A DNA stretch of 64,000 nucleotides from Thermodesulfobacteriota bacterium (GTDB lineage: Bacteria; Desulfobacterota; Desulfarculia; JACQYL01): positions 32,001 through 96,000 of the forward strand of contig CAXXLZ010000002.1 in assembly GCA_963675595.2 (NCBI GenBank), given 5' to 3'. The notes under the pieces were generated by a model, which searched no databases, was not told the DNA's origin, and was given only the letters and a program-made list of their open reading frames with translations. A program made the translations under genes and the position numbers. Below, piece after piece: positions 1 through 64,000 of this stretch (within the stretch, counting starts at the first letter, position 1; the number at the start of each line of letters is the position of its first letter).

Positions 1-335
1 TGATTCCCCTCAACCCATCGGAATCCCGAGTGTTCCACATCCGGTCTGAATTCCCGGCCCTCGGAGGATTGCGGATCAATCAGGAAGACCAACGCACGGA
101 CTCCGAAGCGTTCCTCCAACTCCGCGATGACGCACTCCACCACCTCACGAACGCTCGAGCACTCGTACACCGACGCCTCGATATCGGAGAAATGATTCAG
201 GATACGCTCGTTATCCACGACCCGATCGTAAATGTCTCCGATAGTGCGTCTCAGCTCCGTATTTTCCCGAGAAATGCGTTCGATGATGCGATGACTTGAA
301 TCCACCACATTGTCCCGGCGCTTTTCCTTAGGCAT
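1..335 (-). CDS. 5' part of a gene running off the window; coiled N-terminus resembling DUF484/GAF-like proteins
   Basis: Not in the ORF track because truncated. Open frame from ATG at 335: MPKEKRRDNVVDSSHRIIERISRENTELRRTIGDIYDRVVDNERILNHFSDIEASVYECSSVREVV..., no stop before base 1; 57 bp downstream of the co-oriented HDOD gene. Confidence 0.6.
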   Translation of the reverse strand, partial: MPKEKRRDNVVDSSHRIIERISRENTELRRTIGDIYDRVVDNERILNHFSDIEASVYECSSVREVVECVIAELEERFGVRALVFLIDPQSSEGREFRPDVEHSGFRWVEGN

Positions 336-391
336 ATGCACGTCCGTTCTTCCGCGACGGTCCCCGAAACGGCGGGCGCGGCGGTTTGGGA

Positions 392-1273
392 TTACGAAAG
401 GATCCGTTCGGACAATTCCAGGATATCGTCCCTTTTCTTCGACATCTTCAGCGCGAAATCGTCTACGACCGCCGCATCCAGCCCCAAGAGTCCAAGAGCC
501 TCGGGCAACGGCGGCGGAGGATTGGCGGAGCCCGAATATCCGAGTTCTAGGCGCACGGCCAGGTAGTCCGCCACGTGAACCAAGGCGGTTTCCAGGGCGA
601 AAGGTGCCGCAGCGGACGGCTGGTGGTGCATCTCCGTTGTGACGCAACACTCTTCAGGCAAGTGCCGCCTCTTCAGCAAGGCGGCGCCCATCTTGCCGTG
701 GGAAAGATTCACGATCTCTTCCGCCTTGAAAAAAGGCACTTCCATCACGTCGGAGAAGGTCATGAGGTCTTCGATGAGCAAAGGATCCGCCGTAAGATAG
801 GTCAACTTGCCCACGTCGTGGGCCACTCCGAGGCTGAACGCCTTTCGCTCCTCGGGAAGCTTGAGGGTTCGCGCCAGGAACTTGAACATGAACGCCGTTC
901 CCACGGAATGAAGATCGAAACTCTTCGCGTCCAGGTTCTGAACTCGAAAGCCTTCGTCGGCCAGGGAAAGCAACGAGGCGCCGAATACCACTTCCTTGAA
1001 TTGGTTGAATCCCAGGATCACGATGGCCCTGCCGATGGAGTTCACTTCCGAGCAGCCGTAAAACGGAGAGTTGATGATCCGTAGGATCTTTCGAGCTATG
1101 GACGGATCGCTCTGGATATTGTCTTCGATTTGACGAATGGACGAAAGCTCGTTCTCGAGGGTCTTAACCACGGTGGAAAAGGCCGGGGAGAAGGAAAGCA
1201 TCCCCTCTTCCGTCGCCACCAGCCGTTTGAAGGCCTCGACTCGTTCCGGAGCCAACCGGTCGCTGAAATTCAT
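392..1273 (-). CDS. HDOD domain signal-transduction protein
   Basis: IQSDPSIARKILRIINSPFYG, SIGRAIVILGF, AHDVGKL, SHGKMGAALL and EMHHQP match the HDOD fold. Confidence 0.9.
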   Translation of the reverse strand: MNFSDRLAPERVEAFKRLVATEEGMLSFSPAFSTVVKTLENELSSIRQIEDNIQSDPSIARKILRIINSPFYGCSEVNSIGRAIVILGFNQFKEVVFGASLLSLADEGFRVQNLDAKSFDLHSVGTAFMFKFLARTLKLPEERKAFSLGVAHDVGKLTYLTADPLLIEDLMTFSDVMEVPFFKAEEIVNLSHGKMGAALLKRRHLPEECCVTTEMHHQPSAAAPFALETALVHVADYLAVRLELGYSGSANPPPPLPEALGLLGLDAAVVDDFALKMSKKRDDILELSERILS

Positions 1274-1338
1274 CTCATCTCAATCACGGGGGAACAATAG
1301 AAAAAGCGCCCCGTGCCCCCTTCAAGCGTATTAAACAG

Positions 1339-1470
1339 GCCTCACCGCCTTCGGCGGAGATGCTCCTCGCATCTCCCGAATCGGCTGGGAAGCTACCTGG
1401 TTCGTGTCGATTCACAGGGTTGGCGGGGAAACCTCTTGAAACAGGTTCCCCCGCACCCCATCCAAAACTT
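1339..1470 (-). repeat. Composite intergenic repeat (REP-like modules)
   Basis: Reverse complement matches 8190-8350: CTCCGCCGAAGGCGGTGAGGC module, GAACCAG..AGCTTCCC.GCCGATTC module and GGGGAAAC..GTTTCCCC hairpin. Confidence 0.75.
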
Positions 1471-1521
1471 ATTGAGCGGGTTGTTCGCTTCCGCGTCACA
1501 ACCGGGGAGAGGTGCCCTTAG

Positions 1522-1673
1522 ACAGCCCGTTGAAAAAGCCGGTTGCCACAGGTTGGTGAAAAACGATGACATGCAAGGCCCGCAAATCCCGAGGAAAGAG
1601 GCGTACATAGAAGCACGCCGCAGTGACGAGGGATGAAGCGCAACGCCGCAGGTCGCATTTTTCAACGGCCTGT
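1522..1673. mobile_element. MITE-like non-coding element with terminal inverted repeats
   Basis: ACAGCCCGTTGAAAAA (1522-1537) and TTTTTCAACGGCCTGT (1658-1673) are 15/16 inverted repeats; internal GGCGTAC..G(C/T)ACGCCGCAG hairpin; partial copies near 1973-1993, 8133-8183 and 21878-21904; no transposase inside. Confidence 0.65.
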
Positions 1674-1758
1674 TGGGAGACCGATTGCCGGGCGCATCAG
1701 GAACGGAGCCCTCGACAAGGGCGACCCGGTCCGCAAATCTACTCACCGCATGAAGCCT

Positions 1759-2093
1759 CTCCGCCGGAGGCGGCGAGGCCCGCTTGAAGCCTTCGAGGGG
1801 GGGACAGGGGGCATTCCGAGCCCCCGTTCTCGTTCCCGGCCCAACGCCGGCGACTGCGAGAGATGACGCTTTGGAGATATGTGGGTTTCCGAATGCGCAG
1901 TGTAGGGGAACTTGCGCGGAACGTCAAGAATTCCGCGCCCTTCGGTGAATACAATCCGGGAAAACCACACCGCGCTGTTGAAAAACGCGATCCACAATTC
2001 GTTTCCGTCGTGCCCCCCTTTGCCGAAGGCGGTGAGGCGCCCCTGGAACGCTTTCAAAGGAGGGCGCGGCAAGACTTCCTCGAAAGTTTTCCC
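1759..2093 (+). repeat. Two further copies of the CCGCCGAAGGCGGTGAGGC module plus a degenerate hairpin module
   Basis: Copies at 1759-1779 and 2022-2038; the second is followed by a segment similar to 8297-8350. Confidence 0.65.
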
Positions 2094-2114
2094 ACGCGAA
2101 CCCCACAACAACAC

Positions 2115-2143
2115 TTGACCTCGCAGATCAAAATTGCTAATAG
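2115..2143 (+). promoter_or_regulatory. Putative sigma70 promoter of the tRNA-Ser pair
   Basis: TTGACC-17 bp-TAATAG with TG extension, 13 bp before the tRNA. Confidence 0.5.
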
Positions 2144-2156
2144 CAACTACCCTCTC

Positions 2157-2249
2157 GGAGGGATGGCCGAGTGGTTTAAGGCGGCGGTCTTGAAAACCGT
2201 TGTCCCGTGATGAGCGGGGCCGTGGGTTCGAATCCTACTCCCTCCGCCA
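2157..2249 (+). tRNA. tRNA-Ser (anticodon TGA)
   Basis: GGAGGGA acceptor stem, TGGCCGAGTGG D-arm, CTTGAAA anticodon loop, long variable arm, GGTTCGAATCC T-arm, encoded CCA. Confidence 0.96.
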
Positions 2250-2273
2250 ATCACTCAAAATCGTAGCGTTCGC

Positions 2274-2368
2274 GGAGAGATGGCCGAGTCGGCTGAAGGC
2301 GCTCGCCTGCTAAGCGAGTGTAGGGGCAAAAACCTCTACCGAGGGTTCGAATCCCTCTCTCTCCGCCA
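2274..2368 (+). tRNA. tRNA-Ser (anticodon GCT)
   Basis: GGAGAGA acceptor stem, CTGCTAA anticodon loop, long variable arm, GGTTCGAATCC T-arm, encoded CCA. Confidence 0.96.
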
Positions 2369-2379
2369 TTTTGATATCC

Positions 2380-2409
2380 AAGCCGCCACCTCGTGGCGGC
2401 TTTTTTTTT
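2380..2409 (+). terminator. Rho-independent terminator after tRNA pair
   Basis: AAGCCGCCAC-CTC-GTGGCGGCTT hairpin running into a T9 tract. Confidence 0.9.
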
Positions 2410-2476
2410 GCTTGGAAGCCCGAGCGTATCCCCGCCTGTTGGGCGTGCCGTTACTTCTCAAGTCCCCTGCGCACAC

Positions 2477-2627
2477 CTCGCTCCCTCGTTTGATCCGGTA
2501 CCCCTGGAGCTTGCACCGAATCCTGGCCTGTGGTCATCATAGGACGGCCGCACGGCCATGGGTCGTGCTCAACGTGGATGTGGGCGGGTATGTGGTAGGG
2601 CGGAGTACGGAGAAGGTATGGGAAAAA
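2477..2627 (+). pseudogene. Frameshifted relic of a phage 3TM (GTA-type) holin C-terminus
   Basis: One frame gives LAPSFDPVPLELAPNPGLWS*, another gives PWVVLNVDVGGYVVGRSTEKV, resembling the L(E)LP..LW.LL...GGYV.GRS.EK signature of 3TM holins; no start codon or N-terminus. Confidence 0.5.
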
Positions 2628-2648
2628 CCGGGTAAGCGAACATCATTT

Positions 2649-4526
2649 TCATCTGAAGGCAGACTGAATCGCAGTGACCATCTTCTGCCAGAACGGAGGA
2701 AGATCATAATACTTTTCTTCCATGTATGACATTAACCGCTCGTTGTCTGTTTTCAACGTGAGGATGCCCAATGGCAGACCCGCTTCGACAACAACGGGGG
2801 ATCGTTCTTCGCCGGCCTGGTTGCGTTCTTGATTATCAAGGACCTTGTTGACGGACTCCTGAAGAGCGATCAATCGCTCGGTGATCTCTTTGCCGTCTTC
2901 TTGAGGATCGATGTTCAACAACTTCAGCAAAGAAACGTCGTTGGAGAGGGCCTCTACACCCTTTATGATGATCCGATTTGGGCCGTACTTTTCACTGAGG
3001 GCTGAAAGAACCAGACGCGCCGTGAACAGGCCGGATGGCTCCAAGGGGGCGTGGAGTATGATTTCATGGATATGTTCAAGGTGCGCGTACAACCTCTCGA
3101 AATCCTTTTCAGCAAATGGAATCTTCTTGCCTGCCCTGACAATGTAGTCGCACTTGATGTCTTTAATGATCCATCGTGAGAGATTCGTATCCGTGAGGTT
3201 CGCTCCGGAGAGATCCGCGCCCGCCAAAACAGCTCGTGTCAGGTCGGCATCACGAAGGTCCGCTATTTTGAGGTTCGCTCCGCTGAGGTCTGCTCTTTTC
3301 AGGTCCGCAGCGCTGAGGGCCACGTCACGGAGATTCACATTGCTGAGGTCGGCATTGTCGAGTTTGGCTCCGCTAAGATTCACTCTGCTGAGGTTCGCAC
3401 TTTTGAGATTCGCATCTTTCAAGTTCGCTTCCTTGAGTTTCGCCCTGCTGAGGTTCGCTCGGTTTAGATCTGCTGCTATTAGTTCCGCACCAGTTAGGTC
3501 CGCAAGAAATAAGTTAGCCTGCGTCAGGTTAGTTCGAAATAGGAATGCCTTGTTGAGGTTGGCCTCTTCAAGGTTTGCCTTTTCTAAAGATGCGTCCATC
3601 AGTTTTGTTTCACTGAGGTTCGCCAACCTAAGGTCCGCTTCGTTCAGAGATGCTTGATGCAGGTTCGACCGGAAAAGGTCAGCCGAAATCAGGTTCGCGT
3701 TGTCGAGTTTGGCTCCCCCGAGGTCAGCTCCAACGAAGTTCACCTTACCGCATTTTGCTACCGCAAGTTGCACCTTGCTGAGGTTCGCCCCGCTGAAGTC
3801 CGCCTCTCTCAGGTCTGCTCCCCTGAAGTCCATTCCGCTGAAGTCCATTCCGCTAAGATTCGCCTTCCTGAGATTCGCTTGGCTGAGATGGCCGCACAAC
3901 CTGGTATTTCTCAGGTCCAACCCGCTGAAGTTCGTTCCGGTGAGCACCGTCGAAACGAAAGATGCTCCGTCGGGCTCCGCCTCGCGGAGGTCCGCGTTGC
4001 TGAGGTTCGTTTCACTGAAGTCTACTCCCTTGAGGTCCGCTCCCCTGAGATCCGCTCCCCTGAGATCCGCTCCCCTAAGATCCGTGCCGACGATGCTGGC
4101 CCCTTTAAGGTTTGTTTTTCGGAGGTACGAATGGCTGAGATGCGCTGCGTCCAAGTTCGCCTCACAAAGGGTAGCACTGCGGAGTGTCGCTCCTGTCAAG
4201 ATTGCCTCACGAAATTCCGCCTTGTTAAGATTCGCTCCTTTGAGGTTTGCACCAATTAGATACGCCCCAAAGAGGTTTGCCCCAGAAAGATTCGCTTGCC
4301 TGAAGCCAGCTCCATCAAGTGCCCCTTCGCACAAGTTCACTTGGCAGAGTTTTGCTTTTCGGAGTTTAGCTCCCCTGAGTTTGGCTTTGCTGAGATTTGC
4401 CGAGTTGAGGTTGGCCTCGTTGAGGTCCGCCTTGCATAGGTCCCACACTCCTTCCGGCATCGGGCCCTGAGCAGCGCCCAGCTCAACGAGTTTCCGCCAA
4501 GTCTCTTCTCGGGTCACGGCAACCAT
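2649..4526 (-). CDS. Long pentapeptide-repeat protein with C-terminal non-repeat domain
   Basis: Roughly 420 residues of A(D/N)Lxx repeats, then W.IKDIKCDY and a helical tail; likely start MVAVTREE at 4526 behind GAGG (ORF open to 4619). Confidence 0.9.
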   Translation of the reverse strand: MVAVTREETWRKLVELGAAQGPMPEGVWDLCKADLNEANLNSANLSKAKLRGAKLRKAKLCQVNLCEGALDGAGFRQANLSGANLFGAYLIGANLKGANLNKAEFREAILTGATLRSATLCEANLDAAHLSHSYLRKTNLKGASIVGTDLRGADLRGADLRGADLKGVDFSETNLSNADLREAEPDGASFVSTVLTGTNFSGLDLRNTRLCGHLSQANLRKANLSGMDFSGMDFRGADLREADFSGANLSKVQLAVAKCGKVNFVGADLGGAKLDNANLISADLFRSNLHQASLNEADLRLANLSETKLMDASLEKANLEEANLNKAFLFRTNLTQANLFLADLTGAELIAADLNRANLSRAKLKEANLKDANLKSANLSRVNLSGAKLDNADLSNVNLRDVALSAADLKRADLSGANLKIADLRDADLTRAVLAGADLSGANLTDTNLSRWIIKDIKCDYIVRAGKKIPFAEKDFERLYAHLEHIHEIILHAPLEPSGLFTARLVLSALSEKYGPNRIIIKGVEALSNDVSLLKLLNIDPQEDGKEITERLIALQESVNKVLDNQERNQAGEERSPVVVEAGLPLGILTLKTDNERLMSYMEEKYYDLPPFWQKMVTAIQSAFR

Positions 4527-4642
4527 CCTCTGCTTTGGGAGTGGGAAAACGGGTGGAATTGAGAATTTCTTAACGCAAATCGGCTGAGAAGGAAAGAATG
4601 AATTGGAATCTGGAGACACCGAATAGATTCTTGAGAAAGACC

Positions 4643-4942
4643 ATGGAAAAACACGTCGACCTTCTCATCGCCGCGGGCTCCCTCGTGTACACCGTCGTGA
4701 ACGGCCTTATCGCCTACATCCGGGTGAGCAAGTGGAACGACATCAAGGAAGTGCTCAAAGACCCGAAGGAAACAATGGGGAGGAAGGTTGACGAGGCCCA
4801 ATGCCTCCAATGGCGGAAGCGTCAGTGCCGAAAACTCTCCGGCCTCGAGGCCCGGCTCAACAAGGAGGACTACGAGCTGGGGGAAGCCGTCAATCGGCAT
4901 TCCCACGAATGGCTGCCGGGAGAAGGGAGGGTGGTGAGGTGA
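4643..4942 (+). CDS. Small N-terminally membrane-anchored protein, phage-like
   Basis: MEKHVDLLIAAGSLVYTVVNGLIAYIRV hydrophobic helix then coiled segment; host-like codon usage; decayed paralog at 6792-7016. Confidence 0.6.
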   Translation: MEKHVDLLIAAGSLVYTVVNGLIAYIRVSKWNDIKEVLKDPKETMGRKVDEAQCLQWRKRQCRKLSGLEARLNKEDYELGEAVNRHSHEWLPGEGRVVR

Positions 4943-5021
4943 GGGGTGAACTTCTTATGCGAAAGCCCGGAACTTCCTGTCAAGCCCCCGGTTTTTGGTC
5001 CAGCAATTATGAGAGTTTTTC

Positions 5022-5933
5022 TCAAGGCCCTGTGATTTCTGTGCTTGGTCCTTGGGGCATCGGCGAAGCCGAGCAAAGCGAGGCGGAGTCGATGCCCCAA
5101 GGATCGGCCGCGAACCGGGCCGGGGTCATATAATTCAACGCACTGTGCGGTCTTTCCTCGTTATAGGCTTTCCTCCATTTGGCGGACAGAATTTGCGCTT
5201 CCTTGATATTATTCAAAACCTCCACGTTCAAAAATTCATCCCGAAATCGGCTGTTGAAGCTTTCCACATAGCCGTTCTGCCAGGGAGCCCCCGGTTCGAT
5301 GAATAGGGCTTCCACTTCCAGGTCTTTCAGCCAATTTCTCACCCTCTTGGCTATGAATTCCGGACCGTTATCCGATCGAATCCCTTTTGGAACTCCCCGC
5401 ACGCCCATCAACCGACTTAGTTCGTCCAAAACCTCATCACCCGTGATGGAACGGTCGATCCTCAAGGCCAGGTTTTCCCGGGTAAACTCGTCGACAATGG
5501 CCAAGCACTTGAAATGACGGCCGTCGGCCAGGCGATCATGAATGAAATCCAACGTCCAGACATCATTTGGAAAAGTCGCCTTTCGTTTGTGGCACGCGTT
5601 GGCATCGACTCCCAGGAATCGTTTCTTCCGGGCTCTTCGAGGCACCTTGAATCCTTCTCGTTTCCAAAGTCGGTGGACTCGCTTGTAGTTCACTACCCAT
5701 CCCGCTTCACGCAGCAGACGGGTGATCCGACGACATCCAAAACGAGGATGCTCTCCAACCAACCGGTGAAGGTCCTTGATCAATTCCTCCTCATCATCCA
5801 ACTCCTTCGGCCGATAACGTTGGGTGGATCGATGTTGGCCGGTTATTCGACAGGCCCGACGCTCTGAAGCGGCATGTTCCCTTCGAACATGCTCAACCGC
5901 TTTCCTGCGACGCGCCGGGCTTAGAAGTTTCCC
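5022..5933 (-). CDS. IS3 transposase OrfB (DDE integrase core), reached by -1 frameshift
   Basis: WTLDF, IVDEFTRE, IRSDNGPEF, PGAPWQNGYVESFN, YNEERPHSAL; frame opens at slippery G GGA AAC (5927-5933). Confidence 0.93.
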   Translation of the reverse strand, partial: GKLLSPARRRKAVEHVRREHAASERRACRITGQHRSTQRYRPKELDDEEELIKDLHRLVGEHPRFGCRRITRLLREAGWVVNYKRVHRLWKREGFKVPRRARKKRFLGVDANACHKRKATFPNDVWTLDFIHDRLADGRHFKCLAIVDEFTRENLALRIDRSITGDEVLDELSRLMGVRGVPKGIRSDNGPEFIAKRVRNWLKDLEVEALFIEPGAPWQNGYVESFNSRFRDEFLNVEVLNNIKEAQILSAKWRKAYNEERPHSALNYMTPARFAADPWGIDSASLCSASPMPQGPSTEITGP

Positions 5934-6202
5934 TCCGCAAGGTCCTTGAGCATTGCTTTGTCCAACATCAGGTCGGCCACCAGCTTCTTCAAACGGGCAT
6001 TCTCTCTTTCCAGTTGTTTGAGCCTCTTAGCCTCCTCAGCCTTCATACCCCCATACTGGTTTCGCCATCGGTGGTACGTCGCCTCGCTCACCTCCAGGAA
6101 CTGGCAGACCTGCGCTATGGTCTGCCCAGCGGTCAGCCGACGGTCCGCTTCTTCCAGTTTCCGCACAATTTGCTCCGCGCTATGTCTCTTTCGCTTGGCC
6201 AT
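5921..6202 (-). CDS. IS3 transposase OrfA (HTH, leucine zipper)
   Basis: MAKRKRHSAEQIVRKL...VSEATYHRWRNQYGGM...LERENARLKKLVA...EGNF*. Confidence 0.95.
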   Translation of the reverse strand: MAKRKRHSAEQIVRKLEEADRRLTAGQTIAQVCQFLEVSEATYHRWRNQYGGMKAEEAKRLKQLERENARLKKLVADLMLDKAMLKDLAEGNF

Positions 6203-6336
6203 GCAATCCGTCTCCTTCCCTTTTCTTGGGCTTCAGACTCTCATTATACATGGACCAATTATCGGGAGGCATTCCATTCCCATTTATTCGCGCGATATGT
6301 CCGTAAGGATTTATCGCGTCAAGCGGGGACTGGGTA

Positions 6337-6543
6337 TTACGACTTGCTTTCTTCTAAAGACTTGGCCCATTCGGAGGCCAATTCCCCGGCTTCATCTTCC
6401 GAAATCTCAACGGACTTCGATTCGATTTTGACGCGGCTTTCCGAGTCGTCTATCTTCACCCAGTTGTCGCCGTCCATTCGGAAGAGATTGAAATCGTCAT
6501 CTCGTACAAAAGGAACGCCGTCCAGTTCCATAAAGATCGGCAT
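6337..6543 (-). CDS. Small acidic hypothetical protein (68 aa)
   Basis: Strong SD GGAGGTGA ahead of ATG at 6543 (MPIFMELDGVPFVRDDDFNLFRMDG...). Confidence 0.65.
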   Translation of the reverse strand: MPIFMELDGVPFVRDDDFNLFRMDGDNWVKIDDSESRVKIESKSVEISEDEAGELASEWAKSLEESKS

Positions 6544-6791
6544 TTCATCACCTCCTTCTTCCAACATTTTGGCGGTTGAAGCATCTGCCGGCAAGCGCCG
6601 TGCACGATGAGAGACAATGCATCCTAATTCAAATTTCACGATGAGCGTCGGGTGGAATAGGAACGACCGGCCCCTAAAATGGGGGACCGCCTATTGAAAA
6701 TCTGGGTTCCACCGCGCTTTTCAGGCTAGGGCAATCTTATGGAGCAAATTTTTTCTCATGCAGAAGAGCGATAAGCGCCAGAAGCTCCTTT

Positions 6792-7016
6792 CACCTCGCC
6801 CTTCTCACCACGGGAATCAAATCATCCAGCTCTTGCACGCCCTCCGGGATCGGCGGATATGCGGGCGCGGACATACCACCGGAATGCAGAGAATACCGCC
6901 TGCTCGGACCGCACCCATCGGTATGGAAGGACGACTCTCGAAAGAGGATCGGAAGCTGTAGAATGCCACCCATGGTTACACCTGAAGGCATCCCCGGGGA
7001 AGGGAGGGTGGTGAGG
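6792..7016 (+). pseudogene. Decayed paralog of 4643-4942
   Basis: Fragments HLALLTTG, PECREYR, GMEGRLSKEDRKL*, IPGEGRVVR align with HVDLLIAAG, AQCLQWR, GLEARLNKEDYEL, LPGEGRVVR; identical 18-mer GAAGGGAGGGTGGTGAGG at 4922-4939 and 6999-7016. Confidence 0.75.
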
Positions 7017-7052
7017 AAATCGTGATCCCAAAAGCAGTGCCGGTCGTTCTCC

Positions 7053-7301
7053 TCAATTTCCCCAGAAATCCTTGGGGTCGATATCGAATCGTCTTAACAC
7101 GGCGCCGACGGTTCCCTTGCCGACTTCCGTGTTGTCACCGTGGTGTTTGATGGGGATTTGAGGTCCTTTGCCGGAACCGGGCGTCTCGGGTCTGAGCAGG
7201 ATGCGTTCGGACCCTTTGCCTCGCTTGACCATTTCGACGATTCCAAACCGCCGCAATCGTTGAACGAATTCCCGATACTTGAGCGCCTTGTTACCGGACA
7301 T
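7053..7301 (-). CDS. hicA: HicA-like type II toxin (atypical active site)
   Basis: 82 aa, basic; pattern KYREF..L..FG...RGKGS...IP..H...EVGKGTV.AVLRRF; overlaps the antitoxin by 11 bp. Confidence 0.7.
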   Translation of the reverse strand: MSGNKALKYREFVQRLRRFGIVEMVKRGKGSERILLRPETPGSGKGPQIPIKHHGDNTEVGKGTVGAVLRRFDIDPKDFWGN

Positions 7302-7671
7302 GACCTTTGGACGAGGTTTGACACATCTTGGCGGTCACCCAAGGGGGAACGAAAACGGGAGCGTGATGGGGATCGGAAAAGGACGGGTGAATCTCCGCTT
7401 TGATTTCAAATTCCTCAAGACCCTCCGTGTCGCTGAGACATCGATAGAACGCTTCCCAGACATCGCGAGGCGCGGGGCGATACAGGTACGCCAAGTTGTC
7501 GTTGCTGAAGGCGTAATCCACCGCAGCGGTGATCAACCCCTGAATCTCTTCGAGGACCTCTTGTTTGTCGGGTCCCTCCGCGACAATATCCAGTTCGAGA
7601 CAATGCGCGGTGTAGATGCCCTCTTCCTGGGAAACCAAAACATTGACGATCATGCCGTCACCCGACCGCAT
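7291..7671 (-). CDS. hicB: HicB-like antitoxin
   Basis: EEGIYTAHCLELDIVAEGPDKQEVLEEIQGLI matches the HicB partial RNase H fold; acidic; SD GGAGG. Confidence 0.75.
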   Translation of the reverse strand: MRSGDGMIVNVLVSQEEGIYTAHCLELDIVAEGPDKQEVLEEIQGLITAAVDYAFSNDNLAYLYRPAPRDVWEAFYRCLSDTEGLEEFEIKAEIHPSFSDPHHAPVFVPPWVTAKMCQTSSKGHVR

Positions 7672-7866
7672 GAATAACCTCCATAATCGCTAAAAGGATT
7701 ATGTCAAAAAATAACACAATTGTTGGGGACGTACAAGAAAGGCGGAATTCATGGAAAAGCCACTAACATGCAGTATCGGCACCGAGATTCGTTCCATCAA
7801 GTGCCTATTGCGCCGGAGGAATTCTCCACGATTCGCGGATAGAATCCGGCTATGATCGACCATAGC

Positions 7867-8067
7867 TCACTTCAACGGCCTCACCGTAAGAATCAACTCG
7901 TCGATGTCCTTCGCCCCCACGGGGCCTGGAGGCAACGATGATCTTAAATACCACATTTGAGAAAAAGGACTCTGAACTTCTTTAGTGTAGAAAGAAGCGC
8001 CGACGGTGAAGAAGGCCATGTCGACTTTTTCGGGGCTCGAGATTTCATCATCGGCCGACCACGGCAC
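7867..8067 (-). pseudogene. Probable 3' gene fragment of unknown family at the island edge
   Basis: 66-codon frame with protein-like C-terminus, no clear SD. Confidence 0.25.
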
Positions 8068-8132
8068 CCCTCACACACCCCGTCCGCCCCGCTTGCTTTG
8101 GCCCTCAATCCCTGCTAAACACCAAGGCGGCG

Positions 8133-8350
8133 GCAGGCCGTTGAAAAACGCGATCTGCGGCGTTGCACTGCATCCGTCGGCACGTGACGAAGCCGAACCA
8201 GAGAGCTTCCCTGCCGATTCAGAAGATGCAAGGAACGTTGGAAATCAGTGAAGAAACCTGTTGCTCCCTCAACCTCTCCGCCGAAGGCGGTGAGGCATTC
8301 TATAAAAGCTTTGAAGGGGACTGGGGGAAACTTTCTCGAAAGTTTCCCCC
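8133..8350 (+). repeat. Composite repeat: MITE end plus REP-like modules
   Basis: 8133-8183 matches the reverse complement of about 1622-1672; 8190-8296 matches the reverse complement of 1339-1410 with an insertion; hairpin GGGGGAAACTTTCTCGAAAGTTTCCCCC at about 8323-8350. Confidence 0.8.
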
Positions 8351-8407
8351 GTGAATGAAAACAATCCCCCGGCCTTTCGGCCGCAGCCTTACCATCAGCG
8401 GGGTTTC

Positions 8408-9097
8408 ATGCGTTATTACAGCGTCAATCTCGACATTCAGGACCGCACCTGCTTGGTGGTGGGAGGCGGAAACGTGGGGACCCGCAAGGTGCAGGGCCTG
8501 TTGCGGAGCGGCGCACGGGTGGTGCTGGTGTCCCCGGAGCTCACGGACGAACTGGCCGACCTGGTAAGCAGTGGCGTGATCCGGCACCAATGCCGGGAAT
8601 TTACGGAAGCCGACCTGGACGAGGCCTTTCTGGTGATCGTGGCCACGGACGATATGGACCTGAACCGGCGGGTGGCCGGTGCGGCCCTGTCCAAGCGGGT
8701 GCTGTGCAACGTGGTGGACCGGCCCGAGTTGTGCACCTTTGCGGTGCCGGCCGTGAGCGTCAAGGGCGATCTGGCCGTGGCCGTGTCCACCGGAGGCAAG
8801 AGCCCCGGTCTGGCCCGGCGTCTTCGAAAACAATTCGACGAGTTGCTTTCCCCGGCTTACGGTCCTTTCCTCGATCTGATGGGCGCTTTGAGGACCCGCC
8901 TGAAACTGCGCGGCAGCGGGTTCTACGCGGAAATGTCCAAACTCGACGCCCTGCTGGACTCTCCTTTGCTGGGCTGGATCGAGGAGAAGAATCAAGAGGC
9001 CGTGGAAACCTACGTATCCAATGTGATGGGGGAAGCTTTGACCCTGGACGAACTCGGCGTGTCGTTGGACGCACGGGAACCCGAACCATGGCGGTAG
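8408..9097 (+). CDS. sirC: Precorrin-2 dehydrogenase / sirohydrochlorin ferrochelatase (SirC/CysG N-terminal type)
   Basis: LVVGGGNVGTRKV, ATDD, CNVVDRPELCTF, AVSTGGKSP. Confidence 0.92.
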   Translation: MRYYSVNLDIQDRTCLVVGGGNVGTRKVQGLLRSGARVVLVSPELTDELADLVSSGVIRHQCREFTEADLDEAFLVIVATDDMDLNRRVAGAALSKRVLCNVVDRPELCTFAVPAVSVKGDLAVAVSTGGKSPGLARRLRKQFDELLSPAYGPFLDLMGALRTRLKLRGSGFYAEMSKLDALLDSPLLGWIEEKNQEAVETYVSNVMGEALTLDELGVSLDAREPEPWR

Positions 9098-9921
9098 GAT
9101 TTTTCTGGGCGGCTCTTTGCGCGTACCTGTTGGGCGCCGTGCTGTATGTTCTGTTCATCATCAAACAGCACACGCTCTTCAGCCGGGTGGGACTGGGCGC
9201 ACTGGGCGCCGGATTCGTGCTGCAGACCGTGCACCTGGTTCGGGTCTATTACGAAATCGGCTACTTTCCCGTGGTGAACCTCCCGCAATCCTTTTCCTTT
9301 TTCGCGTGGGCCCTGGTGGGCACGTTCTTCATCTTCCAGGCCCGTTTCAACCTGCGGGTCCTGGGGTCCTTTGTGGCCCCCCTGGCCGCGGTGCTGCTTA
9401 TCAGCTCGTCCCTGTTTCCCGTGGAATCCCTGCCGCAGAAGCCTTCGTACCACAGCATCTGGCTGCCCATACACGTGGTGTCCATGTTCCTGGGAAACGG
9501 AATCTTCGCGGTGGCCTTTCTGGTGGGCGTCATGTACCTGATCCAGGAACGGGCCATCAAGACCAAAAAGTTCGGGTTTTTCTTCCGCCGCCTGCCCTCT
9601 CTGGACCGGCTGGACGCTTTGAACTACGGATGCCTGGTTTCCGGTTTTCCTCTGCTGAGCCTGGGCATGATTACCGGAGCCATTTACGCGCAGGTGTCCT
9701 TGGGGGCCTACTGGCGTTGGGACCCCATGGAGGTCTGGTCACTCATCACCTGGCTGCTGTACGCGGCTTTTCTGCACCAGCGGCTCACCGTGGGGTGGCA
9801 GGGAAGGCGAGCCGCGATCATGGCCATCATCGGATTCACGATTTTGCTGTTTACCTTCCTGGGGGTGGGCACCCTGCTCACGGGGTATCATTCCTACGCC
9901 TTGCCGGGAGGACCGTCGTGA
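9088..9921 (+). CDS. ccsA: Cytochrome c assembly / heme-handling membrane protein (CcsA/HemX-like)
   Basis: Multiple TM helices, WLPIHV, LPSLDRLD, YWRWDPMEVWS tryptophan-rich domain; true start ATG 9088. Confidence 0.88.
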   Translation: MAVGFFWAALCAYLLGAVLYVLFIIKQHTLFSRVGLGALGAGFVLQTVHLVRVYYEIGYFPVVNLPQSFSFFAWALVGTFFIFQARFNLRVLGSFVAPLAAVLLISSSLFPVESLPQKPSYHSIWLPIHVVSMFLGNGIFAVAFLVGVMYLIQERAIKTKKFGFFFRRLPSLDRLDALNYGCLVSGFPLLSLGMITGAIYAQVSLGAYWRWDPMEVWSLITWLLYAAFLHQRLTVGWQGRRAAIMAIIGFTILLFTFLGVGTLLTGYHSYALPGGPS

Positions 9922-11216
9922 ACGTGGCGCTGGTGGGCATGAACCACAAAACCGCACCGGTGGAATTGCGGGAATGCATCGTGCCTCCGGAGGAGGGCCC
10001 GACCCAAGTCCTTGCCAGGATATCGGAGATCCACACGGTGGGGGAAGCCCTGTTCCTGAGCACCTGCAACCGGGTGGAGGCCCTGCTGGCCGCGGAGAGC
10101 CCCGAAGCCGCGGTGCGCGACGTGACGGCGTTCTTTTTGGCGCATCCGGAAGCGCGCTCCAAGGACGCGGCGGATTTCCTGTACATCCTCAACGGTCGCG
10201 AAGCGGTGTGCCACCTGTTTCGGGTGGCCGCCGGCCTGGACTCCATGGTCATCGGAGAACCCCAGATCCTCGGCCAACTCAAGGAAGCGTATCGCGTGGG
10301 CCTGGGGGGCGGATTCTGCGGAGTCATCCTCAACCGCCTGCTCCACAAGGCCTTTTCCGTGGCCAAGCGGGTGCGCACGGAAACGGGCATCGGCACGGCC
10401 GCGGTGAGCATCAGCTATGCCGCGGTGGAACTAGCCAAGAAAATTTTCGGGGATTTATCCGCCAAAAAGGTCCTGCTCATCGGCGCGGGAGAAATGGCCG
10501 AACTGGCGGTCCGGCATCTCGCGGCCAACGGGGTGCGTGAAATCCTGGTGGCCAATCGCACCTATGAACGGGCCATGGAACTGGCAAAGCAGTTCCATGG
10601 GGCGGCCGTGTCCATGCAGGAAATCGAGGAGCGTCTCAAGGAAGTGGATATGGTCATCTCCTCCACGGGCGCGCCGGGATACGTGGTGTCCCACAAGCAG
10701 GTCCACGGACTCATGCGCAGGAGAAAGAATCGCCCCCTGTTCTTCATCGACATCGCGGTGCCGCGGGACATCGATCCGCGCATCAACGACATGCCCAATA
10801 CCTACGTGTACGACATCGACGAACTCCAGGGCGTGGTGGAGCTCAACCTGCAGGAGCGAAAGCGGGAGGCGGTAAAGGCTGAGCGCATCGTGGAAGAGGA
10901 GGCGGTCAAGTTCGAACGGTGGCTGTCCACCCTGGACGCGGTGCCCACCATCAAGGAATTGTTCGAACGGGCCGAAGAAATCCGTCGGGCCGAGATTCGA
11001 AAAACGATGCCGCGCCTCGCGTCCCTGACGCCGGAACAGATTCGGGACATCGAGGCCATGAGCCACGCCATGGTGAAAAAACTGCTGCATCATCCGGTGG
11101 CGTTCCTCAAGGAACCTCGGAGACACGAAGAGAACCGACAAAGAGACCTGATTTTCGTAAGGCGGTTGTTCAATCTCGACGATCCGGACCAGGACACACT
11201 CATTGACGCTTCGTGA
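9918..11216 (+). CDS. hemA: Glutamyl-tRNA reductase
   Basis: GMNHKTAPVELRE, LSTCNRVE, GLDSMVIGEPQILGQ, IGAGEM, DIAVPRD; GTG start 9918 with GGAGG. Confidence 0.97.
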   Translation: MNVALVGMNHKTAPVELRECIVPPEEGPTQVLARISEIHTVGEALFLSTCNRVEALLAAESPEAAVRDVTAFFLAHPEARSKDAADFLYILNGREAVCHLFRVAAGLDSMVIGEPQILGQLKEAYRVGLGGGFCGVILNRLLHKAFSVAKRVRTETGIGTAAVSISYAAVELAKKIFGDLSAKKVLLIGAGEMAELAVRHLAANGVREILVANRTYERAMELAKQFHGAAVSMQEIEERLKEVDMVISSTGAPGYVVSHKQVHGLMRRRKNRPLFFIDIAVPRDIDPRINDMPNTYVYDIDELQGVVELNLQERKREAVKAERIVEEEAVKFERWLSTLDAVPTIKELFERAEEIRRAEIRKTMPRLASLTPEQIRDIEAMSHAMVKKLLHHPVAFLKEPRRHEENRQRDLIFVRRLFNLDDPDQDTLIDAS

Positions 11217-11281
11217 AGGCCGATGATAAAATCCTGAAAAAGAGGAGCCAAACGTGCTCAACGCCTGAATCGAGGGTGAAT

Positions 11282-11656
11282 ATGGCGGAAGTCATTGATC
11301 TTACCAACAAGAGGGCCCGGAAAAAGCAGGTCGGGCAACGCGACAGACTGGAATCGGCGCGCCGCGTCTTCCTGTGCAGCGGCTGCCCTTCGAGGTGCGC
11401 CAAGTGCGGCACGCAACTCGAATCCCGAGAGCACGACTGCTATTCCGGCGGGGGGGATTTCTCTTTCTGCGACATTTGCGCCTCCGAGTGGGAGGTCTTC
11501 GACAAGGCCCGTCGAGGAGAAGACGTGGAGCGGCAGTACTACCATAACCAGGCGTGGTTCACTCTGTGGGAGTCCTGGCTCACTTATCGAAAGGCCTTGA
11601 CCGAGTATCGGGACTCGGAAGATTTTAAACGATTGCTGATGGAACTGGACCAGTAA
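11282..11656 (+). CDS. Cys-rich hypothetical protein (metal-binding candidate)
   Basis: MAEVIDL...CSGCPSRCAKC...FCDIC; SD GAGG. Confidence 0.75.
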   Translation: MAEVIDLTNKRARKKQVGQRDRLESARRVFLCSGCPSRCAKCGTQLESREHDCYSGGGDFSFCDICASEWEVFDKARRGEDVERQYYHNQAWFTLWESWLTYRKALTEYRDSEDFKRLLMELDQ

Positions 11657-11674
11657 AGAGCGGAGGCGATATCC

Positions 11675-11878
11675 ATGTTTGGCATCGGAATGCCGGAGTT
11701 GATCATTATCCTGGTGATCATTCTGATCATTTTCGGAGCGGGGAAACTGCCCGAAATCGGGGGCGGCATCGGAAAAGGAATCAGGAATTTCAAGAAAGCG
11801 ACCAAAGAGCCCGACGAGATCGACGTGACTCCGGAGAAAAAGCGGGAAGAGCAGCAGGACGAGAACAAGAACGCCTGA
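11675..11878 (+). CDS. tatA: Twin-arginine translocase TatA/E
   Basis: [41 protein letters not shown]. Confidence 0.96.
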
Positions 11879-11989
11879 TTAACCGAGCGTATACGAAATT
11901 GGGAAATCCGCGGCCGTGCGCTGCGGATTTCGCTTTTTCCGCCCCCGTGCGCCTGGTGCGTGAGACGGCTCACGCACTTGAGGCGGGTT

Positions 11990-13855
11990 TCACTTCTTCT
12001 CGCGGAGGCATTCGGTCATGGCCAGGAGAAGCGCTTCCTGCAGCAACGCGGCGGTTTCAAAACGCTCCGTCGGTTTCTTGGCCAAGGCGCGACCGAAGAC
12101 CCGTCCCATGGATTCTGCAAAAGCCTCGTTGGGGTGCCGATAGGGCGTGGGGTCCTTGAAACAGATATTGTACATCATGGAAGAAGACGACGGCCCTTGG
12201 AACGGATGCTCCCCGCTCAACAACTCGTGGAGGATCACCGCCAAGGAGAACACGTCCGTGGCCGGGCTGAACGGCTCGCCGGAAAAGTGCTCCGGCGTGA
12301 AGTACGGACCGGCGCCCCGGTCCATGGTCATTGAAGGCGGCCGGATCGCGGTTTCGAAGCGATACAGGCCGAAGCCGTCGAGCTTCACCGTGAGTTCCCG
12401 GGACAGAAAGATATGGGAAGGATCCAGGGAAAGATGCAGGACACCCTCGTTATGGACCTGATCGAGAGCGCCGGCCACTCGAATTCCGATTTCCAGGCAG
12501 AGCCTGAAGGGGAGCTCCCGCCCGCTTTTTAGAAATTCCGAAAGATTCTCATCGTCGCCCGTATCCTGCACCACGTAGAAGGCGTTGTTCTCCCGACAGG
12601 TTTCGATGGTCGAAACAAGACAGGGAAATTTCAATCGACCCACGCGTTCCAGCATTTCCCAGGCCTCATCGATCATGCCGAAATCCGCGTCGGGAAAATC
12701 GTCGGGCAGGACCGCGTACCGAATCACCCGCACCTTTCGTTTCAATTCCTGGTCCGCGGCGAGAATGAGGGCTCCAGGCCCTCGCCGCTCTTCCTTCACG
12801 GGCAGGTACCGGCTCAGGAGAACCGTGGGTTCTTCGGGTTTGAGGGTGGTTCCCGTGAGGGCGAGGTGTCGCTTGAGACGGCGGGCGTCGCCGAAATCCG
12901 GGTTCAGTTTGAGCGCCTTGTCCAGGGCTTCCATGGCCTCCTGAGGCTGCTTGGATTCGAAAAAGGCCCTCGCCAGATTATAGTGCACGAAGGGATCGAA
13001 AGGATTGAGCTGCAGGGCCATTTGATAATTATGGATGGCCTTCCTGAGGTCCCCCGACTTTCGGTAGAGGATGCCGAGGGTGTTGTAGGGGTTCGTGCTC
13101 CCCGGATTGACCTGAAGGGCCATGAGAATGGCTTTTCGCGCCTCATCGAACTGGGTTCGTTCGATGAAGAGTTTCCCGCTCTTGAGCAGGTACTTCTCCG
13201 CCTCGTTGATGTCCCCTTTTTTGATATAGGCTTCACCCAAGCCGCGATAGGCCTCCGCGTACATGTGGTTGATTTCGATGGCCTTGCGAAACGCCCCGAT
13301 GGCCTCATCGAACCGACCCGCAGCCATGTAGCGATAGCCCTCGTCGTAATAATCCTCGGCCTTCAGGGGCTCGCCCACCGCCTGCTGGAAGGACTCGATG
13401 GCTTCGTCGAGTTTGCCCTCGTTGAGCAAACGGTGGCCCTTCTCTATGCGCTTCATTTTCGCGGCAAAGGACAGGCGTGCTTTGAGCAGTTGCACGGCCT
13501 TGTTTTCCATCGTGGATAAGGTGTAGGGTTTCAGGACATACCCGCTGACCCCCTCACAGATCGCCTCGATGATCTTGTTCTTCCTGTTCTCCTCCGTGAC
13601 CATGATGAAGGGAATGAGGAACAGGTTGGGATGGGACATCATTTTTTTCAGCAGGGCCATGTCTTCCGTGGAGGAAATCTCCCTTTCCGCAACCACGAGA
13701 TCGCAGCTGTGGGCTTTGAGCAGGTCCCAAGCGGATTCCAGGCTGTCCGCGGCCAGGACCTTCTTGAAACCCAAATCCTCGAACCCGGAGCGAAGCCGGT
13801 TCAACTCGGACCGAACGCGAAAGGCAAGCAAAATGGTGAAATCAAAGATGTTCAT
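11990..13855 (-). CDS. Receiver-like domain + TPR repeats + protein-kinase-like domain (both end domains degenerate)
   Basis: PFIMVT/GVSGYVLKPY receiver fold; TPR motifs (YNTLGILYR, HYNLARAF); kinase C-lobe YFTPE, TDVFSLAVILHELLSGEHPF; probable start MNIFDF at 13855. Confidence 0.85.
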   Translation of the reverse strand: MNIFDFTILLAFRVRSELNRLRSGFEDLGFKKVLAADSLESAWDLLKAHSCDLVVAEREISSTEDMALLKKMMSHPNLFLIPFIMVTEENRKNKIIEAICEGVSGYVLKPYTLSTMENKAVQLLKARLSFAAKMKRIEKGHRLLNEGKLDEAIESFQQAVGEPLKAEDYYDEGYRYMAAGRFDEAIGAFRKAIEINHMYAEAYRGLGEAYIKKGDINEAEKYLLKSGKLFIERTQFDEARKAILMALQVNPGSTNPYNTLGILYRKSGDLRKAIHNYQMALQLNPFDPFVHYNLARAFFESKQPQEAMEALDKALKLNPDFGDARRLKRHLALTGTTLKPEEPTVLLSRYLPVKEERRGPGALILAADQELKRKVRVIRYAVLPDDFPDADFGMIDEAWEMLERVGRLKFPCLVSTIETCRENNAFYVVQDTGDDENLSEFLKSGRELPFRLCLEIGIRVAGALDQVHNEGVLHLSLDPSHIFLSRELTVKLDGFGLYRFETAIRPPSMTMDRGAGPYFTPEHFSGEPFSPATDVFSLAVILHELLSGEHPFQGPSSSSMMYNICFKDPTPYRHPNEAFAESMGRVFGRALAKKPTERFETAALLQEALLLAMTECLREKK

Positions 13856-13936
13856 GTGCACTGCGCAAAATGGGGAGGAGGGAGGCCTGGAAATCCGACC
13901 GTGTAAACGAACCGGTCGATCCCGAATATATGACAA

Positions 13937-13965
13937 ACTTTAGGCAAGCGCCGACGAACTGTCAA
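13937..13965 (-). promoter_or_regulatory. Putative sigma70 promoter of the receiver-TPR-kinase gene
   Basis: TTGACA-17 bp-TAAAGT on the minus strand. Confidence 0.6.
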
Positions 13966-14033
13966 CTCCAAGGATCCGGCATGTCGAAGTTTCTTCAAAA
14001 AGCCCAGGGCGGAGGATTCCATGGCGCCTCGCC

Positions 14034-14061
14034 TTGACTCCGAGCGACTTTCTGTTAATAT
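14034..14061 (+). promoter_or_regulatory. Putative sigma70 promoter of lon
   Basis: TTGACT-16 bp-TAATAT with TG extension. Confidence 0.45.
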
Positions 14062-14105
14062 GCCCGGATGTTTGCTTCTATGTCCTTATATAAACTGAGA
14101 AAATC

Positions 14106-16541
14106 ATGACAGACGACAACAAGACCAATGAAGTGCCGGAGTTTCGATCTCCCATCGAGCAGTTTTACATTCCGGAACATATTCCCATGCTCCCCTTGAG
14201 GGACGTGGTCATCTTTTCGCACATGCTTCTTCCTCTTTTCGTCGGGAGGGAAAAGTCCGTTCGGGCCCTTGAGGATTCCTACGCCGCCCACCGGCTTATT
14301 TTTCTCGTGTCTCAGAAGAAACCCACGGTCGAAGACCCCAAGCCGGAAGATCTTTATGAAATGGGAACCGTGGGAATGATCATGAAGGTGCTGCGCGTTC
14401 CCGACGGTCGTTTCAAGATGCTGGTCCAAGGCATCACCAGGGCGCGGATCACCAAGTACGTGCAAACGTCTCCCCATTTCCTGGTAAGCGTCGAAATGGT
14501 GCCCGATGATTCACCTTTGGAAACCTCGCCCGAAACGGAAGCCCTGATTCGCACCGTACGCGACCAGGCCGAAAGAATCCTCTCCCTGAGGAGCCTGCTG
14601 AATCCGGACGTATTGGCGATTCTCAACAGCATCGATGATCCTGGACAACTGGCGGACCTGATGGCGTCCAACCTGCGCATTCAGGCCGAAGAGGCTCAGG
14701 AGATTCTGGAAATCCCCAACCCGGTGGATCGCCTGTCTCGAGTGACCCGCGCTTTGAGCAAGGAACTCGAGGTTTCCACCATGCAGGCCAAGATCCAGTC
14801 CGAGGCCAAAGAAGAAATCGGCAAGATGCAGCGGGATTACTACCTCCGCGAACAACTCCGGGCCATCCAGAAGGAACTGGGAGAGCTGGACGAACGCAAC
14901 GAGGAGGTGGAGGAATACCAGACCAAGATCAAGAAATCGCGCATGCCCAAGCCGTCGGAAAAGGAGGCCCTGAAGCAACTGGAGCGACTGGACCAGATGC
15001 ATCCCGACTCCGCCGAGGCCGCCGTGATCCGAACCTATCTGGACTGGCTGGTGGAGCTTCCCTGGAAGAAAAGCACCACGGATCAACTGGATGTAAAACG
15101 CGCCAAGACCATCCTGGATGAGGACCACTACAACCTGGTGAAGATCAAGGACCGGATTCTGGAATATCTGAGCGTGCGCAAGCTGAACCCGAAAATGAAG
15201 GGCCCCATCCTTTGCTTCATCGGTCCTCCGGGTACGGGCAAGACATCGTTGGGCAAGTCCATCGCTCGGGCCATGGGAAGGAAATTCACCCGCATTTCCC
15301 TCGGCGGCGTCCGCGATGAAGCGGAAATCAGAGGCCATCGCAGAACGTATGTGGGCGCCCTCCCCGGCAGAATCATTCAGGGGATCAAACAAGCGGGTTC
15401 CAACAACCCGGTGTTCATGATCGATGAAGTGGACAAGATCGGGACGGATTTTCGGGGAGACCCCTCCTCGGCCCTTCTCGAGGTGTTGGACCCGGAACAG
15501 AACGAAGCCTTCAGCGACCATTACCTGAATCTGCCCTTCGATCTGAGCAAGGCCATGTTCATCCTCACGGGCAACATGGAAGAGTCCATCCCCCACGCGC
15601 TCCGGGACCGGATGGAGGTGCTGAGACTGGCGGGCTACACGGAAGAGGAAAAGCTGGCCATCGCTTTCGACTACCTGCTGCCGAAGCAGATCAAGGAGCA
15701 CGGGCTTACCTCGGAGTACATCCGTTTCAGCAGGGATGCGGTGAAGACCATCATCTCCTCCTATACCCGAGAAGCCGGATTGCGAAACCTCGAACGGGAA
15801 ATCGGCTCCTTGTGCCGCAAGGTCGCCCGGCGTATCGCGGAAGGAGAGTCGGGTCCTTTCCAGGTCACCCGAAGCAATGTCCACGTCTACCTGGGACCAC
15901 CCAAGAACATCGACGACATGGAGCAGGAGACGGATGAAGTGGGCGTGGCCACGGGCCTTGCATGGACGGAAACCGGTGGAGAGATTCTTTTTGTGGAGGC
16001 TTCCCTGCTTAAGGGTAAAGGCAATCTTGTGCTGACGGGACAACTCGGAGACGTGATGAAGGAATCCGCTCAAGCGGCCCTGAGCTACGCCCGATCCCGC
16101 AGTGAGCATTTCGAACTGTATCCCGAGTTCCACGAGAAACTGGATTTCCACATCCACGTACCCGCCGGCGCCATACCCAAAGATGGTCCTTCGGCCGGAG
16201 TCACCATGGCCACGGCCATGATCTCCGCCTTGACGGACAGGCCCGTGCGTAGAAACGTGGCGATGACCGGAGAAATCACCCTTCGAGGCAAGGTACTGCC
16301 CATCGGCGGACTGAAGGAGAAGTCCCTGGCCGCGGCGAGGGCGCGTATCGATACCTTGATCCTGCCGGAAAAAAACCGGAAAGACCTGGCCGAGATTCCG
16401 GGCAACATCCGCCGCAAACTGAAGTTCGTTCCCGTAAGCCACATGGACCAGATTCTCAAGATCGCGCTTGGAGAACCCGTGTCTCGAACGGACGCGCCTT
16501 CCGAACCCACGGAGCCGACGAAGCGCAAGGCCGGTTTTTAG
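14106..16541 (+). CDS. lon: ATP-dependent protease La
   Basis: LON N-domain LPLRD, Walker A GPPGTGKTS, DEVDK, PKDGPSAG catalytic Ser, IGGLKEK. Confidence 0.98.
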   Translation: MTDDNKTNEVPEFRSPIEQFYIPEHIPMLPLRDVVIFSHMLLPLFVGREKSVRALEDSYAAHRLIFLVSQKKPTVEDPKPEDLYEMGTVGMIMKVLRVPDGRFKMLVQGITRARITKYVQTSPHFLVSVEMVPDDSPLETSPETEALIRTVRDQAERILSLRSLLNPDVLAILNSIDDPGQLADLMASNLRIQAEEAQEILEIPNPVDRLSRVTRALSKELEVSTMQAKIQSEAKEEIGKMQRDYYLREQLRAIQKELGELDERNEEVEEYQTKIKKSRMPKPSEKEALKQLERLDQMHPDSAEAAVIRTYLDWLVELPWKKSTTDQLDVKRAKTILDEDHYNLVKIKDRILEYLSVRKLNPKMKGPILCFIGPPGTGKTSLGKSIARAMGRKFTRISLGGVRDEAEIRGHRRTYVGALPGRIIQGIKQAGSNNPVFMIDEVDKIGTDFRGDPSSALLEVLDPEQNEAFSDHYLNLPFDLSKAMFILTGNMEESIPHALRDRMEVLRLAGYTEEEKLAIAFDYLLPKQIKEHGLTSEYIRFSRDAVKTIISSYTREAGLRNLEREIGSLCRKVARRIAEGESGPFQVTRSNVHVYLGPPKNIDDMEQETDEVGVATGLAWTETGGEILFVEASLLKGKGNLVLTGQLGDVMKESAQAALSYARSRSEHFELYPEFHEKLDFHIHVPAGAIPKDGPSAGVTMATAMISALTDRPVRRNVAMTGEITLRGKVLPIGGLKEKSLAAARARIDTLILPEKNRKDLAEIPGNIRRKLKFVPVSHMDQILKIALGEPVSRTDAPSEPTEPTKRKAGF

Positions 16542-16603
16542 CCGAATCGAGGGCGGCCCTCGATAAGTCCGCGCGGGAAAACGAACCATCGGGAGAGTGA
16601 CCC

Positions 16604-18199
16604 ATGCACCGACTTCGATTCCTGATCACCTCGTTGATAACGCTCTGCCTGTTCATCGGCGCCGTGGCGGGGGCGACGGAGCAACTTCCCACCGTGGCCG
16701 TTCTGGATTTCGAGAGTATCGGATCGGAAGAGTATCTTGGAAAGGCCGTGGCCGAGATCATACGAACCGAACTCGTGGGCACCCGGAACTACCGGGTGGT
16801 GGAGCGCTCTCAGATCAACCGGGCCGTGGAGGAACAGGAACTCCGCATGTCGGGAATGATCGACGACCAAAGCGCCGTGGAAATCGGCAAGTTGCTCGGG
16901 GCCGACCTGATCGTGGTGGGGTCCGTGGTTCGGATCGGGAACGCGTACACGATCAACTCAAGGATGATCGACGTTGAAACGGGAGAGGCGCAACTGGGCC
17001 GTAACGTCACCGGAACCGACCTCAACCTGTTGACGGATATGAGCCGGGAACTCATCACCGTTCTCTTCAGGGGTGGCGAACCCGCCCACGAAACCGAAGA
17101 ACCAAAACTTGTTGCTACCGAAGAAACAAGACCTGTTGATGCCGAAGAGCCCAAAGGCCCCGTCGCTGAGCCCACCACCGTGACCTGGGATTTCGAAACG
17201 GGAGATTTGACCGGATGGGAAGCCGCCGGCGACGCATTTCTCAACCAACCCACCTACGGAGACAATCCCACGGAACGCCGCCGGGGACAGCCTTCGATGC
17301 ATCAGGGAGATTACTGGATCGGCGGATTCGAGTTCCGAAAGCGGCCTTCCGACCCGCCCGGCCGGATTCAGGGGGATGCGCCCCAGGGTACGCTCACCTC
17401 GGCTCCGTTCCTGATCGATCGACCCACCATCACCTTTCTCGTGGGCGGAGGGTGTGACAAGAGCAAGGTGCGGGTTGAGCTGCTGGTCGAGGGTCAAGTG
17501 GTTCGCACCGCCACGGGCAGGTGTCGTGAGAGTATGACTCGTGAGCGCTGGGATGTCGCCCCATTCCAGGGAAAGACCGCCGAGATTCGACTGGTGGACC
17601 AATCCGGCGGAGGCTGGGGCCACCTCAACTTCGACGACCTTCGCTTCGAAGGGGATACAACGCCTCGGAAAGAATACAAGCCCGGAGCGGTTCACGCCAA
17701 GCCGGCTCATCCGCCCCAACAAGAAATCACATGGGACTTTGAAACAGGCGATCTGCGAGGATGGCACGCGTCCGGCCCCGCCTTCGCCTTCCAACCCACC
17801 TACGGTGATAATCCCACGGCCCGACGTCGCGCCCAACCCTCCAAACATCAGGGGGATTACTGGATCGGCGGATTCGAAAAACGTCGAGGACCCGAGGACC
17901 CCGCCGGGGGAATCCAAGGCGACCGTCCTCGTGGGGTTCTGACCTCCGAGCCTTTCACGATCGGGAAGGGTTTCATCACGTTTCTGATCGGGGGCGGCTG
18001 CGACGCCGCCAAGGTTCGAGCGGAACTCGTGATAGGAGGCCGGGTGGTGAGGACCGCCACGGGCGAATGTAACGAAACCATGAAACGCCGAAGGTGGGAT
18101 GTGCGTGAATTCAGAGGGAAATCCGCCGTAATCCGGTTGGTGGACGCCTCCGGAGGCGGTTGGGGACACCTCAACTTCGACGACGTTGGATTTGAGTGA
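16604..18199 (+). CDS. Secreted protein: CsgG/FlgO-like N-domain plus two tandem beta-sandwich (carbohydrate-binding-like) domains
   Basis: Signal peptide; TVAVLDF...VVERSQI...EIGKLLGADLIVVGSV; duplicated ~155-aa unit WDFETGDL.GW...GGGC...WDV..F.GK.A.IRLVD.SGGGWGHLNFDD. Confidence 0.8.
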   Translation: MHRLRFLITSLITLCLFIGAVAGATEQLPTVAVLDFESIGSEEYLGKAVAEIIRTELVGTRNYRVVERSQINRAVEEQELRMSGMIDDQSAVEIGKLLGADLIVVGSVVRIGNAYTINSRMIDVETGEAQLGRNVTGTDLNLLTDMSRELITVLFRGGEPAHETEEPKLVATEETRPVDAEEPKGPVAEPTTVTWDFETGDLTGWEAAGDAFLNQPTYGDNPTERRRGQPSMHQGDYWIGGFEFRKRPSDPPGRIQGDAPQGTLTSAPFLIDRPTITFLVGGGCDKSKVRVELLVEGQVVRTATGRCRESMTRERWDVAPFQGKTAEIRLVDQSGGGWGHLNFDDLRFEGDTTPRKEYKPGAVHAKPAHPPQQEITWDFETGDLRGWHASGPAFAFQPTYGDNPTARRRAQPSKHQGDYWIGGFEKRRGPEDPAGGIQGDRPRGVLTSEPFTIGKGFITFLIGGGCDAAKVRAELVIGGRVVRTATGECNETMKRRRWDVREFRGKSAVIRLVDASGGGWGHLNFDDVGFE

Positions 18200-18203
18200 G
18201 GAT

Positions 18204-19409
18204 ATGGGTAAGACCCTCTATCTGGATTGCCCCGCCGGCCTGAGCGGGGACATGATTCTGGCCGCTCTGATCGATCTCGGCCTGTCCACCGACGACCTGG
18301 AACGAGAAATCCGCGACGGACTGGGACTGCAGGGATTCGCCGTGCGCACCTTCGAAGCCCGAAAGCAGGGCATGAGGGGATTGCGCCTGGAAGTGGACTG
18401 TGAACACCCGCAACCTGAACGACATTTCAGCGAAATCGCCGGGCTCATCCAGCGGTCGAGCCTGCCGCAACCGGTGAAGGACAACGCCGTGGAGGCGTTT
18501 AAGCGCCTGGCGGAGGCGGAGGGACGAATTCACGGAGTCTCCCCGGACCACGTACACTTTCACGAGGTGGGAGCCGTCGATTCCATCGTGGACACGGTGG
18601 GTGCCATGCTCGCATGCAATCGTCTCGGGATCCAACGTTGTGTCTGCGCGCCCCTCCCTTTGGGACACGGGACCGTCCGCTGCAGGCACGGCATCATTCC
18701 CCTACCCGCTCCGGCCACGGTGGAACTGCTCAAAGGCGTACCGGTATACGGCGTGCCCGTGGAAGGCGAAACGGTGACTCCAACGGGCGCCGCCGTGGTG
18801 ACGACCCTTTGCGGCGAGTTCGGGGGCGTGCCCGATATGACCATCGAATCCGTGGGATACGGACTTGGATCGAAAGACTGGCCCGACCTCCCGAATTTGT
18901 TGCGGGCCTTCATCGGCGTTACTCATGCGGAAGAGGACCGTGTGTTGGCGGTGGAGTCCAACCTGGACGATCTGAGCCCGGAGTTGGGGGGCCATCTGAT
19001 GGATCGGCTCTTCGAGGTAGGCGCTCTGGACGTGCTCTTTCTTCCCGCGCATATGAAAAAAAACCGGCCGGGTTGGCTGGTGCAGGTCCTGGCGCGTGAA
19101 GATCGGTTGGAGACCGTCTCCAGGGTCCTTTTCACGGAATCCACGGCCATCGGAGTGAGGTACCATCCGGTGGGCCGTATTGTGCTTCCTCGAAAAGCGG
19201 AAACCTTGGAAACTCCCTTCGGCCGCGTTCAGGTGAAGAAGGTGGCATTGCCGGGCGGAGAAGTGCGATATTATCCGGAGTTCGAATCCTGCCGCAGTCT
19301 GGCCAAGTCCCGGAACGTCCCTCTCATGAGCGTTTACGAAGCCGTGAAAGTCGCGGCGGAGCACAGGGGGAACTCCGAATCGGACGATGCGAAACCTCCT
19401 CTCGATTGA
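18204..19409 (+). CDS. larC: Nickel pincer cofactor biosynthesis protein LarC
   Basis: LYLDCPAGLSGDM, VHFHEVGAVDSIVD, PAPAT, TPTGAA, ESNLDD, MKKNRPG, PEFE. Confidence 0.95.
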   Translation: MGKTLYLDCPAGLSGDMILAALIDLGLSTDDLEREIRDGLGLQGFAVRTFEARKQGMRGLRLEVDCEHPQPERHFSEIAGLIQRSSLPQPVKDNAVEAFKRLAEAEGRIHGVSPDHVHFHEVGAVDSIVDTVGAMLACNRLGIQRCVCAPLPLGHGTVRCRHGIIPLPAPATVELLKGVPVYGVPVEGETVTPTGAAVVTTLCGEFGGVPDMTIESVGYGLGSKDWPDLPNLLRAFIGVTHAEEDRVLAVESNLDDLSPELGGHLMDRLFEVGALDVLFLPAHMKKNRPGWLVQVLAREDRLETVSRVLFTESTAIGVRYHPVGRIVLPRKAETLETPFGRVQVKKVALPGGEVRYYPEFESCRSLAKSRNVPLMSVYEAVKVAAEHRGNSESDDAKPPLD

Positions 19410-19417
19410 CCGGTAAA

Positions 19418-20695
19418 ATGAACACGGCCGAAAAGAGAACCCAATTCGAAGTCATCACCATTGGGAACGAGATTCTGTCCGGAGCCGTTTCGAATCTCAA
19501 CGCCCGGTATGCCTGCAAGCGTTTGTCCGCGGCGGGCTTCAGGATTCGGGGCATCGTTTCCGTGGGGGACGTTTTTGAAGACATTCGTGACGCCCTGCTC
19601 CGGGCCGTCGACAACTCGCCTTTCGTTCTGGTGACGGGAGGACTCGGACCGACTCCGGACGATATTACCACCCGCAGCGTGGCGGAGATCTTCGGCAGGC
19701 CGCTTCGACTCGACGCGCATCTTCTGGAAAGCATCCGCGAACACCTGGAACGTCGTAATCTCCCCTGGTCCAAGGATTTCGAAAGGCTCGCCTATTTGCC
19801 GGAACGTTCCGGACGCATCGATCCCGCCGGCGACATGTGCGGCTATATGTTGCAGGAACGAGACGCGACCGTCTTCTTCCTTCCCGGTGTGCCCGAGGAA
19901 ATGAATCGGCTGCTGGACGAATTCGTGATTCCCTACGCCCTGCGGAATACCGGGGCCCCCTGTCGATTGGCCGTAAGACTCTACAAGGTTTTCGGAATTC
20001 ACGAACAGGCCGTGGCCGAAGCGATCCGGGACCTTGAGCATTCCTATTCGGACGCGTTCATCGGCTACTACCCCCAATATCCCGAAGTCCACGTCAGCCT
20101 GACCGTATTCGGAGAAACTCGGGAAGAAGTGGATTCCCGTCTGGAAACCCTGGATCGCCTCATCCGAGACCGGCTGGGACATCGCGTTTTCGGAAACGAC
20201 CAACAGACCCTCGAATCCGTGGTGGGGGACCTCCTCCGAAGCCGAAAAGCCTCTCTGGCGGTGGCGGAATCCTGCACCGGCGGACTCATCGGCCATCGCA
20301 TCACCTCCGTCCCGGGCAGTTCGGACTATTTTGAGCGCGGAGTTATCGCCTATTCCAACCGGACCAAAATGGATCTGCTGGGCGTGGACCCCGCCGTGCT
20401 GGAAGCACACGGAGCCGTCAGCGCGGAATGCGCCGAGGCCATGGCCGTGGGCGTCCGGACATCGGCCGGAACCACCTTCGGTCTTTCCTGCACGGGCATC
20501 GCGGGGCCGGGAGGAGGTTCGGAGGAGAAGCCCGTGGGCACGGTGCACATCGGACTGGCCTCCGAAAAAGGCGCGACTTCCAAGAAATATCAATTCTTCG
20601 GAACCAGGGAACAGGTCAAGATCATCACCTCGGAAACCGCCCTGCACTGGATTTGGAGAGCCATGAACCATGATCCGTTCTTTCATCGCCTTTAG
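19418..20695 (+). CDS. cinA: CinA (MCD domain + PncC NMN deamidase)
   Basis: IGNEILSG, GGLGPTPDDIT, LPGVPEEM, AESCTGG, TGIAGPGGG, KPVGTV. Confidence 0.95.
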   Translation: MNTAEKRTQFEVITIGNEILSGAVSNLNARYACKRLSAAGFRIRGIVSVGDVFEDIRDALLRAVDNSPFVLVTGGLGPTPDDITTRSVAEIFGRPLRLDAHLLESIREHLERRNLPWSKDFERLAYLPERSGRIDPAGDMCGYMLQERDATVFFLPGVPEEMNRLLDEFVIPYALRNTGAPCRLAVRLYKVFGIHEQAVAEAIRDLEHSYSDAFIGYYPQYPEVHVSLTVFGETREEVDSRLETLDRLIRDRLGHRVFGNDQQTLESVVGDLLRSRKASLAVAESCTGGLIGHRITSVPGSSDYFERGVIAYSNRTKMDLLGVDPAVLEAHGAVSAECAEAMAVGVRTSAGTTFGLSCTGIAGPGGGSEEKPVGTVHIGLASEKGATSKKYQFFGTREQVKIITSETALHWIWRAMNHDPFFHRL

Positions 20696-21230
20696 AATCC
20701 CGCCCGAAGCCAAGGATTGTCTATCCCGAATTCAGAAAAGTCTGAAAACCTCCAAGACCAATCTTCGTTTCACCCGACCGGAAGGGATTCACCTGACGCT
20801 GAAATTTCTCGGTGACATCCCGGAGGACCAGGTGGATCGCGTCCACGCCGCGATGGAGTCCGCCTCCAAAGGGCAAAGCCGGCTTTCGGTACGATTGGGA
20901 TCGTTGGGAGCGTTCCCGACGCCTCGGAAGGCGCGTGTAGCCTGGGTGGGGCTCGAAGGGGACCTCGAATCCCTGGTCGCACTGCAGCGCTCTTTGGACG
21001 CAAACCTCGAACCGTTGGGTTTTCAGAAGGAAAAACGACCCTTCCAGGCCCACCTGACCCTGGGTCGTGCCGGAAGAAACGACAATCCCCCCAATCTTTC
21101 GAAAGTTCTGGAGAACCTCAAGGCGGATTTTCAGGAACCCTTTTCACTGGAAGCTCTCGTTCTGTACAAGAGCGATCTCCGGCCCGGAGGGGCGGTTTAC
21201 GAAGCCCTTCGAGAGATTAAATTACCTTGA
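20670..21230 (+). CDS. thpR: RNA 2',3'-cyclic phosphodiesterase (2H family)
   Basis: Two HxT motifs: HLTLKFLG and HLTLGR. Confidence 0.93.
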   Translation: MIRSFIAFRIPPEAKDCLSRIQKSLKTSKTNLRFTRPEGIHLTLKFLGDIPEDQVDRVHAAMESASKGQSRLSVRLGSLGAFPTPRKARVAWVGLEGDLESLVALQRSLDANLEPLGFQKEKRPFQAHLTLGRAGRNDNPPNLSKVLENLKADFQEPFSLEALVLYKSDLRPGGAVYEALREIKLP

Positions 21231-21370
21231 GCAAGGTACTTTCTCTCGGTCGTCCGAGCTCGAGGATGCGAAAGCAATCTTCATGCTCCGGGTTGGGAAG
21301 GAACGGAAGACCTTTGAAAGAAAATCGGAATCAACCACCAAAGAACTCATTTGGGAAAGGAATATCAATC

Positions 21371-21862
21371 ATGACGTTCGAACAAATGGAACAGGAAGCC
21401 GGAGATCTCATGCTCAAGGGATTCCATTGCGGGCAGGCCGTTCTGTGCGTCGGCCTGAAGAAACTTGGGATTGAAGACAAGAACCTGGTGAAATCCCAGG
21501 CATCCATGGGCGGAGGCATCGCTTCCACGGGAGGTCCTTGCGGCGCGTTCACCGGAGGGGTGGTCTGTATAGGGCGAGTTTTCGGCAGAATCACACCCGA
21601 AGACCCCGACGACCGTCGTATGTGGAAAGCTTCCTATGAATTCTACAAGCGTTTTCAGCAAGAAATCGGCAAGGAAGCCGGCGGCTCGGTGCACTGCGGG
21701 GATCTGGCCCGGGTCGACTGGAAGAACAGAGAACAAGTGGCCGCCCATTACGGCGGTCCCGGCCGAGCCCGTTGCGCCGGATTCACCGGCAAAGCCGCCG
21801 CCATTCTGGGAGAAGTACTGGAAAAGTACGTGACCGAAGAGGATATCAAGAAAGGGATTTAA
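21371..21862 (+). CDS. C_GCAxxG_C_C family putative redox protein
   Basis: FHCGQAV, MGGGI, PCGAFTGG, SVHC, RC; start ATG 21371. Confidence 0.88.
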   Translation: MTFEQMEQEAGDLMLKGFHCGQAVLCVGLKKLGIEDKNLVKSQASMGGGIASTGGPCGAFTGGVVCIGRVFGRITPEDPDDRRMWKASYEFYKRFQQEIGKEAGGSVHCGDLARVDWKNREQVAAHYGGPGRARCAGFTGKAAAILGEVLEKYVTEEDIKKGI

Positions 21863-21877
21863 CTTCGGTTGCGAGGA

Positions 21878-21904
21878 CTGCGGCGTACATGGAGTACGCC
21901 GCAG
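21878..21904. repeat. Perfect 11-bp inverted repeat (MITE core), possible bidirectional terminator
   Basis: CTGCGGCGTAC-ATGGA-GTACGCCGCAG between convergent genes; similar to 1600-1623. Confidence 0.6.
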
Positions 21905-21925
21905 ACAGGATTGACCGACTCCCTT

Positions 21926-24034
21926 CTAGAAGCGTTCAAACTCCAACGAAGCGGCCCCCGACTGATCCGAACCGGTATAGGGCGCTTCGATGCATCTCTC
22001 GATATTCTCGTCGCTCCCCTGCTCTTCGAAATTGAGTCTCAAATGATACGGCTTTCCGCTGAGTTCGTCCACGTCGATCCCGTTGTTCACATTGGGGTCC
22101 AGAAAAACGAAATATTCCGATAGATCCGACGTGCCCACCACAATGGCCGAGCCCGAGGAGTAGGTCTGCAGGTAGAAGTTCACGTCCACCTCTCCACAAC
22201 TCGGGCTTTTCCATAGTCCGTGGTTTTCAGGAGACGCCGCGATGGCCACGGTCTTGGTGATGGAGTAGGTTTCCGCCGTGCCGGGTCGAGTAAATTCCAG
22301 CGTGCCCGACTCCTCCGAGTCGAAATTCAGCACGATCCGGTACCCCAGTCCCCCGTATTCATCCGCCTGAATACCGTCTTGGTAGTTGTCGTCGATGAAC
22401 ACATAAAACTCTACGAGGTCGGGTGAGGCCACCACGATCGTCGACCCGTCGATATAGGTCTGGATGAAAAAGTTCATGCTCAGGTCGTCTTTCTTCCATA
22501 TGCCGTCGAAAACGACCTCGTCGCTGAACACTCTCACCTCCACCACGTCGACGGTTGAGTGGCCGAAGTCGTCGGTCACGGTCAGGCGGAAAACGAACAG
22601 AGCCCCCTCTTGTGTGGTTTGGGGAGCTTCAAAGGATGCGTCGGGCGTGTCCGCATTTTGGATGCCCACCACCACGGATCCGGCAATCTGAGCCCACTCG
22701 TAGGTCAACGCGTCACCGTCCGGGTCGGAAACCTCGGCGGATAGGGAGACCGTCTGTCCGGACACTCCCATTCGGTTCGGCCCGACGTCGACCACGGGCG
22801 GTTCATTCACGGGGAAAACGGTCAGGATCATCAGGTCCGTTGCGGATGCCGCGTGCGCATCGGTTACGGTGAGGCGCAGGGTGAATTCGGCCTGTGCGTC
22901 CCCCACTTCCGGGGCGACGAAGGAAGTCTCCGGATTGGTGGGGTCCTGGAAGTCGATGGCCGTGGGACCTGAAACCACGCCCCATCGATAGGTAAGCTCG
23001 TCTCCATCCGGGTCGAAGCCGCTGCCGCTCAATACGACAACGTCCCCTTCGGTGGCGACTTTGTCCGCCCCGGCATCCGCGGTGGGGGCCGAATTCACGA
23101 ACTGCACGCTCACCTGCATCCCGTCGGTACTGGAGACTCCATGCACGTCCGTAACCTTGAACTCGAAAGTGTAGACGGCTCCGCTTTCACCCACCTCCGG
23201 CGCGAGGAAAAAGGCGTGGGATGAGTCGGGGTTGTTCAGACCCAATGTGGTGGGACCCGACTTCTGAGTCCACAGGAACGTGACGGCGTCCCCATCGGGA
23301 TCGTATCCCTCTCCGATGAGTTGAACCGTTTCACCCGGATGAGCCACCAAATCCTGGCCCGCATTGGCCACAGGAGACTGGTTGACCGGTTCCACGCTCA
23401 CCTGAAGTCCGTCAACGGAAATGGCGCCGTTGACGTCGGTCACTCTGAACTCGATGGCGAACACGGCGGCGTTGTCTCCAACGTCGGGCGCCGTGAAGGA
23501 AGCTTCGGGCGAGTCGGCATTTTGGATACTCAGGGTTACCGGACCCGATTTCTGGTTCCAGAGGAAGGTAACAGGATCACCGTCGGGATCGTATCCCGTG
23601 CCGATGAGCTGCACCTCTTCTCCGGGAGACACGGTCTGATCCGGTCCCGCATTGGCATATGGAGGCTGGTTTTCGGGCTCGACACTCACCTGAAGCCCGT
23701 CAATGGCGAACGCCCCGTGCGTGTCCGTCACGCGCAACTCAATGGCGTACACGGCGAATCCCGAACCGCTCGAAGGGGCTTCGAAAGACGCATTGGGAGA
23801 ATTGCTGTTCAATATTTCGAGCGTGACCGGACCCGACTTCTGAGTCCACTTGTAAGTAAGCGTATCGCCGTCCGCATCGCTGCCGATACCCGTCAGCAAA
23901 ACAATGTCGCCCACGGAGACCAACTGGTCGGGTCCCGCGTTCGCCGTGGGTGTCTCATTGGCTCCGCCCTGCACGGCGGTCAGCAAAATCAGACAAAGGA
24001 CGATTCCCGAAACGAGACAACGATGAGCCTTCAT
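21926..24034 (-). CDS. Secreted PKD/Ig-like repeat protein (five repeats plus duplicated C-terminal unit)
   Basis: Signal peptide from ATG 24034 (SD GGAGG); five N.PP.ANAG.DQ...D.DGD...W.Q.SGP units; two G.WK...NF..QTY..GS.IVV units. Confidence 0.88.
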   Translation of the reverse strand: MKAHRCLVSGIVLCLILLTAVQGGANETPTANAGPDQLVSVGDIVLLTGIGSDADGDTLTYKWTQKSGPVTLEILNSNSPNASFEAPSSGSGFAVYAIELRVTDTHGAFAIDGLQVSVEPENQPPYANAGPDQTVSPGEEVQLIGTGYDPDGDPVTFLWNQKSGPVTLSIQNADSPEASFTAPDVGDNAAVFAIEFRVTDVNGAISVDGLQVSVEPVNQSPVANAGQDLVAHPGETVQLIGEGYDPDGDAVTFLWTQKSGPTTLGLNNPDSSHAFFLAPEVGESGAVYTFEFKVTDVHGVSSTDGMQVSVQFVNSAPTADAGADKVATEGDVVVLSGSGFDPDGDELTYRWGVVSGPTAIDFQDPTNPETSFVAPEVGDAQAEFTLRLTVTDAHAASATDLMILTVFPVNEPPVVDVGPNRMGVSGQTVSLSAEVSDPDGDALTYEWAQIAGSVVVGIQNADTPDASFEAPQTTQEGALFVFRLTVTDDFGHSTVDVVEVRVFSDEVVFDGIWKKDDLSMNFFIQTYIDGSTIVVASPDLVEFYVFIDDNYQDGIQADEYGGLGYRIVLNFDSEESGTLEFTRPGTAETYSITKTVAIAASPENHGLWKSPSCGEVDVNFYLQTYSSGSAIVVGTSDLSEYFVFLDPNVNNGIDVDELSGKPYHLRLNFEEQGSDENIERCIEAPYTGSDQSGAASLEFERF

Positions 24035-24227
24035 GCAGAACCTCCCGTATTGTTGCAAAGGACGTCGCCGAACGAGGCGGCGGTATCGAACAAGCCTTTC
24101 GGGATGACAAATGCCACCCGAACAACGAACAGCTTCGGCCATCTAGATAGAAAAAGCCTCATCTCGTCAAGATAAACCTCCGGCACGTTCGCCAATGCCG
24201 GTTTTGTCAATGACTGTGCGTACTTCG

Positions 24228-24256
24228 TTGACTTTGCAGGACCTGTCTGCTACGTT
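24228..24256 (+). promoter_or_regulatory. Putative sigma70 promoter of rubrerythrin
   Basis: TTGACT-17 bp-TACGTT. Confidence 0.45.
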
Positions 24257-24321
24257 CAGGCTCACCGATTTTGTATTCGGAAAATCCGTGAACACTCGCA
24301 CGTTTAAGGGAGAATTACAAT

Positions 24322-24828
24322 ATGGAAACCCAGACCAAGAAAAACCTGAGCCAGGCTTTCGCAGGTGAATCTCAAGCCAATCGTCGTTATCTCGCCTTTG
24401 CCGAGAAAGCACAGGAAGAAGGTCTTCCCGGTGTGGCGCGCCTGTTTCGAGCCGTGGCCCAATCCGAAACCATCCACGCGCTCAACCATCTGAAGGCCGC
24501 CGGAGTGGTGAAGACCACGGCGGAAAACCTCGCCAAGGCCATCGAAGGTGAAAAAAGCGAATACACGGGAATGTACCCCATGTTCATGGACCAGGCCAGG
24601 AGAGACGCCGACAGCGACGCTTTGAACTCCTTTTTCTGGGCCAACGAAGCCGAACAGACGCATGACGACTTCTACGTGAAAGCACTGGAAGCGGCAAAGC
24701 AGGGAAAGGACATCGAACTGGGCGAACTGCACATCTGTAAGGTGTGCGGCTACACCGTGGAAGGCAATCCCCCGGATGTCTGTCCCGTGTGCAAAAAGGG
24801 CAAAGAGGTCTTCATAAAAGCCGATTGA
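24322..24828 (+). CDS. rbr: Rubrerythrin
   Basis: AFAGESQA, ETIH, EQTH diiron ligands; CKVCGY...CPVC rubredoxin domain. Confidence 0.95.
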   Translation: METQTKKNLSQAFAGESQANRRYLAFAEKAQEEGLPGVARLFRAVAQSETIHALNHLKAAGVVKTTAENLAKAIEGEKSEYTGMYPMFMDQARRDADSDALNSFFWANEAEQTHDDFYVKALEAAKQGKDIELGELHICKVCGYTVEGNPPDVCPVCKKGKEVFIKAD

Positions 24829-24967
24829 CGCATTCGTCCATGGAGGGAACCATGAAGATACCCTTGGTGGTTCCCTCCCGATCGAGAAGGGAATCCCGGG
24901 CCCGTAAGATCCTCGAGACATACGCCCGGTTGCCCGCCGGGTTCCAAATCTTTGGAGGAAAAGACCT

Positions 24968-26026
24968 GTGGAACGCTACATAGAGAAAGAATGGCGGGCA
25001 CTCAAGTCCATCAAAGACCGGAATCGCGTCGGTGTATGGGGTTTCGGCAATGTTTCGAGGGACGTAGTTCTTTACCTGGCCGATTCGGGGCTGGGCAAAG
25101 AGATCGTCTTTTACGGGAGACCCAAAGAGCACTACGGCAATCGAGCGGGGGCGTGGGTCAGCGATCTCCGAGCGAATACGATACACGGCCCCCGGCTGGT
25201 GGGCACAAACCGTGTCAAAGGCATGGCCGACCTCGACGTGATTTTTTTCGGGGTGGGCGTCCCCCGGAGAGAAGGACAAACACGAAGAGACCTGCTCTCG
25301 GTAAATACGGAAGTGATCGCAAAAACCTGCCTCGAGGTTCGCGACCTTTACAAGAACACTCCCCCATCCGACCTGCCCGTTCTGGTATTTCTGGGGAACC
25401 CGGTAACGGCCTTGACCTGGGTGGCCTACAAAGTCACGGGCTTTCCCGCGAATCTCGTCATGGGACAGGCAGGGATATTGGATTCCCGCCGAATCTGTCA
25501 TGCCGTCTCCCTGGAACTCGGTCTTTCCGGAAACGACATGAGGGGCATTGTCTTCGGAGACCATGGAGACTCCATGGTGGTAAGCCCCCGATACTTCACT
25601 GTGGGAGGCATTCCCCTGGACGTCGTCGTCGAGAACCAAAACGTGGATCTTCGCGCCATACTCGAAGTCATTGAAGACGCTAAGAAGGGGGGAACCCATT
25701 TCGTCAACGAAACGGGTCAAAGCGCCTCCGCTGGACCGGCAAAAGCAGTAGGGCAAATGCTCCGATGCGTTGTGTCGGGACAGCCCGAGGTCCTCCCCGT
25801 AGTCGCCGTCATCCGGGAAGAATACGGCCTGCTCCGTCCTGAGGACGGTCTCGACTCCATGAGTTTCGGAGTGCCTGCGAAAATCGGTTCCGGCGGGGTC
25901 GAGCATATTTATGAGCTGCCTGTGGACGACGTAAGGGAAGACATGGAACGGTCCGCTGCGGAGATCAAGCAGGACCTTCACATTGCGGCCGAAACACTCC
26001 AAAAGAAATACGGTATCGAGGTATAG
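24968..26026 (+). CDS. mdh: Malate dehydrogenase (LDH-like family), divergent
   Basis: GVPRREGQTRRDLL (Arg specificity residue), NPV, GQAGILDSRR, GDHGDSMV. Confidence 0.85.
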   Translation: MERYIEKEWRALKSIKDRNRVGVWGFGNVSRDVVLYLADSGLGKEIVFYGRPKEHYGNRAGAWVSDLRANTIHGPRLVGTNRVKGMADLDVIFFGVGVPRREGQTRRDLLSVNTEVIAKTCLEVRDLYKNTPPSDLPVLVFLGNPVTALTWVAYKVTGFPANLVMGQAGILDSRRICHAVSLELGLSGNDMRGIVFGDHGDSMVVSPRYFTVGGIPLDVVVENQNVDLRAILEVIEDAKKGGTHFVNETGQSASAGPAKAVGQMLRCVVSGQPEVLPVVAVIREEYGLLRPEDGLDSMSFGVPAKIGSGGVEHIYELPVDDVREDMERSAAEIKQDLHIAAETLQKKYGIEV

Positions 26027-26120
26027 AGAGCATTGAGAGTCGCCGAGTCGTAGAAGCGGGCCGGCGCGCTTTCAACTCGAATCGCCACCACCACCACCCG
26101 ATGCGGGCAAGGAGTGACCG

Positions 26121-26774
26121 ATGGACAAGCCTTTGGAGCATTATTGGAAACTGCGTTTGGCCGAACTGAAGGAAGAACTGGAAGCCAACAACTTCGAAGT
26201 TCACACGGCGGACTCCGTTTCGGACGCCAAACGGATCGTGCTGGAGAACCTGATTCCAAAAATCAATCCGAAGTCCGTCTCCTGGGGCGGATCCATGACC
26301 TTCACGGCCACGGGGCTTTACGATGCGCTCAAGTCCGACGGCAGGTTCGAAGTGTTGGACGTTTTCGACCGCAATCTGACCCCTCAGGAAAACATCGAAT
26401 TGCGAAGGCGCTCTTTGTTGGTGGATCTCTATATCACTGGGACCAATGCGGTTACGGAGACCGGTAAACTGGTGAATCTGGATATGACGGGCAACCGAGT
26501 GGCGGCCATAACCTTTGGGCCCAAAAACGTTATCATACTCGTGGGTCGTAACAAGATCGTCCCCGACGATGAAGAGGCCTCTTACCGAATTAAGGACTAC
26601 GCCGCGCCCGCCAATGCCATGCGACTGGACAAAAAGACACCGTGCGTTAAGACATCCTATTGCGAGGACTGCAAGAGCCCGGACCGCGTGTGCAATACCT
26701 GGACCATTACGGAAAAATCTTTCCCCAAAGGACGGATCAAAATCGTACTCATCAACGACGTCCTCGGCTTATAA
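26121..26774 (+). CDS. LUD-domain (lactate utilisation, LutC/YkgG-like) protein
   Basis: GGSMT, TGTNAVTETGKLVNLDMTGNRVAA, GRNKIV, TPC...CEDC.SPDRVC. Confidence 0.88.
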   Translation: MDKPLEHYWKLRLAELKEELEANNFEVHTADSVSDAKRIVLENLIPKINPKSVSWGGSMTFTATGLYDALKSDGRFEVLDVFDRNLTPQENIELRRRSLLVDLYITGTNAVTETGKLVNLDMTGNRVAAITFGPKNVIILVGRNKIVPDDEEASYRIKDYAAPANAMRLDKKTPCVKTSYCEDCKSPDRVCNTWTITEKSFPKGRIKIVLINDVLGL

Positions 26775-26930
26775 GGGTGTCGGCCCGGCTGTTCCCGGAG
26801 GTGCCGCAGAATTCGGGCGGCCGACCCGACTCTCCGAAGCCGAACGTTCCAGCCGGGTGAATGAACACGAACGAGCCTCCCCGAAAGGTCGGCAAGGAGG
26901 GTGAAAGGTTTCTCAGCAATTTGGAGCCGG

Positions 26931-26974
26931 AAGAATAATCGGGACCCGGGTGCCTTCCGGCCGCCCGGGTCCCG
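26931..26974 (-). terminator. Hairpin closing the candidate sRNA
   Basis: 11-bp perfect stem CGGGACCCGGG/CCCGGGTCCCG followed by ATTATTCTT on the minus strand. Confidence 0.6.
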
Positions 26975-27098
26975 CGCGTGTGGAGGATGTCTCCGATAGC
27001 GGAGAGCATAGGAGTTGAATCCATCGTACTATTGTTTGGATGCGGCTTCCATCCAAGGGCTTCCACCCGGATGCCCAAACCGTTCCGTCGGTCGACGT
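26931..27098 (-). ncRNA. Candidate sigma54-dependent small RNA, GGA-rich
   Basis: Lies between a consensus sigma54 promoter and a strong hairpin with an A/U-rich tail; no credible ORF with SD; several GGA motifs in short hairpin loops. Ends are inferred. Confidence 0.55.
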
Positions 27099-27109
27099 TT
27101 TCCAAAGAG

Positions 27110-27124
27110 GCAATTAGCGTGCCA
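27110..27124 (-). promoter_or_regulatory. Sigma54 (-24/-12) promoter
   Basis: TGGCACG-CTAA-TTGC, exact consensus spacing. Confidence 0.8.
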
Positions 27125-27149
27125 TCCAGCAGACAATACTTGTTTACCG

Positions 27150-27162
27150 TAACTCGTTGATA
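27150..27162 (-). promoter_or_regulatory. IHF binding site
   Basis: TATCAACGAGTTA equals WATCAANNNNTTR, with AT-rich flank, 25 bp upstream of the -24 box. Confidence 0.7.
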
Positions 27163-27302
27163 ATATAGAATTTTCATGATCGGCTGGATCGTCCGGCACA
27201 TCACAGGACGTGACGGATTCTCTTACAAACTGCAAAGAAAGGCGGCACCCGAGAAATGATCATCCACGTAGGCCGTGTGAGAACACGCGGTCACGGCATG
27301 GT

Positions 27303-27764
27303 TCAGTAGATGCCCGCCTCGCATCCGGCGGCCAGGGTCCCGCCGAGTTCGCGGCATGAGCGCAATGCGGCGGCGTCCACCTCGCCTCTGATGATGACCG
27401 GCTCGCACACTTTCTTGAGGCGGTATCCCTGAACGATTCTCTCAATGGAACGCAAGGCTCCGCTGCCATCGTTACCCGCGCTGATGAACACGACATAGGG
27501 CTTTCTGAAAATCTCCTTCTTCCCCTGGGCGTCGCTGTAGGTCCTATCGAAAAAATCCTTCACCATGCCCGCCATGAATCCGAAATACTCGGGGGAGCCT
27601 ATGGCCAGCCCGTCGCACTCCATCAGGTCTTCAAGCGTCGCCTTCTCCGCCTGTTTGAGCACCACCCGCACGTTCTCCACCAAACCCGCCCCCTCGGCCG
27701 CAGCCCTGGCCAGGGCGGCCGTATGCCCGTGCTGTGAATGATAGATGATCAGGATGCTACACAT
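27303..27764 (-). CDS. Flavodoxin / WrbA-like protein
   Basis: IIYHSQHGHT FMN loop, IGSPEYFGFMAGMVKDFFDR. Confidence 0.9.
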   Translation of the reverse strand: MCSILIIYHSQHGHTAALARAAAEGAGLVENVRVVLKQAEKATLEDLMECDGLAIGSPEYFGFMAGMVKDFFDRTYSDAQGKKEIFRKPYVVFISAGNDGSGALRSIERIVQGYRLKKVCEPVIIRGEVDAAALRSCRELGGTLAAGCEAGIY

Positions 27765-27996
27765 TATGGCCCCCTTTGTTTGCTTGCGACGGTCGGCTTT
27801 TCGAAAGCAGCGGAACGCCGATATGAATCGGTCGGATGTTTGTCATTCAAATCCCCAACCCCCCGAGAAGCCGGTAGGAAGAGTATTTCGTGCACGACCG
27901 ATCCGAAGTCTTGTAAGTTGCGATCCGGCATGCCATATTCACACGCACTCATCCCTTTTTACCGCCCGTTCCGGGTCAGGAAGCTTCACAAGTCCG

Positions 27997-30519
27997 TTGT
28001 TCAAAGTCATACTTCGAATTCTCATCTGTTCGGCCCTGCTCGTGTCCCCCGCTTTGGGTTCGCCCATGGAAGACGGGGGGGAAGGCAACGTCGAGCCTCT
28101 TACGCTCTCACCCGCCGAGGCCCGCTACCGCTTGGGACGTTTTGCGGAGATACTGGAAGACCCGGAAAAGACCTGGAGCATCGACGAGGTCGCCTCTCCT
28201 CCCTTGTCCAACCGTTTCCGCCCCGTGGGCTCCGATGCAGTCAACGCCGGTGTCACCTCTTCCGCCCTTTGGATCCGTTTCACGCTCGTCGAACCGAAAA
28301 GGTCATACCCCTCCCGAGCCAAGTCCGTTCAGTGGATTCTCGACATCGGACGAACGCATTTCTACGAAGAGACTCTCTACGTGCGCGTTCCGGAGCCTCA
28401 AGAGGGATCAAGTCGTTGGACCGTGCTGAAATCGTGTGAATACGCGCCCTGCCGGGAAGGCGTGCGTCCCAGGCAACGCTATTTCGATCTACCGACCGAT
28501 ATGGAACAACCCACGACTTTCTTCCTGCGTGTCGAGGGATATAGTTCCGTCATGATCCCTCTGGAGGTATTGACCGAAAAAGCCTACCTGGAAAAATCCG
28601 GACATTGGATGTTCGCCTATGGTCTTTATTACGGCTTGATGGCGGCCATGATCCTATATAACCTCTCCGTCTTCCTCTATCTCAATGACCGGAACTACCT
28701 GTACTATATCCTTTACCAGGGGTTCGTGGTACTCTACTTTCTGACCCTCAACGATCTCACGGTCGAAAATCTTCTCCAATTCAGCGTGGAAAGCATTTCC
28801 CGGTTCTGTCTGTTCTGCTTGGCGGTCTCGCTGATTTGGGCCGCCCAGTTCTCTCGATCCTTTCTAATAACCAGGCGGAACGCCCCGTTTTGGGATCGAC
28901 TGCTGCTCGGCTTCATGGCCTTTGCAGGGCTCGTCGCCGTGCTCACTCCGTTCCATTCATACAAAGCTCTGCTGGACTACCTTAGCTTCATGGGCGGCAT
29001 CGCTCCATTCCTCACCATCGGAGCCGGCCGGAGGGCCTGGAAAAACGGGTTCCGCCCCGCCAGGTTCTTCTTGCTCGGCTGGGTGATGCTCTCCTTGGGG
29101 GCCGTGTTCTTCGTATTGAGCTTCAGAAATCTGCTGCCGTATACGCGTCTGGGGTTTCATTCCTTTCAAGTCGGGTCGGCACTGGAGGCTCTGTTGCTTT
29201 CCCTGGCCCTCGGCGATCGAGTGCGCACGTTGAGGTCCGCCAAAGAGAAGCTAGAACAAAGCACGGAGCGTTTGCGAACCATTATGGACTCGATACCAAG
29301 CGGCATATTCATTGTGGATATCGCCACGCATCGGATCGCGGAGGCCAATCTCGCCGCCGCAGAAATGGTGGGCTTGCCCAGGGACGATTTGTTGGGAACC
29401 GTTTGTACGGAGTTTCTGGGTCGGGCTGAGAGAGGGAAAAGTCCCGTCACCGACCTTCAGCTGACCTGCGACCAGTCCGAAAGAGAATTGGTCAATTCCC
29501 ATGGGGAGCGAATTCCCATTCTCAGGAACGCCGCAATCATTGAAGTCGAAGGCCGAAAAATGATCATCGAGAGCTTTGTGGACATTTCGGATAGAAAGAC
29601 CGCGGAGCTCAACCTCGAGCAGCATCTCAATCTGACCCAGGCCGCTTTGGACTCCACAGTGAACGCTTTGATCGTGCTGGACAAGCGTCAAAACGTCATT
29701 GCGATCAACCGGCGTTTTTTCGATATATGGGGTTTGCCCGACTCCTGGCCGACCATGCCCGACCCGGGCAAGCGGATCGAGCTTCTTTCGGTCCAGGTAA
29801 AACATCCTGAACGGTTCCTCCAAAGTGCCAACGAGCTTTTTGTTGATCTCGAACGCGAAGAGTGCGGCTGGATTGAGATGAATGACGGGCGTATGATTGA
29901 GTATTACGCACTTCCCTATCGTATGGCGAACCGGACCATCGGCAGGCTCTTCACCTATCTTGACATCACCGAACGAAAGAAGATGGAGACGGAGCTCAGG
30001 CGACTCGCCGTCACCGATTCTCTAACGGGGATTTTTAATCGTCGCCATTTCATGACCTTGGCTCACCGTGAATTTCTCAGATCACGCAGGTATCGATCAC
30101 GCTTTTCCATTCTTCTCCTCGACATCGACCACTTCAAGAACATCAACGATACCTATGGGCATTCCGCCGGTGACGAGCTTCTCAGACGAATGGCTCAGGA
30201 AGTACGTAACACGCTTCGCGGAGCCGATATTTTTGGAAGACTGGGAGGTGAGGAATTCGCGATCATACTTCCTGAAACCAACAGCGGCCGGGCCATGGAA
30301 GCGGCCGAAAGACTTCGCGCCCTCCTATCCCAAGTGAGAATAGATGCGGTATCGGGACCGGTAGGAGCAACGGTAAGCATCGGCGTGGCAAGCAACAGGG
30401 ACGAGGACGATTCCCTTGAAAGCATTTTGAGGCGAGCGGATCAGGCCATGTACCAGGCCAAAGCCTCCGGCCGAGATCGAGTGGAGTCCGCCGATCCCGT
30501 CGATTCCATGTCGAGCTGA
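27997..30519 (+). CDS. Diguanylate cyclase: 7TM-DISMED2 / 7TM-DISM / 2xPAS / GGDEF
   Basis: ALWIRF, YYGLMAAMILYNL, ARFFLLGW, ALLLSLALGDR, two PAS-like segments, DIDHFK.IND.YGH, RGAD I-site, GGEEF; start uncertain (TTG 27997 precedes a signal peptide, ORF open from 27745). Confidence 0.92.
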   Translation: MFKVILRILICSALLVSPALGSPMEDGGEGNVEPLTLSPAEARYRLGRFAEILEDPEKTWSIDEVASPPLSNRFRPVGSDAVNAGVTSSALWIRFTLVEPKRSYPSRAKSVQWILDIGRTHFYEETLYVRVPEPQEGSSRWTVLKSCEYAPCREGVRPRQRYFDLPTDMEQPTTFFLRVEGYSSVMIPLEVLTEKAYLEKSGHWMFAYGLYYGLMAAMILYNLSVFLYLNDRNYLYYILYQGFVVLYFLTLNDLTVENLLQFSVESISRFCLFCLAVSLIWAAQFSRSFLITRRNAPFWDRLLLGFMAFAGLVAVLTPFHSYKALLDYLSFMGGIAPFLTIGAGRRAWKNGFRPARFFLLGWVMLSLGAVFFVLSFRNLLPYTRLGFHSFQVGSALEALLLSLALGDRVRTLRSAKEKLEQSTERLRTIMDSIPSGIFIVDIATHRIAEANLAAAEMVGLPRDDLLGTVCTEFLGRAERGKSPVTDLQLTCDQSERELVNSHGERIPILRNAAIIEVEGRKMIIESFVDISDRKTAELNLEQHLNLTQAALDSTVNALIVLDKRQNVIAINRRFFDIWGLPDSWPTMPDPGKRIELLSVQVKHPERFLQSANELFVDLEREECGWIEMNDGRMIEYYALPYRMANRTIGRLFTYLDITERKKMETELRRLAVTDSLTGIFNRRHFMTLAHREFLRSRRYRSRFSILLLDIDHFKNINDTYGHSAGDELLRRMAQEVRNTLRGADIFGRLGGEEFAIILPETNSGRAMEAAERLRALLSQVRIDAVSGPVGATVSIGVASNRDEDDSLESILRRADQAMYQAKASGRDRVESADPVDSMSS

Positions 30520-30871
30520 GGGAATACCGGTTCATCGTCAAGTTCTGAGAAACGTATTGATGCCTTTCCCCGTATCGGCTCCCGCAGGCACAGTTTGCGT
30601 GCTCCCGACTATTTACGGGCTTTTTCGCGCCCCGCCCGCTTCCACCTCGTTCCCATCCACCATCGGCGAGGTGAGCCTCCGCGGACGGCCCGCCGCATTC
30701 CGTCTCACTGGAAAGCAATCAAACAACCTGGTGAATCGTCGGACGTCGCAGCCACGGAACGAGAGTCATTTGCCGGCCGCCGTTTTATCCGTTAGACTAT
30801 CTATAGAGTAAGAGGAACCGGTTACTGTAGCCGCCGGCATGTCGCTCACTATTCCACGGAAAGGACACCTC

Positions 30872-31291
30872 ATGAAGAGCTATCGCAAAGAGCTGTGGTT
30901 TGACGTACCCACCCGAACGGCCTTCGTACATATCACTCGCACTGTGGAGGAGTGCGTCCGGGAAAGCGGCATCAGAGAAGGTTTGGTACTGGTGAACGCC
31001 ATGCACATTACGTCATCCGTGTTCATCAACGACAACGAATCCGGACTTCACAAAGACTACGAGCATTGGTTGGAAAAGCTGGCGCCGCACGAGCCCATCT
31101 CCAACTATCAGCACAACCTCACCGGGGAAGATAACGGAGACGCCCACCTGAAACGGCAGATTATGGGACGTGAAGTGGTGGTGGCCCTCACCGAAGGCGA
31201 ACTCGACTTGGGCACTTGGGAACGCATCTTTTACGGCGAGTTCGACGGGCTCAGAAAGAAAAGAGTTCTGGTCAAAATCATAGGAGAATAG
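30872..31291 (+). CDS. yjbQ: YjbQ/UPF0047 family protein
   Basis: [29 protein letters not shown]. Confidence 0.93.
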
Positions 31292-31372
31292 CTCCGACGC
31301 ACCCCGGGCCGTTCACTGAAATGCCGGGTTATGCGATCCTTTCGCGAATCCTCAAATCATGGGAGAACATTT

Positions 31373-32137
31373 ATGCTGGTAGTGGAGGACCTTCAGGTCC
31401 AACTTGGAGAAACGGTTATTCTCCAACACATTGATCTCGAAATCAGGCCCGGCGAGACCCACATCCTTTTCGGTCCCAATGGATCGGGAAAGACTTCGCT
31501 CCTGATGACCATCATGGGATATCCGCAATACAAGGTCACCGGAGGGAAGATATTCTTCAAAGGCGTCGACATCACGCACGCACCCATCTACGAACGGGCC
31601 CGAATGGGCATCGGCATGTCCTATCAGCGCCCCCCTACGATCCACGGGCTGAAAACCAGACAGATGGTCAACCTGTGTGCCGGAACCACTTCCGATGTTG
31701 ATTCTCTTGCGGAACGGGTCAACTTTGAAAACTTCCTCGACCGCGACGTTAACGCCGGGTTTTCCGGCGGAGAGATCAAACGCTCCGAACTCCTGCAATT
31801 GCTGGCACAGAATCCGGACCTCATGCTTTTTGACGAACCGGAGTCCGGAGTGGACATGGAGAACATCGCTCTGGTGGGTCAGACCATTGCCGAACTTCTT
31901 CAGAAGAGTCTGAATCCGAGCCCGGATAAATCCATAGCGCAAATGAAAAACGACCGGACCAAAATGGGACTGATCATCACGCATACCGGATACATTCTGG
32001 ACTACGTGGCCGCTGATATGGGGCAAGTGCTCTACCACGGGGTCTTGAGCTGTTCCAACAACCCCACCGAGATATTGGACTGCATTAGTGAATTCGGCTA
32101 CGAGGAGTGTGTGCGATGTACGATAAAGAATCATTGA
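31373..32137 (+). CDS. sufC: SufC-like ABC ATPase (SmsC type)
   Basis: GPNGSGKT, VNAGFSGGEIKRSE, FDEPESGVD, IITH, C-terminal EECVRC. Confidence 0.9.
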   Translation: MLVVEDLQVQLGETVILQHIDLEIRPGETHILFGPNGSGKTSLLMTIMGYPQYKVTGGKIFFKGVDITHAPIYERARMGIGMSYQRPPTIHGLKTRQMVNLCAGTTSDVDSLAERVNFENFLDRDVNAGFSGGEIKRSELLQLLAQNPDLMLFDEPESGVDMENIALVGQTIAELLQKSLNPSPDKSIAQMKNDRTKMGLIITHTGYILDYVAADMGQVLYHGVLSCSNNPTEILDCISEFGYEECVRCTIKNH

Positions 32138-33342
32138 GAAAACGTGCGGAACAGGCGGCCGAGAAGAAGGCGTCTCTCGGCACGGACATCGAGCTGTCCC
32201 AGTACGACGCCTCCGCCGTTGCGCACGAATATCTGTCCGATCAGGCGCTGCTGGAATTACCCGATGAGGAGAGGTCCAGGTTGCTGATGGCCGGTTTGGA
32301 CCTCTCCGAGAAGGAACGAGGAGGCACCTTCTTCCAAAAGGACACAACGGTCGTCCACTGCAAGACACGGCAGGAAGGGATACAGGTGTTGCCCGTCAAG
32401 AAGGCGCTGGAGACGGAGGAATGGCTTGAGGAGTATTTCTGGAAACTCGTCGCAGTGGACGCGGATAAATACACCGCGGCCGCCGAGTTGGACCTCCACG
32501 ACGGATACGTGATTCGAGCCTTGCCCGGCGCCAAAAGCGTTTACCCCGTGCAGGCCTGTCTTTACATGGACAAGGACGCTCATCAGCAAAATGTCCACAA
32601 TATCATCGTGGCCGAAGAGGATTCGGAACTTCATATCATCACCGGATGCTCCACCTCTTCTCATGTGAAGAGCGGTTTGCATGTGGGCGTTTCCGAATTC
32701 TTCGTCAAAAAGAACGCGAAGTTGAGTTTCACCATGATCCACAATTGGGCGGAAAACATGATGATACGCCCCAGATCCGTGGCCCGCGTCGAGGAAGGAG
32801 GTCTATTCCTCAACAACTACATCTGCATGAAACCCGTCAGCTCTCTGCAGATGTATCCCACGACTTATCTCGAGGGAGAGGGAGCCGTAGCCAGATTCTA
32901 CAGCATTATCGTAGGCAGTCCCGGCTCCGAGTTCGACATCGGAGGCCGCACTTACCTGAAAAAGCCGAAGACGCGTTCGGAAATCGTGGCCCGAACCATC
33001 AGCAACGGAGGCAAAATCATCGCCCGCGGACACCTCATCGGCGAAGCGGCTGAAATAAAGGCTCATCTGGAATGTAAGGGGCTGATTCTCAAAGGGGGAA
33101 CGATCCACGCGATTCCTGAACTCGAGGGGCACGTCGACGGAGTCGAAATGTCCCATGAGGCCGCAGTGGGCAAAATCGCTCAAGAAGAAATCCATTACCT
33201 CATGTCGAGAGGTTTAGACGAGGAAGAAGCGACTTCGACCATTGTCCGCGGATTCTTGAGTGTGGATATCCAGGGCCTTCCACCTCAACTGCAGGCGGAA
33301 ATCGACAAGACCATCGAGGAAAGCAACAAGAATATGATGTAA
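32116..33342 (+). CDS. sufB: SufB/SufD-family Fe-S scaffold (SmsB type)
   Basis: HNIIVAEE, IITGC, AHLECKGL, AIPELE, SHEAAVGKI, YLMSRGL. Confidence 0.9.
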   Translation: MYDKESLRKRAEQAAEKKASLGTDIELSQYDASAVAHEYLSDQALLELPDEERSRLLMAGLDLSEKERGGTFFQKDTTVVHCKTRQEGIQVLPVKKALETEEWLEEYFWKLVAVDADKYTAAAELDLHDGYVIRALPGAKSVYPVQACLYMDKDAHQQNVHNIIVAEEDSELHIITGCSTSSHVKSGLHVGVSEFFVKKNAKLSFTMIHNWAENMMIRPRSVARVEEGGLFLNNYICMKPVSSLQMYPTTYLEGEGAVARFYSIIVGSPGSEFDIGGRTYLKKPKTRSEIVARTISNGGKIIARGHLIGEAAEIKAHLECKGLILKGGTIHAIPELEGHVDGVEMSHEAAVGKIAQEEIHYLMSRGLDEEEATSTIVRGFLSVDIQGLPPQLQAEIDKTIEESNKNMM

Positions 33343-33365
33343 CTCTCGAGAAAACGACCGCCAAG

Positions 33366-33393
33366 GAGAGCCGCTCCCTTGTGAGCGGTTCTT
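33366..33393. terminator. Hairpin between convergent genes
   Basis: GAGAGCCGCTC-CCTTGT-GAGCGGTTCTT. Confidence 0.55.
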
Positions 33394-33446
33394 CGTTGGG
33401 CAAAAGGGCGTCGTGACGGGAGAGAGCTCGAACACACGGCTTCAAC

Positions 33447-35132
33447 TCACACCGCGCTGCTTGCGTGGGACGACCGGAAATATTTCCATTCCAGCTTGTT
33501 TCTCTTTTTCATCACTTCGTCGTAGAGGTTCAGCACCTCGTTTTCGTATTTCGAGAAAGTCCTTTTCTTTCCTCTGCGGTATCGCTTGTTGAAGTAGCTG
33601 CTGTCCAGGACGCGGTCGCAGAGGAACATGACCTTCTCAAAAACCTCCTCGTCAAAACGCACCAGTTCCCGCTCCCTGGACAGAAACTCCGAAAGCAAAG
33701 ACAGCCTCTCCCTATAGGAGAGGGGTCTGGCGGACGCGTCTTTTGCTTCCAGGGCGTTTCTGAGGTTGAGCACCTCATACTCCTGCCTCAGGACCTCCAC
33801 CAGCTTCCTCACCGAACCCAGAAGCTCCGGGTATTTGAGTAGTTCAGGGATCGCTTCCGGATTGTCCAGATAGCTGGAGATGGTCTGATTAATCCTTCGA
33901 AACGTCCTCGACGAATACCCTAAGATAGCCCTGCGATGCTTCGAAAGCCAAGCAAACAAGAACTTCAGACGGCTTAAGTGGTCTTCCGTGCCATAGACGA
34001 CTTCCTGGCCCCTATACAGAATCTGTCCCTGATGCTCTCCGCGCACAATGTCGTTTAGTCGGACCACGTACCTGCGCGTGGTTCTCAAAAGATCCAGGTT
34101 CGTGAAGCGTTCCCCGGTCACGGGGTGAATGGCTTCCTGCTCCACGACCGAAAGCGCCCGGTCCTCGACGATGTTGTCGGGATTGTATTCATGCTGGATG
34201 TACGTGACCTTGAAGATGATCACCTTCCGCCGAGAATCCAGGAAGAAACCGCCGTCTTCCAGTGCCTGTGCTTCCGCCTTCGAATCAGTATCAACGGAGA
34301 CGAGAGCAAATTTCTCGATCAGGGGCCATCGTCCTTTACCTCTCGATGAAAGGAAGGTGATGACCCGGTCCGAGTTCCCCAAGACGGAAATGAAGAAGTT
34401 TTCGTTCATCTCGGCCAAGCGCAAGGCGAACATGGCGGCCGATGTTCGACGCTCGGACGCGATGGGAAAGCCGAACAGCTCCATGAGATAGCGATAGACG
34501 AACAGCCGGTTTCTTTCGTAAAGCTTGTCGTCGCCGCTTCTGAACTTCCTGATTCTCAGGCCGAACCGCTTGAGTTCCCAGTCCAAATCCGATGGAAAAG
34601 AGGCATAGATGCCGAGCAGCCTGTAGGACCCGTCCGCAGCCTGAGCGATCACGTGACCTCGATCCATTCGGCAGACGAAGGACAAAGTACGCGTATAATT
34701 CTTGAGCGAAGTAATATCGGCGGATCCCAGCTCGGAGATCAGGGTTTCGTGATCGCGCCTTGGAAGTCTGGCCAGAAACAAATCGATGTTGCGATGCATG
34801 ATCGATTCGGAGGATGCGTGAGACGTGGGAATGTGGAAAAAGTCGAACTGAAACGGCTCGTTTTGATAGACCAGTGTTCTGTCGAAAGCGAGTGTGGAGA
34901 AACCCGGCAAGTCTCTGTATTCCGTCAGTGAAGAATCGAACGGCGGCTGGAGCTCTCTGACCTCGGGTACGGGATAGTTGTCGGAATAAGGTTCTAGGAG
35001 GCCGACTTTGACCTGGGCGTGCTTTATGAATGATTTGAGAGTGAAGAGGTCTTTGATGCCTTCGCCGTCCCAAGAGGGACTGAATGGCAAGACTCCGCCT
35101 ATCTCCGCTTGGTGGAAATAATCGCCGGACAC
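33447..35132 (-). CDS. Large hypothetical protein (561 aa)
   Basis: Long open frame with globular composition; no recognised motif; GTG start uncertain. Confidence 0.8.
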   Translation of the reverse strand: MSGDYFHQAEIGGVLPFSPSWDGEGIKDLFTLKSFIKHAQVKVGLLEPYSDNYPVPEVRELQPPFDSSLTEYRDLPGFSTLAFDRTLVYQNEPFQFDFFHIPTSHASSESIMHRNIDLFLARLPRRDHETLISELGSADITSLKNYTRTLSFVCRMDRGHVIAQAADGSYRLLGIYASFPSDLDWELKRFGLRIRKFRSGDDKLYERNRLFVYRYLMELFGFPIASERRTSAAMFALRLAEMNENFFISVLGNSDRVITFLSSRGKGRWPLIEKFALVSVDTDSKAEAQALEDGGFFLDSRRKVIIFKVTYIQHEYNPDNIVEDRALSVVEQEAIHPVTGERFTNLDLLRTTRRYVVRLNDIVRGEHQGQILYRGQEVVYGTEDHLSRLKFLFAWLSKHRRAILGYSSRTFRRINQTISSYLDNPEAIPELLKYPELLGSVRKLVEVLRQEYEVLNLRNALEAKDASARPLSYRERLSLLSEFLSRERELVRFDEEVFEKVMFLCDRVLDSSYFNKRYRRGKKRTFSKYENEVLNLYDEVMKKRNKLEWKYFRSSHASSAV

Positions 35133-35232
35133 GAAACCAGAACCCCTGTGCGGAAACGCGTACCGTTCAACGGGCGACGAGGAGCTTCCGACCTCTCGTG
35201 CTCGCTCGGGATATCGGCGAAATTAGGGGAAA

Positions 35233-35763
35233 TCACAGGAGCTTGACTCGGTTGATCCAGATCTCCCTCACCACCGAAGACCCAATTTTCAGGTTGACGT
35301 TCCTGACCACCGTATTAAATCGCGAATAATGATCGGAAACCGCCCCTCCGCCGTGGAGCAAATGACCGTAGATCTCATGTCGGAGTTCGGGGAGGTGAGA
35401 AAGCACCAAGTCGCCGCGTTCCGAATCCACGGTCAAATCAACCGAAATGATTCTGTACGCCTTGCCTTCCGATCCCGCGGGAATGATGAAGGGTTTGAGT
35501 GATAGAACCCTTCGGTTGAACAATGCCGCCACTGCCGGCTTCCGGTAGATAAACGGCCCGATGCCGTTTCCCAGCCAATGGGCGTAACCCACGGCTATCG
35601 CCGACAATAGAAATAAGACAAGAAGCACATAAACGACGCCGGCCTTTCCAAACACCCGAAAGCGCTTCTCCCCGAATTCGCGACGTTCCTCGTTTCCGAC
35701 GGTACCCACCGAAAATTCTTGTGGAACAAAGCCCTTACGAACGGGCACGACATTCAAGGCCAT
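35233..35763 (-). CDS. FliL-like membrane protein (second, divergent copy)
   Basis: Single TM, LSLKPFII, ISVDLTV, PELRHEI, VREIWI follow the FliL pattern; at the end of the flagellar cluster. Confidence 0.6.
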   Translation of the reverse strand: MALNVVPVRKGFVPQEFSVGTVGNEERREFGEKRFRVFGKAGVVYVLLVLFLLSAIAVGYAHWLGNGIGPFIYRKPAVAALFNRRVLSLKPFIIPAGSEGKAYRIISVDLTVDSERGDLVLSHLPELRHEIYGHLLHGGGAVSDHYSRFNTVVRNVNLKIGSSVVREIWINRVKLL

Positions 35764-35803
35764 GGTGCTTCTCCAGAAGCCGAGGGAACGGAGTTTCCGT
35801 TTC

Positions 35804-36184
35804 TCACTTCTTAAGAACCGCGTCGATCTTCCCGGAAAGCGTATCCGCGGTAAAAGGCTTCACGATGTAGTTGCTGACTCCCGCCTTAACCGCCTCGATG
35901 ACGTTTTCCTTATTCGCCTCAGCCGTCACCATAAGAAACGGAGTCTCCTTGAGGGAGTCGTCCGCCCGCACTTCCCGCAGCAGCTCGATGCCTGTCATGT
36001 TGGGCATATTCCAGTCGCAGATGATCATATCGTATTTAGTGGCCCTCATCTTCCGAAGTCCGACGACACCGTCCTCCGCTTCATCTATGTGAGCGTACCC
36101 AAGCTGCCTCAAGAGGTTACGTATGATCTTCCGCATGGTTGCAAAGTCATCCACCACCAGAAATTTTTTCTCTGAATCAACCAC
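35804..36184 (-). CDS. cheY: Chemotaxis response regulator CheY
   Basis: LVVDDFATMR, CDWNMPNMTG, MVTAE, YIVKPF; GTG 36184 after GGAGGAG. Confidence 0.95.
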   Translation of the reverse strand: MVDSEKKFLVVDDFATMRKIIRNLLRQLGYAHIDEAEDGVVGLRKMRATKYDMIICDWNMPNMTGIELLREVRADDSLKETPFLMVTAEANKENVIEAVKAGVSNYIVKPFTADTLSGKIDAVLKK

Positions 36185-36390
36185 TGATCTCCTCCTCCGG
36201 CCTACAATTAGCTTCAAAGCCGACCAAAGCCGTCACCCTCCGGCATCCCGTGAAGAACGGGATTACAGGCAGGCCGCCGAAACACTTATGAGCACTCCGT
36301 GCTCGTTTCCCGAGAAACGGACGCACACGAAGCACGCAGCAGGGACCGGGACGCATCGCCGCTTCGTTGTTCGTGTCTTCCGACGGGCTG

Positions 36391-37164
36391 TCAGGAGATG
36401 CCGTTCATCGCGGCATTAATCTTCTTCTTAAGCGCCATCATGCACTTGGAATGAATCTGACTCACCCGGGACTCCGTAACCCCGAGCGCCTCCCCCACTT
36501 CCTTCATGTTCATGTCTTCAAAATAGTACAGGGACAGCACCAGTCGATACTTCTCCGGTAGTTCATCGATCGATCTGATAAGAACGCCTTTCAGCTCTTC
36601 CAACTCAATACGGTTCAGGGCGGTTTTGTCGTCCGGATCCGTCAAGGAATCGATCAACTGTCTCTGTTCCGTTCCGACCTGATTGCCGATGAGCTCATTC
36701 AGACTGATGGTTACCGTTCCGTTGACCTGCATCAGATATTTCAAATAGTCTTCCGTGGCCATCCCCAGGGCCCGGGCCATTTCTTCGTCCTCGGGTTCCC
36801 TCCCCAACTTGGACTCGAGCGCCTCGTAGGTCTCTTCTATCTTCCTTGCCATCGTGCGTACGGAACGCGGCGTTGGATCCAGCGATCTGAGTTCGTCAAA
36901 GACGGCCCCTCGAATCCGGTACTCGGCATAGGCTTCAAAGGGTACCCCTTTGGAAGGGTCATACTTCTCCACAGCGTCGATCAATCCGATAATTCCCGCG
37001 CTGTAGAGGTCCTCGGTTTCCGCGTGAGGAGGAAGCCGCATGCCAATGCGAGTGGCGATCCTTTTGACCATGGGAACGTGTTTTAGAATCCTCGCTTCCC
37101 GTTCCTCAGGAGTCAAGGCTTCCAGCCGAGCCGCCTTTTGGTATGCGTTCAAATTTTTCATCAT
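36391..37164 (-). CDS. fliA: Flagellar sigma factor sigma28
   Basis: GLIDAVEKYDP, YRIRGAVFDELR, VTESRVSQIH. Confidence 0.95.
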   Translation of the reverse strand: MMKNLNAYQKAARLEALTPEEREARILKHVPMVKRIATRIGMRLPPHAETEDLYSAGIIGLIDAVEKYDPSKGVPFEAYAEYRIRGAVFDELRSLDPTPRSVRTMARKIEETYEALESKLGREPEDEEMARALGMATEDYLKYLMQVNGTVTISLNELIGNQVGTEQRQLIDSLTDPDDKTALNRIELEELKGVLIRSIDELPEKYRLVLSLYYFEDMNMKEVGEALGVTESRVSQIHSKCMMALKKKINAAMNGIS

Positions 37165-37480
37165 ATGCGCTTCCACAGTCGGGATCAATCGAAAAACCGT
37201 CGGTTCGACTTTTGGGCCCCTGTGGATACCATCCCCGGAGCGCAAGCCATCCGGGCAAAACCGGCGTCGATATCATCAAGAATCATTTCTCGGGAGTCAG
37301 TCCCGCGGCCCCCGCCTGTCCGCCCCTCGCCGGCGCTCCCCATTCCCGAAAAAGATTACTGAAACAAGCATACGAACGGAGAGGAATCAGCGGCCGAGAG
37401 GACGCCCAAATCCTTCTCGACGAACCGTATTTGATGAAAACCCAAGAACACCCCATGATCGGTCACAAGTCATATTTCTC

Positions 37481-38371
37481 TCACATCCCGCGATCATCCG
37501 CTTCACGAGACTCGTTCAAGAAACCCCTCCAAAACATCCTGGCCCTTCCCAATTCTCCCAAACGAACATTTCTCGCATCATCCTTGACCTTGAGAGCCAG
37601 TTTCTGAAACTGCCGGGAAGCGGGACTCTGGGGGTACGCTTCGACCACGGCCTTCTGTCGGCGAACCGCCTTGACGATATTTTGGTCGACGGGTATATGG
37701 CCGCACATTTCTAGTGAAACATTCAAGAACTTCTGAGTGACCATACTTAAGTGATTGAAGACCTGGTGAGCTTCTTCCTTGTTCTTCACCGAATTAAGCA
37801 ATACTTTGAAACGCTCTCCAGAGTACTTCATTGAGCTTACTTTCATCAAAGCGTAGGCGTCTGTAATGGAAGTCGGTTCAGGAGTGACAACTACCATGAC
37901 TTCTTGCGCCATGGCATTGAAATACATAACATTAGAGGATATTCCCGCACCTGTGTCAATTAAAAAAACATCGATGTTTTCGAGTATTGACTCCAATTCG
38001 GACGCTAACCCCATCTTCTGATCAGGAGACAAGTCGGTAAGCTCCTGTACACCGGAGCTCGAAGGAAGAATCTTTATTCCCAATGGCCCTTCCACCAAGA
38101 TATCTCGGGCACGAAATTGGCCGTTCAGAACATGCTGAATATTATACGTCGGCGTAAGCCCCAATAGAATGTCTATGTTGCCTAGTCCCACGTCCGCATC
38201 CAGTACCAGCACCCGTAATCCAAGTTGAGCCAAAGAACACGAAAGGTTGACGACGACATTAGTCTTTCCCACTCCTCCTTTCCCACTGGTCACGGCCAGT
38301 ATGAAGGGAGAATTCCCGTGTCCCGATTTAGCGTTCTCCGCCATTCCTCTCAAGCCGCTCGCCTGATCCAT
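37481..38371 (-). CDS. flhG: MinD-like flagellar number regulator
   Basis: MDQA motif, SGKGGVGKT, DTGAG, TPEPTSITDAYA. Confidence 0.95.
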   Translation of the reverse strand: MDQASGLRGMAENAKSGHGNSPFILAVTSGKGGVGKTNVVVNLSCSLAQLGLRVLVLDADVGLGNIDILLGLTPTYNIQHVLNGQFRARDILVEGPLGIKILPSSSGVQELTDLSPDQKMGLASELESILENIDVFLIDTGAGISSNVMYFNAMAQEVMVVVTPEPTSITDAYALMKVSSMKYSGERFKVLLNSVKNKEEAHQVFNHLSMVTQKFLNVSLEMCGHIPVDQNIVKAVRRQKAVVEAYPQSPASRQFQKLALKVKDDARNVRLGELGRARMFWRGFLNESREADDRGM

Positions 38372-38376
38372 CCTTA

Positions 38377-39621
38377 TCAGTCCTTAGCCCAGCAGGTTTT
38401 CCCGAAAAGCACTTTGAGCAGCATTTGCGGGGTCGCCGACTCGACATCGTCGGGCACTCTTTGACCGTTGGTGAGGTAGGCCAGTGGAAGGCCTCCGTCG
38501 CAGATTCTCGACAGCATGGGGCCGAAGTGGCCGCACTCATCCGTTTTCGTGATCGTCAAGGATTCCGGAGAGAGCCGGGAAAACCATTGCACCGCGTGAT
38601 GGGCGTCCATCTCGTTCGTTGTCGCACCAATTAACAGCATACAGTGAACCCCTTGGGACTCACGGAATGCCTGTCTGAGCTCTTCGACGTATCCGCCGTC
38701 GCCGGGCCCCTTTCCCGCCGTGTCCACATAGACGCGATCGAACCCTTCCAACCCTTTAAGAACACGTGGCAAGTCTCGGACCTGTTCCACGGGTTTAAGG
38801 GGAATTCCAAGAATATTTGCATACACCTTGATCTGTTCCACCGCGGCGATACGAAAGTTATCCACAGTGACAAGCGCCACCTTTCTACCTTCCGTAAAAC
38901 GATCCATTGCCGCGAGCTTGGCGATGGTCGTCGTCTTTCCAACTCCCGTAGGGCCCACAAGCGCAACCACTCTGGGAGGCACTCGACGCAAATCGGCACA
39001 CTTGACCATTCCGGAGAGCGAATCGGTGAGGCGACGTCCTATGCTCATCCCCTCTTCCGTGCACGCCTGCGCTCGTTTCAGCAAGCGCAGGCTCGTCCGA
39101 GGGTGAACCCCCGAGCCCAACAACTTGCCGAACACAAATCGCAAATCCCGATCAAACCCGAGTTCTTCCAGATACAGAGGATCGACCCCCGGAATCTTGT
39201 TCACAGTATACCATGATTTGTCAAACGTTGGGGGATTCTGTGCCCCGCCGAAGATTTCTTCTTCAAGGGGCTGTTCACCCGGCACTCTTTTGGGATCGGT
39301 TGTCGTTTCGGCGGTCTCGGTCCTCTTCGACGAGGGCGCTTCCAAGCTCCGGAAGCCACCGGCCTTTGAAGGTTTCCCGGAAAAGGATGAGAGTCCGCGT
39401 ATCCCTTTCGAAGCCGGGGGTTCGTCGGGTTTGGCTCGACTCTCCCCGGGAGACTCCGTAGCGGCCATCACTTCAACCCACTTACCGCCGACCATGCCCA
39501 ACAGGCCGTGGTCCTTTCTAAAATAGCGACTGGACAGAATCAATGCGTTCGGTCCCAGTTCCTTTTTCACTTTCTCCAGGGTCTCCTTCAAAGACCGGCC
39601 CTCATATCGTTTCAAATGCAT
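38377..39621 (-). CDS. flhF: SRP-type GTPase FlhF
   Basis: GPTGVGKTTTIAKLA, DTAG, TKTDE, NGQRVPDD. Confidence 0.95.
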   Translation of the reverse strand: MHLKRYEGRSLKETLEKVKKELGPNALILSSRYFRKDHGLLGMVGGKWVEVMAATESPGESRAKPDEPPASKGIRGLSSFSGKPSKAGGFRSLEAPSSKRTETAETTTDPKRVPGEQPLEEEIFGGAQNPPTFDKSWYTVNKIPGVDPLYLEELGFDRDLRFVFGKLLGSGVHPRTSLRLLKRAQACTEEGMSIGRRLTDSLSGMVKCADLRRVPPRVVALVGPTGVGKTTTIAKLAAMDRFTEGRKVALVTVDNFRIAAVEQIKVYANILGIPLKPVEQVRDLPRVLKGLEGFDRVYVDTAGKGPGDGGYVEELRQAFRESQGVHCMLLIGATTNEMDAHHAVQWFSRLSPESLTITKTDECGHFGPMLSRICDGGLPLAYLTNGQRVPDDVESATPQMLLKVLFGKTCWAKD

Positions 39622-39624
39622 GGG

Positions 39625-41703
39625 CTACACCTTTACCGTTCCGAGGGACTGGATTTTCGCTTCAGAGGAAATCTCATTGTGAGATAGGATCGCCAGATTG
39701 GGGAAGAAACGTTCGGTCAATTTTTTCAAGTGGGGCCTCACAACAGGGGAACACAGCAGGACCGGCTGGAAGTTCAAACGGGCGAAGGACTCGTTCGCTC
39801 TGCTGATCTCCGTGATGATTTTCTGGGCCGTGCCCGGATCCAGGCTCAGGTAGGTTTCCTGATCCGCCCGTTGAATCGATCCGCTGATCAGGTCTTCTAT
39901 GCTCTTGTCCAAAGTCATGAGCGGCAATTTGCCGTCTTCGAGCTGGTACTGCTTGGTGATGGTTCTCGCCAGACTTTGGCGCACATATTCCGTCAAGATA
40001 TCCGTGTTCTGAACCATCGGAGCATAGTCCGCCAGGGATTCGAGAATCGTCAGCAAATCCCGGATGGACACATTCTCCCGAAGCAGATTCTGCAGCACTT
40101 TTTGAACCTGCCCCACGCTAAGAAGCCCCGGTACCAGTTCCTCGACCACTTTAGGATGGGTCCGGGCCACATTGTCGATGAGTTTCTGTGCCTCCTGTCT
40201 CCCTATCAGCTCATACGCATGTCTCCGAATCACTTCCGTCAGGTGCGTGGCCATAACCGTAGAGGGCTCGACCACCGTATAACCGGCCATCTGCGCTCGT
40301 TCCTTCTCGCCGGGCCGAATCCATTTGGCGGGAAGCCCGAAAGCCGGTTCCTTCGTATCGATGCCGTGGATCTCCTCCGAGATTTCTCCCGCCTTGATCG
40401 CCATGAGATGGTCCGGCTCCAACTCTCCTGAAGCGACCTGGTTACCCTTGATCAGCACCGAATATTCGTTGGGCCCCATTTGTAGATTATCCCGAATGTG
40501 AAGCGGGGGCACGATGAACCCCATCTCCATGGCAAATTGTCGTCTGATGGACTTGATCTTCTCGAGCAGACTGCCGTCCTGCTGCACATCCACCAGGGGG
40601 ATCAGTCCATACCCGACCTCCAGCTCCATGGTGTCCAGAGCCAACAGACTCTCCACCTGCTCGGGCCCTTCCGCTTCCGCTTTGGGTTCTTCCGCTTCTC
40701 TTTCCGCCTCGGTGACTTCCTTCTTTGTCTCGCGATACCCTAAATAGGCGATGGTCCCCATGAGCAACGAGAGGGCCATGAACGGAATACGGGGAAGGCC
40801 GGGAACCAAGCCGAAGAAAAAAATGATGCAGGAAGCAAGGCCCACGGCTCGTGGACTCAAAAACAGCTGCCTTGTGACATCCTTTCCCAAATCCCCTTCG
40901 GCCGTGGCGCGAGTAACGATGATGCCGGCCCCTGTGGAGATCACCAAGGCCGGCAGCTGAGACACCAGTCCGTCTCCAACAGTGAGCAGGGTGTAGGTTT
41001 CGGCGGCTTCAGTGAAACTCATCCCCTGCTGAAGTACTCCGATGAGCAGCCCGCCCACGATGTTGATGATCGTGATGATAATTCCGGCGATGGCATCGCC
41101 TCGAACGAACTTACTGGCACCGTCCATCGACCCGTAGAAATCCGCTTCGCTCGAGATTTCCGTTCTCCGGCGGCGCGCCTCGCTCTCATCGATAAGCCCC
41201 GCGTTCAGATCCGCGTCTATGCTCATCTGCTTGCCGGGCATGGCGTCCAGCGTGAACCGCGCGGCCACCTCGGCAATGCGTGTGGCGCCTTTGGTGATCA
41301 CCACGAAGTTGATCAATACCAGAATCAGGAAGACGACCAGGCCGACCACGTAATTTCCACCCACGACAAAAGAACCGAACGACTGAATCACGGTCCCCGC
41401 GGCGGAAATGCCCTCGTCGCCGTGCAACAGAATCAATCTGGTTGATGCAATGTTGAGAGACAGCCGGAACAAAGTCATGATGAGCAGGACGGAAGGGAAG
41501 GACGAGAAGTCGAGCGCCTTCTTCATGTACATGGCTACGAGCAGGATGATGACGCCCATCGTGATATTGAGCGAGAGCAAAAGGTCCAGAAGAATCGTGG
41601 GCAGGGGCATCATCATGATCATCAGGACGCCCACCACCCCGACCGCCAGCATTATGTCGCTCTGGTCGAATGCCCTTTTCAATGTTGACGCTTTGGCCGG
41701 CAT
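39625..41703 (-). CDS. flhA: Flagellar export protein FlhA
   Basis: AEVAARFTLDAMPGKQMSIDADLNAG, MDGASKFVRGD. Confidence 0.97.
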   Translation of the reverse strand: MPAKASTLKRAFDQSDIMLAVGVVGVLMIMMMPLPTILLDLLLSLNITMGVIILLVAMYMKKALDFSSFPSVLLIMTLFRLSLNIASTRLILLHGDEGISAAGTVIQSFGSFVVGGNYVVGLVVFLILVLINFVVITKGATRIAEVAARFTLDAMPGKQMSIDADLNAGLIDESEARRRRTEISSEADFYGSMDGASKFVRGDAIAGIIITIINIVGGLLIGVLQQGMSFTEAAETYTLLTVGDGLVSQLPALVISTGAGIIVTRATAEGDLGKDVTRQLFLSPRAVGLASCIIFFFGLVPGLPRIPFMALSLLMGTIAYLGYRETKKEVTEAEREAEEPKAEAEGPEQVESLLALDTMELEVGYGLIPLVDVQQDGSLLEKIKSIRRQFAMEMGFIVPPLHIRDNLQMGPNEYSVLIKGNQVASGELEPDHLMAIKAGEISEEIHGIDTKEPAFGLPAKWIRPGEKERAQMAGYTVVEPSTVMATHLTEVIRRHAYELIGRQEAQKLIDNVARTHPKVVEELVPGLLSVGQVQKVLQNLLRENVSIRDLLTILESLADYAPMVQNTDILTEYVRQSLARTITKQYQLEDGKLPLMTLDKSIEDLISGSIQRADQETYLSLDPGTAQKIITEISRANESFARLNFQPVLLCSPVVRPHLKKLTERFFPNLAILSHNEISSEAKIQSLGTVKV

Positions 41704-41724
41704 TACAAGTCACCCGTTCGAATA

Positions 41725-42783
41725 TCAGACCACGGATTTCTTCCTGAGTTTGAACACATGCGCCAGGATTTCGGCCACCGCTCTGTAAAGCTTGGCGGGG
41801 ATTTCCTGACCTATGTCCGTGGTTTTATACAAAAGTTGTGCCACGCCGGGGTTCTCCACAACGGCCACCCGGTGTTTCGATGCGATCTCCCTGATCTTGA
41901 GGGCGATATACCCGGCCCCTTTGGCCAACACCACGGGAGCCGCCATTCCTCTCTCATATTTCAGCGCTATCGCCAAATGGGTGGGGTTCGTGATGACGAC
42001 GTCGGCTTTGGGCACCGCCTCCATCATGCGCTTTCGTGCCATTTCCCGTTGCAGCGACCGGATACGTGATTTGATCTGGGGATCGCCTTCACTCTGTTTG
42101 TACTCGTCCTTGACCTCCTGCTTGGTCATCTTGAGACTCTTCTCGTGTTCATACCTTTGGTAGACGAAATCCAAGATGGCGAGGATCAACAGCACCCAAG
42201 CCGTGCGCATGACGATGTCGAAAGCCACTCGAAGGACGAAAAGCAGAACGCCCCAAGCGTCCTGGTCCATCAGGGTGAGGGCTTCGTCCACTTCGGCTTT
42301 GATGCTGTAATAGACCACCATCCCGACGATGACGAGCTTGGCGATGTTCTTCACCAGCTCCACCAACGACTTCAGGGAAGCGAACTTCTTCACGCCCTCG
42401 ATGGGGTTCAGCTTCTTGAGATCGGGCGCAATGGACTTCCAGGAAACATTGAACCCCACTTGAGCCACATTGACGATCACGGCACCCAGAAACACCGCGA
42501 TCATGATGGGCAGAACGATGCGAGCGATGACTTCAACGGATTGGAGCATAATGAGCATGCTCCCGTCCGTTGTGAGGTCTTCATGCACGATATTGGTGAA
42601 CGCGTGACCCCAGAACACCCTCAGTCGATCGAGAATGTCCCGGCCGGCGAAGTAGAAGACCAACAGCCCCGTCATCAACACCACTACCCCGCCCAGTTCC
42701 TTACCTTTGGCAACCTGGCCTTCTTCGCGCGCCTTGGACCGTCGGCGCGCGGTCGGTTGTTCGGTTTTTTCTTCGTCGGGCAA
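41725..42783 (-). CDS. flhB: Flagellar export protein FlhB
   Basis: EKTEQPT, SEGDPQIK, NPTH autocleavage site. Confidence 0.97.
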   Translation of the reverse strand: MPDEEKTEQPTARRRSKAREEGQVAKGKELGGVVVLMTGLLVFYFAGRDILDRLRVFWGHAFTNIVHEDLTTDGSMLIMLQSVEVIARIVLPIMIAVFLGAVIVNVAQVGFNVSWKSIAPDLKKLNPIEGVKKFASLKSLVELVKNIAKLVIVGMVVYYSIKAEVDEALTLMDQDAWGVLLFVLRVAFDIVMRTAWVLLILAILDFVYQRYEHEKSLKMTKQEVKDEYKQSEGDPQIKSRIRSLQREMARKRMMEAVPKADVVITNPTHLAIALKYERGMAAPVVLAKGAGYIALKIREIASKHRVAVVENPGVAQLLYKTTDIGQEIPAKLYRAVAEILAHVFKLRKKSVV

Positions 42784-42799
42784 GCTCCCCTCCGGATTT

Positions 42800-43573
42800 C
42801 TACATGGCTCGGATCAGGGCATGGAGGTGCCCTTCGGATTGGGTGAACACTCTCTGTAGGAGGATGGAGAAAAAGGACATGCTGAGGCCGATGGCGGCCA
42901 GCCCAACGCCGATTTTCAAGGGAAATCCGACGATAAACACGTTCATCTGCGGGACGGTTCGCGCCATGAGCCCCAAAGCCACACTCACGAAAAAATTGAT
43001 TGCGATGACGGGAGCCGCGATCTGAATCGCCAGAGAAAAAAGTTGTCCCGACAACCCGATCAGCAGGTTCATCATCGGTTCGCTCAAATGCCACCCACCG
43101 AAGGGCATCACCCGGAAGCTCTCCTGTAGCGCACGTAGCAACATATGATGGGCATCCAAGGTGAAAAAAAGCAGCACCGTCATAAAATTGTACAACTGGC
43201 TGACCACCGAACTCCTGGATTGGGTGAAGGGATCGATTACGGCGACGATGCCGAGCCCCATTTGGAAGCCGGCCACTTGACCCGCAGTCTGTACGGCTCC
43301 GAATATGATTTGGATCGCGAATCCGATCACCACTCCGATCATTAGTTCACATCCTACGTAGATCAGCATGGCATAAGGAGACGTGATCAAGGGGAGGGTG
43401 AATTCAACCACCGGAAACAGAGAAAGGCTGATAACCAGCGAAAGGCCTACCTTGGCAAGATTGGGAAAGGATTGATTGTCGAATACCGGCGCAAAGAAAA
43501 GCACCGCGGCAACCCGGGCCATGATAAGCACGAGCTTCTCGATGTCTACGGCTGGTATCGAGAAGAATTCCAT
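42800..43573 (-). CDS. fliR: Flagellar export protein FliR
   Basis: AGQVAGFQMG, RTVPQMNVFIVGFP. Confidence 0.95.
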   Translation of the reverse strand: MEFFSIPAVDIEKLVLIMARVAAVLFFAPVFDNQSFPNLAKVGLSLVISLSLFPVVEFTLPLITSPYAMLIYVGCELMIGVVIGFAIQIIFGAVQTAGQVAGFQMGLGIVAVIDPFTQSRSSVVSQLYNFMTVLLFFTLDAHHMLLRALQESFRVMPFGGWHLSEPMMNLLIGLSGQLFSLAIQIAAPVIAINFFVSVALGLMARTVPQMNVFIVGFPLKIGVGLAAIGLSMSFFSILLQRVFTQSEGHLHALIRAM

Positions 43574-43575
43574 GC

Positions 43576-43845
43576 TTACTTAACGTAGACTGGAAAATTA
43601 ATCAGAATGTCTCGTGTGAAGCTGATCAGCATGTTCATCATCCAAGGCCCGAACATCAGAAGCGCCAGCATCACGACAATGATCTTAGGAACGAACGTCA
43701 AAGTCATTTCTTGGATTTGAGTGACGGACTGGAATATGCTGATGACCAGACCTACGGCCAACCCCAATCCCAACATGGGCGCGGCGACAAGAAGTACGGT
43801 CTTAATCGTCTCTCTTGCGAAACCGATAATAAAATCCATCGTCAT
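43576..43845 (-). CDS. fliQ: Flagellar export protein FliQ
   Basis: QSVTQIQEMTLTFVPK. Confidence 0.96.
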   Translation of the reverse strand: MTMDFIIGFARETIKTVLLVAAPMLGLGLAVGLVISIFQSVTQIQEMTLTFVPKIIVVMLALLMFGPWMMNMLISFTRDILINFPVYVK

Positions 43846-43858
43846 TTGCTTATTCCTC

Positions 43859-44620
43859 CTACGAAAAGCTCCTTACAAGAGAACCAATCAATAAATTCCA
43901 ACCATCCACAAGAACAAACAATAACAGCTTGAACGGAAGCGAAATCATGACAGGTGGAAGCATCATCATTCCCATACTCAACAAGACGGAAGCAATCACC
44001 ATGTCGAGAACCAAGAAAGGAATGTAAATCAGGAAGCCGATCTGAAAGGCGGTCCTGATCTCACTTAATGCGAAAGCGGGTATCACGGTTAACGTTGACA
44101 CCTCCGAAACGTTCTTCGGGCGGTCATCTTGTCCCATGCTTACAAACAGGGCGAGGTCCTTTTCACGCGTCTGTGCGAGCATGAAGCTCCGAATCGGCTG
44201 CTCCGCCCTTTTCAGAGCCTCGGACCGGTCTATCTCCTCGTTGATATACGGCTGTAATGCCGTCTTATTGATCTCGTTGATCACCGGAGACATGATGTAG
44301 AAGCTTAGAAACAAGGCAAGAGCGATCATCACCTGATTTGGAGGCATCTGTTGGGTTCCCATGGCTTGACGGAGGAACCCGAACACTACGACGATTCGGG
44401 TAAAGCAGGTAACCATCACAAGAATTGCCGGCGCCAGAGTGAGCACCGTAAGCAGGAGCATAACCTGCAGGGAAGTGGAAATCTGCTCCGGGCTCGAGAG
44501 GTCGCCGAGTCCGAATGGGATCGCGGGGTCCGCGGCTTGAGCGACCGCCGTCCCCACAAGCGCCAGAGACATCGAAACGAAGCCGAGTCCCAATACACCG
44601 CTCTTTTTAAGCTCTCCCAT
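43859..44620 (-). CDS. fliP: Flagellar export protein FliP
   Basis: FTRIVVV, QQMPPNQV, GMMMLPP, LVDGW; start at or just after ATG 44620. Confidence 0.96.
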   Translation of the reverse strand: MGELKKSGVLGLGFVSMSLALVGTAVAQAADPAIPFGLGDLSSPEQISTSLQVMLLLTVLTLAPAILVMVTCFTRIVVVFGFLRQAMGTQQMPPNQVMIALALFLSFYIMSPVINEINKTALQPYINEEIDRSEALKRAEQPIRSFMLAQTREKDLALFVSMGQDDRPKNVSEVSTLTVIPAFALSEIRTAFQIGFLIYIPFLVLDMVIASVLLSMGMMMLPPVMISLPFKLLLFVLVDGWNLLIGSLVRSFS

Positions 44621-44990
44621 CCCCTTCCACTCCGCCGCCGCGGCGCAGCAGGCCCGCCAGCATTTTGGGAAACCTTCCCGTTTCCGGCGCGACGGTGCGA
44701 TCGTATTCCGCCGACCCGGACCCATCTCCCTCCAGTCCGCCGAGGAGGCTGATCCGCTCGGACGTCAGCCCCAGAATCATTCTGCGTCCTTCCACCTCGA
44801 CCACCGCAATACTCTTCTTGGCTCCCAATGAACGCTGCCCCAGCACACGGATCGGAACCGCGCCGCTCCCGGGAGCCGCCCCTTTCCAAATGGTTCTTTT
44901 CGCCACATACAGCAGACCAAACATGATCCCCAACACGATCGCGAGAGCCGAAAACATTCTGGTCAGGCCGAAAAAAAAATCCGATTCCAT
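44607..44990 (-). CDS. fliO: Flagellar protein FliO
   Basis: One TM, then IRVLGQRSLGAKKSIAVVEV..ILGLT..ISLL; between fliN and fliP. Confidence 0.88.
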   Translation of the reverse strand: MESDFFFGLTRMFSALAIVLGIMFGLLYVAKRTIWKGAAPGSGAVPIRVLGQRSLGAKKSIAVVEVEGRRMILGLTSERISLLGGLEGDGSGSAEYDRTVAPETGRFPKMLAGLLRRGGGVEGDGRA

Positions 44991-45009
44991 GGGTGCCGCC
45001 TCCGTCGCC

Positions 45010-45345
45010 TTACTTGGACGCGCGAAGTCGTTCGGCGTGGCTGATGATGTCCGTCAGACGCACTCCGAACTTCTCGTTGACCACCACGACCTCCCCGCGA
45101 GCCACGAGGCGGTCGTTGACGCGAACCTCCATGGGTTCCCCGGCCAGTTTGGCGAGTTCCACAACGGAACCGACGCCCAGCTTGAGAAGATCATCTATGA
45201 GCATTCTGGTCCTTCCGAGTTCCACCGTGACCCTCAGGGGGATATCCAAAATAAAGTCAAGACTGGGATCTATCCCCTCGCCCGCGCCCTGCTGGGATTC
45301 CAAATCCTTGAATTCATGATCCTGAGCTTCTTCCGCCTCGCTCAT
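45010..45345 (-). CDS. fliN: Switch protein FliN
   Basis: ILDIPLRVTVELGRT, GEVVVVNEKFGVR. Confidence 0.96.
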   Translation of the reverse strand: MSEAEEAQDHEFKDLESQQGAGEGIDPSLDFILDIPLRVTVELGRTRMLIDDLLKLGVGSVVELAKLAGEPMEVRVNDRLVARGEVVVVNEKFGVRLTDIISHAERLRASK

Positions 45346-46324
45346 CTTTTTCCTCCGACACCATGCCGGTTATCTCAACGGCCAGGTTTCGCTTGATCGT
45401 TCCGGGCATACCTCGGAACTTGGGTATTCCTTCAACACTGACAACGACCTCATCCTGGCTGTCGCCTGCAAGCTCCAGGATGTCCCCGATGCCCATCTTC
45501 ATCAATTCCCGTCCCGGGACGACCGTGTTTCCCAGCTCCACAACCAATTCCACTTCCGCTTTCAGCAGCTGTCTGTAAAAGCGTCGGATCCATGCGTGGT
45601 CCACTTCGAGCTGGTCGCTTTGAAAACCGGCATGCAGCTTCTCTTTAATAGGTTCCAACGAGGAATAGGGAATGCAGAGCGTCATACCGGCGGATGCGAA
45701 CTCCATTTCGACATCGAAACTGATGACGACAACAACATCCGTGGGAGGCACAATCCCCACGAATTGCGGGTTGATTTCCGACCGAACGTAAGTAATGTCC
45801 ACCTCGTGTACCGGCTTCCACGCCCGGTTCATGGCGTCCAATCCCATCTGCAAAATCTTCAGAATGATTCTGGTTTCGATCCGGGTGAATTCCCGACCTT
45901 CCACCTTGATGCTGGTGCTTCCTTTGCCTCCCAGAAACAGGTCCACCAGGGTGAAGACGAGCTTGGACTCGAATATCACGAGTGAGTTGCCGCGGAGGGG
46001 GTCAAACCGGAGCACGTGAATGCTTGTCGGCACGGGTAGCGTCTTGAGAAATTCCCCGAACTTCATCATGTCCGTGGACACCAGGCTGACATCCACCACT
46101 TTTCGAAGCACTGTCGACAGGCTGTCCCTGAACAGCCTGCAGAAGCGATCATTGATGATTTCGAGAGTGGGCATGCGCCCGCGGATGATCCGATCCTGAC
46201 TCGTGAGATCGTAAATCACGACTCCCGAGTCGTCGATCGGACCCTCCTGCTCGGTCTCGATCTCACCTCCGGATACGCCCCTTAACAGGGCATCGACTTC
46301 TTCTTGGGATAGAATCTGGGACAT
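45314..46324 (-). CDS. fliM: Switch protein FliM
   Basis: LSQEEVDALL CheY-binding motif, GREFTRIE. Confidence 0.96.
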   Translation of the reverse strand: MSQILSQEEVDALLRGVSGGEIETEQEGPIDDSGVVIYDLTSQDRIIRGRMPTLEIINDRFCRLFRDSLSTVLRKVVDVSLVSTDMMKFGEFLKTLPVPTSIHVLRFDPLRGNSLVIFESKLVFTLVDLFLGGKGSTSIKVEGREFTRIETRIILKILQMGLDAMNRAWKPVHEVDITYVRSEINPQFVGIVPPTDVVVVISFDVEMEFASAGMTLCIPYSSLEPIKEKLHAGFQSDQLEVDHAWIRRFYRQLLKAEVELVVELGNTVVPGRELMKMGIGDILELAGDSQDEVVVSVEGIPKFRGMPGTIKRNLAVEITGMVSEEKDERGGRSSGS

Positions 46325-46333
46325 CGCCGGTTC

Positions 46334-46876
46334 CTATTGAACCACGAATTCCGTAAAATACACTCTTTGGATCTTCCCCGTATTCAACAGGCGGTTGATC
46401 CGTGCCTTGATCTCACTCTTCAGCACCTGCTTCCCTGAAAGGCTTGAGATCTCCTCGTAACTCTTTGAGCTTAAGAGGGATATGATCGTATCCCTCAACT
46501 GGGGGGTCCTGTTGGTCAGCTCCCGAGAAAGAACATCGTTGTCCATCTCGAGCTTGACGCTTACCTTCAGGTATCTTTCCCCCTCCTTTTCCTGGAGATT
46601 GACCACGAAAGTATCCAAGGGAAACAAGGGACCCATCTCGGGATTGTATCTTACGGTTTCCTGTCTCGGTGCGGTCCCGGAAGATGTCTCCACGGAGCCG
46701 GTGCTGGGCGTTGACATCGTCGAAGAGGGAGAAAGAAGCAAAAACCATGCGGCGGCTCCTCCAAGCACAACGACGAGACCAATACCCGCTATGAGGATCA
46801 GGCCGAGCTTCCCTTTTTTCTTCTTCGGAACTTGCCCCCCCTCGGTGGCGCCTTTTTCCGTTTTCTCCTTTGCCAT
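46334..46876 (-). CDS. fliL: Basal-body protein FliL
   Basis: TM, FVVNL, RYLKV, PQLRD, VYFTEFVVQ. Confidence 0.95.
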   Translation of the reverse strand: MAKEKTEKGATEGGQVPKKKKGKLGLILIAGIGLVVVLGGAAAWFLLLSPSSTMSTPSTGSVETSSGTAPRQETVRYNPEMGPLFPLDTFVVNLQEKEGERYLKVSVKLEMDNDVLSRELTNRTPQLRDTIISLLSSKSYEEISSLSGKQVLKSEIKARINRLLNTGKIQRVYFTEFVVQ

Positions 46877-46888
46877 AGGAACCGCTCC

Positions 46889-47788
46889 TCACATGTTGTA
46901 GGTCAGAAGGATTTCGACTCGCCGGTTCTCTTCCCTTCCCTCTTCGGTCCTGTTGGATGCCACAGGCCGGGAGTCGGCATATCCGGCCACCGAAAACATC
47001 TCTCGGGGCAAGCCGCTCACCTTATGGAGAATCTCCATCACCCCCATGGCCCTGCCGATGGAGAGTTCCCAGTTGCTCGGGAAACGGAGAGTATGTATGG
47101 GAAGATCATCCGTATGCCCTTCCACCACCACGTTCAAACCCTTGATGGTTGCTACGAAACGGCCGATACGCTCGATAATGGGAACCCCTTCCTCCTTGAC
47201 GTCCACTTCGCCGGAATCAAAGAGCAACACCTGGGGCACCATAATGCTTACGGAGCCGTCCTGCCGAATCTCGAAAATCAAGCCCGGATTTACATCCTGC
47301 AAAGCCTGAGCGCCACTTTTCAGAAGGTCGGCCGTATTCGGCGGCGACGGCGGTACCCGTCCCTCATGATCGGCTCCCTCCTTCTTGCCTTCGGATTTTC
47401 CCCCGGAGGAATCGGCAATGCGCTTCGTGACGGTGTTGGACGGTATTTCCTCTTTCCGAAGGGCATCGTCCCCCGCCGAGTTCGCTTGCTCCTCATCCGA
47501 CCGGTACAGACGCTCTACGGTTTTCGGCTGCTTGCCCGCCTTGAGTACGGGCACCATGGGCCGAAACACCTCGATCTCCTCGGTCACGCCTTCCCCCAAC
47601 GCCCCCAGCGAGTCACGGAATTCGCTGTAAAGACGTTTGGCTTTGCCCGAGTCCATGGAACCCATGGCCAGCAGCAAAACGAAAAAGGTCAGCAACAGCG
47701 TCATCAGATCGTTGAAAGTGGTCAGCCACGAGGCGCTGTCGGTCTTTTCCGCGGAATGTCTATTCCTTGGTCTTTTCCTCACCGGCAT
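46889..47788 (-). CDS. motB: Stator B subunit, second paralog
   Basis: WLTTFNDLMTLLLTFFVLL, VEGHTD, SNWELS, NRRVEI. Confidence 0.9.
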   Translation of the reverse strand: MPVRKRPRNRHSAEKTDSASWLTTFNDLMTLLLTFFVLLLAMGSMDSGKAKRLYSEFRDSLGALGEGVTEEIEVFRPMVPVLKAGKQPKTVERLYRSDEEQANSAGDDALRKEEIPSNTVTKRIADSSGGKSEGKKEGADHEGRVPPSPPNTADLLKSGAQALQDVNPGLIFEIRQDGSVSIMVPQVLLFDSGEVDVKEEGVPIIERIGRFVATIKGLNVVVEGHTDDLPIHTLRFPSNWELSIGRAMGVMEILHKVSGLPREMFSVAGYADSRPVASNRTEEGREENRRVEILLTYNM

Positions 47789-48512
47789 TGCCGTCCTTGT
47801 TGAGTGCGGTCAACTTGATCTCGACCCTCCGGTTCTTCGCCCGACCTTCCTCGGTATCGTTGGAGGCCAGGGGCCGATATTCGCCGTACCCTCTTGCCTG
47901 CAGTTTGCGAGGTGCAATTCGGAAGCGTTTCTCCATATAGAGCATCACTTCGGTGGCCCTCATGGCGGACAATTCCCAATTGGAAGGAAATACGGCGGTC
48001 CGAATGGGACGGTCGTCCGTGTGGCCGCCCACCACGGCAAGCACATCGGATTTGCGAATCGTGTTGGCGATGATGTCCAAGGCGTCATGGGCGGCCGGTT
48101 TGACGTCCGCCTTCCCCGAATCGAACAACAGATCGTCCTTCACCACGAACTCGACTCCATCCTCCGTGCCTTTTACTTCCACATATTCCTCCACCCCCGC
48201 TCCACCGAACTGGGCGATCAGGTTTTCCACGGTACGCCTTACCTCTTCCCGCACCGCAACACGGCCTTTCGAAGCCTGGTCCGGGGAATACAGCTTCAAT
48301 GATTTCCCCAGTTCAGCACTAACGCCGCCCTGTTGGAGACCAACGGCCCCGCGAAAAGACCTCGATATTTCGATCAGCCTTCCTTGTTCCATTTGCATGT
48401 AACTGACAATCAGAACGAAAAAGGTAACCAGAAGCATGGCGAGGTCCCCGTACGTCGTCATCCATATGGCCTCAAGCTTGTCGCCCTTTTTCCTCTTACG
48501 ATAGAAAGCCAT
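47760..48512 (-). CDS. motB: Stator B subunit
   Basis: WMTTYGDLAMLLVTFFVL, GHTDD, SNWELSAMRA, NRRVEI. Confidence 0.92.
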   Translation of the reverse strand: MAFYRKRKKGDKLEAIWMTTYGDLAMLLVTFFVLIVSYMQMEQGRLIEISRSFRGAVGLQQGGVSAELGKSLKLYSPDQASKGRVAVREEVRRTVENLIAQFGGAGVEEYVEVKGTEDGVEFVVKDDLLFDSGKADVKPAAHDALDIIANTIRKSDVLAVVGGHTDDRPIRTAVFPSNWELSAMRATEVMLYMEKRFRIAPRKLQARGYGEYRPLASNDTEEGRAKNRRVEIKLTALNKDGNAGEEKTKE

Positions 48513-48581
48513 GACGTCGATTTCCTCGGGCTACGATTGCCGTCGATTCAGACAAATTTGAAACGTTTCGGTTCCCATCGG

Positions 48582-49349
48582 TCACTGCAAGAAAGCACTT
48601 CTTCTCTCATCCGGAGGAACATACGCATGAAGCTTGTTTTCCACGATTCTGGGATTGTCCCCGGCTTGAATGGAGCGAATGCCTTCCGTAATTACCTCTT
48701 TTAACAGGATTTCTTCCTGGCTTCTGGTCTTGAGTTTTCCCGCAATGGGCAAACAGATCAGATTTGCCAGAATGACCCCGTAAAAAGTCGTCAATAAAGC
48801 GACGGCCATGGCGGGTCCGATTTTGCTCGGATCCTCCATTTGCATAAGCATCTGCACCAGGCCGATAAGGGTACCCACCATGCCCATGGCGGGCGCAAAA
48901 GTCCCCATGGTTGTGAACACCTCGGCGCCGAGCCGGTGTCTCTCCTCAATGTACTCGATCTCCGTCTCCAGGATACTGGAAATGACTTCCGGCTCCAATC
49001 CGTCTATGGCAAGGGCCAACCCCTTGGCCATGAAAGGGTCCGAAATCTTTCCGGATTCGTTTTCGAGAGCCAGGATTCCTTCCTTTCGGGTCACCTGGGC
49101 GAAGTGCACCATCGACTCGATCACTTCGGTTCTCGATGGAAGACTGTGGAAGACCACGTTTCTGACCACCATGAAAATGCGGAGAACGTCCTTCAGAGGA
49201 TAGTTGATCAAAGTCGCGCCAATGGTCCCGCCGACTACGATCATGATTGATGGAATGCTGACGAACCACCCGAAGCCTCCCCCAACGAAGATGGCCAAGA
49301 AGACCAGTCCGAATCCACTGATGATACCGATAATCGTCGAGATATCCAT
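48582..49349 (-). CDS. motA: Stator A subunit (MotA/PomA)
   Basis: RKEGILALE, APAMGMVGTLIGLVQML, MAVALLTTFYG. Confidence 0.95.
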   Translation of the reverse strand: MDISTIIGIISGFGLVFLAIFVGGGFGWFVSIPSIMIVVGGTIGATLINYPLKDVLRIFMVVRNVVFHSLPSRTEVIESMVHFAQVTRKEGILALENESGKISDPFMAKGLALAIDGLEPEVISSILETEIEYIEERHRLGAEVFTTMGTFAPAMGMVGTLIGLVQMLMQMEDPSKIGPAMAVALLTTFYGVILANLICLPIAGKLKTRSQEEILLKEVITEGIRSIQAGDNPRIVENKLHAYVPPDERRSAFLQ

Positions 49350-49393
49350 TTGAGCCCCGTAACCGCAACTCCGGTTGAGTACGGCTTTCCTTG

Positions 49394-49410
49394 AGCAAGG
49401 ATCGTACCAA
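49394..49410 (-). promoter_or_regulatory. Sigma54 promoter of the motA operon
   Basis: TTGGTACG-ATCC-TTGCT, 45 bp upstream of the motA ATG. Confidence 0.75.
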
Positions 49411-49595
49411 GCGACCCCACGAGGTCGCTCTGGCGATGCCCGATACCGATCGCCACCCGAAACTTGAAGTTCCCTTCATCGCTCCTTCGCGGTTTCCACG
49501 GGATCGACCCGATAGGGCGCCGCTGTTTTGAGATCGGTGCCTTCGGCTTTTGGCTCGAGCGAGACCAAATTTTTCCGAAAGAGCAACCGCCCGGA

Positions 49596-49609
49596 GTCAT
49601 GTTTTTGAC
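49596..49609. promoter_or_regulatory. Candidate enhancer-binding-protein site (FleQ-like box)
   Basis: GTCA-TGTTTT-TGAC dyad about 190 bp upstream of the sigma54 promoter. Confidence 0.4.
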
Positions 49610-49933
49610 GCCGGATACCGCTTAAGAAGCGGATTTCCCAAAGGTATCCGGGATGTCGGTCTTGAGAGTTCCAGGGAACTGTGTTACCTGTGCAGTTGAC
49701 GCGCTTGTTGCTTGTATTCCCGTGATGTGCCGACACACCGTTTTCCAAAATTCAGTATAGCCGGATCATGAGCGTTTGTGTATCCTTTGACCCCGGTCAG
49801 ACTGAAAATTTTCCTCTTTTCGCTCTTGAACGTCGCCTCGGACTCTGATCCAATGAGGCGGAAGACACGGAAACGCCCTCGAACGGCGGTCGCCGTGCGC
49901 CTTATCGTTACCTGCTCCCACAAGGAAAAAGTT

Positions 49934-52537
49934 TTGAATGGTCAATCCCGACTGGAATCCAATCTGAAAGCACTCCGTCGCTCGTATCCGGAATTGGCGG
50001 ATCGCATCGAGGCGAGCCCCGACTTGCCTCCTGAAACCCTCTTCCTGACCTCCACGGGACATCCGAATCTTCGTTTTCCCATGGAAGACGGTCGCCTTTT
50101 CGCCCTTTATCCGGGTCCGGATCCCGAGTTCCACCTGCCCGATGCGGAAAAAAACGAGGTTCGCGGAGAAGATACGGCTACCTTGCTGCTGGGTTTCGGA
50201 CTAGGCTATCTCGCCTTGACACTCTACGAGAATTCCGACCCGAACCACCCGTTGATATTCGTGGAACCGGACCTCGCCGTGCTCAAGGCCGCCTTCACAT
50301 GGAATGATATGGGGCCTCTGGCGGCCTCACGCAAGACATACTGGGCGACAAACGAGGCCGAAGTGAATGTCGCCTTTGAGAGACTTCAAAACGACCTTGT
50401 GACGAAGGTTTTTGTCAGCTACAGGCCTCTCCACGCACCCCACGGAAAACCCGTGTTTGATGCTCTTTTGAGAAAGATTCGAAGTCTGACCTACCACGTC
50501 ACCGGTTCGGCCAAGTTTGTAGAGGAGAACGGCCTCCTCACCGCAACGAACAGCACTCTGAATTTGGCCCATCGAATTACCGGCCAAAGCGTGGGAAAGC
50601 TCTTCGACCGGTTCCACAAGGTCCCGGCCGTACTCATCGGCGGCGGCCCCAGCCTCGAAAAGAATCTCCACCATCTCCGTGGGTACGTGGACCGCGCCGT
50701 CGTCCTATGCGCCGACAGCGCCTTGCGCTTCACCTTGGCGATGGGGATCGAACCCCATTTTGTCACGAGCATAGATCCTTCGGCCCTCAACCTCAAGAAG
50801 TTCGTCGGAGTTCCGGTGCCTCCCCACACGACGTTGGTATGTCCGCCGGTGGTCAATCCAAAAATCCTGGACCGATTTCCAGGGCTCACACTTTTCCACC
50901 TCAGAGGGGATCAAGACCCTTTGTGGAGCGAAGCGCTTCAAGGCGACGAGCGTCAAATCAAGCCGGTGACCACAGTGGCCCTCCTTTCGCTTCACCTCGC
51001 GCTGGCTATGGGATGCGACCCGATCATCCTCGTGGGACAGGATCTATCCTTTCCGGACAACCGCACGCATGCGGCCGACTTCGATACGTGGACCATGGCC
51101 AACGTCTCTCCTCGTCAGCTGGTTACGGTACGAAATATGTGGGGACGCGAAGTCAAGACCACCACGCAGTTCTTGGGTTTCGCTCAAGCATTCGAATCCG
51201 AGATCGGAAGACATCGACGTGTCTTCGTCAACGCCACCGAGTACGGAATCCCTCTCAGGGGATTCTCCCCCATGAGGTTCAAGGATGCATTGAATGTTTT
51301 CTGTTCGAAAACCCAAGACGCCTTGAAGCAATATTGGTGGTTGGAATCGACGCAGGGCCTCGACCGCTCCTCAGCGCTGAAAGAACTGATCGGCTCAGTT
51401 GAGAACCATGTACGAGCTCTTAAGCAGATGGTCCGACTCGGCGGCAAAATTCCGCTGCGGCGTACCGGCGAGGCCTCCTTGAACACCAAGGCTCGAAAAG
51501 CCGTGGACCGGCTCTCCGCCGAAATCCTCAAGACGCCGGCGTCCTGGTTCCTTGTGGCAACCACTTCGGCGACCTTGCTCCGTTGGGCCTTACGGCACCC
51601 TCCTCGCGCCTTTGCCTCCCTTGTTACGCGGAACGCGGCCATGGCAATCGAATTCGCCGACAGACTTCTGAAGAACGGCCCCAGGCTTCTCGATGCTTTG
51701 GGGGTAACGCTGCAACGGCTGCGACTGCTCGAAGCTGCAGAGGAAAATTGGGAAAGAGGTGAATGGGACGGATTACGCAAGCAGGCGGCACTGTTGAGAA
51801 AGCAGGGACTCCTGGCCGTTTCTCAATCAGTATTGCAGCAGGTGGTCTCAGCCGCCGCCGACCCTCAGGCCGTAACGGCTCGCAGGGAAATCCTTCTTGA
51901 AATGGATCAATTTCCCTTGGTTGCGGCGGAAGCCCCGTTACACGAACCGGAGAACGAGACCGCGGACTCTCTTCGCCGGAGGGCTGCGGAGTTGGAAGGA
52001 GATTGGAGGCGATTCGCGGATTCGATCCGGCAAAAGTTCGGCGGAGAAGAAAGCGATCCGGAAAACAACCTGCTTGAAGGAGCCCGGTTCTATTTGAGGT
52101 CGGGGAGCCCGAAAAACGCTGGGGCGCTCCTCACGGAATATCTGAATCGGTATGGGGAGAATGATCTCACGCTTTCATTGAGAGCGGAACTTTACATGGC
52201 GGGAGGACGTTGGCCCGAAGCCGTCGGGTGTTTTCGCGAGGCCGAGGCTCGGCATCCTCTCAATCCCGAGAGCCGGCATCTTCTCGGAAAAGCCCTGATC
52301 GGGGGGGGGGCGTTCCAGGAAGCGGAAGCCCTGCTACGGGAAATGTGCGTATCCGAATCGGCCGAACCGTCGGTTTTCGGAAGTTTGGCGGGACTCTACT
52401 TGGCCACGTCGCGGCCTCAAGAGGCTCTCCGATTACTGGACAAGGCGAAAGAGCGCTTTCCGGACAGTCCTTCCATTGCCGAACTCCATCGCAGCGTATC
52501 AGCCGCGGCCGGCCCCGGCATGCATCCAAACGATTGA
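49934..52537 (+). CDS. Maf-like (DUF115/MptE-like) flagellar glycosyltransferase with C-terminal TPRs
   Basis: LESNLKAL, GFGLGY, LIGGGPSLEKNL, CADSAL, PHFVTSIDP, GCDPIILVGQDLS, VNATEYG; TPR helices at C-terminus; start probably TTG 49934. Confidence 0.85.
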   Translation: MNGQSRLESNLKALRRSYPELADRIEASPDLPPETLFLTSTGHPNLRFPMEDGRLFALYPGPDPEFHLPDAEKNEVRGEDTATLLLGFGLGYLALTLYENSDPNHPLIFVEPDLAVLKAAFTWNDMGPLAASRKTYWATNEAEVNVAFERLQNDLVTKVFVSYRPLHAPHGKPVFDALLRKIRSLTYHVTGSAKFVEENGLLTATNSTLNLAHRITGQSVGKLFDRFHKVPAVLIGGGPSLEKNLHHLRGYVDRAVVLCADSALRFTLAMGIEPHFVTSIDPSALNLKKFVGVPVPPHTTLVCPPVVNPKILDRFPGLTLFHLRGDQDPLWSEALQGDERQIKPVTTVALLSLHLALAMGCDPIILVGQDLSFPDNRTHAADFDTWTMANVSPRQLVTVRNMWGREVKTTTQFLGFAQAFESEIGRHRRVFVNATEYGIPLRGFSPMRFKDALNVFCSKTQDALKQYWWLESTQGLDRSSALKELIGSVENHVRALKQMVRLGGKIPLRRTGEASLNTKARKAVDRLSAEILKTPASWFLVATTSATLLRWALRHPPRAFASLVTRNAAMAIEFADRLLKNGPRLLDALGVTLQRLRLLEAAEENWERGEWDGLRKQAALLRKQGLLAVSQSVLQQVVSAAADPQAVTARREILLEMDQFPLVAAEAPLHEPENETADSLRRRAAELEGDWRRFADSIRQKFGGEESDPENNLLEGARFYLRSGSPKNAGALLTEYLNRYGENDLTLSLRAELYMAGGRWPEAVGCFREAEARHPLNPESRHLLGKALIGGGAFQEAEALLREMCVSESAEPSVFGSLAGLYLATSRPQEALRLLDKAKERFPDSPSIAELHRSVSAAAGPGMHPND

Positions 52538-52541
52538 TCCG

Positions 52542-52567
52542 AAAGAAAAGCCGGGGCGAACCCCGGC
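52542..52567 (-). terminator. Rho-independent terminator after flgE
   Basis: GCCGGGG-TTCG-CCCCGGC-TTTTCTTT on the minus strand. Confidence 0.88.
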
Positions 52568-52607
52568 GTGAATCTCGGTATATTCCCGCGAACGGAAACG
52601 GTCCCGT

Positions 52608-54113
52608 TTATCGCTTGATGCTCATGAGGTCCGAAAGCATGGAGTCGGACGTGCTGACCACCTTGGTATTGGCCGTGTAGGCTCGTTGCACCGTAATCAG
52701 TTTGACGAATTCGGTACCTATGTCCACATTGGAAAGCTCGAGGGAATAGGAAAGAACGCTGGAACGCCCCGTTCCCGCGACATTGTGGATCGCTTGACCC
52801 GAGGCTCTGGACTCCTCGAACCTGGTGTCCCCTACCTTGGTCAGGCCGTGGGCGTTTCGGAAATAGCCCAGCACCAATTGTCCCACTTCCCGCACTTCTC
52901 CGTTCGTAAAGCTTCCAGTAACGATGCCCTCCTCCGTGACATTTAGGCTCTGAAGCTCCCCGGCACCGTGACCGTCTTGTTCCACGTCACGCGTCACTGA
53001 GGCGGAGGCGTATTGGGTGATCCGACTCATGTTCGTGGTTACCGTTTGTGCCGTGGCCGCCCCGGTGGAAAGATGAAGATCCACAGTGACGTTTCCCGAT
53101 GCGGGAGAGGCCAAAGCGCCCACCGAAGAAAAAGTCACGTTGAACGGATATCCGGTGTTGGCATAGTAATCGTAGTCTACTTGCCAGCCACCGCCGCCCG
53201 GAGGCGTAGACCCGAAAGTCAACGACATCACCCCGTTTTCGTCGGTTTCCACAAGTACTTGGCCGGCCACGGGAGTTCCCGAGTAGATGGGCGACAAGTT
53301 CACCGTGCCTCCGGCGTCACTGAAAACCAGCGTGCCGACGTCCACATTGGCATTGGCCAGCGTATAGGGACCGGATCCGGACCCCAGCGCCTCGCCGGCC
53401 ACGGCCGTCGAAACGGCTCCGGGCGCGGTGGCGATTCCATACTGGACCGGAATGCTGGGCACGCACGACCAAGTATTGACCCCTATCTTTGTATAGGTAT
53501 AGGAAAGGGGAATGTCTCGGCCCTGAGAGTCCCAGGTGGTGACGGTGGCGGTGTATTGGCCCGACTCGGTCTCGGGATCGTTCGGAACATAGACCGGAGC
53601 TTCCGCGTTCAGATTCAGAACGAGAGAGCTTTCCGTGGTTGCCTCCGCAGCCCCCAGGACCACCGTGTCCACCCTAAGGTCCACCTGCTCCGTGTAATCG
53701 ATGACCCCGCCGTTGTCCAGGCCGAAGCCCCTCACACGAAGGCCGTCGGTGGTAATCAGGTAGCCTTCCTTATCCAAAATGAACTGTCCGTTACGGCTGT
53801 AATAAAGCGTGTCGTCTCCGACCTCCCGGGTCACGAAAAAACCCGCACCATCGATGGAGAGGTCGGTCGAGTTCTCGGTATACTCGAGAGAACCCTGTAC
53901 ATAGTCCACTTTCACACTTCCCATGAACACGCCGCGCCCGACCTGTATATTCGCAGCTCCTCCCTGGAAATTCGAGCTCAAGATATCGAAGAAGGTCGTA
54001 CTGCTTCTCTGAAAACCGACCGTGTTCGCGTTGGCGATGTTGTTACTGATCACACTCATGGAATTGGAGTTCGCGTTTAGTCCGGTGATGCCGGTATATA
54101 ATGCGCCGAGCAT
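52608..54113 (-). CDS. flgE: Flagellar hook protein
   Basis: SNNIANANTVGF, DLSIDGAGFF, YSRNGQF, QDGH, LELSNVD, QRAYTAN. Confidence 0.96.
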   Translation of the reverse strand: MLGALYTGITGLNANSNSMSVISNNIANANTVGFQRSSTTFFDILSSNFQGGAANIQVGRGVFMGSVKVDYVQGSLEYTENSTDLSIDGAGFFVTREVGDDTLYYSRNGQFILDKEGYLITTDGLRVRGFGLDNGGVIDYTEQVDLRVDTVVLGAAEATTESSLVLNLNAEAPVYVPNDPETESGQYTATVTTWDSQGRDIPLSYTYTKIGVNTWSCVPSIPVQYGIATAPGAVSTAVAGEALGSGSGPYTLANANVDVGTLVFSDAGGTVNLSPIYSGTPVAGQVLVETDENGVMSLTFGSTPPGGGGWQVDYDYYANTGYPFNVTFSSVGALASPASGNVTVDLHLSTGAATAQTVTTNMSRITQYASASVTRDVEQDGHGAGELQSLNVTEEGIVTGSFTNGEVREVGQLVLGYFRNAHGLTKVGDTRFEESRASGQAIHNVAGTGRSSVLSYSLELSNVDIGTEFVKLITVQRAYTANTKVVSTSDSMLSDLMSIKR

Positions 54114-54287
54114 GGTTGTTCCTCCAAAATCGTCCGCCCATGGGCACCGAATTCCGGCTCACCGGAATCCATAAATCATGAGGTAGGATCGGCCCTTACC
54201 GCAAAGGCGGGCGAGGTTGATCGTTGACTTCGAAGAGTCCCCGACAGGGATTCACCGAAGGCGTCCGGCCGCAGCTGTCTCCGAGCA

Positions 54288-54506
54288 CTAGCCGAAGTTG
54301 GGTTGCTCAGTACCCGAACCGCAGGGTACTCCCAAACGGATGTTGGACGCTCCCCCCAACAAACAGGTCGTCCATGACCCCCGGAAGGCTCGTTCCGTTC
54401 CCGACCCCGCTTTGGCACACGGCCGGGTCGCGTAAGAAACTCCGCCGTTAAGTTCGTTCGAACACGTTCTTAATCCGGAAATCCCGGTTCCCAAGGTACC
54501 CAACAT
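54288..54506 (-). pseudogene. Decayed 5' fragment of a second flgE
   Basis: SD AGGAG then MLGTLGTGISGLRTCSNEL...LLGGASNIRLG* versus flgE MLGALYTGITGLNANSNSM...FQGGAANIQVG. Confidence 0.7.
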
Positions 54507-54525
54507 AATAGTGCTCCTACTGTTT

Positions 54526-55134
54526 TCAGCTAATGGATCCAACTTCCGAGAGTGTGATCTTTTGTCCGTTCACTTCCAAATAGGTGGCGCCGTCCTCAAA
54601 CGTTACTCCCGTGACTTCGCCCTTCTGGTAAGTGGCCGTTGATACCGAGTTTCCATCCGAGTCTTTGGCCGTTACGTTGAAGGTGTATTTTCCTTCCGGA
54701 GCCGTGGTTCCGGACAACGTCATACCGTCCCATGTTACGGACTGCTTCCCGGACGAAAGATCGTAGTATTCCAGTTCCTGCACGACCTCTCCCTCCTCGT
54801 CGAGAATCTGGACCGTCACTTGGGCCGCGTCATCCTCCAAGGCATAGGTGAGAGTTTCTCCGGAACCTTCTTCGGTCAGGTAGAATTCGTCTCCCTGAGA
54901 AGTCACTTCCTTGCCGATCAACCCCACGGCGAGCGTGCTGATGGTGGATGATTGGTAGGTAATCATTTGCTCCATGGACGAGTTCATGCTGTCGAGCTCT
55001 TCCACCGTGGTAAACATGGCCAACTGCTGCGTAAAATCTTCGTTGCTCACCGGCTCCAACGGGTTCTGATTCTGAATCTGAGCCAGGAACAGTGTCATGA
55101 ATTCTTCTTTGCCAAAACTTGTATCAATGTCCAT
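54526..55134 (-). CDS. flgD: Hook capping protein
   Basis: FMTLFLAQIQNQNPLEP, LIGKEV, WDG...G.YTF. Confidence 0.95.
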   Translation of the reverse strand: MDIDTSFGKEEFMTLFLAQIQNQNPLEPVSNEDFTQQLAMFTTVEELDSMNSSMEQMITYQSSTISTLAVGLIGKEVTSQGDEFYLTEEGSGETLTYALEDDAAQVTVQILDEEGEVVQELEYYDLSSGKQSVTWDGMTLSGTTAPEGKYTFNVTAKDSDGNSVSTATYQKGEVTGVTFEDGATYLEVNGQKITLSEVGSIS

Positions 55135-55145
55135 AGGGCCTCCCG

Positions 55146-56714
55146 TTAAGCTCTCACATAAATGGAATGTTCGCCCTGTCCCTGGCGGAATTTATTGAGG
55201 ACTCCCGCTTCAACCGAGCTCTCCGTCGACGAGCTTGCCACCCGCGGCGTTCTCGATCGAGAGCCGCTCTTGCTTCCGGATTCTTCTTTTCCCTGAGAGT
55301 TCTCTTGCTTCAGAAAGACGTCGGCTTGACCGCCGCCCATACCCGCATCCGACAAAGAATGTTTCAGCATATTCATGCCCGACTCGAGTGCTTCCCTGAC
55401 CAGAGGAGTGGACGCCGTGAAAACCGCTTTCACGTGATCTCCACGCACGATCACCTCCACGTCCACGGACCCCAGTTGAGGTGGATTGAGGTTGAGAGTG
55501 GCTTTTTGCGTACCGGTCCAGGTAACCTTGGTTACCATTTCCTCCAATTGCGTCTGGACTTGGCGCACGACCTCAGCGTTGGTGAGAGTCACGTTGTTGG
55601 ATCGCAAGGGCGTTGTTGCACGCGCATCGGCACTTTTTTCCGCGGCCGTCTGGGTCTGTTCCTCCACCTGCGAACCCAGGACTCGCTCGTCGGCCGACTT
55701 TGCACCGGATTCCACGCCCTCCACAGCTGAGTGGCGACCTTTCACGGACGTATCCGTTGATGATTCCTTGGTTCCATCGAAAAGCTTCTTCTCCAAGCCT
55801 TCATGCAGTTCCGAACGCAAAACCGCAGACTTGTCGGGTGCATCGGAATCCATCGATTCGGCCAAGGCATCGGAAGCGGAATTGAGGACTCGAGCCTCCT
55901 GCGAAGCACCGGAAAAGGATGAAACGCCGATCGATTTGTCTCCCCCGACCAACTTCTTACCCGTCTCCTGGACAACGACACCGACTTTGCTTTCGCTCCG
56001 TTTCGACTTGTCGACGATCTTCCCCTCTTCCAGGCTTTGAGGCGCACTTGTAGCCCCTATCGCCTCACTTGCCGTGGCCTGTGCGACGTTCGACGTTGTC
56101 TTGGCGGCCTCGAGTCCTTTGGCACCGACGCCCACGGCCTTACTGGAAGAGCCGTCGGTGTATTTCTGAAACAAGTTCTTCCCTTTCAGGTTCACCAGAC
56201 CCGTTTGGGTCTGTTTGCCTCCAAGAGGAACCGATTCGTCGGCGCCTCCCGTCTGGAAGCCGCTCATCATTCCGATAAGCTCACTCCCGAGCGACCGGAC
56301 ATTTTTGCCGATCGATCCGCTGGTCGGGTCCGTTGTCACCCCTTTAAGCGTTTCTCGACTCGAGGCCGACGCATTTTCCGCTTTGCCGGTTGCTCCTTGT
56401 GAGCCTGAAGCGGTGGTTGAACCGTCTTTGGTCTTCGTATTCGGTTCCGATTGACTGGAATGACTCTGCTCGGACCTGACGGATTTTTCATCCGAGACCG
56501 AAGACTTCGTGCGAGAGGAGTCCGACTTGGCCGAGGAGTCCGTGTTTCGAACGTGCGTGTTGGAGGCGACCGGTATGTTCGCAGCGGCTTCGATCGAACT
56601 CAGAACGGCGGCGAAATCCTCGCCCTCAACCGAGCCGGATCCGCCGGACGAACTATAGCCGCCCGAGACTGCTTCCGGTACTGCACTGCTGATTGTCTGT
56701 ATGAGATCTTGAAT
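55146..56714 (-). CDS. fliK: Hook-length control protein, 522 aa if it starts at ATT 56714
   Basis: C-terminal LNPPQLGSVDV..VREALE domain; frame read codon by codon stays open to TGA at 56721-56723; SD GGAGGTGA 6 nt before ATT. Confidence 0.88.
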   Translation of the reverse strand: MQDLIQTISSAVPEAVSGGYSSSGGSGSVEGEDFAAVLSSIEAAANIPVASNTHVRNTDSSAKSDSSRTKSSVSDEKSVRSEQSHSSQSEPNTKTKDGSTTASGSQGATGKAENASASSRETLKGVTTDPTSGSIGKNVRSLGSELIGMMSGFQTGGADESVPLGGKQTQTGLVNLKGKNLFQKYTDGSSSKAVGVGAKGLEAAKTTSNVAQATASEAIGATSAPQSLEEGKIVDKSKRSESKVGVVVQETGKKLVGGDKSIGVSSFSGASQEARVLNSASDALAESMDSDAPDKSAVLRSELHEGLEKKLFDGTKESSTDTSVKGRHSAVEGVESGAKSADERVLGSQVEEQTQTAAEKSADARATTPLRSNNVTLTNAEVVRQVQTQLEEMVTKVTWTGTQKATLNLNPPQLGSVDVEVIVRGDHVKAVFTASTPLVREALESGMNMLKHSLSDAGMGGGQADVFLKQENSQGKEESGSKSGSRSRTPRVASSSTESSVEAGVLNKFRQGQGEHSIYVRA

Positions 56715-56752
56715 GGCTGATCACCTCCCCCAATGATGCTGAACCTCAGTAA

Positions 56753-56768
56753 AGCAAGGGACGTGCCG
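56753..56768 (-). promoter_or_regulatory. Sigma54 promoter of fliK-flgD-flgE
   Basis: CGGCACG-TCCC-TTGCT. Confidence 0.8.
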
Positions 56769-56999
56769 ATGTTGCCCTGAAAAAAACTCGCTGCAATCAC
56801 GGTATGTTAGGAGAGGGAACTTGGGATAGGAAGCCTCAGATGGGCAGTTTTTTACCTGCTACTGAGGCAGTGGAGCAAAAAATTCCATCGGTGGTTCCGG
56901 AATGCCGGGAAGACGGCGGTGGAGGCCCCATTTGTCGATTCGAACGCCTGAGGCCTTTGCCGGGTGGTATTCGTGCGTGGGGGAAAAGGTTATAGTCTG

Positions 57000-57608
57000 T
57001 TATTCCTTGAGCTTGATCAGTTCCTTGCTGATCGCTTCGCCCCGGTCGGGTTTCACATAACCCCAAATCCTGCCCGCTTTCCTCGGGTTCATGCGAATCA
57101 GGAGCTTGGCGGCCATGGAAGGGGAAAGAGCGGAAATCATGGGGCCCGCCTTTTCAGGGGTGGTTTCCTCGTAAACCTTGGCCAGACGATTCAGAGTTTC
57201 CTCTTCCGCCTCGTTCTTCTTCCGAATCGTCTCGTCGACTTGGGCTTTGAGCTGTTTCAACTCGCCCAGCGTAGCGCTCAACCGGCTTTTGACCTCCTCG
57301 AGCCGCTTTCGTTCTTCCTCGGATCGCGCCGTGGCGTGATCGGCATTCTTCTCCCGTTCCCTAAGCTGCTCAAAGCGTCTTTCCTGAATCGACTTAAGGA
57401 ATTCATCGACTGCCGGAGACGGCCCCTGCATTCCCTGTCCCGGGGCAGGTTCCTCGTCCTGCGCCTGCGCGGTGGAGGAGAACTCCATTGGGCTTCGAGG
57501 AAATTCGGCCCCCAAATCCACCGCCACAACGACAAGCAGAATGATCTTCAAGCCGAGCAGGCCCAATACTCCCCGGACGAAGAGGCTACTCCCTCTCCGC
57601 CTTCGCAT
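57000..57608 (-). CDS. MotE/FlbB-like (MgtE_N domain) flagellar protein
   Basis: TM anchor, coiled coil, LAKVYEETTPEKA..MNPRKAGRI; follows fliJ. Confidence 0.82.
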   Translation of the reverse strand: MRRRRGSSLFVRGVLGLLGLKIILLVVVAVDLGAEFPRSPMEFSSTAQAQDEEPAPGQGMQGPSPAVDEFLKSIQERRFEQLREREKNADHATARSEEERKRLEEVKSRLSATLGELKQLKAQVDETIRKKNEAEEETLNRLAKVYEETTPEKAGPMISALSPSMAAKLLIRMNPRKAGRIWGYVKPDRGEAISKELIKLKE

Positions 57609-58029
57609 CGAAGTATCTCCGGACGGCAATTTCATCCAGGAACGCCATCTCTTTCCGGGCCGACTCGGTCTGGTATCTCTTCCATTCCTTTTCACGGAGC
57701 CTCTCCATCGCCTGTTCATTCTTTTTGGCTTCCAGAAGCTCGACAATTTTTTCCTCGACTCTATCTTCCAGCTCGAGGACTTCTTCTTCCGCCTCACGAA
57801 TCTTCTCGGCGAGCCCATCGACGAAACGATGGTATATTTTGATTTCGTCGATGTTCAGGTCGAGCCGGGACCGGAATTCCTCAACGCACTGTCGCCTTCT
57901 GTCCGCTAGTTGTTCCCGGAATTCCCTGGCCGCATCGAGAAGGCCTCTCAAGTCGCTCAACTCCACTTCGATCCGGTCTCTGACTTGTCGTCGAATGTCC
58001 AGTATACGCTGGAGCTTGAATCGGAACAC
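57586..58029 (-). CDS. fliJ: Flagellar export chaperone
   Basis: FRFKLQRILDIR...ERLREK...E..LDE. Confidence 0.92.
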   Translation of the reverse strand: MFRFKLQRILDIRRQVRDRIEVELSDLRGLLDAAREFREQLADRRRQCVEEFRSRLDLNIDEIKIYHRFVDGLAEKIREAEEEVLELEDRVEEKIVELLEAKKNEQAMERLREKEWKRYQTESARKEMAFLDEIAVRRYFDAKAERE

Positions 58030-58139
58030 CGTCTATCTCCCGAATGTTGCGCGCACGCATCCCGACAGGCCCCGCCGGCAACTTCCGCAACCCCGCAAAC
58101 ATCCGAAAGAGGCGAAAAACGCCTTGTTCATCGAAGGGT

Positions 58140-59504
58140 TCACTTACCTTTGCCTTTCTTAGGCGGTGGCGGCTTACGGACCGGAGGCGGGTACAACTGC
58201 TGCAGCCGGGCGACCGTTTCCGGCATCGTCGAACGCTCCTGGGTCCCTTGCCTCAAGAAATCGTTGACCGGGTCGATCATACGAATCGCCTGATCGATCT
58301 GAGGATTGCTTCCCGCCGCGTAAGCGCCGATATTGATTAAGTCCTCGGAACGACGATAGGTAGCCACCGTTCGTATCAGATTTCGGGCGCTCTCCACGTG
58401 TTCGGGCGGCACTACATCGGACATGCAACGGCTGACACTGGATAGGATGTCGATGCTCGGATAATGATTCTGGGCGGCCAAGTCCCTGGTCAGCATGATA
58501 TGCCCATCGAGTATGGCCCGGGCAGCGTCGGAAATGGGTTCGTTGAAATCGTCGCCCTCAACGAGCACGGTATAGATTCCGGTGATGCTTCCGGCATCGC
58601 TTTTCGATCCCGCACGTTCCAGCAGTTTGGGCAGCAGCGTGAACACGCTCGGCGTGTAGCCTCTGGTGGTGGGCGGCTCTCCGACCGACAGCCCCACCTC
58701 CCTCTGCGCCATGGCGAATCGGGTCAGGGAATCCATCATCAAAATGACATGCTTACCGCGATCTCTGAAGTATTCCGCGACCGCGGTGGCCACATAAGCC
58801 CCTCGCATTCTTATCAAAGGCGGTTGGTCGGAAGTCGCCACGACTACGACCGAGCGTTTCAATCCCTCCGTACCCAGATCCTTTTCGATGAACTCCCGCA
58901 CTTCACGTCCTCGTTCCCCGATGAGTGCGATAACACTGATGTCGGCACTGGTATTCCTGGCGATCATGCCCAGAAGGGTGCTCTTGCCCACACCGCTCCC
59001 GGCGAATATTCCGATACGCTGTCCCTTACCCAACGTCAGCAATCCGTTGATCGCCCTGATCCCGACGTCCATGGGCTCCGTTATGCGAGCACGTGCCAAG
59101 GGATTGATGGGCTCCGCATAGAGCGGGTATGTGGCATCGGAGTAAATCGCAGCGCCGCCGTCCATCGGAATTCCGCGCCCGTCCAGAACCCGACCCGTCA
59201 AATCGTCGCAAACGGGAATGGCGGCCGACTCCCCCAAAGCCACGATGTGGCTTCCCGGGCCCACTCCCTGAGTATCGCCCAAAGGCATGAGTAGGACCCT
59301 GTTGTCGCGAAAGCCGACGACCTCCGCGGTAAAGGCTTCGCGTCTCGGATCCTTGGGGAACACTTTGCAGATGCTTCCGATATGGGACCCGGGTCCGTGC
59401 CCCTCGATGATCAGACCCACCAGTCGAGTCACCTTGCCGTTCACCGTTATGGGATCGACCTGCTCAACGCATTCCAGATAGCTGCTCAGATCAACCCGTG
59501 GCAT
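58140..59504 (-). CDS. fliI: Flagellar export ATPase
   Basis: AGSGVGKST, GERGRE, MDSLTRFA, GEPP, LDGHI. Confidence 0.97.
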   Translation of the reverse strand: MPRVDLSSYLECVEQVDPITVNGKVTRLVGLIIEGHGPGSHIGSICKVFPKDPRREAFTAEVVGFRDNRVLLMPLGDTQGVGPGSHIVALGESAAIPVCDDLTGRVLDGRGIPMDGGAAIYSDATYPLYAEPINPLARARITEPMDVGIRAINGLLTLGKGQRIGIFAGSGVGKSTLLGMIARNTSADISVIALIGERGREVREFIEKDLGTEGLKRSVVVVATSDQPPLIRMRGAYVATAVAEYFRDRGKHVILMMDSLTRFAMAQREVGLSVGEPPTTRGYTPSVFTLLPKLLERAGSKSDAGSITGIYTVLVEGDDFNEPISDAARAILDGHIMLTRDLAAQNHYPSIDILSSVSRCMSDVVPPEHVESARNLIRTVATYRRSEDLINIGAYAAGSNPQIDQAIRMIDPVNDFLRQGTQERSTMPETVARLQQLYPPPVRKPPPPKKGKGK

Positions 59505-60387
59505 CTTGACCCGCCTCCGAGCGTTGCTTTTCGAGGTTTTCGATCAGGCTCTTCTCTATCCGTTGAAATTGTTCATCAAGCCTTGCGTCCAGATCGCCGA
59601 AAGACGTTTCCACCACGGCCCCACCTCTCGGAATGGCGGGATCGGCCTGAAAGGTCAGGTCCCGAATGTCGGGAATCCCGTCCAGCAGTTCCGCCTGAGC
59701 CGACTTGGCCCTCTCGGCATCCGATGGGTGGAGTCTGATCACGACGGAATCCTTGTCGGTCACCCTCTTGAGCACGTGCCTGAGGTTCTGAATGATGACA
59801 TCCGGATTCTGAAGTACCTCCGCATGGATGACTTTGCGGGCAACGGCCAAAGACAGCCGGACGATCTCCGAATCCATATCCCCCAAGCTCGAGGCAGCCA
59901 CCTCTTTGAATTCCACCAGAGCCTTTTCAAGCGCCTTTATGGCCGATTCAAAACGTTTCTCCCCGATCTCGATTCCCGTTTTTTCCCCTTGCTTATACCC
60001 GCTCTCGTAGGCCTCCCGCTCGATGTGCGCCGCCTTTTCTTGAGATTCCTTGAGCATCTTCTCGGAATCCGTCTTGGCCTGCCGCAGTATCTCCTCCGCT
60101 TCACGCTCCTCTGCGCGAGGTTTGGGGGGGGCCTTTCTCGGTTTGGACTTCTCGACCGGAGCCGGCTGCTCGATTTCGGGTTCGCTCGGAACCGGCTTCT
60201 CTTCCACCGGCGGTTCCGGGCTCACTATCGACGCGAGCAGCGGCTGGAATCCGGGTTGGATCGATGCGCCGTTTCCATGATGTCCCGAAGCACGACCGCT
60301 CATATCCGGAGGCTCCAGGGGAATCATGACGCTCTCACTCGCCGTGGTCCCCTCGGTGCCGAACATCCGCTTAAACAAGGACTTCAT
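59491..60387 (-). CDS. fliH: Flagellar assembly protein
   Basis: AYESGYKQG GxxxG repeats, IRLHPSD, GGAVVET..GDLDA. Confidence 0.92.
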   Translation of the reverse strand: MKSLFKRMFGTEGTTASESVMIPLEPPDMSGRASGHHGNGASIQPGFQPLLASIVSPEPPVEEKPVPSEPEIEQPAPVEKSKPRKAPPKPRAEEREAEEILRQAKTDSEKMLKESQEKAAHIEREAYESGYKQGEKTGIEIGEKRFESAIKALEKALVEFKEVAASSLGDMDSEIVRLSLAVARKVIHAEVLQNPDVIIQNLRHVLKRVTDKDSVVIRLHPSDAERAKSAQAELLDGIPDIRDLTFQADPAIPRGGAVVETSFGDLDARLDEQFQRIEKSLIENLEKQRSEAGQDATG

Positions 60388-61408
60388 CCCCGCCCTTTCC
60401 GGCCACTACGATCCTACCCTCCTCTTCCAGTTTACGAGCCACGCGAATGATTTCCTGCTGAGACGTTTCAACGTCGGAAAGTCTCGTCGGCCCCATGGCT
60501 TCCATGTCTTCCATAAGCATTTCCGAAGCGCGCGAGCTCATGTTCCGGAGGAATTTCTCCTTCACTTCCTCCGTGGCTCCCCTCAAGGCGATGGCGAGCG
60601 TCTTGGAGTCGATCTCCCTCAGCAGTTGCTGTACCCCGCGGTCATCCACACTGTTCAGGTCTTCAAACACAAACATAAGTTTGCGGATCTCGTCTGCGAG
60701 CGCGGGATTGATCTCCTCCATGTGGGCCAGGACCTCTTTTTCCGACTGGGTATCCAACTGGTTCAGGATCTCCGCCACCGGTTGAGCCCCCCCCATCTTC
60801 TTTCCAAGTCCGGCGGAAATCTGAAGTTCGTTCTTGAGGACATGGGCCACTTCCTGAAGAACGTCCGAGGGAACCTGGTCCAATTCCGCCATCCTCATCA
60901 TGATTTCGTTCTTCATTTCCTGGCCTAGATGGCTCAGCACCACGGCGGCCTTGTCGGGTTGCATGTAGGCCACGACGATGGCGATGGTCTGTGGATGCTC
61001 CCCTTTGATGAAGTCGGCCAGTATATCCGGATCGATGGTTCGGAGAGCGTCAATAATGGTAAGATCTGAAGAAGGCAGTTCCGAGGTCAGATTGGAAATG
61101 ATGTAATCCGCCTGTTCCTTGTCCAATGCGCGCTGGATAAGAGCTTTGGCGTATTCGGCGCCACCGCTGAGAACCCCCTCGTCACTCGACATCAGTTCCG
61201 AGAACTCCTCGGCCACCCTACGTACCAGGGCCACGGGAACGTCGTCCATCTGACTCATACGATTCGAGATCAGATGGATTTCTCTAGGATTCATCCTCCT
61301 CATGATATTTGCGGCGGCTGAGGGATCCATGCTCAGAAGCAGAACCGCCGCTTTATCCACGTCGGGCATCCCCGAAGAATCCCCGCTCTTCGATTTCTTA
61401 TCGCTCAT
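60371..61408 (-). CDS. fliG: Rotor protein
   Basis: KAAVLLL, EHPQTIA, MFVFEDL, NMSSRA. Confidence 0.97.
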   Translation of the reverse strand: MSDKKSKSGDSSGMPDVDKAAVLLLSMDPSAAANIMRRMNPREIHLISNRMSQMDDVPVALVRRVAEEFSELMSSDEGVLSGGAEYAKALIQRALDKEQADYIISNLTSELPSSDLTIIDALRTIDPDILADFIKGEHPQTIAIVVAYMQPDKAAVVLSHLGQEMKNEIMMRMAELDQVPSDVLQEVAHVLKNELQISAGLGKKMGGAQPVAEILNQLDTQSEKEVLAHMEEINPALADEIRKLMFVFEDLNSVDDRGVQQLLREIDSKTLAIALRGATEEVKEKFLRNMSSRASEMLMEDMEAMGPTRLSDVETSQQEIIRVARKLEEEGRIVVAGKGGDEVLV

Positions 61409-61415
61409 GACAGGC

Positions 61416-63008
61416 TCACCTGATCCAGGCCCGGATCAATTGGACCATCTTGTCCGGATCATTTTCGGCCAAAGCGTTGATCTCCGCCAACAGATCCCTC
61501 TTTTCGGCCACTTCTTCCTCGGGCGCTTCGAGAGCTTCCAATCTCGCCCGTTCCTCATCGGTAAGCAGCCGTTCTTCTGGAATCTCCTCTTCCTTGGCAA
61601 GAAGTTGCCTGAGCATGGGGCGCACCACGAAGAAGATCACCAACAAGGCCAACAGCAGGATCACCGCATATTTGACGTAGGATGCGATCATCTTCCTCCG
61701 CTCCAATTCGCCGAGGAGACGTTCCGCGTCCACTTCTTCAGCCATATGTTTGAAGGGCAGGTTGACCACCGTGACACGGTCGCCCCTCAATTCATCGTAA
61801 CCGATGGCATTTTCGACCATCCGTCTGTATTTCTCAAGTTCCTCGTCCGTCCGAGGAACATACTTCATGAAATCCTTGCCGACGTCGTCGGTTTCTTTTT
61901 GGTAAGAGCCGTCCACCATCACGGCGACGCTCAACTTCTCGATGCTGCCCGCCGGCACTCGATTATTCTGAACGACCCGGGTGATCTCGTAATTGATCGT
62001 TTCCACCTGTTTCCGGTAGATGTCCCGAGCGGTTGTGCCCTGCTCCTGGTCCAGCCCTTCCACATTGGGCCTGACCCCGGGAACGCCCGCGGGATTCATC
62101 TGACCGCCAATGGATTCCTCATTTTGGCGCTGCTCGCTTCGGACCGCGGTTTTATCCGGATCATAGATCTCCCGCGTTTCATCCGTGGACGTGAAGTCGA
62201 TATTCGCGTCCACACGGGCCGTCACCTTGTCTTTGCCCAGCGTCTGCTCGAGGAGGCTAGTGATCTTCTGCTGGATGGATTTTTCGATCTTGGCTTTGAG
62301 TTCCTGCTGCGATTGGGAGAGGATGCCGGTAACCGTACTTTCGGATCCATCATATAAGATATTCCCCGAAGAGTCCACAATGGACACGTTCCCGGCCCGC
62401 AACCCCTCGACACTTCCAGTCAACAGATTCACGATTCCTTTGACTTGAGCCCTGGTCAGCAAAGCGGCGCGATCCAAACCGAGCACCACGGATGCTGTGG
62501 CCGGTTCCTGAGCATCTTCGAACAACGCCCTTTCCGGGATGACGATGTGCACCCTCGCCGTTTTGACTTCCTCCAAATGCGCGATGGTGCGCGCCAATTC
62601 TCCTTCAAGCGCCCTGCGGTAATTGAGCTTCTGCACAAACTCGCTCATGCCGAGCTTGGCTTCGTCGAAAAGTTCGTAGCCGATGTTTCCTCCCTGAGGA
62701 ATACCCTGCCCGGCCAAACTAAGACGAACGTCGTAATAATTCTCCACGGGCACCAGGACGGTAGTGCCGTTGTCGGAAAGCCTGTAAGGAGTCTTGGAGG
62801 CCTTGAGCGACTCTACAATGGCATTGGCGTCCTGCGGAGAAAGGTCGGTGTACAAGATACGGTATTCCACCTGACTGCCCCACAAAATAACGGCGATCAG
62901 CCCTCCCACCACCATTAGAAGGACCAACACGAAACTGATTTTGCGGGCAAGGGACAGGCTTCCGATGAATTCTGCGGCCTGCCGATACAGCCTTTTCAAG
63001 AAGTCCAC
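61416..63008 (-). CDS. fliF: MS-ring protein
   Basis: GYELFD, RALEGELARTI, ATASV, RLSVAV-like KLSVAV, RGD. Confidence 0.96.
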   Translation of the reverse strand: MDFLKRLYRQAAEFIGSLSLARKISFVLVLLMVVGGLIAVILWGSQVEYRILYTDLSPQDANAIVESLKASKTPYRLSDNGTTVLVPVENYYDVRLSLAGQGIPQGGNIGYELFDEAKLGMSEFVQKLNYRRALEGELARTIAHLEEVKTARVHIVIPERALFEDAQEPATASVVLGLDRAALLTRAQVKGIVNLLTGSVEGLRAGNVSIVDSSGNILYDGSESTVTGILSQSQQELKAKIEKSIQQKITSLLEQTLGKDKVTARVDANIDFTSTDETREIYDPDKTAVRSEQRQNEESIGGQMNPAGVPGVRPNVEGLDQEQGTTARDIYRKQVETINYEITRVVQNNRVPAGSIEKLSVAVMVDGSYQKETDDVGKDFMKYVPRTDEELEKYRRMVENAIGYDELRGDRVTVVNLPFKHMAEEVDAERLLGELERRKMIASYVKYAVILLLALLVIFFVVRPMLRQLLAKEEEIPEERLLTDEERARLEALEAPEEEVAEKRDLLAEINALAENDPDKMVQLIRAWIR

Positions 63009-63196
63009 TGTTTCACTCGCTCATGAGAATTCAGGCGAACCGTCCACCTGAAAGACGTTTCGAAGCTCCGAGGCTTATCCCCGGCGACCCCATGACCGTA
63101 ATGGTCCTCGTCGCAAGGCGGAACACAACCCGATAAGGGTTGCAGTTTTCATCCGGTCTTGAGGGATGCGACGAGACTCAAGAGCTCATTCGGAAA

Positions 63197-63505
63197 TTAG
63201 ACCTGCATTCGGAGCACTTCCCTGTAAGCATCGACAACCTTGTTTCGAACCTGCATCATCAGCCGGAAGGAAAGGTTGGCCTTTTCCAGGGCGATCATGG
63301 TCTGATGGATGTTCTTGTTCCCACCGGTCGTCATTTCAGCGACGGCTTCGTTGGCCTCGGACTGGAGCCGATTGACTTTTTTGAACTCGCCTTTGAGCGT
63401 ATCGGCGAAATTCATCGGCTCGGAATTGGGGTCCGCGGACGCCTTAACCTGATCCTTGGGGCCCTGCACCATCAAACGGCCCGCTTTCAGCATCTCCAGT
63501 TCCAT
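63197..63505 (-). CDS. fliE: Hook-basal body protein
   Basis: FADTLK, QVRNKVVDAYREVLRMQV. Confidence 0.95.
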   Translation of the reverse strand: MELEMLKAGRLMVQGPKDQVKASADPNSEPMNFADTLKGEFKKVNRLQSEANEAVAEMTTGGNKNIHQTMIALEKANLSFRLMMQVRNKVVDAYREVLRMQV

Positions 63506-63552
63506 ATGCTCCCTCCGTCCTCATTGCTTTGGTGCCGACTGAATGCACCGAC

Positions 63553-63990
63553 TTAACGACCGAGCTCCAGAGCCCGCTGAGCCATCGACCGGCTGGTCCC
63601 CGCCACGGCGAGGTTGGCTTCGTAAGCTCGGGAAGCGTCCATCATGTTCACCATTTCGTACACCAAATCCACATTGGGCATGGTCACATAACCCTCGGCA
63701 TCGGCATGCGGATGATGAGGATTGAAGACTTTCCTGAAAGGCGCCTGGCTTCTGGTGATCTCGGCGACCCTGCACTCGCTGATATTTCTCGAGGCAACGG
63801 CGTCTAATTCCCTTTCAAATGCGTTCCTTTTGGGCACCGCCTCAAAAACGACCTCACGCTTTTGGTAGGGCCCCCCCTCGGGCGTTTTGGTGGTATGAAT
63901 GTTCGCCATGTTCGAAGCGATGACATTCAATCGAATCTTCTGAGCGGTAAGCGCCGAGCCGCTCAGTTCCATTGCGGTAAACAGGTCCAT
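63553..63990 (-). CDS. flgC: Basal-body rod protein
   Basis: IASNMAN, GGPY, PHHPHAD..GYV.MPNVD, RAYEAN. Confidence 0.96.
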   Translation of the reverse strand: MDLFTAMELSGSALTAQKIRLNVIASNMANIHTTKTPEGGPYQKREVVFEAVPKRNAFERELDAVASRNISECRVAEITRSQAPFRKVFNPHHPHADAEGYVTMPNVDLVYEMVNMMDASRAYEANLAVAGTSRSMAQRALELGR

Positions 63991-64000
63991 CTTAACTCCC

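Follow-up and report, generated by a model that had tools for sequence, protein, structure and literature searches.

The stretch of DNA analysed here, referred to as the window, covers 64,000 nucleotides and corresponds to G000:C2:32001-96000, G000 being the genome under study. The genome comprises 6.79 Mb in three contigs, with a G+C content of 56% and a completeness of 98%. All of the elements described below are located in a 528-bp gap (26775-27302) that is flanked by two convergent genes. The gene on the plus strand (26121-26774) encodes a LUD-domain protein (Pfam LUD_dom, E = 5e-54) and is the final gene of an Ldh/Mdh-LUD unit, while the gene on the minus strand (27303-27764) encodes a flavodoxin-like protein (Pfam FMN_red / Flavodoxin_1) and lies upstream of the predicted RNA on the same strand. 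The closest relatives of the LUD protein were found in Desulfobacterales, Syntrophobacter and other Thermodesulfobacteriota MAGs at identities of no more than 72-73%, and the lineage is therefore poorly sampled; the GTDB family of this genome holds two further genomes. Comparisons were performed on 40 relatives (the class sample being 41 genomes) and on the LUD loci with the best matches, namely the best 80 in genome contigs (≤72% identity) and the best 80 in metagenome contigs (≤73%). Intergenic positions were assigned with a rough whole-genome gene model of 5159 ORFs picked by codon log-odds score, which covered 83% of the DNA and left ∼17% intergenic. At the gathering threshold, an Rfam scan of the whole 64-kb window returned two tRNAs and nothing else.

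A sigma-54 -24/-12 element, TGGCACGCTAATTGC, was located on the minus strand of the gap at 27110-27124, and it proved to be as perfect as the sequence-only reading had claimed. Its GG and GC doublets are 10 bp apart and fit TGGCAC-N5-TTGC, and it is the sole perfect match to TGGCACG-N4-TTGC in the window, where sites with at most one mismatch numbered three against 0.97 expected. Ten perfect copies were identified across the 6.8-Mb genome; seven of these were intergenic under the rough gene model and five had a co-oriented gene start within 300 nt. The genome also encodes the corresponding machinery, as seen from one Sigma54_DBD gene (rpoN), 46 Sigma54_activat matches, ∼42 of them strong (enhancer-binding proteins), and five genes of the HU/IHF family.

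Upstream of the promoter, the perfect IHF consensus that had been reported was recovered on the minus strand as TATCAACGAGTTA (27162-27150), between the activator site described below and the -24/-12 element and separated from the latter by 25 nt. No second perfect WATCAANNNNTTR was present in the window, and shuffled sequences gave 1.21 per window. Given the fact that this count is not above the shuffles, it is the placement 25 nt upstream of the promoter that carries weight. An IHF site between the activator site and a sigma-54 promoter is frequent, though not obligatory.

The third element is a palindrome, TTTGCA-GTT-TGTAAG followed by AGAATCCGTCA, located on the minus strand at 27211-27236 and common to other sigma-54 promoters, which is a probable binding site for an NtrC-type enhancer-binding protein. 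Inspection of the sequence around every intergenic sigma-54-like site revealed the recurrent palindrome TT(T/G)(A/G)CA-N3-TGTAA(A/G). Its core, written as a loose regular expression, matched the genome 220 times, and seven of the matches had a sigma-54-like promoter 60-200 nt downstream. The spacing in all seven pairs fell within 109-117 nt, being 109 nt for the locus and 114-117 nt for the remaining six; an activator site common to promoters of the same activator is looked for ∼80-150 bp upstream, and the 109 nt observed here lie within that range. Two more sites carrying a variant of the palindrome, as judged by eye, were found at C2:1434859 and C2:1539499. A combined pattern, TGTAA-N95-112-TGGCAY-N5-TTGC, gave seven matches in this genome against none for the same pattern read backward, and it occurred in 25 of the 41 genomes of the class sample, whereas the control matched one genome only. 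The pattern extends to related genera, and the full palindrome was observed in six related genomes (G001, G002, G013, G014, G030 and G040), often in the form cTTTTACA-N3-TGTAAAAA with CGAC ∼6 nt later. A literature search for the palindrome returned nothing relevant among the papers listed, PMC545781 describing BirA and HcpR sites only.

The distance from TGTAA to TTGC was 125-131 nt at most of the palindromic sites and 118 nt at the locus. This spacing, 7-8 bp below that of most members, could be taken to mean that the motifs met here by chance and that no active promoter exists, and the reversed genome, which still yields two perfect -24/-12 matches against ten in the real one, could be read in the same way. 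However, two sites in G014 showed a span of 117 nt, and a shorter class, differing by about one helical turn, therefore exists. Moreover, three independent elements occur in canonical order and at canonical distances, and rough arithmetic gave ∼3e-4 for a palindrome core in the right 20-nt zone and ∼2e-3 for an IHF site within 100 nt. We therefore regard a chance origin as quite improbable. The promoter of the locus exceeds chance expectation as far as its motifs can tell, and because the activator site, the IHF site and the -24/-12 element follow one another in the canonical order and distances, it is taken as very probably functional.

The genes served by the other palindrome promoters of the genome can provide insight into the regulon to which the locus would belong. 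One promoter serves a 61-aa ORF and, behind it, two tandem-Usp proteins; a second serves a Usp protein, beyond which a trehalose-phosphatase is encoded; a third serves a porin, and a fourth an FAD-binding oxidoreductase whose N-terminus, judged by eye, resembles a TAT signal. A further one serves a unit that lies just past the gene of the candidate activator and includes a dCache histidine kinase. The candidate activator itself, G000:C1:434720-436282, combines REC, Sigma54_activat and HTH_8 domains, and its gene is immediately preceded by one for a histidine kinase. Clear orthologues of this protein were identified in nine of the 40 relatives (55-70% identity, paralogues reaching at most 48%). 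All nine carried matches to the combined pattern, 32 in total, while 15 of the remaining 31 relatives carried 22, mostly non-palindromic. In this genome and in five of the nine orthologue-bearing relatives, a palindrome-bearing promoter was situated no more than 2.2 kb from the activator gene, the distances in the relatives being 177 nt (G002), ∼0.9 kb (G013), 1.6 kb (G014), 1.7 kb (G040) and 2.2 kb (G001). The product of C1:434720-436282 is thus the best candidate for the activator of the palindrome promoters, although the co-occurrence was counted among related, non-independent genomes and, as these genomes are kin, is a lead rather than a test. It is encoded on a different contig from the locus; the nearest gene with a Sigma54_activat domain, at C2:96983, is ∼38 kb away. 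Conservation of the regulon appears to extend over several families of this Desulfobacterota class.

These observations bear on the suggestion of the sequence-only reading that the RNA might be tied to the sigma-54 motility programme. This suggestion was not supported, since the activator site is instead common to Usp, porin, flavoprotein and kinase promoters. A MotA-type sigma-54-like promoter in the window (49395-49409) had no TGTAA within 120 nt upstream. Judged by its shared sites, the regulon of the locus promoter is not flagellar.

Downstream of the promoter, a terminator-like hairpin with its tail, AUUAUUCUU, was located on the minus strand at 26930-26974. The 11-bp GC hairpin and tail had been described as lying about 170 nt from the promoter, and the inspection agreed with this: the stem is GC-rich, its arms (26940-26950 and 26964-26974) are perfect, and it encloses an inner GGAA loop. 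With its 13 nt, the hairpin loop is outside the 3-8 nt limit of a simple terminator scan, and the structure was instead placed among 99 strand-specific genome sites having a perfect GC-rich stem of at least 10 bp and at least six T in the next 10 nt. It qualified on the minus strand only, and its terminator character appears to go beyond chance expectation. The predicted non-coding transcript would extend over ∼170 nt on the minus strand (26927-27098), its start placed from the GC of the -12 element and its end in the U-rich tail. The counts of GGA triplets and the folds given below refer to 174 nt, from the predicted start at 27098 to the tail. Since a promoter of activator-dependent appearance has no gene to serve and is followed by a terminator-like hairpin on the same minus strand, an unannotated sigma-54-controlled RNA of ∼170 nt is likely, and a terminated RNA of this size would be the simplest product. 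The proposal of such an RNA in the sequence-only reading was in this way backed in silico and its case strengthened, transcription itself being what we infer from these elements.

The same hairpin allows other readings of the locus. The flavodoxin gene had no obvious terminator of its own, and its transcripts may share the hairpin, in which case the RNA would be a 3′-region sRNA with its own promoter; the hairpin could also be merely the flavodoxin terminator. If termination is leaky, the LUD gene would be read antisense. The locus might then act as a convergent or antisense regulator, with transcription entering the 3′ end of the Ldh/Mdh-LUD unit, an effect exerted through interference or an antisense RNA, and the hairpin serving as a partial stop only. 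The promoter indeed faces the LUD gene at a distance of 336 nt, the tail past the hairpin holds only six U in 10 nt, and a clear plus-strand terminator for the LUD gene was not found. Against this, 92 of the 99 sites in the hairpin-plus-tail class (93%) were intergenic, the hairpin has the minus-strand orientation, and the next ∼2.6 kb beyond it hold no minus-strand gene. A role of this kind is considered unlikely.

The coding potential of the region was also evaluated. No ORF of at least five codons was found to begin between the predicted transcript start and the hairpin behind an SD-like sequence, in line with what had been noted earlier. A small protein gene would have to be a 7-aa MEAASKQ, a 90-aa frame beginning at ATG 27024 or a 38-aa frame beginning at GTG 26868. 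The region does contain a 150-aa open frame (26752-27204), and GGGGAGG precedes the GTG at 26868 by 7 nt. However, the coding score of the 150-aa frame was 0.00 and its sub-frames scored 0.00-0.05, compared with 0.27±0.13 for in-frame pieces of genes and −0.49 for out-of-frame pieces. The long frame passes through the terminator hairpin and enters the LUD gene, and the GTG, which is the sole SD-led start, is situated past the hairpin and opens a frame with no coding-type score. The translated 150-aa ORF had no Pfam domain, and none of 45 candidate homologues (proteins of 82-263 aa in a collection of 5.8 billion) reached E≤0.01. A coding function is hardly credible in light of these results.

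The minus-strand RNA was predicted to fold into five local hairpins and the terminator, with an MFE of −74 kcal/mol and a z-score of −2.63. The plus strand folds too (z −3.11), and the better-than-shuffled folding of both strands is largely due to the terminator hairpin; as the plus strand folds equally, the folding does not discriminate between strands. Hairpin 1 (ACCG-ACGGAA-CGGU, 27079-27092, minus strand) presents a GGA in its loop in the MFE fold, and hairpin 3 (UUGGAUG-GAAGCCG-CAUCCAA, 27036-27056, minus strand) belongs to the same fold and differs between strains, as described below. Just ahead of the terminator, the stretch CCUCCACACGCG (26975-26986, minus strand) was unpaired in both the MFE and centroid folds. 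It includes an anti-Shine-Dalgarno-like CCUCC, complementary to the Shine-Dalgarno core, and the predicted folds make it a candidate base-pairing seed. When the duplex energies of three unpaired segments were calculated against 5157 start regions, no target scored better than those of shuffled seeds (mononucleotide shuffles, five per seed, on one third of the targets). A search for Hfq gave no PF17209 match in the 98%-complete genome.

Homologues of the RNA were sought with several methods. An Infernal/Rfam scan and a covariance model had been put forward as checks, and neither revealed a family match or a homologue: Rfam returned zero matches at E≤10 for positions 26000-28000, and so no Csr/Rsm model either, while a covariance model derived from this one sequence and its MFE hairpins reached a best score of 20.4 bits in the relatives. 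The four weak full-length matches to this model were all located in long open frames, none had an upstream -24/-12 motif, and all were rejected. BLAST of the gap against the 40 relatives retrieved no true homologue, the lone match (G002) being part of an ORF that exceeds 1000 aa. No paralogue of the RNA was found in its own genome, an nhmmer search downstream of 20 same-class promoters in relatives gave E≥2.9, and alignment with the transcripts of two other class promoters showed no homology past the promoter. Those two other palindrome-class transcripts have a 22-nt stretch in common. Three class promoters of relatives without an SD-led ORF (L228, L231 and L233) presented no clear sRNA picture, and the frame at L228 spans at least 122 aa.

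Synteny was examined in the 160 LUD loci, and none had a comparable convergent orphan promoter. A few -24/-12-like sites near LUD serve genes, the one at L135 driving small Cys-rich ORFs led by an SD. An nhmmer search of the gap against the LUD loci gave one weak match, recorded at E 0.009 (L047) and 0.006 (L180), in a Syntrophobacter MAG; the two were taken as copies of one sequence because their alignment coordinates and score were identical. The matched sequence is purine-rich and intergenic, follows a kinase/receiver gene and has no -24/-12 element, and the match is probably due to chance.

A comparison at shorter evolutionary distance was possible with a strain of ∼3% divergence, organism B, which is represented only by contigs of public runs; a single contig covered 3001 bases with 88 differences. 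Among the 40 of 100 differences listed, the activator site, the IHF site and the -24/-12 element were unchanged, and six differences fell elsewhere in the promoter region. Within 26986-27127, four of the five differences (27042, 27049, 27053 and 27056) were clustered in hairpin 3 and were non-compensatory: two break pairs, one turns a G-C pair into G-U and one deletes the loop GGA. The local fold of the hairpin went from −8.6 to −0.3 kcal/mol and the number of GGA triplets from 8 to 6. The collapse of hairpin 3 in organism B therefore leaves no visible structural constraint on the transcribed 5′ half, and the RNA is, from the comparisons made, most likely species-restricted or lineage-specific.

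This picture raises the possibility of a real promoter with a functionless or evolutionarily young product, such as a regulon promoter that originated in the flavodoxin 3′ region, or stayed there, for example once its gene had been lost, and gives a short transcript that is not under selection. In its favour, nothing was conserved beyond the species in any search made, and the changes in the transcript are clustered and non-compensatory while the promoter elements are spared among the 40 of 100 differences listed. On the other hand, the unit is complete, with activator site, IHF site, promoter and terminator, and many bona fide sRNAs are species-specific; the conservation picture is also incomplete because 40 of 100 strain differences were listed. 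We judge a functionless or young product to be rather unlikely, though like antisense read-through into the LUD unit it is a serious alternative.

The sequence-only reading had further proposed that the RNA may act as a CsrA/RsmA sponge, which would display GGA in loops and titrate CsrA. The features on which this was built are present. The 174-nt predicted transcript holds eight GGA triplets, about one per 22 nt, and the four small hairpins that had been quoted were recovered. Three sites fit A-N-GGA (ACGGAA, AUGGAA and AUGGAU), and two or three of the GGA are located in or at loops. GGAA occurs four times in the sense against once in the antisense direction, which is at the 5% level, and both csrA and fliW, whose presence in the genome was to be verified, were found next to each other. 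However, at least eight GGA were present in 5.7% of the intergenic 174-nt windows of the genome, and the GGA richness is therefore only marginally above chance. The earlier caveat that the plus strand contains GGA as well was well founded, since the opposite strand of the stretch also holds eight. In the MFE fold, two of the eight GGA were fully unpaired, one was partly unpaired and five were paired. Conservation of the promoter and GGA loops in relatives had been named as a test of the proposal, and the loss of two of the eight GGA together with hairpin 3 in the ∼3%-divergent strain speaks against a sponge, as do the empty Rfam scan and the non-flagellar class of the promoter.

The sole csrA of the genome (87.2 bits) adds to this. 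It encodes 86 aa with N55 and is located between a flagellin-like gene and fliW. PMC13407953 links a C-terminal extension and N55 of CsrA to FliW binding, and by its criteria the host CsrA is, on sequence grounds, of the FliW-antagonised type. The same source states that Geobacter has no characterised CsrB/C-type sRNA. Overall, with GGA only mildly high, strand-symmetric, mostly paired and partly lost in organism B, and with no Rfam match, the claim of a sponge was not upheld and is highly improbable. A more specific version can be formulated around C2:1539499 (+), the second orphan promoter of the class, downstream of which the sense strand has 7 GGA and 5 GGAA against 1 and 0 in antisense. 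The RNA would then be under sigma-54/two-component control and serve as a decoy for CsrA of the FliW type, with the C2:1539499 RNA as its partner in the manner of RsmY and RsmZ. We regard this as a long shot. If true, a lineage in which FliW, a protein, is the sole known CsrA antagonist would gain its first RNA antagonist, and CsrA-controlled translation would be linked to a stress regulon (Usp, porin, trehalose).

On balance, and with a confidence a little above even, we favour a free-standing, activator-dependent sigma-54 unit that makes a non-coding RNA of ∼170 nt. A phosphorylated NtrC-type response regulator, for which C1:434720-436282 is the best candidate, would bind the palindrome at 27211-27236, and IHF would bend the DNA at 27150-27162. 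Sigma-54 RNA polymerase would open the promoter at 27110-27124 and start near 27098, and the GC hairpin (26940-26974) with the U-rich tail behind it would end transcription. As the activator site is a common one, the RNA would be co-induced with the regulon of that activator, namely the universal stress proteins, the trehalose-phosphatase operon, the porin, the TAT-signal flavoprotein and the kinase operon. It may act as a lineage-specific riboregulator of the regulon response. The most likely mode would be base-pairing without Hfq, in which an unpaired stretch such as CCUCCACACGCG would make the contact; this mechanism is preferred by default rather than on evidence.

To our knowledge, almost no sRNAs of this Desulfobacterota class have been studied. 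The Csr/Rsm RNAs are GacA/UvrY-dependent. The predicted RNA is similar to CsrB, CsrC, RsmX, RsmY and RsmZ in that it is small, has several GGA, some of them in hairpin loops, and ends in a Rho-independent-type terminator. It differs from them in having no Rfam match, an unexceptional GGA density on both strands and GGA that are not conserved in a close strain; furthermore, its promoter is of the sigma-54/activator type and the CsrA of its host is partnered with FliW. MicL and DapZ are 3′-region sRNAs with their own promoters, and the locus is comparable to these as its promoter follows a same-strand gene whose terminator the RNA may use. Unlike in MicL and DapZ, the promoter of the locus comes after the stop codon and not within the coding sequence.

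Sigma-54-dependent sRNAs from other groups include CrcZ and NrsZ of Pseudomonas. Qrr of Vibrio is reportedly a sigma-54-dependent sRNA as well, and Campylobacter jejuni is said to have an RpoN-dependent flagellar sRNA. With these the predicted RNA shares a -24/-12 promoter of its own and, as a prediction here, a two-component activator of the NtrC family. Qrr depends on Hfq, whereas no Hfq gene was found in this genome; the RNA also differs from all of these sRNAs in showing no similarity of sequence or structure (Rfam) and in a regulon of Usp, porin and trehalose functions. A further likeness is to Desulfovibrio vulgaris Hildenborough, a member of the same phylum-level group, whose sigma-54 regulome includes four ncRNAs (PMC4641369). 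These are located downstream of DVU0653 and DVU0679 and upstream of DVU3282 and DVU2357, and they are assigned there to post-transcriptional regulation within the regulon of an enhancer-binding protein. As described there, they resemble the locus in having a -24/-12 element and an activator site with no ORF. They differ in that two of them, the DVU0653 and DVU0679 RNAs, immediately follow the genes of their activators, whereas the locus is ∼38 kb from the nearest activator gene, and the likeness is one of description.

The predicted RNA would be restricted to its lineage and is of a kind already described in Desulfovibrio, Vibrio and Pseudomonas, and no principle is therefore changed by it. 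Of more practical use is the regulon signature TTTACA-N3-TGTAAA, set at a constant distance from -24/-12 promoters, with which the targets of this activator could be annotated in many uncultured genomes. What chiefly sets the locus apart is its promoter, through which the RNA is tied to a conserved two-component regulon. If expressed, the RNA would add a riboregulator to a two-component/sigma-54 regulon, with a defined promoter, activator site and candidate activator as starting points for experiments, and it is a plausible addition to the known sigma-54-dependent sRNAs.

A TTTACA-N3-TGTAAA palindrome, the proposed upstream activator site of the sigma-54 promoter class, was found 109–117 nt upstream of sigma-54 promoters in the genome (loci L098–L104). 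The palindrome/promoter sites were located at C1:436594-436725 (+), C1:948950-949078 (+), C1:1672003-1672133 (-), C1:703683-703798 (-), C2:2167751-2167882 (-), C3:207410-207540 (+) and C2:1434749-1434873 (+), where C1–C3 are the contigs. The palindrome appears to define one regulon comprising Usp proteins, trehalose-phosphatase, porin, FAD oxidoreductase and dCache kinase, and this regulon, together with a single NtrC-type activator (C1:434720-436282), appears to be conserved across several related families. A literature word search on the palindrome found no paper naming the motif.

A second orphan sigma-54 promoter, TGGCACGTATCTTGC, was observed at positions 401-415 (+) of locus L105 (C2:1539099-1542699). 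The palindrome accompanies this promoter in degenerate form, and no gene in the same orientation follows within 375 nt. The sense strand of the transcript predicted from the promoter presented seven GGA and five GGAA, against one and none on the antisense strand. Another orphan promoter, TGGCACCGTACTTGC, was located at C1:745561-745575 (-) in locus L106 (C1:742375-745975), and no clear palindrome was seen upstream of it. The predicted transcript of ∼60 nt, which is CU-rich in its 5' part (CCCUCUCUUCUCCUUC) and ends in a perfect intrinsic terminator, forms a unit convergent with a plus-strand gene and is a further sRNA candidate. Neither the L105 nor the L106 candidate transcript had an Rfam match.

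Within hairpin 3 of the candidate RNA, a local hot spot of four substitutions in 15 nt (window 27042-27056) was identified in a strain that is ∼3% divergent overall, which may reflect relaxed constraint, recombination or selection. The csrA gene, encoding an 86-aa product with N55, follows a flagellin-like gene and precedes fliW and a LysM protein gene (L001; C2:1770227-1773382).

In a Syntrophobacter MAG, nhmmer weakly matched the gap between the LUD-domain and flavodoxin genes (E 0.006–0.009) to an intergenic, purine-rich AGG/GAAGG-repeat stretch downstream of a kinase/receiver gene (L047:1991-2120 and L180:2066-2195, both minus strand); the -24/-12 motif was absent from this stretch. At L135:820-1420 (minus strand), on a metagenome contig of unrelated origin, two small SD-led Cys-rich ORFs of ∼70–94 aa with CxxC pairs are predicted to be driven by a sigma-54-like promoter that faces the LUD gene in convergent orientation.

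Elsewhere in the window, the motif scan revealed two minus-strand sigma-54-like elements with one mismatch each (49395-49409 and 56754-56768). An ORF starting 46 nt downstream of the former looks, from its translation, like a MotA-type flagellar motor protein. As the 5' ends of the divergent flavodoxin and 924-aa 7TMR-DISM/PAS/GGDEF ORFs, as listed, share 20 nt (27745-27764), at least one of the true start codons probably lies further in. At the gathering score, Rfam detected two plus-strand tRNA genes (2157-2246 and 2274-2365) and nothing else across the window.

Two c-di-GMP-I-GGC riboswitch aptamers (RF03167, 75–77 bits) were observed in the genome, at L247:290-364 (+; locus C2:3021700-3022500) and L248:513-587 (-; locus C2:1937700-1938500), each with a sigma-54-like TGGTA(C/T)G-N4-TTGC element a short distance upstream.
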